A stretch of DNA of 60,237 nt, filler included, from Bipalium vagum (lineage: Eukaryota): the NCBI GenBank assembly GCA_037834085.1. It is 3 parts of 3 records of this genome, joined end to end, with 100 filler letters (N's around TTAATTAATTAA, not from the genome) between each part and the next. Parts side by side here need not be neighbours in the genome. Positions count along the whole stretch, not along the records: positions 43,002 to 60,237 come from JBBMKC010073635.1; 2 more parts are not named here. One strand, 5' to 3'. Every line of letters starts with the position of its first letter. Position 1 is the stretch's first letter. The notes below the pieces were generated by a model that was not told the origin of the DNA, did no database searches, and saw nothing but the letters and a program-made list of their open reading frames with translations. Position numbers and translations under genes: made by a program. Below, in pieces: positions 1 to 60,237 of the stretch.

Positions 1-549
1 TTTTTATGATCACCCTTTGTATTTTATAATTCAGCTATAATAGTTTTATTTTAAAAAATATTATTATTATTATTATTCAGTCATTTTTTCTAATAAAGTT
101 ATTATTTTTAAAATAAATTTCGTATAATATTATAAAATAAAAGAAAAATATAGGTAAATATACAAAAAAAGTCTTTGATTAATCAAATATCAGAAGGTAA
201 GAGTTTTAATTATTATATATAATTGTTTTATTTCTTTATTGGAAATGTTTTTAAAATATATTTACTCAGTTTTAAAGAAAAGCTTCGAATTTTTTATTTT
301 ACTTTGTCAATTAATTTGAATAAGTTTTAAGAATTACACATTTTCTAAGGCTCTAAAGTGGCATTCTCTTTTTTCGTCATACTTTCCATTAATAAATTCA
401 TAAACGTTTTCAAAATTATTTTATCTCCTTGTTATCAATGTAAATGATAAATATTTAATAATGTTAAACATACCTTTTTATTTATATTATATTAATATTT
501 TATTTATATTGTATAGTAAACTGTATTAAATCTATAAAATTTTCTAAAA

Positions 550-1450
550 TGTTAGATCAAACACAAATGCCGCCCGGTATTTCTAACCACCTGTTAATCT
601 CACTTTGTAAGGTTCCATTATTAGGGAATTTATTCCTTTAACAAAAAAATATTAAATAAAACCAATATTTCATTTTACATTTATGATAACTGAAGACACC
701 GAACATTTCCAGGACTTCAGTAAGGAAAAAATATTTTTATATAAATTAAATCCTTTAAATAATATTCTTCCATTTTTCCAAAAGATCGATAAGTGCCTAT
801 AAATACAGGTTATTTTTATATTTAATTATTTTAATTTTAATTGGTTGATTATCGAACTTTCAATGGAAGATATCTTCCATCGTTTGTCTAATTATTTAGA
901 AAACATAAAAAATTATTTTCATTAGTAACAATTACTACAGACTCAAAATTTTAAAATTATAAATATAATAAATATATTTTTTAACAAAAAAAGTTTAATA
1001 ATAATAATAATAAATATCTTGGACCATCATTTTTTTGAACATCGTGGTTAACCGTTGCTCAAAAAAAGACGATCCAATATCTTCAACTCCATTTGCATTC
1101 ATAAATCTTCTATTTTTGGAGTTGTATATATTCAAGTATGTGTTGGATTCTTCGAATTCTGCAGACCAATATCGTTTTTGTTACTTATAGGTAAATTCAT
1201 TAGGAATTTTCCTACATTATTGGTTAACCTTTTCAACCTATGCAAATAATCATGGACTGTTGAATTGGGTAAATTTAGTTCTCCTGAAAGTCTTCGTTGA
1301 CTTGTAATGGGGTTTCCTTCAATGTATGACTTAGGATCAATTCATAACGGCGTCCAGTTCGTGGTTGGTCATCGAGATCAAATCGACCATTTTAATTTTT
1401 TGATACCAGTTACCGGTTTCCTTCTGTCACATTATGGCCTAACTGGAAAT
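550..1450 (-). mobile_element. Highly decayed IS630-Tc1-mariner transposase remnant (DD41D/DD37D-like)
   Basis: Minus strand reads KRYWSAE...IGSSFFE (compare R-W--ENP...IGP-FFE) and a C-terminal R..WLEIPGG; many stops and frameshifts; boundaries approximate. Confidence 0.45.
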
Positions 1451-1931
1451 CATACAACAAAAGTTCAAGAAATACATAATTGTTAATTTTCATTTCCTAT
1501 AAGAAAAGTATAAAGGAGTTAAATAAAAATCTAAGAATCAATACACCATTTGATTCTGTAAAACAAATCCTTTAATTTGATATATAACATTTACTTATAA
1601 TTTGTTAATGCAACAATAAAATTAGTCAAACAAAGTTATCAAACAATAGTCTAAAAAATTTCCGACCACCGTAATATTTTCAAAAATTTTCCTGAGGTAA
1701 TTTAAAAAATTGATGACGCATCAGCTCTGTTGCTTGAACCATTTCGTCCATTGAGAACCCATCAGCATTCACAAGTTCAACCATAATATATATTATTTAT
1801 GTATTTAATTATTATAATTTTATTGGTTAATTATCGAACTTTCAATGGAAATACTTTACGTCGTTTGTCGACGTCTTTAGAAAACATGAAATTTATTTTT
1901 ATCAGTAACAATTACGACAGACTCAAAAATT
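821..1931 (+). repeat. About 130-bp dispersed direct repeat, copies at about 821-952 and 1804-1931
   Basis: Both copies share TTGGTT(G/A)ATTATCGAACTTTCAATGGAA...TCGTTTGTC...TTTAGAAAACAT...AGTAACAATTAC.ACAGACTCAAAA. Confidence 0.85.
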
Positions 1932-2399
1932 AATTAATAAAAAGCCTGATAAATATAAATAATCCTTATATTATTTTTAGTTGAGGTTTCTGTAATCGTT
2001 TCTCTGTGGATAATATCAGATCTTCGTTTAGCATTATTATCATTGATAAAGATGCTTCTCTGAGGATTCTCTTCTATTTGTATCACTTAATATTATTATT
2101 CAAGTCTGAGAAATAGAATCACTTTTTTAATATAACAACAGATTATAATAATGTTAATCTTTTATAATGAAAAATTGTGTTTTAATGTTTTATCCTTTTC
2201 CTTTTTTCAAAGACCATTTTATGGTTTCTAAAAATAATTACTTAGTAAATTCTGTAACTCTGTAATTGTCTAAAATTATATTTCATATTTCCATGTATAA
2301 ATTAGAATCAATTATGTTTTCTATGTTCACTTTGTTGCGATAAACAATAGTTTTCTAAAACGTCTGTTAAAGTTTTCCTACCATTAAAATAGGACATTC

Positions 2400-3250
2400 T
2401 GTTTTGTATAAATAATTTATTCCATCACAAAATTCCTATGATAACATGTGTAAAAGGTGTCAATTAAGTAGCTTTACAACTTTATGGGTGAATAGCAAAA
2501 GAATCCTTTTATGTCTCCTGAAAAGTTTTATATGATAACAAAGAGATACACAACATTTATTTATCTTCAAAATGTTTACCTTTAGTTTCCCTGCAACGAC
2601 TTAATCTACAACATTTATGAACAAACAAGCAAACGTTTTCTCGTAATTTGTTTTCATATGGGTAAATGCATCATTCTTTGTTTCAAATGTTGAAATGCAG
2701 GAATTGGCTGTAAATAAACCATCTGCCTCCGATCAAGCCACAAACATAAGCACAGGTGCAGACCATAACACCTATCTATCCACTGTCAAATGAGGCTGGT
2801 CTAAGGACCGATAAACGCTGTTGTGTCTGTTTACACAACCGTCGGTAGGAAGTCTAACCTCGTCTTTCAACAGAATAAGGTTACAAAGATTTACATCTCT
2901 GTCAACTGTTTTGTCAACGACTTAACAAATTTAATGGACGTACGGTTTAAAATACAATGTATTCACCGCTTTATGCACTGTTTTTTGTGAAGTATTATAT
3001 TCATTGGACAATCGTCTAAGTACTGTGTTGTTTTCTTACAATAGTTGATGAATCTTTTCATTAATTAATTTTTGCTTGATTTATGTTCATTTTTTGGTAC
3101 ATCCAAAGGAACTACCAGTTTTGTAGAATTTGATAAATTTTGTCTAGATAGTATTTCTACTTGGTGAATAACTATTCAATCCTCGCTATAATTTTAATAT
3201 ATATGTAGTAGTTGTAAAGATAAATAATGCGGATTTATTTAAATCGATTC
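2400..3250 (-). mobile_element. Decayed DD41D/rosa-like Tc1-mariner transposase
   Basis: Minus-strand motif DGCVNRHNSVY (compare L-G-VN-(Q/H)N-R-W after the first catalytic D); multiple disruptions. Confidence 0.5.
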
Positions 3251-5367
3251 ACTGAAATATATGGTAAAATAATTTTGAAATCAAATCTAATTCATTTTGT
3301 TTTAATAATTGCTATTTACTAAAATAATTATTCAAATTTTCAAAAGATGATAATATATAAAAAATTTTTGATCTCAGCATTTTAACATTTTTCCCTGAAA
3401 AATATCATTGTTGGTAGGTGATTATTCATTTTTATGATGACCAAAAGTGTTGCAGAAAGCTACCGGATACTTTGTGAGGCTTATTGAAAATATTCAGTAT
3501 CTGGGGATACATTTAAGAGTTAGTTTAAGAGCCTTTAAAATTAAGATTTTATTCTGAAAAAACGAAGAACACATAGACAGTCCTTCTAAATTTGAAACCA
3601 AGATTTAGAAAATTTATTCCATCAAGATACATGCCAGTCTCAATAACAACTTTCATAAGAACAGATGTTACTTAGCAGGCAATATGAAAGATTACATGAT
3701 ATGGGCAAGATTTTAAAGGAAGGAAAAATGGTTTCCATTATCATATAAATGAAAGACAATTGGAAAACTGAAGAATAGTAAGTGAGATGTTACAACAATA
3801 CGAAAATCTTTTTATATCGAAAACATTGGATTTTGGAATTAATTATAAGTTGAGAGAAAAGTGTGTGCATCTTTGAAATTATTTTTTTATTATCATTAAA
3901 ATCTGCATTTTATATCAGTTTCAATAGTAGCTTCACCTTCAAACATGTATGGGTTTGCAAATATAGCAAAACTTTTTTAAAAAAAACATTTTATATTGTT
4001 TTACTAAAGATTTCACCTAATATAAAAATCAGACCTCAGATATACATAACAATTTTTCAGAAATGTTACAGGGAAATTCATGACCATTAATTTGATTGAA
4101 AGAAATGAGGTATCAGGAGATTTCATTCTTTTTCTAACGGATTTCATATTTGTACGTTGTAAAAATGTATGTTAAAACACGTGTAACTTATTAGGGATCA
4201 AATGATAGAATATTTTTTGTTTTTGATCGATTTATAATTTCTTTTGAAGTATTTACAAATGATCTAATAAATATTTCGCAAATGAAAAAAACGCGTTGTA
4301 TACCAAGACAGTTATAACGAGGTCTATAACAATGCTTACTGAACACATTTCCATACTTGAAAAATGTGAAGAAATCCTTCTCCTGTGATTATTTTCGTCT
4401 TCATGCTGGATTCAAACGTCTCATAGCTGACAGCTCAATGTCTGTCTAATCTGAATGTATAAAGTACCCACCGAAAAGATGTTGCAGATGTATCATTCTA
4501 CTTATCATCTGAGATTATCAATACTTGCCTTCTTTAGTCGTGGTTCAGTTTAGGTTAAGAAATTTCCTTCCATTATTTATTTTTATTTTATAAAATTTTA
4601 GAGGTATAAAACTTTTGACTTAATCATATTTCGTTTTTGCTATTTATTATTTAGGTAAAATATTTTCATATAAATCTTCTAAACTATTACTATAATACTA
4701 TATATATATAATACTATAATACCTTTAATAATAATAAATAAAATAATATTAATATTTTATTTACAAATATTCAGATAATTTTGCTTTTTCAGTAGTGTGA
4801 ATATTTTATTGATTTTTTAATACTTTATTCTATACTTTCATTCGTTATTTATATTAATTCATTAAATCTTAAAATCCTTTTATATCTATCCTATTGCATT
4901 TAAGCATATTATTCATTACATTTATTTTCGCGTTTTTTATAAATGTTAAGTAAATTTTTTACTTTTTATTTTTCTATAATATTTTAAATTTTATTCAAAA
5001 AAATTAATGATCTTTTCTTAACAAAATAATTGGAATTTTCTATGGAGAGATCGTATTGGAAAGATCAGTTCTTTTAAGATCTACTTTAAATGAAAACACA
5101 TTTTTAAAGAATATAAGTATACACGCGATTTTAAATAGTCACAGTTAAAATAGATCATTTTTCAATTAAGTTAATATAATATACTTTTTTAAAATAAAAT
5201 TAAATTAAGAAAAAATTGGAAAATAAAAACAATTCAAAATAATGGTGATAATTATAATAACATAATTAACATAATCCACGGTTACTTTTATAATTTAATA
5301 AAAATCCGATATTCTTTCTTATTAATTTATTTAAATCTTTATAAACTATATTTTTCTTATTGTTTTA

Positions 5368-6435
5368 ATAGGCTGGTGCAGAAATATTTCTGTTTTCTAT
5401 TTATTCGACTAACATAGTAGATTTTAGAACGCATTTACTATTGGTACTATTTAAAAGCTTAAATTTCATAAAATATTTTTTTTACCAGCTGAAACGGCTG
5501 GTAAAATTAATAAAGCATTTGAGCAAGGGACAGTTAATGATCATGTGGTGCAACGATTGTACGAACGTTTTGGCCAGGGACATGAGACAATGGAATGTCA
5601 CAAAGGTTGAGGCGGTACATCTGACATTGATAATGACCAAATAATGAAGATAATCGAAACGGATTCTTAAACCAGATGAACTCAAGGTCTACCATACAAC
5701 TATATTTCGTCATTTAAATAAAATAAGATAAGTAAAAGAGATGGAAAAGTGATGTCAAAAAATCAAAAACACTGTTTTTATGTTCTATCTTTACTGCTTT
5801 TGCTCAAAAAGTGATCAATCTCTACATCTGATCATGACTTGCGTTAAGAAATAGATTATATGATAATCGACGACGTTCGGTAAAACAGTCGAACCACGGT
5901 GCAGCTTCTAATCACTTCCAAAAACAAACTTTACACAAAATGTATGTTGACTCTTTAGTGGTCTACATCCAGTCTGGTTAATCAAAACTTTCTGAACTTG
6001 AACGAAATTATTATGGCACAGAAGTACTGCCAACATATTCAAGATATGAATGAAAACTAAAAAAATCAGTTATTTTACAAGACAACAAACACCCACGTGT
6101 TACACAAATAAAATTTTAAAAATTTAATTATATGAGGTAGGAGAAAATACTTTACTCTCCCCTTCTCATATTCATCAAACCTGCAGCAAATAACTTTTCT
6201 TTTTAAGCTCCTGGATAACTTCTGGCTATTTAGGAATCGAGCCGACAGCTTTTGGTGAATTCGTTGGCTCCAGAAGCAGACTTTTATTTAATCGGCATCA
6301 ATAAACTTGTTAATTGTTGATAGAGATGCATTGTATCTCATTGACTTTATTTAGAGTAATAAAGGCTATTTTATCTGAGTTATGATGTTTTTACTTTTAT
6401 AGTTAAAATAACATTATTTTTTCACAAGTCTAATA
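5368..6435 (+). mobile_element. Near full-length decayed mariner element
   Basis: TIR ATAGGCTGGTGCAGAAATA at about 5368 and reciprocal TATTTTTTCACAAGTCTAATA at about 6415-6435; internal remnants of MTC..K.IIYDN, LTL.WS and LQDNKHPRV; many stops. Confidence 0.8.
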
Positions 6436-9400
6436 CTTTTGTCACTTCTTATTTTAACAAATAATAATTCTTTATTCTATTTTATTAATATTTTGTTAAA
6501 TAAATAAATAAAATCACAATTTTAAATGATTTAACATTAAACCCTCTTGTCTAACAAGGAAATGGTGTAAAAGTTTTAAAACATTTAAAAGTTTAAAACA
6601 TGTTCCTTTAACTGATTTAATAGCAAAAACCATTTTGTTTAATTCCATAAATACTTATATAAGTAGTAAAAGATTAAAATTCAAATATCTGGTTTCGGTC
6701 CAGAAATCACATGTAGTTCTTCTTGATATATATGTAGATCTCGTTTGTATAAACATTTATAAGAATTTAATTATAAACAAGGATCACTTTTTGTAAACAG
6801 ATTTATACTTCGTACATCATACATATACGAGTATGAATATCATGTTAGACCATTATCAGTCAATCACTTTGTGTCATTTATCTCAATGAGTCTTGTTGAT
6901 AAATTTTATTCATTGCTGTTTCATTTCATATCTTGGCAGCCTTCAAGAAGTTCAGAGAAAATTTTGATCAAGTTTAAATGGCACCACTAAGATATTTTTA
7001 TTCACTCAGTTCGTACTTTTATTTTCAAATATCTTTATAAAACTTCTGATATAATATACAAACACTGTCTGTCATAATAACTTAATCCGTAAATCAATGT
7101 TATTTTTTGTTTTGTTTTAATCCAATCAACATTATTTGTTTATTTTTTACTTGAATTTAATCTAACTGTCAAATTTTAAGTTGCCATATTTTCTGGAAAA
7201 CTGGAAACATTGGCGCTTTATGGAGCCACCCCTTTGTGACCCATAAAAACCTTCAGCAAGATAGGTCTAAATAGAATCAAATTATATTAAAATAGATCCT
7301 TTTGGAATTAAATTGATTTAACTGTCTCATTTATATGGTTTTTAGTTTGAAAATCTTGAAACTTTGGTCCTTCATGAACGCCATTCGATAGATGGGTCTT
7401 GACACTCTTTGTCGATTGGTGTGCCAGATAGACAGATATGTGCAGCGAGTAACATCTCCTGGTCGCCAGAGAATAACCAGAAAATGCACAGTTAATCAAA
7501 ATAAATTATTTTTTAAATATTCAAATGCGAGGTACGATCTTTATTAATTATTTATATTTTTATATATAAAAGATTCCTTTAGGAGCTCCATTCTTCAAAT
7601 AAAATAATTAGAAACCAATATATATTGTCAAATGGTAAAAATAAAGAAAGAGCAAAGAAAAAGATAATTTTTATAATGAAAAAATCCATAAATATAACTA
7701 ATTTCATACAATAATAATTATCACTTTAAAAAATATATCAATTTTCCAACAAAAAGGCGTAAACTTTAAATCAGTGTAATCGTGTAAAATAAATAAGACT
7801 AAGATATTTGAATATAACCATATACAGTCCAAAACTTGTACTGGTGAGTAAGACTACAAATACATGAGGAAAACATCGAACTGTTCTTATGGCGTTCTTG
7901 TCATATGAATTCGTGAAGGTGTGACCTGAAAAAAGCCTTAGATGTGAAAATTTGAGTTTAAAACCGCTTTACAGAAAGATTACCAAAATAATTAAATGAT
8001 ATAAACTGGAAGAAAAAATGATTATTTTTTAGAAATAACTTTAGTGAAATCCAAAATTCCTTTTTGTTTTTTTAATTTAAACATTTATTTTATAAAAACA
8101 TTATATTATCATTTTAAACTATTTATAAAATAGAACAAAGATGTTAAAGTATCATGTTTGTTTCAGTCGTATCTCAGAATTAAGGTAACCCAAGGTCATT
8201 TGGTGCACATAAATGAAACTGCTCGTTTACTTCTGAAAACTTATGATGACAATAACTCTTCTAAAAGAACCTATGAAGACTGTCTTTATCTACGAAAAGA
8301 CTTATATATCTAAGAAAGAAACGTTTAGAAGTTTGAAAATTCAGAATTCCAAACATTATGAGGATTAAAAAGAAGAATAAACTCAAAAAACAGTAGCGTC
8401 TTTAAACGTCATTCAATTACTTATTATCAATTAAAGCCAACTGAAAGATTCAAAAACGATGAATACAAATGAAAGAACTCACTCGAAAGACGAAGACTTC
8501 TTATAAAAGACAGCTAAGAAAGAAATTTTTAAATCTTTTCATTTATTTTAACAATCAACGCGGAAAATAACGTGGTTAATACAGATCACCAGAAGGTTGA
8601 CAGCAACATCACAATATTCAATTAAAAATAGGCTACTGTGTATTTAGGTTCACCGTATCATTACATCCTGCAATAGGTCAGATTGTTACAGCTTATATGA
8701 AATAATTGGAATTGACTCAAATGCAAAATAAAGTCATTTGTTATGTGATAATACCAATACATTTCTAATATAATATTACAACATAGGTCAAATAAACGTT
8801 GAAAGAGAAGTCTGGTATTAATTGATTCATTAAAATTTTAACATATTGATTATTACTTGTTCAGATCGATTATACAAGAGGTCACTAACACTTATAATTT
8901 CCATTGTTCAAATAAACTGGTTGAAGAATAAATATTATTAAAACAACACTTCCTTTTAATATGGAATTGACAAGTGACGATAAGAAAAGGAAAGTGACGA
9001 TGCAGTAAATAATTTATTATTTTAAATTAAATTTTAAATAAATATAATAATAACAAAATTAAAAGAAATTTAGGGATTGAATCAGTGTTTACTCGTTTTG
9101 AAATAGATTTTTTTATTTTCATGTATGTATAAAAATTATCCTTTTACTATTAAAATTGATATCCTTAAAAATACAGAAAAGAGAAACTAGACTTTCAGGA
9201 CAAAATTCACTGGAATGAATCTTTGAAAATACTTTCAATATAATTACAAATTATTATGTATTATATTATACACGTACGTATATATAGTGTTTTATATATC
9301 ACTTGGTTAAAATATAATATCTTTGAACATTACTCAAACCTTCCATTTATTTACTCAAGGAACAATTTTAACATTTATCAATAATAATAATACATAATTA

Positions 9401-9514
9401 TTATTATTTGTATTTTTATATATAAATACTCTTCATTCTTTTAGATAAATAAAGTGAAAAATGCTAAGCTAAGGATGCAATTATATTATTATCATTAATA
9501 ATAATTTAACGTAC

Positions 9515-9805
9515 TACGAGTCCTGCTTCCTCTTGAGTTTCGTGATGAAATTGGTTCGGCATATAGGTCAGATTATATCCGATATTCTTACACATTGGGA
9601 TTGCTATTGGAACGCATTTATTAGGTCTGAAATTTTCCTGGTTTGACCGATCGGCCGTCGATCTATCAATTGTGATTTGATTGTTCGCCAAATGTTTCGA
9701 GGCCGAACTCAGTCGATCATTTCCAGCTTGAGATCCATTTGGAGACAGAAACAAGAACGGTGACAGTAAAAAAGATATAAAAATCATTCTTCTATATTTC
9801 AACAT
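9515..9805 (-). CDS. fz5/8: Frizzled-5/8 family Wnt receptor, first coding exon (signal peptide and start of cysteine-rich domain)
   Basis: ATG at 9805; hydrophobic signal peptide IFISFLLSPFLFLS; CRD motif CVPIAIPMCKNIGYNLTYMPNQFHHETQEEAGL matches the Fz5/8 consensus GYNxTxMPNQFxHxTQxEAGL; GTACGT donor at 9514; no further exon found toward position 1. Confidence 0.92.
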
Positions 9806-9959
9806 GAAATTCAACTAGTAGTACAGGTGACAAGAGATTTAAAATCAAAAGAGAAAGATTTATTTCGTTACTACACCGTTGTAAGAGTTAAGTGATTTCG
9901 AATAGGAAAGTAATGAACTTCGTCGAATATCGAACACAAGTAATATTATTCTGTAACGG

Positions 9960-10230
9960 GCATCATAATAGTTGAATTTTTAGCAAATCACTGGGTATGC
10001 CTTTGACTTGAGCTTCTGCATAAAGTCTAACATACAAGTGCACATTTGATTGGCTGCACACATTTTCCCAAACATCCGTCATGCCAGTGCCACACACACG
10101 TCGGATTGTGTGTCTGAGTCGCGATGCAGCCGTATTTTGCTTGTTTTGCAACATGATCGATGATTTTTTGAAAATGTTCTCAATTTCTTCAGAAATCCAA
10201 TTCTCTTACATTGTCTTTTGCAGAATCTAC
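9960..10230 (-). promoter_or_regulatory. Likely proximal promoter or 5' region of fz5/8
   Basis: Locally GC-enriched non-repetitive DNA directly upstream of the ATG; CCAAT box (CAGCCAATC on minus strand, about 10048-10056). Confidence 0.4.
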
Positions 10231-13200
10231 CTTCAATAATAATTAGCAATTTAAGAAAAGTGGGTGTCTAGAGAATATGAATAAAATAATTTTCTTATTA
10301 ATTTAATTGTGTTAATTAATAAAATGCTAAAATTTGTACATAAGTTAATATTTTAAATGATTTTTTTTGTAATTGCAATAATTATAAATTTATCAAGATT
10401 GCAAACTCCATTAAAGATTCTAATAGTTGATAATTTGGGATTACTTGTGAGTTTTTTTTCCAATCAATTGTGCAATGAAGATTTATTGATTATCATTTTA
10501 TTATTATTGTTTTATTAAGCTATTGATTTGATAAAATTATTCATATTTATAACTGTAAATTGTAAATATTTATAAATTATCTAAATTAATAGTTTATTTA
10601 ATCATCTAAGTACATTATTTATAATTATTAATACAAAAGACTATGGCAACATCAAAAATAAAAATCTTTTATATATTAATTAATGATAAACTAAAAAGTT
10701 ATTTAAGCTTTAAGATTAAAACAATTTTTCCATTGAACTTTAGCAATCATTAAATTACAATAATAAAACAAATAGAAATATGTTACGTATCCTCTTTATA
10801 TTTTCGATGGTTTATCATTACATTAATATTAAGTTTCCATATTGCTTTTGTAACTTGCTTTCTCTGCAGTGTTTATATATTCATTTTCTTATAACTTTTT
10901 TACATTGAAAAGGAATATTTATAACTGTCTCTGAGATAAGAAATAACGTTAGTCTAAATTAATATCTATGTAATCACTAAATTAGAACGTACAACCTGTC
11001 TGGAATCTGTTTACTTAGGAGAAAAACTTGCTCTGGGAGTGTTAGCGTATTACCAAGGCGTGAGATTAATCATAAAATGATAAGTATTTTTAATTTCCCA
11101 ATGTAAGTCTTAAGTTATAACAGTTGGAAAAATAAAAATTTGAGTAATATAAATCATTATCTATCTATTCTTCCTCTTTCTGATAATAATCTCAAAAGTT
11201 TTATTAAATTCATTCTTAATATACATTCGAATGAAAATATTTTTCATTTTTTAAATTTTATTTATTTATATATTTTATTATTTTAAATCAGATTTATTTT
11301 TTTCACATTTTGTGAATATTTCTTAAAATACGTTTGACATGATATCTGTTAATTACCTCATAATTCAAAAACCATCAGAATCCGTATAAAAAATTTCATT
11401 GGTATAATCAACAAAGATCAATAAATCAACAACGTTTAATTAAATCACAATACATAGGCAATTTAGGCATACCCAAAAATAACAATGATACATATTATCT
11501 AGTTATCAACAAAATGTTCAAATAATAATGATATCAATTACCGAATTGCCAATTAGATATTCAAATAACAGTGTAATCAATTATCAAATTGATAATGAAA
11601 GAAAATAAATATTCACCTTATTTATTAGTAATTGTCAAAAATTACAATGAAAGTAAATAATGGATAACAAAAAAAACTAAAGAAAAAATAATAAAACGTT
11701 ATATAATAGGTTACTTAAAAAAACAAGGAAAAACAATATTCTTACGAATATTAATTCTTTTCAAATGCCAGAATTACTAACCATGTCGTTTTGGTTTACT
11801 CATGAATAGTCAATTTGTGGGGAACCTGAACAAAATCCTATCGCATAGTAAGAAACAAATTAAATGTACTTGCTTTTCAGGTACTCGTCTTCAATTAATC
11901 GTTTCACGTTTCACAAATTAGATGCTTTATTCAATAAGTTTACGTTCTAAATATCAATAATTTAAAATAATAATTTCAAGTAAGGTATATATCACCTGGC
12001 AGTTTGGTCAATCTACAACCCCCAACTTTTATAGTGAACAAGATCGAATTGAATCAGATACTTAAAATAATTTTGATTTCCTCAATTAAATTCTAAATTT
12101 ATCTTTAATAGATAATTTCACTTTTCTTTTTCTGATTTACTTGAGAAAACCAATTTCTTGACTAATGAAAATCTGCTAACTTCCCAAAAGTATTAATTAA
12201 TTATTTTGGTTAATATTACTAGTCTTTTTATATTTTGTGTTCTCGTCCACCTTGGTACTGTAAATATTGATGGCTCACCAGATGTTTGTCCAGATTTTCT
12301 TTTCGCTTCTGGTTCGCAAACACAACCATTTTTTCATTACCGGTTATAATTCAACGCTAAAATGAAATCCTTTAAGAAAAGGATTTCGGAAACAGTTTTA
12401 AAGTTTTGTTACATATTAAATAATAAATTATCTTATTATTTTTTAATGACAGATAACAGATATGAAGTTAGTATACAATAATCCACAAATTTTGGAGTCT
12501 AATGTAAATGAACGAAGTTTCACAATAATGAAACTAAGTTGGAAATAGATGTAAAATAAAAGTTTTCACAGAATTTACAAATCACAAAAAATTTAATGGA
12601 AACAGACAATGTAGAAAATATTCATAGGAAAATATTTACATAAAGCAAACATTCTTCATTCCATCGTGACCTAAGGAATGGAAGATATTCAATATACCAC
12701 TGAATACTTTATGTTTTCCGATGAAAAACACTTTTACTCGAAAAAGCGAATAAATCACTATAATTCTCCTTATTGAACCCACAAAAACAACCATTGAGCT
12801 TTTTCAGAAGGAATATACTCCTTGAAAATCACAGATTTGTGTGCAATTTTTTAATTTGGTTTTCTATTGCCTTTTTACTTTAGAGAAAATTTCTTTATGT
12901 ACAAAAATAATCTAATAATATTTGGTCTTTACAAAAGTTTTTAACAGATTTTTTAATGAAAGTGAAATAGATAAATTTTAATTGAAGAGTTTTTAATCAA
13001 ATATTAAGTCGTTAGTTCTCTTTATAATTAGTTTCCACGAACCCACACACTTCTCAAATCTACACCAATTTGATAGGAAAAGCTTTTTATTTTAGACTTT
13101 TATCACTAACCTTCTTAAAACGCCTAAACAGAGAAACATCTGATGATGTAATGTTCGTAGTGTAATAATGAAAAATTATACCTAACCTGGGACATACTTC

Positions 13201-13244
13201 AGTTACATTTCTCTCGTTATTGTTTCACAGGATGTGAGAGGTGC

Positions 13245-13670
13245 ATTGGGTGTCCCACTTAAATCCAGAAATTTTTCGATAAAACATAAACCATCTATAT
13301 ATTAGAAATGACCAATGAAATCGTTAAATTTATTTATTATTTTAAAAATTTCATATTTCATATTATTCAATCCAGTTACCTTCTGATTTGATTACGGCCT
13401 CCAAATGGGATCTGAACCGAAAACAGGCTCTGATTACTGGCTCAACTATATCAATTTTTGTTCGATCATTTGTTGGACTACCTCTGAAGAACGCTCCACA
13501 AGTAATAATAAAGTGAGTTAAGGTTCTGAATTCTAGGTGGTTAAAACTCCGTATATTTTAAAAAATAAATTTTTTATCACTCTATTGAGGGGTCCATAGT
13601 CTTTTATATTGATCTGAAGACTACTTAGTTGTAGACCAACATTCATATCCATTCCGTTTTTAGGTGTAAA
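13245..13670 (-). mobile_element. 3' end of a DD37D (maT-like) Tc1-mariner element
   Basis: Minus strand gives NLNSLYYYLWSVLQ (decayed SPDLNPLDY-W) and VIRACFRFRSHLEAVIKSEGNWIE*; TIR-like CATTGGGTGTCCCACTTAAAT at about 13245. Confidence 0.65.
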
Positions 13671-14099
13671 TTACTAAACCTGTCCCTAATTACTGACCTG
13701 GTCTGATCTTGACAATTCCATATTGTTAAAATTAGAAAAGGATAAAGAAAAATTATTATTATTACCATTATATTCTTTATTCATTAATTTTTATTATTAT
13801 AAGCCAGACCCTTTGTTGGTCTTACTTTATATACTTTGAGCCAGCCCAATATTTATGAAAAATATAAATGTAATTTGATGGTCTTAATATCAAGTACCTA
13901 ATCCGCCTAATTTTTAGCTTTCTGAGCAGGTCAGCACTAGTAGATATAACCATGCTTTTTGATCCCAATAATCTCAGAGTATTATTCTCCTCTCAAAATC
14001 ATTTGTTCCTACTAAATATTTTGACTATCGTCCACATTTTATTCGTTGAGATTGTCAAAATAACGTCAATTTCATCTGTAACAGTTCGCTGCCAGATGA

Positions 14100-14400
14100 G
14101 TTTTGTGCTGTTGAAAAACATTACACTGATTTCATTTCGTTTCCCATTTGGCTTTCGCTCAGATGATTTGCAACTTATATTTTCCCCTTCAAAATCATAA
14201 CCATTGCTCTTGGGAATATGAAATTGTTTCGTTGCCAACGCTTAATCTTGGGGAAAGTTTTCCAGTTTTTGCAATCAGAAAGTTGCATAATTGATTAACG
14301 TTTCACCTGTACTCAAAATACTTTTCCGTTTGAAGTACGTTATACAGAAATTTCTTTGAAATATGGGTGTAAGGCATCTTGAGCTTATTTTATTCATCAT
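14100..14400 (-). mobile_element. hAT transposase C-terminal dimerisation-domain remnant
   Basis: F*LQKLENFP..ALATKQFHIPKSN resembles the W....FP-L--LA---L-IPAS hAT motif. Confidence 0.45.
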
Positions 14401-28560: not shown

Positions 28561-29015
28561 CATTATTAATTGGAAAACACTTTGTTTAGAAATATTTATT
28601 ATTGAATGCTCATAAAATTCAAAACAACTAATATTTTCGGAAAAAATTTGAAAATATGAATGATAAACGAACAAAATTTTTCTAAGATAATTTTCAGTTT
28701 TATTGTTATTGATTAAAATTAAAATATTATAAAAAGTAATAATAATAAAAATATTGAAGAAATATTTGATTTTAAATAGAGCAATTAAATAACAAAAACA
28801 TTAAGTAAGTTAAATAAGAAAAGCATTTTTGACATGAAATATTATGGAAAATTATTAAGAAAATATAAAAATTTGAGTTTAAAAGATCAATATTTAAAAC
28901 TTTTTACAGACTGAAACATGTTCAGTACATTAATTGTAATTACTTAATATTAATATTTCCATTCTTTATTTTTAAAATAAATTATTTTCATAATAAAAAA
29001 AATAATAAAAATAAA

Positions 29016-29079
<64 letters not shown>

Positions 29080-30539
29080 TAATATTATTAATAATTGAAT
29101 TCATATTCCCCCGATTTCTGATTGTAATACTTTAAAAAATGAAAATTGGTTTTGAGAAAACAGGAATATAACTTCCAATAAATGCAAATAAATAATTATA
29201 AATTTCGAAAATTATTTCAAAACCATGTGATATAAAGGTTTATTTTAAATTATATATTAAAACTTTGATTTAGTAACTATAGATTGAAGAATATAGGTCA
29301 TTTTCCAGTTCTATAAAATACATGTGAACAACAGAGTTCTCAATTTAAAAATTTCAGTTCTTTTGTATTAATAATAAAAAAACATTTCGAAATTCACTCG
29401 AAATCAGCCTTGATGAAGTTCTGTGAAATTTTAATTTTTCAAGATTCTGTAAACACATTTTAAGTCACTATGGACTATCTGACTTTATTTATGTTATAAA
29501 TATTAAAATTAATTCCTTGTTTAATTATAATTGATATTTTTAGATTTTTTTTTATTAAAAATCTGTTGGTAAATATTTACTCTAATATAAATGCATAGTT
29601 TAGGTCACGAAATATTTTTTAAAAAGTGAACCACCAATCTGTTCAATATTGGCAAATGGGAAGATTTTATGAAAGTATATTCGATGGGAAAAGAAATTCA
29701 GATATAATTTGAAAGTAAGACAGTAAATTAATAAGAACAAAAACAATAGAAAAATTTCCATCGATTCAGATACCTAAGCCAGATAAGGTAGTTCGTAGAA
29801 TTTTCCTTTTAACCTAAGAAATATGAGTCACATTGCTCTTAGCACCTGTTCGATAGTATAAACAATAGCATAAAAATATATTTACAATTTTCATAAAACC
29901 GCAGTTAAGCAACAATTTAATTTGAAATGAATAAAGTGGATGTTACAAAAGATTTCGCTAAGTTAAAGAATTGTGAATAACTGATTCTTACAGACTTATT
30001 TACTTTGAAACAATAAATAAATATCTCTTAAGAAAATAGTAATGACGATTGTTAGATTAATTTCCGGAATAATTAAAAATATGAATTAATCTCCAAAATT
30101 TTTAGGATAACATTGAAATCTATAGCATATTGGTAAAACCCCTTTTAATAATTAGACACATGTTTCTCTCAAGGTTTATTGTTTTTATTAGATAAATTTT
30201 TAATACCATTTCTACGAATATTTTGAGAATTTCTTATTATTTTTCATTTTTTTAAATTTCAAAATTGTTTTAAATAAAAAATTAAGTGCTATTTAAATTT
30301 TAATTCTTTCCCTATTTGTTATTGACTCGTAACATGTTATGTGACTTTCTTTTTTTAATAATACTTTTTTTATGAAATATGAATAAAAGTATTTATGTTT
30401 CCTTTATCCTTGATCACTTAATTCATTAAGTCAAATATAAATAAAATCAATACAGGACTACCAAGTTTTTATTAATATAATCTAAATTTAAAATATTTTC
30501 AAAGTTCATCAAAACATGATTTCAGATTATTTTATTTAT

Positions 30540-31540
30540 AATATTAATTTGAATTTATTACTACAGGATTACGTTTTCCATTGATAGAGGTCGAAGACTA
30601 GGAATTCACGAAAGTGGAATCATTTTTAGAGAAAACTTCAGACGTTAGAGAAGAAGTTATTTCTTTTTTTATGGTCTTGAAATTTGTGATTAGAGACAGA
30701 ATTTCAACATTGTCACATTGTCAGCGGATAATATTGAAGCGACAACGAACGTGAAAATACGCACCTTCACCCCATAGTTGTAAGAGACAGATATTTATGC
30801 TAACCATAAAATTGACAATAAGCCTTAGAAAAAGTTATCATCAGAACAACACATCGAAAATTGAGTAGAATCAATCTGCGCAAATACCTTCAAAATGATG
30901 TTTACAATTGAGATTTAGCTAGTGTGAGGAAAGGAATCGTATCATCTTAAATAATGATTAAAGATTATGTTTACAGCAAATTGATGAAAACTTTAGAGTG
31001 AGACTTTACCGTGTTATCAAATCACATATGAATTACATCTTGAATAATGATATCGGGTATCATATACTTTGAATTCCGGTTACCCCTTATTTATCAGAGA
31101 TAAGTGGAATGCTCTTCGATATATTGATGAAATTCTGAGATCCATATTACTTCCATTAATGAAAATAATTTCATTACTTCCCAGGCGGTAATTTCCAAAA
31201 AAAACAATGTGTAACCTCAATCGATAAGTATTACAGAAAAGTGTTTGGAAGAATCAGATGTGGAAATAATAGCTAGACCAGCACATTCACCAATTTTTTC
31301 TCCTCTTGAACATGTGTGGGATATCACGGATTGTCAGTTAGTCAACCTTTGGTATTCTTAAAACATTGCATGAATTTAAAAATCAGCTACAAATATGAAA
31401 CAACATACTCTAAGATAAAATAACTCTTCTAATTATTAGTACACGAAGAATAACCCAAGATTTTGTCATAAAAAACGGTGGCATAATTCTCTATTACATG
31501 TTTTCCCTAAGTTTTTAATTTATGCAATTTGATCAAATAT
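30540..31540 (+). mobile_element. Decayed Tc1-like (DD34E) element
   Basis: RPAHSPIFSPLEHVWD (compare WPARSPDLSPIEHVWD) near 31277-31325 and C-terminal KNGG. Confidence 0.7.
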
Positions 31541-31650
31541 ATTTGTTCAATTGTAATATTTTAGTGTTATCTTTATTGCATGAGTATTTTTTGATCAATA
31601 AAGAACATATTTCAACATTATTCATGTAGCAATGCTTATAATAATTATAC

Positions 31651-31933
31651 CAAGTCAGTAAAATCAAGGAAATTTCTGATTTCTAATAGCAATTCTTGAT
31701 AAATCACGAAGCAGTCTACATTACACGTTAGTTTAAAACAATACTTTTTCTAATCACACCAAATTAGCAAAATCAATTATTTGTCAATTGATATTTGGAC
31801 AAATTAATTAATATTTAATCCAATTCGTCAATTAGAAAAGCATTATATTTTACGGTTCAAATAATTTCTGACTTACTTGAATTTGTGGTCATTGATATTG
31901 CAATTTCATCTTGTATGTCCACATTCGTGTATT
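31651..31933 (-). CDS. Two candidate exons (31877-31933 YTNVDIQDEIAISMTTNS; 31651-31715 CFVIYQELLLEIRNFLDFTDL), probably of the same unknown gene
   Basis: TAG acceptors, GTAAGT and GTATAA donors, mutually in phase; the link to the 27156 exon needs an unidentified intervening exon. Confidence 0.45.
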
Positions 31934-33259
31934 CTAGTACAATACAAGCATTATATACATGTTACAAGTAAAATTTCATAAGTTTCCATTATATTTTAGT
32001 TTTATGTTTATGTTAACGAATTTTTCTTATTATCAAATGCTTTTAGTGGCTGATTAAAATAAAACTTCCTGTGTAACCTATCAAGAAAAATTATTTCTTA
32101 TAAATGTAAATGAAAATTTAAGGTTTATGTATTGATTCTAATATTTTTCTTTTCGGTATAACCGTTAATATTTTATTATTGTCTATTTGTTGTTTTTCTT
32201 CTTTTGTCTTCTAGTAATGTTTCATAGATAATAAAGAAAACAATCAATATCATCAATTCATTGGTGAATATTTGCATTTATTTGACGTAACTTTAAAATC
32301 TATACATGTTTATATTAAAACACTGTTATTATTTATTTATTAAATTCCATTCATCTTTTATAATGAATAAGATTAATAAAATAATATATTAATAAATAAA
32401 TAAAATATATAATGTTGACATTTCTGATGAAGTCATATTATGTTTCTTTAATTTTAAATTTTAATAAGGATCAGAAACTTTGAGATAAACTTAGTAACAT
32501 TCAACTGTCATTGAACCTGGTTCTCTTAACGAAAGACGTTTTACCTAAATGTGATCTCGAGTTAAATTTTATTTTTTAAAAATATATTTCTGAAAAATTT
32601 TTATTTTCTCTTGTCATAAGCATACTATGGTGTGATATAAATTCAAAGCCAAAAACGATTAGATAGATCATATGTATCATGGCATAATATAGAAGATGAT
32701 ACATTTTGATTGAAAACTCTAGACTCTTAGACCATCAATATTGATTCATAACATTAATATATAGCATCTTTACTTGTTAATAGAAATGAAATAATCTCTC
32801 TGAGAATTAATTGTTAATTTTGTTATAATAAAAACTAATTTGTGTTCTTGTTGTTAGAATAAGCAAATTCAATCACTTCTTTCTATTTAAATATAAATAT
32901 ACAGAATTTTTGTTTTATATTATAAAATAAATATTATTATCAGTTCAAAATTAATTCTTAAAACTCATAAATCTGCCTTAAAGGCAAATGACTATATATT
33001 CAAAACTATCTCCTAATCCTTTTGTGACCCTTAATCTAACCTTCAAATAAACACTAACTCAATCATTAATTTATATTGATTTATTCTGAAAATAATTTCA
33101 TTTTTTTCAACACGATATTTCGGTCCAATTTTTAAGGCATTTTGTGTTCTTTAATTAATTTGATTTCATTATACATTTTTAAAATTATATTTAAGATATG
33201 ATTTATTTTAAAATTTTGTTAATTTATCTCAAAAAACTTTTCAGACCGCAGATTTGAAA

Positions 33260-34070
33260 TGGATGTTGACAAATTGCATTTCAGACACATTTTATTGTTT
33301 TATTATCAAAAGGTAAAATTTTAATTTTGAACTCAAGATCTTTCACATGCGCATGGATTGCTCTGACCACTGAGCTACATCCCCCGAGTAATTTTCAATT
33401 TATATCTCATCCCCCTCCTTTAAAGCTGACGTCCAGACCCTTAACCGACCCGAGTCTCTTTACTGCCATTTCCATTCCATTCCTTTACTTTTGCATTTTA
33501 GAGACCTTGTCCGCTGGTTGGTGTCCTGTGGTGGTCGCCATGTTAATTTCAATCGGTTTACAAACAAAACTACAAGTCATTTTTAGAATAAATTTATTAA
33601 TTTTTGATTGTAAGCCGATTGATATTAACAATTTCCATAGTATTTTGCAATCAACTGATCAAATTAAATTCCAGCATTAAACAGAAAATACCACAATAGA
33701 GTAACAGAAAATGTGTGGTGTTTCATTAAGAAAATGCCAGGATTCATACCAGTTTGGTCACTCGTCAGGGGTTTTACACCTTGGATGGAATGTACTGTCA
33801 CATCCATCAAATTCACATGATATGGCGCCCTTAAACTGTTACTTGTCTCAATCTGTACAAATTTTTTTAAACGTTACATCTTTTAATTCTAATTCTGGTG
33901 TCACCAAACCTGGATCAATTTTCGCAAGTAAAGATCAGAACTTTTATGAAAGTCGAATCATTCTACCAGACATAATCAATAATAATATAATAAAATACAT
34001 GTTTAGTATTAAATTACCGAACTTTGTTTTTCATATATAAAACGAAATCATTTTTTTCCGAACAACGAAA
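33260..34070 (+). mobile_element. Internally deleted mariner (mellifera-like) interrupted by a TRIM
   Basis: MDVDKLHFRHILLFYY at 33260; LGWNVLSHPSNSHDMAPLNCYL at about 33780; TIR remnant at about 34040-34070. Confidence 0.8.
33327..33545 (-). mobile_element. tRNA-containing miniature LTR retrotransposon (TRIM), copy 1: end of 5' LTR, PBS, 131-bp internal region, PPT, partial 3' LTR
   Basis: Minus strand: TAACA | TGGCGACCAC (PBS) ... AAAGGAGGGGGA (PPT) | TGAGATATA... GGGGATGTAGCTCAGTGGTCAGAGC (tRNA-Ala-like, A box); homologous to 57195-57359. Confidence 0.8.
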
Positions 34071-34523
34071 AAGTTAATAAAAAATAATAAGTGACAGATT
34101 TAAATTAACTTTTATTTAATTAAAGAGTAAGTAATTTTCCATAAGATCACACTTTTTAATTAACAATTTGTTGTATTCTTTTATTATTATCATTATTAAT
34201 TAGTTATTTAATAGACAATAAAACAATCCTTGTCGAGACAATAAAATAAATTTCCATCTCAATTAAATTGTTTCAATGAAAACTTAATCAAGATAACAAC
34301 TTTAGCAAATGCGAAAATATCTATAAAAACAATAAACGAAACTTAATTGCTCACATAAACGAGGAAATTTCTTTAATATTTATTTATTGCCTTAATGTAA
34401 ACTTATATAAATTTGCAATTTCTTACACAGAATATTACCCAAACTCTAAAGTAAAGCAGTTTTGCAATTTCGAAAACGAAATTCCAAGAATTTTGTAAAA
34501 ATCACTTAAATTTTTTGTTTATA

Positions 34524-34759
34524 TCAGGTTTTGTAGTATGAAATTTGTAGGTAATGAAAATAGTGAGCAACGTGGTCGTCCAGAATCAAAGGTGTGCAAC
34601 GACAAATTAAAGATGATCATTGAGTCTAACCCATGTCAGAGTGCCCAGAAATTGTCTGTAAGGTTTGGTGTCACCAAAAAAACTATTTTAGATCATATAA
34701 ATCAAATTTATTAATAAACTTTGTTTTTCATTTTACAAATTTCATAATACACAACCTGA
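34524..34759 (+). mobile_element. Internally deleted mariner (cecropia-like), MITE-sized
   Basis: TA-flanked TIRs TCAGGTTTTGTAGTATGAAATTTGTA / TACAAATTTCATAATACACAACCTGA; internal RGRPESKVCNDKLKMIIESNPCQS...TILDHINQI. Confidence 0.85.
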
Positions 34760-35055
34760 TATTTACACATTACCTTAAAATAATAAAAAATGAAAATATA
34801 ATATTTAATTAAATTAAAAAACTAAAAATAATTTTTTCAGCAATAGAAAAAAATTAATAAAACCAAAAGACTTGAACTATAAACAAAACTATTTGTCATT
34901 TTGATTTAGTTATAAACTCTAAACCTAGAATCATACTCCACAAGCCCTAATTTGTGTTCAGAAACATACCTTTGGCTTTATTAATTTATGAAAAGTTTAA
35001 ATAAACGCCCATATTCGAAAATTGTCGAAAGATGGAATATTTACTCATTGAATTA

Positions 35056-35584
35056 CCGTAGATACTCGAATATAAGTCAACCTCGTGTATAAGTCGAGGG
35101 GGAAAATGGGAAATTCTGTGAAGAACCGTATGACTCTCATATAAGTCGAGGTAAAAATATATGTCTAGATAGTTTCCTCTTTCGTACATTTCCGCATATT
35201 TGATCACTTTAAGTTTAAAGGAAGCATAATACGCACATCGTTTTCGTTTCTGTTCTGGCATTTTGTGTGTGTAGAATGACTGAATTTCATAATTGTGACA
35301 GGTGACATGTGCTATATATAAGCGAGTTGTGTGCGACGTGCTAAGAAAGGGCTTTGAGAAATTTGAAAAAAATTTATCATGCGTAGCACTGTGATGCTGA
35401 GAAAAACTGGAAAAAAACGAAACATAAATGATAACCAGTATTCAATTATGAACACAACGCGGTACATTGTATAAATACAGCTATTACATTGGTTAAAACT
35501 GCTATGACTCTTATATCAGTTGACCCCATTTTTTTCATCAAATTTTATAGAAAAAAGCCTCGACTTATATTCGAGTATCTAAGG
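35056..35584 (-). mobile_element. Non-autonomous pogo-family element retaining the start of a Brinker-type DNA-binding domain
   Basis: TA-flanked TIRs CCGTAGATACTCGAATATAAGTC / GACTTATATTCGAGTATCTAAGG; subterminal TATAAGTCGA repeats; KRKRCAYYASFKLKVIKYAE. Confidence 0.85.
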
Positions 35585-36857
35585 TATGTATTTTTTACCT
35601 TTTTAGATGAAGTATTAAAATATAACAAATAATAGAAAATTATCCAGATCTTCTTATATGCAATGATCCAAGCTAAGGAGCAACTTTTCTTGAAGAAGTC
35701 ATCTTTCTAAATACTTAACTGATAGAATTCAATGCTTAACTGTTAACTGTGAATCGGAATTTTTTAGAAATAGATAATGAATAATGTATTTATGATCAAC
35801 AGATTTATTGATTTTACTATGTCTCTGTAATTCTTGAATATCAATAATAATTAACTAAAGGAAATGAAGCTTTATAATTAAGATCTCGAAAAAATGCCTA
35901 TCTATTAAAAATGGAGGCTTTATGTCAGGTCTTTTTATTATTATATTATCTTATTATATATATTTAAACTTCATTTAATTTTGTTTTGATTTATAAAATA
36001 ATGGAAATTAGTAAAAAATTTTAAATATTATTTTGCATTATTATAAATGTCTTTTCATGCATGAAGGATCATTGTATAGTATTTAAATTCTGTGATTTCT
36101 AAAAAACTGTGATGAAAAAAGCATATATACGTAAATCGCAATTCATATTAAAATTTCTGAAAAATTATAAGCGCAATTTGTAAATAATATATTATAGCAT
36201 TTTATTCTACATAACGGACAGAAGTAAACATCGTGTTAACAAACTTATTCTAAGATTTGGGTCAGTGAAAACAATAAACCTTCCTTTGTCACACCCAACG
36301 ATACAGTGGCAGTGTAATTAATTCCATTACGTGACAAGCCAAATTATCTAATAATAAAATAATTGCATTTTTATGCATATATATTCTTAAAATTAGGCAA
36401 AAATGTTTTAAAAGCTTTTAATTTTTAATTTAATCTTATTTTGTAATATACTTTTTATTTTATACTTTCTAACTTCGGGAAATATAGAAAAAGACCACAC
36501 CTGTGTATTAACCATAAAAAACGTGTGTATATTTAACGTAAAAGATAGTTGATATATTTTGGATATTTTATGGAATCTTTTAAAATCACTTATTGAATCA
36601 AATACATACTAGCTTTGGACAACTACCGATTTAACCATGCAAAACGTGTTATTAATTTGGTCAAAGGGAACAGGCTTTATTTATTTCACTTTGTTCTCAA
36701 TTGAGTATAATTAAAGAATATGCCAGTTCCAAACTATGAATATTTCCTTGGAAACCAACAAGAATGAGGTACTTGGTCAGTATACTCAAGAAAAAGTTAA
36801 ACAGAAAGTCGTTTTTTAAACATACAATTAAGATTAACATTAAAAACACGAAGATAA

Positions 36858-36999
36858 CTGTTCCACTAAAGTTTCAAATCGAAGATTTTTAAATTCATAT
36901 TTCCATACAAATTGGGAAATATAAAAATAAAGATATGGTATTCATCGACCACATCTTTACGAATATTAAAATCACCGATTTGATACTTTAGTGGAACAG
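36858..36999. mobile_element. About 140-bp MITE-like inverted repeat
   Basis: CTGTTCCACTAAAGTTTCAAATCG ... CGATTTGATACTTTAGTGGAACAG (one mismatch in 24). Confidence 0.7.
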
Positions 37000-37489
37000 A
37001 TATTTTAGTTTAACTTTTTGCAGAAATATACGGATTGATTTGTACGAAATCATATTTTTTCAGTTTTTTACATAAAGAAAAAGATGCAGACATGAGAATA
37101 TGTATCGAAATAACCTTGATCGTGTATATACATTTTAATATTTATATAAAATCTGATCTTGGTTTTGGTTAAGTTATTTTTAAATGGAATCTGAATATTC
37201 TTAAAAATTTTAAACAAAATTTATGCATAAAGCTGTAACATGAAAAATTGTATTTCCCTGTAAGGACATCATAATTCTATAAATGAGTTATTAATTCAAC
37301 AGAATCTTAGCACAATTTCAGATTTTATTGATTCAATTGACAAATCAATTTTGTTATACACGACAAGCACAATGAAACGTTGTCGATTTTACAATGTTTT
37401 GATACTAATATATATTTCTGTAACGAACAATAATTAGAAAAAAAGCACTAATAAATCAATACCAAATAAAATTCAGAATTTTAACAAAC

Positions 37490-37559
37490 CTTTCGATTTC
37501 TTGTTTTTATATGTCGGATCGGACTTGCGAAACAATTGATTGCGATCAGTGAAATTCAT
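37490..37559 (-). CDS. Candidate first coding exon (MNFTDRNQLFRKSDPTYKNKKSK)
   Basis: ATG, open frame, AAG|GTTTGT donor in phase 1 compatible with the exon starting at 31933; lies just downstream of a promoter-like island. Confidence 0.4.
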
Positions 37560-37699
37560 TTCATCGACAATAAGTAGTATTTTATTCGAAAACCATAATG
37601 AATTAAATCCAAAAAACAACGATGTACGATGAAATGATCATGTTAACCAACATTCTAGATTAATTCATTGAAATAAAGTCTTTAATGTATCTCATTCTG

Positions 37700-37900
37700 G
37701 ATGGAATTATACAATGAAATAGTCATTGTTGTAAAGTATAGTGCATCAACAGTGTGTATGTACTTGTATCAGTCTGTTTGTTGAATGTGTGTGTGTTTAA
37801 CGTAAGTGTTGAATGTGTGCTGGTTAGTTGTATTCAGGTATATGCAAGTGACGTTATGACGCATCACAAGATAGTTGAAACGCTTTTCTATTGGCTAACT
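37700..37900 (-). promoter_or_regulatory. Candidate promoter
   Basis: GC-enriched non-TE island with two TGACG half-CRE sites (37849, 37857) and a CCAAT box (ATTGG at 37890). Confidence 0.3.
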
Positions 37901-39059
37901 ATTTTTATTGTATGAGTGAAATTGTAAAATGACTTCATTGTTTTATGTTCATGATTTTTAAATGAATAATCAAATCTTTCGTTCAGCTGTCATGGTCCAT
38001 TTTGAACTGGAATGCGACTTGGAGTAAACCAAGTGATTCTGGATCACTTAGACTTGGATTGAATCAATAAAAAACTTCAAAAGTTTTGGTTACAATAAAT
38101 AGTGCACTTTCACATGTTGATGTCTATGAAGAAAATAATCGATTATTATGAATGTGGACGTTTTATTAAGTATTTCGAAATTAAATAAATAGTTGGACTG
38201 TTGTTTTATTTTACTTTCTGGAACGTTGAACATTTTGAAAATGAATGAAAATTATTACTTGAAAAACACATTTATAAGAAAGAGAAACAATGAATAATAA
38301 ATCTATAAATCCTCAGTCCCAAACATTTTATCTTAATAATACGTTGAAAGCAATGTTAGTTGCTTTGTTTTATGTTAACCATTTCTTATTGTTTAAAACT
38401 GCTGTGTACGTCAGACCTGTTAGAACAATGGTTTTGTGATTCATAAATATTATGTATCGGAGATATTAACATGATTTTCAGTAAAAAAAATAAAAATAGT
38501 GAGATAAATGAAAACGAGTTAACTTGATTTAATGAAGGATGGGTACTTAATCTCCTGGGCGGTTAAGTACTTTAAAATGGATCTTCTAGCTTCAGTTAAA
38601 TGGAAAGTTGTGGATCAATTAAAAGTTATTGGAAGATCTCTAAAAGTTTATATGGCGAAGTTTTTGCTCGAAACCGAAAACAAAAGAAATGAGTCTAAAG
38701 TGATGACCGTTCATTTTCGTTTTACTTTACCATGCCTGAATGTGAGTATAGAAAATGTACATATATTATTCTTATTAGTTATGAATAAGTTGATCAAAAT
38801 CGCAATTCATTCACTGTGACATTTTACCGGTAAAAAGCATATTAATAATATCAAAGATGTTGATGTCATTTGTACGTAATCATAATAAGGATAAGCTGAA
38901 GAACAATGAGATATTTAAAAATATTACAACTTCAGTTAACATAAAGAAGGTTCATTAATTTTTATCTACTTTTATCTAATCAAAAATTCGCATTTGTTAT
39001 AATATATATTTATAATTACATTTAAATATGGCATACAAAGGTGAAAATATTAATTTATC

Positions 39060-40010
39060 AATGTAAAACTTTCGAGCAATGATTTTATATGAATTCCGAT
39101 GCGGATTGACACAGCACCAATGTCTCGATCGCCTAAATGTCGCATTTCTTGATGATGCTCCATCGAAAACTACAGTGTATTGATGGTTTTATGAATTTAA
39201 GTCTGGACGCGTCTCTTTGTGAGATAATTTCAGAGAAGGTCATCAAAAACAAGTGTATCCCATGAAAATATTGAATTTTTCGGAAATTAATTGAAGAAGA
39301 TCGTCGGACAACATATGATGAAATTCAGACCTCATTGAGTATGTCTCTGACTTCAATTCATTCTATTTTACATGAACACTTGGGTGTCAGAAAGCTGTTA
39401 TCATTGGAAAACGCATATTCTTACAATTGATAAAAACAATTGAAAACGAGATTGTGTTAATTGGTTCAAGGCTCTAGTCGATAGATTTAAGCATGGAACC
39501 TCAAAACATGTTTATCATATCGTCAGTGATAATGAATTATGGATATACTGATATGAACCCGAAAAAGTAGCAGTCAACTGTTTTTTTGTTTCAGGAAGAA
39601 AAATTACCAATAAAATTTGTTCGATCCCGGAATACCCCCAAGCAAATGGTTGTCTGTTTCATAGACAAATCAGGTCATATTGCACAGTTTTTCAAGTGGG
39701 ATACTACAGTTTGCTTGCCTGAAGTCAAAGAATTAAGAAAAAATAACTCGAATCTCTTCATTATGCTTTATCATGATAATGCCACTTCCCATACGGCCCA
39801 TAAAACAATCGATTTTTGAGGACTCAAAACGTTGAATTATTAATCCATTCATCTTTGTCTTCTTCACATTTGGTTCCATAAAAAATTGCGTGGGCAGCGC
39901 AAATCACATGTTTTGGACATACCGCCTTTGGATTTGAATAAATGTTTCAATGACTGGTTTGACAGAATGCAAGATTGTAACGGTGAATACTTCGAAAAAT
40001 AACGATGCTA
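39060..40010 (+). mobile_element. Decayed mariner (irritans-like)
   Basis: PSKTTVY*WFYEFKSGRVSL; KQMVVCF; LYHDNATSHTAHKT; C-terminal NGEYFEK. Confidence 0.88.
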
Positions 40011-40094
40011 ATTATTGTTATAAATAAATGGTTTTTTTGTGTAATTCTCGAAAATTTTCGACTGGCATACATAAAACAAAAAAAATCTTACCAA

Positions 40095-40244
40095 NNNNNN
40101 NNNNNNNNNNNNNNNNNNNNNNNNNNNNNNNNNNNNNNNNNNNNNNNNNNNNNNNNNNNNNNNNNNNNNNNNNNNNNNNNNNNNNNNNNNNNNNNNNNNN
40201 NNNNNNNNNNNNNNNNNNNNNNNNNNNNNNNNNNNNNNNNNNNN
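40095..40244. other. Assembly gap
   Basis: Run of N; another at 45196-45342. Confidence 0.98.
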
Positions 40245-42850
40245 ATTTTAATAACTTAACTACTTTTCTGCATTTTAGAGATCCAGAAAATATAAAATAT
40301 TTATTGATTAAATGTAACTTATTTAACATCAAATTATTGTTTAATTTTTGTTTAGAAATTGGAATTTACTCAGGAACATTTCAGAACATTACTAAAACAA
40401 AATTTATTATATTTCTTGACAGTAATGACGAACGCTTTTTATTAATAAAAACAAAGACTTTTATAACAATCCGATGCTAGACCTCATAAATTATCTTTGT
40501 TGGAAAACTCAGATTTATTCTTGAATAAAAATAATCAATTAAGTAATAGGTGAAATACGTTTGTCAAGCTTTTTCTAATTTCTATTTGTTTAATTTAACG
40601 AATGATCAAAACCTGATAAAAACAATTATTAATTCAACAATAAGACAAGGTTTAGATGACATGGTCTTGTAAATCCCCCAATAGTTTAATTTTTAAATAA
40701 TTTTTATATTTCTTAAATATTTTAAATTTTCACGGAAAAATTGATAAATAAATTTCTCATTTTATATTGATTTCTGATTTTATAATATTAATAAAGTTTT
40801 TAATTTTCCTTATAATAAATCACTGGATTAAAGCATCAATCAATTATTAAAACAAACAATTTACAATAACTTTTATCCGTTAAATAACTTTTAAATAAAC
40901 TTTCACAGTCATGAATTGATTTGAATTAAACAAGAGACAATGGGTTAATTAATTAATAATAATGAATTAAGTAAATTTGACAATTAGGAACATTATTAAT
41001 GCCATTACCAGAAATAAGAAACAATATACTGACATGTTTCCTAGACACAAGTGCAAGACATTCGTAAACACACTCAGAAGCTCTACGCGATAATAGAACC
41101 AATTGTCAATCATGCGCAGCACTTCCGTTTTATTAATTGCAGACGATGTGGTAATTCAAAATTAATTCTGTAGAATTCAATAAGATTCTGAATATACATT
41201 ATTATTATTATTTACAAATATTAAAATCGTCATTTATTAAATCATTGATTAAAAATAGAACTTGTTTCCTTAGTTTCCTTTGCAATTATCAATTCTTTGT
41301 ATTTAATTGTAAAATTTTATACCAGCCATGAATGACTGAAAATATCACTATTTATTTAAAATAATAATATTAATTTAATCATTCAATAAAAAATGCTGTA
41401 ATTAATATAATATATTAATATAATTAATTAATATATATTAATTTTATTTTTTATTTTCATTTTTTAATTCAACCATAATAAAAATTACTAAAAAAATAAT
41501 GTTGGATGAAAATAATTATTAATAAATAAATTAATTACAAAGTAAAATATGTTTTTGGTTGATATTAAAATTATACAAAATAAAAAAATGATGGATTATA
41601 ATTATTAAAAAATGGAAATGTAAAAACTCCAATTTCTTAAAACTCTATATATAGTTAATAAAATTATAAAAAATTTGTTTCGGTAATTATTTTATTAAAT
41701 ATAAAAAATTTCTTTTGACTTATTTACTTTTTAAATGCAAATAAACATTACGCATTTGTTCTATATTAAATCTATAGATATTTTCAATCTTTTATAATTA
41801 TTATAAAATCTTTCGTCAAATCGATTAACACAAAAAGGTTTTTAATCGATAAGTCTACTTTTAAAAAAATTATTTTCCATAATAACATAAAAAATCTGAA
41901 TATTCAAACAAATTGTTTTAAACCACGGGAATTCATTGTATCATTATAAATTTATAAAATAAATTTAAATTCTGATCAAATATATTTAAAATTATTGATT
42001 TATTATTAAATTCTATTCTTTTAGATGTCTCCATATAACATATTATTTAGTTTAAATGCAAATGCTTTTTTGAAAATCTTCGCGAACTTTAAAAATCATC
42101 AACTACTGTTATGTTTTTGTAAGAATAACAAAAAGGTGGGTTTGAATTTTTTTAATAACATATTATAATTTGTACGCATATTTATTTTTAAATATTAATT
42201 TTTTTATTATAAGTTCTATTTCTTAAAATAATCATCGGTTCTTAAATAAAAAATTATTTATAGAAAAATAGAATATTGTGACCTTAGTGATTTTGTCATT
42301 GGTCAATGAATCAAATTTTTAATAAATATATTCAATATTATTTACTTATTTTAATTTGATTATATTTTAAAAGTAATATTAAAATAGAAAATGTTAATTC
42401 ATTAATTTAAATTTTAATCATTGACCGAAATATCACAATTATTCACAAAAAATACAATAGAGTGCACTTCAAAAATTTTCATAAATAATAACATTTTTTC
42501 ACTAAAATATATCCATAATTTTTAACGACATTTTATAAAAATATTTTTTAGTCAATTCGATATGTGCTAATGTATATATTTAATAAAATTCTGTTGATTG
42601 AGCAGAGAAAATTAGAAACAGATTTTTACTATTTTTTTTATTAATGATTAAAAATTGAAATAATGAAAAATTAAAAGAAATTCTTATGAATAATAAAAGA
42701 CGAATAATAAAAGACAGATAAACATTGAGAGCTCTAAAGTCCACATCTGTCAAATACAATTTGTCATTATGACCGTCGTTAATTATAAAATTAAGAATTA
42801 AAATTTTCAATTATCTTTTTTACTTTAAATCATTTTATTTGTCTTATCCA

Positions 42851-42901
<51 letters not shown>

Positions 42902-43001
42902 NNNNNNNNNNNNNNNNNNNNNNNNNNNNNNNNNNNNNNNNNNNNTTAATTAATTAANNNNNNNNNNNNNNNNNNNNNNNNNNNNNNNNNNNNNNNNNNN
43001 N

Positions 43002-43836
43002 CCCACAAATTTTCTAACGGATTCATATCAGGGGACTGTGGTGGCCAATCGAGCAATGGAACCTTTTTTTTATTGAGCCAGGCTATTGTCTGTTTGGCTT
43101 TATGCTTCGGATCGTTGTCCTGCATAAAGAGATAATCGGAACCCATACCCAATTTATCAACGGACGACTGCAAATTCATGTCCACGATGTTTACATAATC
43201 TTTGGCATTCATCCTGCCAACTACTTCGGTCAAATTACCAACTCCGTTAGCTGAAAAACATCCCCAAACCATAACCAGTGGCGAGTGTTTCACAGTCGGT
43301 TTAGTAATGGCCTGACTTAGTGGTTCTCCGCGTCGTTTCCAACATCGTTGACGTCTTTTGTTATCTAAGAGTTGAAATTTGCTCTCATCCGACCACAGAA
43401 TACGATGCCACCACTCTTTAGGTTTGTCAGCATACATTTTAGCAAAATCCAATCGCTTTTTCATATTTTTCTTAGAAATCAGAGGTTTCCGGGTTGCGTA
43501 ACCACCCTTTACGCCGCTTTCGTTGAGTCGTCGTCTTATTGTTGATACACTTGTCTTCGTTTTTAAGTTTTCCTTTATCTCTTTGGACGAAATGAAACGG
43601 TTTTTGAGAGCAGTTCTCTTTATGAGCCTATCATCGGCATCAGTCGTCACACGTTTTCTACCAGACCTCTGTTTGTTGACTACTGAGCCTGTATTTTTCT
43701 GTTTCAGGATAAGTTGTCGGACAGTTTCATGAGCAATTTGAAAATTTTTACCAGTCTTTCGGTAAGATTTAGTTAATTTATAGTCATTGATAGCCGCGAC
43801 CCGTATGTCAGTGGGTATTTCACTTATTTTTGGCAT
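43002..43836 (-). CDS. Tc1-like DD34E transposase, uninterrupted up to the assembly gap
   Basis: Paired-like HTH, SGRKR, WSDESKF, VMVWGCF, QDNDPKH, WPPQSPDMNPLENLW. Confidence 0.95.
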
Positions 43837-44190
43837 ATTCTGATTACAAAAAATGAAAATAAAATCATTATAAATAAAATTTGATTTACATACTTCGAAT
43901 TTTATTAAAGTAATAAAATATAATCACGGAATTCTTATTTAATTAAATTTTTGTTTACTGTCAAAATACTTTTGATTTTGGAAATTAATAATGATTATTT
44001 TTAAAATAGTTGTACGCTTCTATAACAAAGACTTTTGAAATAGTGGATTATTAAAACATAAAATAGACTAATTGCGCTTTATATTTATATAATTATATCT
44101 ATCGTATGTCAAATAATTTTATAGTTATTTAAATTTGAATAATACAAATATCTTATATAATTGCTGTCAAAATAATTATGATTTATAGTG
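43002..44190 (-). mobile_element. Young Tc1-like element with IR/DR-type left end
   Basis: TA|CACTATAAATC terminus at 44190; direct repeats CTGTCAAAATA.TT.TGATTT at about 43958 and 44164, weaker copy at about 44107; 54-nt GT-AG intron 43840-43893 just before the ATG. Confidence 0.88.
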
Positions 44191-46043
44191 TATAAAGCAT
44201 TTCTATTCTTTGTGACACTGTCTGAGATGAAACCCTTGAGTCAATCAGATAACCCATGATGAAGAAAAAATGCTATAGTCACATTTTTTGTCTTTTTGTA
44301 TTCTGATTGTCTGGATATCAAAAATATTACTGCTCTGATTGACAATTATGAATATGTCAACATATATCATCAACAATTTAATAAAATAAAATGAAAATAA
44401 ACAAGTGGAAGGATTACGTGAATTGATTAATAATTCAGTAATGACCATATGGATTTCGATCAAAATGAAGTATTCATATTTACTTTTCAGAGTTAAGTTA
44501 AGTTAAGTTTTTATTTTTAAAAATTTACTATGATTGTGCTTTATTATTTTGTTAAGTTTCTAAAAATTGATAGATAAAAAATATATATTGAGTTAAAAAT
44601 ATCGAAATTGGACTTAGGTAATATAACAAGGTTTATTGTAATCAGGATTTATAGATGTACGTTCAAAGCAAAATGTAAAATGTAAACAGTAACAATAAAA
44701 ATTCAAATTAATAACTGAGAGAATGCATATTTTTATAAAATTTTTATTTGAAATTAGAATTTTTACAATTTTTTAATTTTTGGGATTAATCAAAGTTAAA
44801 GTATATCTTTTGACAAACTTAGTTTACCAACTAGCGGCTGTGTAAATTGTAAAAATAAAAGAAACGAAACGAAAAACCATTAAAAATTACTTGATCCTCG
44901 AAAACTGGTTAGAGAAATTTTTTAAAAGAATATTTTTATAATAACAACCCAATCGATAAGGATTGCTTGATTGTTTATGTTTTTATTTAAACTTCTGTTA
45001 CGATGAAAATTGTCGTAGAATTTTTTTATTATATATTTTGTGTAATTAAAAATTTTTTTTCTGTTTATCTGATTTTTGTCTGAAGTTACAAAGTGTTACT
45101 TTTAGTGACTGATAAATATACTTGTATAACTTGTTATTTGAATGCTGCAGAGCTTGCATTTATATTTCCAAAAAGTGTGTAAGTCTTTCTGTTCTNNNNN
45201 NNNNNNNNNNNNNNNNNNNNNNNNNNNNNNNNNNNNNNNNNNNNNNNNNNNNNNNNNNNNNNNNNNNNNNNNNNNNNNNNNNNNNNNNNNNNNNNNNNNN
45301 NNNNNNNNNNNNNNNNNNNNNNNNNNNNNNNNNNNNNNNNNNGAATTATATATTTACACAAATTTCTATTTTTAGTAAATTTTGATTTCTATATTTAAAA
45401 ATTTTGATATTATGTTGATAATTAAATTAATAATAATAAAATTAATATTATAATAAATATATTAATTAAAAAAAATATCTTTAATTTAAAATATAATTAA
45501 TTTGAAAATACCATGAAAATAATTACACAAGTTTCAAAAACAAGGATCACAAAAAATAATTGTTAAAAAGTGTTCATTTTGGGATACTCCACAATTTTTT
45601 TATTTTAATAAATTTGTTAAATATATACTAGTAGGAATTTATGCTTTGAATTTTTATCCTCCCCCTCAATAGTGGTTGGTGTTAATGATGAAAGTAAAAT
45701 AATCAGTTCAACAATAAGACTTTATTGGCAATACAACAATTTTTAACACAAATAATAAATGTTCCAATAACAAGCAATTTCTTTCATTTGAAAAGAATGG
45801 ATCAGCTATGATCAAACAATAAAATATAAACAGAAAACGCATTTTAAAATATGAATATTACCAATTAGCAATGAAAAGTGAATCGATTTATGAATAACAA
45901 AATGAGGGATCCTTACCCGTACGTGAGAATTCAATCAACCCTTGAATTATCAGTTCGACGCATCTAAAGACGACCGAACTCCACAGGGCCAGTTGACTGT
46001 CATTTAATAACATAGGCAACAAACATACGTATCTTTTAAATAC

Positions 46044-46103
46044 TCTTGCAATAAATATCTTCAAATATTCTTGCAATAAATATCTTCAAATATTCTTGCA
46101 ATA
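46044..46103 (+). repeat. Short tandem duplication (about 25-bp unit, about 2.4 copies)
   Basis: TCTTGCAATAAATATCTTCAAATAT repeated. Confidence 0.85.
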
Positions 46104-49100
46104 ACAAAACAATCGTAACGAATTTCTGGGTAAATTCTACTGATTTTACTTCCTTTAAATACAATATTGCCTAGTGCCCATTATACGAGCGATGAATTAA
46201 ATTGGAAGCTTTCCCAAAAATATACATGAATTTCCCCGACAGTACCTTTCCAAATATAGCCACCACTCAGGAAATTCAGTTCGTCAATAAACTCTTCAAA
46301 TTCAAGAAATTCAAATTATTTAATTATTATTATTTTATTAAAAACTTCAACTACTTATAACATTTAAATATATTTAAAATATAATTTTAAAAATATAAAT
46401 TATTAATTTTTTTATTAAAAGAAAGAAAGAATTAAATTAAAACTATTTTAATCTATACAAATTTATTTAATATTTGCCCTTTTCACTTAATTCCATTTTA
46501 CAAAAATATTTTTGTTTTCATATTAATTTAAATTTAATTCTAAAATTATTACTGTTTATTCATTAGAAATTCTTTCATTTATTTCCTACTACTTTTTTTC
46601 TAATTTTGATCCGTTTTATCTGATTCTAAATTTTATCAATTTTAGTTGTGTTCGCCACGTGGAAAACAATGAATATGAAACTAAAAGTGTTGTTTTACTT
46701 ATTTCCAGTTAAGGCTGTTTGAGTCTATTATATTGGAGTTAATATAGCATTGTAATTCGTCAACTCTTTGACTCTGGCAGCCGTTTATGCACTCAAAGCA
46801 TTTTGAAGCGACTATTAAATATTTTTCCTTTTCCGGAGATCAGGGAAATTTATTCTCATTTCTCCCTCTCCGTAGACATAATAGAAATTAATTAAGCCTT
46901 TTGTTTGCAAAAAATAAAATTAATTTCCTTTCTTTTATCTCATGTTAAATAGAAAATAATTTCGTCCCTAATCCTGAGTTTTTAAAGAAAAATGAGAAAA
47001 TTGCAAAAAATATTCTTTGATTCGAAAACTGCAAGCTAGACTTTTTTACTTTAATATATAAAATGAATAGTTAACGAAAAGGTGATATTTTAGCAAAAAT
47101 ACATCATACATTTCTTACGGTAAACTCCAAACCGAATTGTTTGTGTTTTGAAGCAAAACGTCCAACAAAGTTTTTTTTAAAGAAGTTTGGAAAATCAATG
47201 GGAAAATAATTTTCGTTAACTATTGGAGAGAAATATAGGTGAAACAGCTTTATATATAAAAGCAAAGTAAAAGATAACAGATTTCTGCCTAATTTCGAAA
47301 AATTAATCATTTTGTAAATGTTTTGGGTATATTGGAATCAAAAAGAGTGATGTCTTTAAGGACTAAACCAAAATCAATTTAATTCATTTGACAAAAACAA
47401 CCGTGCTTATCTTTTAAACATTTAGCATAATGATTGACTTTTCAAATTAAAATATTTTGACTTTAAATAGTAATTAATTATTAGATTAATATTAAAAATA
47501 ATAAGTATTTATTAAGCAACAATATAATATTTTATTATCAGGAGCAAAATTGATTCCTTTTGCATGTCCTATATTATTAAAAAAATAACTTTTCACAAGA
47601 TCCCTGCAATATTTTCTTTGCTATTGCAGGAATCTTCAACAAACTGCAATTTTGAAAGATCTTTTGAACCTGTGTCAATTGTGTACTTCTGCAACCTTAG
47701 CCTGAATAATACGTTTTGTCAAAACTGCATAGTTTAACGAAATATCTCGTAAGCTCTTGGCAGATGAATGATTCGCTATGTTCTCCTTTACTCTCTTTGC
47801 AATGATACCACCATTTTCAAATTTCTGAATATTTTTTTTTGATTGCCAACATTTTGCAGTCAAAATGACATTTAAGTTATATGAATAAGTCGTGAGTAGA
47901 AAAATTACAAGCCTTTCCAAAGGATATCAATAGTAAAAATTTTTGCCTAAGTATGTTCAGTTATTTTATGTTGTCAGCAATGATTTGACACATTACAGAA
48001 GTGTTTGAAGACGAATTGATTGATTGGCAATCTATTAAAAAATAATTTTTGTGGATTTGTTATCACTCCAATCAATGTGTTAACAAACTTTGATCCATTT
48101 ATTTGTTTAATCAATGATTAGAAAGGTCCATCAATGTATTCAATATCTTTATCAATAATTCCAGCTGCAATTATTTGGACATGAGGTCTTGCATTAATTT
48201 CTTTTGGTAAAGGTTAATTAATCTCCTTGATTAAGTCAATGAGACTTAGAATTCAATTTATGAAGAGAATTGTTTGCTTCAAGAAAGGCTTTAATTACCT
48301 TGTAGCTTGATGAATTTGCTCCAGTTATAAGTAGCTCATTGGTTTTTATTTTATTTGGCTCGGTGATTGCCACAAACCTTTGATGTTTTTTGAGCTTCTA
48401 TGGGATTCCATTCCATTCTATTATTTTCTCACAAGGCTCAATTGTTGCAAAAAAGTTGACGGTTCACATGAAATTCGATAGGCTCTCTATTAGGAATATG
48501 GTTTAGTAATCTTAACTATTTAATCTATAAATACAGATAAATATATTATTAAATAATTATTACATTATTTAAACAAATATGATAAACAAGGATAATTTTA
48601 AAATATTATCTAATAATTGACTTATTAAAAAAACTTTGAATTTGTTAAAAATGTTGAATATTTTGAATACGATTGACTTTTTTGACAAAAATTGCCCTAA
48701 TAATAAAGTAATTCTCTTGTCACCATCTATTTCCTTTTTGTTCAGTCACCTCAAAATGTATTACAAATCATTGGAAAATAAAACTACACCAAGATTGTAT
48801 TCCTTCCTACTATATTATCTATTATTTACATTATCCAACATAAATATAAATCGAATTTCATAAAAATTTGTAAATTATTGACTGATTGCTACCTTTATTT
48901 AAATTAATAAATGAATTAAAAAGAAAATATAAATATAAAATAAAATAATAAATTAAAATATGAAAATAAGATACATTGAAAATATTATTACTCTCAAATT
49001 AATATTGGCTCGAAAGTCAGTGAAGACACCAAAAATTATCTCTTTCCGATCAGTAATTCCTCAGCTACCCGCATTCGAAATATCAAAAAATCCATCTCTA

Positions 49101-50507
49101 AACAAAATACAAATGAGATCAACGATTCTCTTGTTATACATCACTTTCAAAAATCAATCTCCACCACAAACCACATTCGATTAAAACACTCACTTCTAGA
49201 TTCACAGGCAAAATAACACAAAACACACTCCGTACAGACACAAGACTAGTAAAAAACGGAAAACAACCAATAAGACTAATTCTCACTACAATATTTAAAT
49301 TGTTTATTTTTATAGAATTAGACTTAGTATCAAACAATTTACTTAATAATTATTGTCTTTAAATAAATCATAATGAGATACCATTTTTTAAAAAAGTAAA
49401 GAATTTAAAAAATAAATTTGCAAAATCTGTATAAAACGAAAATACCGGAAATAGGAACATAGCATTACTTTCGTTTAGGCTTATTTTTGGAATATTATTT
49501 TAGTTTATTAAGTTTTTTGCTTTGTGATTGGCCCACGACCACAAATCTCTACTTTTTGAAGGCTATTTCCTCTAATAGTCCATAATAACAATAATTGAAA
49601 TGGTATGAAAAAATATATTTGTTTTATAACAATTACATTTTTCCATGTTTTTAAAGATAAATCAACAAGAAATCAGTGTAATTATTAATTATTCATGGTG
49701 AAATAAAATTCATCTGTCTGATAATAATTGTCTTTCAAGAAAATTTGGAATCGTTGTTTTCATCATTTGATATTTTCGTTGGTCTGTCATCTTTTTCTTC
49801 TATTCTACCTACTTAACTGCTTTATATGAAGCTGAATATTTTCGCCTCTTCTTCATTTAAAAGATTTTCCATTTCAGCAATTATATTTTTGAATTTCATT
49901 AATAGAAAAAGTGTTTTGAATATCCATTGTAATTATATTATTAAAAATGGTTTCCATATATTCCGTCGAAAATAAAGAATAAGTTATTCTCTAATTTGGA
50001 CAATATTTATTTTTATATTTTCCAAAGTGTTTGACAACATTTCTATTAATTTTCTTTCCTTTAATGACATCTTAAATATATAAAAATTTTAAATTTTCAG
50101 TAAAATTTAAAAGCTTACTCTAGTAGAATAAAAAAAATTTTAGTAAAAATGTAATCAATAAAATTGGGATTTTCTTTTATATGAAAATTAAACAATATTC
50201 TAGAAATAGTTTATCCAGTTAGGAATTAATTTTCAGAAATATATTTGGAAAAGTTTCGTAACATATTTTGGAAAATGTTGTCCCCAAAAATTTAATATCT
50301 AATAGGAATAGAATTAAAATTTGCAAGGTTAATTATAAAAAATAATTAGGAACTTAAGAAAAGTTAAGAAAATAATAATATTTTTACAATAAAATAACCA
50401 TCAAGCTTTCAAATGAAATGCTGAAAAAATGTTTGAAAATATTTTCATGTTTAATTTTCCAGCATCTCTCTGACTATAATTATCAACGATGTTCTGAATT
50501 TAAACAG

Positions 50508-50581
50508 GCCTCTGTGGTGCAATTGACTAGTGCATTCAGCTGTTAACCGAAAGGTTGGTGGTTCCAGCTTACCCTCGGGCG
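50508..50581 (+). pseudogene. trnN-GTT: tRNA-Asn(GTT) pseudogene
   Basis: 74-nt match to metazoan tRNA-Asn (CTGTTAACCGAAAGGTTGGTGGTTC); two acceptor-stem mismatches, A-C mismatch in the anticodon stem, B box TTCCA instead of TTCGA. Confidence 0.85.
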
Positions 50582-50756
50582 ATATATTTTCCATCTTTAC
50601 GTGGAAAATAATATTAAAACAAATCTTATTGTTAGAACAAAACTTTTTTTCGTCTTCAGTCCATAACTATATATATAAAAAATTATAAATAAAGATATTT
50701 TTATATCTTCTCAATAACTCACAACTTTAAATTAAAATACAAGTTTAATTAAATTA

Positions 50757-51310
50757 AAATACTCTTATTAACGAACCACTGCTTAATAACGAACGAATTT
50801 TAATACTGAAATCTAGCCAATTGAGAAATTTCCTTTAATTAACGAACCCTGTTTAATATAACGAACAGAAAAAATTTCTTGTTATTTTCTTATAGAAACT
50901 TTAAATGAGTGATTAGTGTGTGTATAATGAGTGTTTATGAGTAAATATTTGTTGAAATATTCAAATTTCTAAAAAAATTATCAGTTTTAAAAGTAATTAA
51001 TTTAAATTTTAGAAAATAATGAATAATAACAATGCTTTATAAAGAAGAATGTTCTATAGAAGACAAGATGAAAGTTATTGAATTTAAAAACGATGCATTC
51101 ATTGGATCAAGGAATTATTCATTCCTTTAAATCTAGTTATAATAAATTCTTGAACAGAAAAATATTTTTCCAAGCCAAAGATTTAAATGTGAATTATAAC
51201 GATATCCTTAAAAAGATAAAATTTGATGACGCTGTATTTTTGATGGTTAAAGCTTGGAAAAGTGTGAGTAGGGAATGTATATAAAATATTTGTTTAAAAA
51301 ATTGAATCTA
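50757..51310 (+). mobile_element. Deleted pogo/Tigger-type element
   Basis: Subterminal TAACGAAC repeats; HSLDQGIIHSFKSSY...KAWKSVSRECI (DDE_1 C-terminal motif). Confidence 0.8.
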
Positions 51311-51399
51311 TAAAAATTATTAAATATAATATAAAAACAACTAATTACTTGAATGAGAATTCTAGAGTTAATTAATATTTATAGTTTATATAAGTATAT

Positions 51400-51900
51400 A
51401 TCATTATATAAACAATACCTAATACAATGAGTTTTACTGTTGCCAAAACTTTTGCTCATTTGTATATTAATCATTAAACAATCTTTGTCGGTGCTAGAAC
51501 CCCAGCACATTTGTTTAATATATAGAAGTTGTCTGGTACCATATTCCTTAAAGGAAAGGTTATATGTATCTTATTATTTTTTAAATAGATAGACATTTCT
51601 TTAAAAAGGAAACTACATTTGAAAAATTTTGTGTTTGGGCAATTTCTTCGGATGTTGCATATTCTTCCGCATTCATAGCATATTCGTTCTTTTCTTTCTG
51701 GGCATAATCTAGCTATGTGCCCAGGCCCCTTGCATGCATAGCAAATTATTGGTCTTCTAACTATTCAATTCGATTCATTTTTTTCACCTTGATCTTGTGT
51801 TTGCCATTATTACTGTTAACTTTACTATTTTTGATCACCTGTGATTAGTGTATTATTGGAACTGATTTGGCTTGACAATTGATCTATTACTAAACAACAA
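51400..51900 (-). mobile_element. LTR retrotransposon gag fragment
   Basis: CCHC zinc knuckle CYACKGPGHIARLC at about 51700-51745. Confidence 0.6.
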
Positions 51901-52288
51901 AGGTTATTGTATTTTTTTTGGAGGTAGTACATAAGTGAGAGGTCAGTAAAAATCATAGGTACATAGTTTATTGGAATAAGCATTAAAATTTTATTAATGT
52001 TGATGATAAAAGTATTGTGATTTTTTAACAGAAAATATAATTGTCATTGAAAAAATTCAAAATAGGCGAGATAAAATCTGATGAAGTTGTTTCGAAAGAT
52101 AATAAAGCCATCTTGATTCCAATTATGTCATAACTTAGAATGATTTTGTTAAAAAAAATAAATTCATATTTACTCAGCTAAATAATAAAACCGTATTTGA
52201 TACAATTTCCCTTCAAAGAAATACTAGACAAAGACATCGTACAATTTCCATGAAGTTTAGAAAATTTTGTTGTCAATAAATCGTAATA

Positions 52289-52373
52289 CGGTAGACTTCG
52301 CTTAATACGATATTGCCGGTACAGCGAAAAATTATCGTAATAACCGATATAACGTATTACAAGAAGTCTACTT
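52289..52373. mobile_element. Tiny Tigger/pogo-like MITE
   Basis: CGGTAGACTTCGCTTAATACG ... CGTATTACAAGAAGTCTACT. Confidence 0.55.
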
Positions 52374-53399
52374 AATATGATTGTGCAATAATTTTTTGTA
52401 ATATTAATTAAAAAAAGAATATTGATTCTGAAATACTAATAATTAAACATAAATATCATTTAATTTGTTTTAAAGAAGTCGGGTATGGATAACTGCTTAT
52501 AAAATTGTGGTTTATTTATGATGCCATCTTCAATTACAAAGTTAATTCGATTCCAGTACTAAAACTTTTTTCCTGGAGGTATTCGGGAATTTAAATAACA
52601 GATGATACCAGTTAAATTATTAGTTTCTGTAAAGGAATCACCTTCGCGTCACAGATATCCGTGTCTGTTAGTATCGGGGTTGTAGGTTCTTTATCGCATT
52701 CACAAAAAAATCAAAATCTTTTCTTCATAATCTTATCAATATTATTTTGATCATTTAATATAATGTTTTCATCAATTAATGTCTAAATAATTTTCAGATA
52801 TTTTTGGATTAAAGTGACAGTGTTGAAAACATTTTGCTGTTAAACCTGTCCTAACTAAAGACCATGCATGTTTCAAAAGGTGAAGTGTCAGTAAGACATC
52901 AATGGTTTTGGAAAATTCTAAAACTATCGATTTATTATTAACCAAAAATCATATTAAGCGAAATAAAATATTTTGCGATAATGCTTTTATTATTCCTTGG
53001 TCACACGACTGGAGATTTGCAACTGTGTTAACTGGCTAAAACTAAATTTTAACGTTAGACATTTCTGAACAACCTAAACGACTAGTTACGTTATCAACAA
53101 ATAAAATAAATTTCTTTTTCATTGAATATAAGACGATTAAACTTTTTTCTAAAATATAGACCGCGTCATCCATGCTTTATTGTTAGAATAATAGATGATT
53201 TTATTTTTTTATGATTTTATCTTTTCTAACTGTAGTAATACTTTTATCCGAGCAATCTGTATTCATTAAAATCTAATTAAGTAACTAAATAAAACTAAGT
53301 GGTGGTAATGTAAAAATCAGTTGCAGAAACTTCCTTTTTTCTGATTTTGCTCAGAACGGCGCTAATGGCTCCAAAACTAGCGTCCGTGTCTAGAATAAA

Positions 53400-54900
53400 A
53401 GTACGATTCCCCGAGGAAAATTCAATATAGATGCTGTGCATGTTTTTTAGTCCCTGAAAATAATGCTGGTATTGTTGTGTTCACTGTATTTGCTTCTATA
53501 TATCCGCTTATTGTGATGCTGATAACACTGCGTATTTGTCAATGAAACGCCTGTAGTAATTCTTTAGTCCTAGAAAAGCTCCCAGGTGGGACGTACATCC
53601 AGGAGGCTTACCATTTAGAACTTTCTCCGCATTCTTTTGGTTGGTCCTAATCCTGCTTGCACTTACAGTCTGTTCCAAGAAGACGAGTTCTTTCTAATCG
53701 AATCTGTACTTTGTTGCATTTATTTTTAAAGCGGCATCCTCCTCCTATAGTTATCTTCGTACGAACCATAAATTAATGTCATCGATTTATACCAAAATCC
53801 CATTGAATAGAAGCCATCAAGGAGTTCATGCGTCAGGTTCTGAAAAGTTTCTGAGGCCGTTGCCAGCAGTTGAAATGGTATGCGGTTGAAACAGAACTGG
53901 TCTTGTCTAGTGCTGAACACAGTAATCAATCTTGATTTTTTTTAGAGATCCACATGATAGAAAGCTTGACCTAAATCCATTAAAGAAAAACATTTTCAAT
54001 CCAGTAACGTCTGCGGGTTTGGCATTGGGAACGTGTTTTCGGATATAACGATCACACGTCGGAAGTCAACACACATCCAAATTGATTCATCTGTTTTAAC
54101 AACCACTACAATTGTGAATTACAGGGCTTTTACATTTAGATACCACTCCAGCGCAACCAAATTCAAAACCATATCGTCAATTTTGTCTTCTAAATGCATT
54201 TGTTGTCTTCTTTGTTGTTGCACAATCGATTTATCTGTTACGTTGATCTCAAATTGGATCAGATCTGTAAAAACTATTAGAGGTCGAAGATCTTCCCGTA
54301 TTTGTGCAACATATTACAAAACCACACACTGTGTAAATTTTCAAACAGTTACATTACATAATTAGTTCTGTCTGTATATGAAATTTTCATACCAAAATCA
54401 ATCTCATCAATATTGTTCAGTTCACGTAGATCTATCCAAAATTTCTATATATCTGCTCCTCCACGCTCCTGAGTTTCACAGTATCTACAGCTTCACTCCA
54501 CCTATCGTCATCCAACTCCATTATCTACCGTCATCTGTCCTGAAAATTTCAGCATCCTTCACATCAGTCATATCTATTGCATTCTGATTTTTTGAGGAGC
54601 TCGATGACTCGATCTATCCACGAAATGAAAGCAATGGAGTCAGTCTATTTTTTTCATCAAGGTTCTCATAACGACTTTCATGTTGGTTAGTATCATCTGT
54701 TTCCTCGTGTATGCACATCACCGAACTGCACTGGGACTTTAAAGTAGTTTCCAATAAATGACAAGAACGGAATAAATGACTTTGTTGACCACAAATAAGA
54801 CATCTATTTTTCAGCGGTCCGCGTATTCTCAGATGGTCGTTACATCTTCTTTGACTAATATTTCAGATACAACACTATTTGACATATAAAGATTATATTT
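53400..54900 (-). mobile_element. Decayed Gypsy/Ty3 gag-pol
   Basis: Knuckle CLICGQQSHLFRSC (about 54760-54802); RT motifs MCVDFRRV, FPMPNP, DLGQAFYH, FNRIPF, V*IDDI. Confidence 0.88.
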
Positions 54901-54987
54901 TGTCATCAAAAACCTTCATTCAAACAAATCTCAAATTATGTACCTCTTACATATTGAAATTTTAAAAAATTAAAAATTATTTTGTTT

Positions 54988-55600
54988 TTTAGGGTGGTGG
55001 GAAAGTCTGTAGACTAATTTAAGGAAAATCCAAAAACTTCTTAAAATACACATATAATGTATATAAAACAAAATTTTATTCTTTAATATACTCCATTGTG
55101 ACCAATTGTCTTCTGCTATATTTCTGCAAGCTGATTGATTCCTGTGGCATATCATGCTTTGAAAGTGAAAAATTTTCAACAGACATTTTTGACCTCGTCA
55201 ACTGAAACAAAGAAGGTCCCCGAAGGAAATGTGCTATCGACCTGAGAAGTGGTAATCGGAAGGTGCTAGATCTGGCCTGTAGACTGGAGGAGAGAGAGGA
55301 TAAAATGCAGCTCTTCATTTTTGGCGTGTTATTTTTGAAGTATGCGCTTTGGCATTATCATTTTGAGGAATAATATGTTTACAATTGAGTAAGAAAGCAT
55401 ACCGGAACCTCAAAGCTTTAGGTACATGTTCTAATTGCATTAAATAGAGTTCGGCATTGACGGGTTTGTCACTTTAAAGACGCTCAAAATGCACTATTCC
55501 CTCGTAAATCCACCAAACTCAGAGAATTTTTTTCAAAGCGTTCTATTTTTGATACTGCGAGAGCTTATTGGTTTGAATCGAGCCACTGATTTTGCCTATT
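54988..55600 (-). mobile_element. 3' half of a mariner element
   Basis: QWLD..., VWWIYEGIVHFE, QNDNAKAH, YRPDLAPSDYHF; TIR TTAGGGTGGTGGGAAAGTC at about 54989. Confidence 0.9.
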
Positions 55601-56609
55601 CTGCAAACTGCATGCTCATTCCAATGAGTCAATATTGCCTTGACACTTGAAGAGAACAGAGAATAGCTTGTTTTCTGTATTAACTCTTTGGGACTTAAGT
55701 TGGTCGCCTTGGAAGCTTTAGCGATTAGACCGAACACAGTCATTCCTGAAAAAGACAGGTGAAGAGCATAACTAGCTCTCATCACAGAGACACAAAAGGG
55801 GTTTCTGTTGGTTCTTTTGCATTCCAAACGACACAAATATAGGTGATGACAATAGGAGAGCCGGCTGAAAATGAGTGCTTGGATAAGTCTACAAACTGAG
55901 AGTCAAGGATTAATTGCCCTTTGGTGAGCTCATCCCCTCTGCTCCCGAGAGTTTTATTCAAAATTTTTTTTATTTAAAATTTATTCAAATTTTTTTTTAT
56001 TCAAAATTTTTTTTCTGCACTAATCTAATGAAAGGCAAGAATCGAATCACAAGAGCCCTCAAGAGACCGGAGCAAGATGTCACTACTCCGGACGAGGTGA
56101 ATGACATCAAATTGTCACTAGTTTGCTCTGATATACACGTTGGGGTCCCTACCGCAACTGGTTGATAGTCTCCGGGTTTTAGAGTGGACCCATCTGTAAT
56201 CTTCTAAGGACAGAACTTTCATGTCCGGATGATGATACTTATTCTCAATGGCCAAGTGAGATGTCAAACCCATGAGTTTGTTAAATTTGTCCTTCCACCG
56301 AAGCTGAGCACCTTCGGTAGACATTTCAGCGATAATGAGCTCCCCGTTGGCATTCTCTTCCAACAAGAAATAGAACATTATTAAAACTAAGGCACTCGGT
56401 TGAGTCTCTACACAGTGAAGCCCCGTAAAAAGCAAGGTTGTGGCCTCAGTTGCCGTATCTCTAGGTGTGACTAACCATTGTTTGTCTGGGACAAGAAGGA
56501 TCGGAAGACTGGAATACATTGAATATTTGTATTCTAATTCTACGTTGTCGGCAGAAATCTTGTCTTGAAATTCCACGTTGAATTCATAAGAGAAAAGTTG
56601 ATTTTCCAT
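55600..56609 (-). pseudogene. Endogenous viral element: negative-strand RNA virus (rhabdovirus-like) nucleoprotein N, frameshifted and 3'-truncated
   Basis: Intronless GC-richer island; ATG at 56609; joining frames gives about 330 aa including RFLPFIRLVQK and VMRASYALHLSFSGMTVFGLI, resembling the RL--K and L---GM core motifs of plant/invertebrate rhabdovirus N. Recognised by eye only. Confidence 0.6.
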
Positions 56610-57194
56610 GGTATAAGCAGTATTATATTCATTTAATAAAACCGTTTATTCACGTTGATTGCCTAACAATTTTTTTAATTTCCCCTTAATCAAATCGTCT
56701 ACTTTTTATCACTATAAAAAACTATTTGTGGAGTCGGAGCGAGAAAAGAAATAATGATTTTGCAATTTAAAACCCAAAGCAAACTCAACCAACTTAAGTT
56801 TGAAAAATTCGTGATTTTGGAAAATTTAGATTTTATTTATAATTTAAGAAAACATTTTTTACTTGTGTTTGATTTTAGTTACTTTATTGAAAAGTGTAAA
56901 ATTTTTACATTGATTTTCAGAAAGTTTCATTATATAATTTGTAATTAGTGTCATTCTTGAAATTAAATTGGGTCAGATCGCAAATATGGTCTACCCATAC
57001 TCAAAAACTTAATAAATCTTAAATTTTAATTATTTATAAAAGTGAACCATTTATTTAAATTTCTTGTATTTTGTGTTTTTGGACATTGAATATTGCTACT
57101 GATTGGATTCTAATTGAATACGATGAAATGATATATTTTTATTTTTTTCGATATTTATTTTATTTATTTAATAAATATAAATATAATAAAAAAT

Positions 57195-57359
57195 TCCCCT
57201 CCTTTAAATCTCATATGCATACCCTTAACTGCCCCGAGTCTCTTGGTGTCTTGGTGTGGTCGCCATGTTAGTAGGAGGGATTCGAACCCGGGACCTTCAT
57301 ATGCGCATGCATTGTTCTGGACGCTGAGTCATCCCCCGACTAATTTTCAATATATCTCA
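57195..57359 (-). mobile_element. tRNA-containing TRIM, copy 2: complete 94-bp LTR (57266-57359), PBS, 71-bp internal region, PPT
   Basis: Minus strand: TGAGATATA...GGGGATGACTCAG...GGTTCGAATCCC (B box)...CTAACA | TGGCGACCAC ... AAAGGAGGGGA. Confidence 0.82.
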
Positions 57360-58764
57360 CTATATATATATGTAAATTTTTTTCATTCTATTTTCATTAA
57401 GTATTTCAAATATATTAATTTGTAAAATTTGTAAAAATATCTAATTTATCTCTTTCTAGGATCCAGAAAGAATTTAAGGAATTAATGAAATCACCAAAAA
57501 CTGTCAATAACCAATTAAGTTAACCCTATGACAATGCTATGTTATTGCTATCTATTCAGGCTCTTAGGTTCTCCTGAGCCTGGTGATCCCATGATACAAT
57601 GGTTTCTACTCAATAAGCAGATCTGTTTCAATCTGTTTATCTGCTCTTTCCATGAAAAAATTAAACATCGAAGAAACAACAGAACATTTATTAAAATAAT
57701 CAGTCTTTCGTATTAAGAATTACAATTTGGAAATATTGATTTGTAATTTTTTATATTTCAACTTTACACAAGTGTATTACTTTAGATTGATATTAAGTAT
57801 TTTATTCATATACATATATATTCATATTTATCTAAGTTAATTATTTTTTTAACATTTGATGCGACTAAAAAAGATGATTATGAAAGTATATCTAAATTCA
57901 AGAATGAGTTAATTATTGACACTTCTGCAATATCTAACATCTATTATTCATTATTCATTTATTAATGGCTTCAAATACACAGTACTTTAAAAATAATATT
58001 TATTATTCACCTTTATTAATTTTATAAAAATATAAAAATTAACTAATAAAATTTAATTATCATCATTTTCGATTATAACGAGTTGTTTGGGACTGGATAT
58101 TTTTTTCATCCTCTAAGATTTTATTCTCTATTAACAAGAGTTATTTACAATGAACAATTGTGATTTTTCTATCTATAAAATAATATTTTAAATTTGTACT
58201 AATTATTTACTTAGGAATCTCTTAAATTAATGTATATAAACAAAAATTGTCTGTAAAATAAAATTTTGTATATTAAAAAATGTTTTCCGCAAATTTTTTT
58301 TATTACATCTATTTTTATTAAATAAATATCTAAAACAAACATAAAAATACTACGTTTTACCTAAAGTAAACATTTTTCGCTATTTCCTCTAATAGCCCAA
58401 TAATTCTAAAAATACTTCTCTATTATTTCAACGACGAGAATTGGTATTTTATTTTTTTATAAATTATTATCTGGAAAATATTGTGATTTTTTACTAATTT
58501 TAAACTTTATTATTTAATTAATTCGTTATTATATATTTATAATTAATTTAATTAGTGCAGTATAGCATTTCTAATCCGCCACTCTCTGTAAACCGCCAGT
58601 TTTTAGAAATTTATATTAGGCGTATGTATAAGTTTTAAACCATTTTTTCATCGTTGTTTTACTAATCCAAATATTATCAAATAACTGTCGCTAAATTTTA
58701 CATTGGTAATCAACATATTAAACTTTATAAATACATTAATTTTATACTTATACTTAAGTTATTT

Positions 58765-59748
58765 TATAAAAATCGTGGATTCAAAGTCGGAAATTTTGAT
58801 GTTACCGATCGACCACTTAGTGATGCTCCACAGACATTGGAATCAGCCAAACTGGAAGAGCTGCTAAATGAAAATACAGCCCAGATGCAAGCAGAACTCG
58901 CTAAACAACTTGCCATTGATGAAAGAACTGTGGGGAGACGGTTACACAACATGGGAAAAATTTAGAGGGCTGGAAATTGGATTCCGCACGAACTTTCCGA
59001 AAGCAATATTTTATGCCGATTAACAACATGCCCATCCCTTATTTCTAGACAAATAAAAAGACTCTATGGAAAATCGTCACTGGAGATTAAAAATGGATTA
59101 ATTACAATAATCAAAAATGCAAACATTCGTGGATGGACCCTGGAATGCCAGTTAATTCAGTTGTCAAAACAAATATTCACAATAAAAAGTACTCCTTCGC
59201 ATCTGGTGGGATATGAAAGTACCCATTCATTGTGACCTCTTTCAAGCTGGTGAAACCATTAATATGTGAAGTTATTGCAAACAATTGCTGCATTTCGCTA
59301 AACAAGTCGAGAAAAAAATCTTTTTTCGGGCAAGGATCGCGATGATTGTCCTGCTACATGACAATACCAGACGCATGTAGCGAAACATGCTCATGAAACA
59401 TATTTACAGTAAGGCTGGGAAGTTCTCCCTCACGCGACTTCTTCTCCAGACCTTGCTTCTAGAGATTTTTATTTGTTTCGATGAATGCAACATGAATTAG
59501 CTGGCTGTCGTTTCAATAATGTTGACCATACGAAATTTTGTCAAGAATTATCTTGGGTCAAGATGAACATCTTTCTATCGAACCGGGATTCGGTAATTAC
59601 CTGAAAGATGGTAAAAAGTGATTTCCAATAATGGATATTATGTTGATGACTGATTTTTTAATCCCTGCGTATAAAAATAAATATATTACCTTTTTAAAAA
59701 CATTTATTTTTTTTTTAAAAATGGACTAAAACTTATGCTTACACCTAG
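58765..59748 (+). mobile_element. Decayed mariner (mauritiana-like), 5'-truncated
   Basis: WIPHELS, IVTGD*KWINYNN, IWWD, LLHDNTR, SPDLASRDFYLF; TIR ...ACTTATGCTTACACCTAG|TA. Confidence 0.92.
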
Positions 59749-60237
59749 TATGTAAAATCGCCAATAATTTTTAACAATGTTAGCACATAATAATATATCA
59801 AATATTTGTTTTAATTTATTTAAAATTTAGATAATGAATAATAAAGGAAATTATCCAAAACTGGAAAAATTTAGATTTTAAGATATTGCAGCATTAATAC
59901 AATATCTGATAATAATGTTGCAAATATCTTTTCAGTGAAATTCAAGAAAGAAATTTCAAGACTAACAACAAATGACATTCGAAAGAATAAACACAAAATT
60001 TTAGAAAATTCCGAATAACATACTGTGGAGTATCCCACAATAAACATTTTATTAGAAAAAATTTTGATGATTTTTGTGTTTTTAATTTTTATGTGTAAGG
60101 ATTTGTGAAAGATAAAACCCTTCTCTTTAATTAATTATAATTAATTATTATTATTATTATTAGTAATATTGAAAGATAAGAAGATATTTTAAGAATTTAG
60201 TAGTAAATTAAAATAAGAAACTGGATATTTCTAAAAA

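Follow-up and report, generated by a model that had tools for sequence, protein, structure and literature searches.

The window analysed here, a 60,237-nucleotide stretch from the Bipalium vagum genome (GenBank assembly GCA_037834085.1), is rich in transposons and has a GC content of 26%. On its minus strand, from 56609 to ∼55615, lies a single former reading frame, which two frameshifts and an AT tandem tract of 59 bases have split into four pieces; the last of them resembles the core of rhabdovirus nucleoproteins (N) (Table 1). The only host exon recognised in the window (9509 to 9814, minus strand) is an intron-bounded exon of the Frizzled-5/8 type; this gene has a long spacer from the hydrophobic N terminus to the cysteine-rich domain, and the domain is split by an intron. 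Taken with the low GC content and the many transposons, this exon suits a genome of invertebrate type. Rfam and ARAGORN returned nothing in the window. Among the sequences they left uncalled is a short repeat of very high copy number, tRNA-like in appearance and present as two 82% copies (57180 to 57400 and 33342 to 33460) and reaching a summed contig depth of 33,000 versus 24. A Tc1-type transposase at 43018 to 43923 on the minus strand has a long open frame that runs into an assembly gap, and is likely a young copy.

Table 1. Features of the nucleoprotein-like element and its surroundings, in window coordinates.
Feature	Position	Strand	Description
Piece 1	56196..56609	-	N-terminal part of ∼138 codons, beginning with the ATG; attributed to N through its continuity and position, with weak homology
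Frameshift 1 zone	56171..56204	-	Codon-phase change point, 2-lnL range
Piece 2	56015..56195	-	Frame call; ends in candidate R-x-x-x-K helix
AT tandem tract (break 2)	55952..56014	-	Four imperfect units, 5% GC
Piece 3	55794..55973	-	Colinear with those helices of N that precede the conserved glycine motif
Frameshift 3 zone	55785..55814	-	Codon-phase change point; Pfam match begins here
Piece 4	55615..55797	-	Conserved N core with L-x-x-x-G-M-T-x-x-G-L motif; stops at the truncation
Mariner transposase fragment	55100..55615	-	5′-truncated, decayed; PF01359, 26.3 bits; adjoins the viral 3′ end directly
Host repeat	56667..56727	-	Marks the 5′ limit of the insert; 80% match to 26493-26554
LTR-retrotransposon remains	51474-51764 and 53298-54118	-	Weak matches to zinc knuckle, reverse transcriptase, and RNase H
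Further mariner/DDE_1 transposase remnants	17190-18126; 58666-59500; 51072-51284	-; +; +	Both strands

On the minus strand, piece 1 is open from the ATG at 56609 to 56121, piece 2 from 56203 to 55997, piece 3 from 55973 to 55785, and piece 4 from 55902 to 55546; pieces 1 and 3 lie in one frame, and pieces 2 and 4 each occupy one of the other two. We called frames without protein homology, using a 3-periodic Markov (codon-phase) model trained on rhabdovirus N genes. When trained on Alpha N genes only, this model chose the correct frame in 195 to 208 of 210 held-out stretches of 54 to 177 bases. Its path over the element ran through 56620-56195, 56194-56033, a host-like segment at 56032-55952, 55951-55793, and 55792-55559, with both frameshifts placed at its change points. 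Since the model also flags transposon ORFs and the host exon, as well as an antisense stretch at 56030-56160, this path shows a once-continuous coding sequence and not a viral origin. The AT tract consists of tandem units of 16, 16, 11, and 16 bases, and all three matches to its unit in the window fall inside the tract. The preliminary description had quoted four peptides (MENQLFSY..., ITDGSTLK..., KTLGSRGD..., and ...LTHWNEH) as one broken gene; each is present on the minus strand, and the codon-phase model recovered the same frame path.

The breaks and both junctions are covered by one 2407-base contig (depth 24.4), which extends over 55100 to 57309 without a differing letter or gap, so the breaks are present in the reads. 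The stretch is present in one public run only; that run probably comes from the assembly's own sample, and the contig is therefore not independent. The viral part is at the depth of one contig alone, which, at an identity of 85%, makes it single-copy in the run. An assembly chimera, a concern already raised in the preliminary description, or a contaminating viral sequence might be suspected from the lone public run and from the six N-gaps in the window, but either is barely credible: the contig joins the element to both of its flanks, a live virus would not have three frame breaks, and RNA viruses do not pass through DNA.

At its 3′ end the gene is cut short at the mariner fragment, a feature absent from the preliminary description. 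Only ∼43 residues follow the conserved glycine in the window, compared to 155 to 246 in homologues, and the C-terminal loss amounts to about 110 to 140 residues. The mariner fragment matches another mariner of the window (tblastn E 3e-7), and contig depth climbs from 24 to >500 into it, from bin 55562-55638 downward. Two frameshifts, a tandem tract, and this truncation are disabling mutations, so N cannot be made, in keeping with the earlier view that the copy no longer codes. On the 5′ side, the position of the host repeat leaves at most ∼57 bases before the ATG for a possible viral 5′ UTR. We saw neither a target-site duplication nor a poly(A) tail; the longest repeat shared by the flanks is 9 bases, and the original 3′ end is lost. 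Decayed remains of an LTR retrotransposon lie 1.3 to 4 kb downstream on the same strand, with weak matches to RVT_1, RNase H, and a zinc knuckle that fall below the Pfam cut-offs. The gag-like part of these remains lies downstream of pol, which implies that they are nested or rearranged.

Direct searches yielded no relatives. Word-seeded searches, which covered longer proteins only, returned none among 51 candidates for piece 4 and none among 229 for piece 1, and phmmer with the 118-residue frame of piece 4 gave 0 matches at E 0.001 against 1.84 billion representatives. DNA-pattern scans of viral and metagenome contigs found no relative, PDB sequences held none, and no public RNA data set was listed with the stretch. 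Given this outcome, we fetched mononegavirus genomes via their polymerase motifs and built N sets and profiles from these virus genomes only. No further viral gene turned up in the window when 859 ORFs taken from 240 fetched loci served as tblastn queries; this search is insensitive, given that it missed the N element as well. Nor was a second viral family detected when Pfam was run on all six frames of 50001-60237 and on 147 selected ORFs. One of the fetched genomes (L069) is that of a 12.6-kb metatranscriptome rhabdovirus with a Delta-type N at 11209-12414 (PF03216, 39.5 bits).

Homology to rhabdovirus N is clearest in piece 4. Against the Pfam profile Rhabdo_ncap_2 (PF03216), which the preliminary description had put forward as a check, piece 4 scored 27.7 to 27.8 bits over profile positions 189 to 248 of 293. 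This lies above the curated cut-off of 25, and the score falls to 23.8 with piece 4 embedded in a 330-residue frame. Pieces 1 to 3 had no Pfam match. A cellular or transposon family, the finding that had been named as fatal to a viral reading, was detected nowhere on the element by Pfam or PDB sequence searches, and Pfam scans gave no match to PF00945 (Alpha-type N). In searches of 1276 six-frame window fragments, piece 4 was the first and sole significant match to a profile of 20 Beta and Delta N sequences, from which one near-identical Beta row had been left out (27.8 bits, E 9e-8), and likewise to profiles of 10 Delta N (28.2 bits) and 4 novirhabdovirus-type (Gamma) N (15.0 bits, E 6e-4). 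The sequences in this last set (L274, L279, L282, and L284) are ones that we take to be novirhabdovirus-type N, on the basis of PF03216 matches and genome size. A profile of 10 plant rhabdovirus N matched piece 4 weakly (7.9 bits), and piece 4 went unreported with profiles of 11 mymona-like first ORFs and of 38 Alpha N (11 of 49 Alpha rows left out), the latter at E up to 5. The significant stand-alone match covers only 60 of about 310 codons; within it, the conserved glycine of the motif is invariant in 21 of 21 aligned rows.

Pairwise comparisons were made without and with Gamma sequences. Without them, each of the 15 highest-ranking proteins, out of 89 from mononegaviruses, was a Beta or Delta N. 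With Gamma added, the four Gamma N ranked 1 to 4 of 24 against piece 4 (z 9.5 to 10.2), the best of them sharing 16 of 53 residues (∼30%), and the N of Wuhan mosquito virus 9 was next best (z 7.8). Four-sequence profiles scored piece 4 at 17.7 to 27.2 bits for Delta and 16.0 bits for Gamma. Searches for further relatives of the Wuhan mosquito virus 9 N yielded nothing beyond this protein, and the Atlas entry for this homologue (P0061) gave only leads under 0.9. In the record for this virus (L244, 175-1669), the reference N has 279 residues, compared to 498 in other isolates, and the reference contig is broken near the N start.

That nyamiviruses have been recorded from a dugesiid triclad (PMC12282299; PMC9241645) makes a mononegavirus outside the rhabdoviruses, such as a nyamivirus, worth weighing as the donor. 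It is a very improbable one: the element matches PF03216 and not PF06407, the family matched by a xinmovirus N in our set, and the non-rhabdovirus or unlabelled proteins tested, a set without an N identified as nyamivirus, all had z of 1.6 or less.

A nucleoprotein should have a two-lobed fold, and among the structure models only that of piece 4 was good. It reached a pLDDT of 78.9 and was built on an alignment that contained no Gamma rows. Foldseek placed the VHSV nucleoprotein first of 130 rows for this model, though with a non-significant E value of 1.3; against the PDB, Foldseek and VIA returned generic helical bundles only, with no significant row. A single-sequence model of piece 1 was unusable (pLDDT 45.6).

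For pieces 1 to 3, many tests were run, and support flips with the reference set. Piece 3, joined to piece 4 with an X at the break, raised its score, and this gain was matched by 0, 5, and 0 of 200 shuffles with Beta and Delta profiles, and in a semi-global test 2 of 150 shuffles were as good; Gamma N gave it no support (164/300). For the two upstream pieces the pattern is reversed. Piece 2 in context was equalled against Gamma N by 4 of 300 shuffles, compared to 40 and 56 of 300 in the other frames, and had no support from Beta and Delta profiles (37/200). Piece 1 in context was equalled against Gamma N by 1 of 200 shuffles, with no support from Beta and Delta (67/100). On its own, piece 1 was matched significantly by none of the eight N-terminal profiles; its best global z values among 73 were to two Alpha N (3.3 and 3.2), which the Alpha N-terminal profile does not confirm.

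Spacing offers a further view of the upstream pieces. The candidate R helix lies 195 codons from the ATG (154 to 218 in 18 of 19 homologues), and 88 codons, counting the tract, separate its R from the conserved H (84 to 91 in 18 of 19). By profile score this helix comes 510th among 120,368 windows. A rival candidate, located 11 codons further upstream, has a slightly better score, so that the AT tract may have added to or replaced viral sequence. The preliminary description had recognised an RL--K helix followed by an L---GM motif; in N of the PF03216 type such a helix is expected ∼85 to 95 residues ahead of the glycine motif. The glycine motif is borne out in piece 4, whereas the RL--K helix is plausible only, given its weak score and the higher-scoring rival position.

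The same description had portrayed the element as a GC-richer island unlike the host exons and the neighbouring transposons. Its GC content (0.40 to 0.42) does exceed the window mean of 0.26, but the second contrast fails, as five transposon stretches (0.36 to 0.41) and the host exon (0.405) are alike in GC. The CpG observed/expected ratio of the island (0.62) is lower than in the transposon stretches and host exon (0.72 to 1.28); together with its TpA value of 0.58, it falls inside the range of 21 Beta and Delta N genes (0.22 to 0.87 and 0.53 to 0.92, respectively).

These results bear on how much of the element is viral. If only the last ∼350 bases were, pieces 1 and 2 would be an unrelated, adjoining coding remnant. 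Their want of significant stand-alone homology would fit such an arrangement, as would an AT tract between pieces 2 and 3 formed as a repair scar. We regard it as quite improbable, given that single-copy depth and composition are constant across all pieces, that the ATG-to-R-helix and R-to-H spacings fit those of homologues, and that both upstream pieces find in-context support from Gamma N.

Placement of the donor depended on which sequences and pieces were included. In trees without Gamma rows, the element joined Wuhan mosquito virus 9 with UFBoot values of 93 to 97; this firm grouping was dropped once Gamma rows entered the trees, where the element sits on a long branch between Gamma and Beta plus Delta. 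We then placed it on the 39 branches of unrooted trees (three near-redundant Beta rows omitted, and a set without Margarhavirus N). With all four pieces, 5 branches were kept, every one on the Gamma side, and Wuhan mosquito virus 9 was rejected as sister (AU p 0.005). With pieces 3 and 4, Wuhan mosquito virus 9 was best and 9 of 39 branches were kept; piece 4 alone kept 22 of 39. On this sequence evidence, the donor is a rhabdovirus outside Alpha and of a deep lineage, which may belong either to a Gamma-side stem or to Stangrhavirus. We infer that this lineage is undescribed, and the best-kept part of the copy appears most like novirhabdovirus-type (Gamma) N. The proposal of a rhabdovirus N fossil is supported by PF03216 and by independent profiles. 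The likeness to plant and invertebrate viruses that accompanied it needs refining, the closest pairwise matches being Gamma N.

We conclude, with a probability of roughly 0.86, that the element is a single-copy, broken, 3′-truncated chromosomal copy of the N gene of a non-Alpha rhabdovirus, likely made by retrotransposon enzymes and likely in functionless decay. Rhabdoviruses encode no reverse transcriptase, and for this reason a host retrotransposon enzyme is the presumed copier; it would have made a DNA copy of viral N RNA within a heritable cell. The template was probably N mRNA, given that the insert begins at most ∼57 bases before the ATG. Where the mariner fragment now adjoins the copy, the viral 3′ end may have been deleted at a later time or have gone missing when the ends were joined at integration, and the copy would then have decayed neutrally. 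This route can be no more than inferred from a locus with neither a target-site duplication nor poly(A), and with nearby retrotransposon remains below Pfam cut-offs. A route by way of retrotransposon reverse transcriptase has been proposed for tick and mosquito insertions (PMC6580184). The insertion appears fairly young: there are 0 stops in 306 in-frame codons, which would correspond to under about 7% neutral divergence, a bound that is partly circular since the pieces were delimited as open frames.

A copy that no longer codes could nonetheless serve as a small-RNA (piRNA) template against its cognate virus, in the way that many viral insertions of arthropods do; the preliminary description had suggested a small-RNA role. 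Tick and mosquito rhabdovirus-derived insertions are enriched in piRNA clusters (PMC6580184), three PIWI genes are strongly expressed in planarian stem cells (bioRxiv 10.1101/551184), and the copy sits among transposon remains. These transposons lie on both strands, however, and the copy is alone; moreover, PIWI knockdown left the one planarian virus tested, a toti-like virus, repressed, with no PIWI control found (bioRxiv 10.1101/551184). We consider such a role unlikely, and continue to favour a copy in functionless decay.

Rhabdovirus nucleoprotein fossils are common in arthropods, which makes this kind of element ordinary. What is unusual is a virus lineage without a close sequenced relative, together with a probable free-living flatworm host. 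In the literature, surveyed with partial coverage, we found no rhabdovirus or rhabdoviral insertion in a planarian or other free-living flatworm, and no novirhabdovirus-like insertion. In a survey of 66 flatworm species, Rhabdoviridae occurred only in parasitic Neodermata and were placed as ancestral to vertebrate rhabdoviruses such as lyssaviruses (PMC9241645). DNA-virus insertions have been reported in a fluke (PMC10269781). According to ICTV, Gamma hosts are fish or molluscs, and Delta hosts are insects, ticks, crustaceans, and nematodes (PMC13249128); one gammarhabdovirus comes from a mussel (PMC12282299), and novirhabdoviruses are known from fish and from one freshwater mussel (PMC13249128; PMC12282299). 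Novirhabdoviruses are described as basal, and rhabdovirus insertions are known from arthropods (PMC5014481). It is a tentative idea, and one that we would not bet on, that free-living flatworms here yield their first rhabdovirus trace and that the virus belonged to a deep Gamma-side (novirhabdovirus) lineage. If true, rhabdoviruses would extend beyond parasitic flatworms to free-living ones, and the invertebrate relatives of fish novirhabdoviruses would include viruses of planarians in addition to those of mussels. A novirhabdovirus-like element could then act as bait, in planarian transcriptomes, for invertebrate relatives of an isolated fish-virus branch.

Compared with known systems, the element most resembles in kind the rhabdovirus-derived insertions (NIRVS, or nrEVEs) of mosquitoes and ticks, which are likewise broken DNA copies of a mononegavirus structural gene in transposon-rich DNA (PMC6580184; PMC5014481). 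It differs from them in that its host is probably not an arthropod and nothing more than about 30% identical to its donor came up in the sequences searched. The platrhaviruses and other rhabdoviruses of parasitic flatworms share with it an association with flatworms, but they are reported from Neodermata only (PMC9241645), and the element misses the Alpha-type N profile. Wuhan mosquito virus 9 (Stangrhavirus, Deltarhabdovirinae) is next best in its pairwise z and is preferred with pieces 3 and 4, yet it is rejected as a four-piece sister, and its pairwise matches to pieces 1 to 3 are non-significant. Relative to novirhabdovirus-type N, the identity of ∼30% is confined to the best 53 residues, piece 3 is unmatched, and the N-terminal part of the element exceeds theirs by ∼60 residues (its conserved K is near codon 199, theirs at 137 to 140). 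It is nevertheless with these proteins that the element shares its best piece 4 matches, the L-x-x-x-G-M-T-x-x-G-L motif, weak support for pieces 1 and 2, and its four-piece placement.
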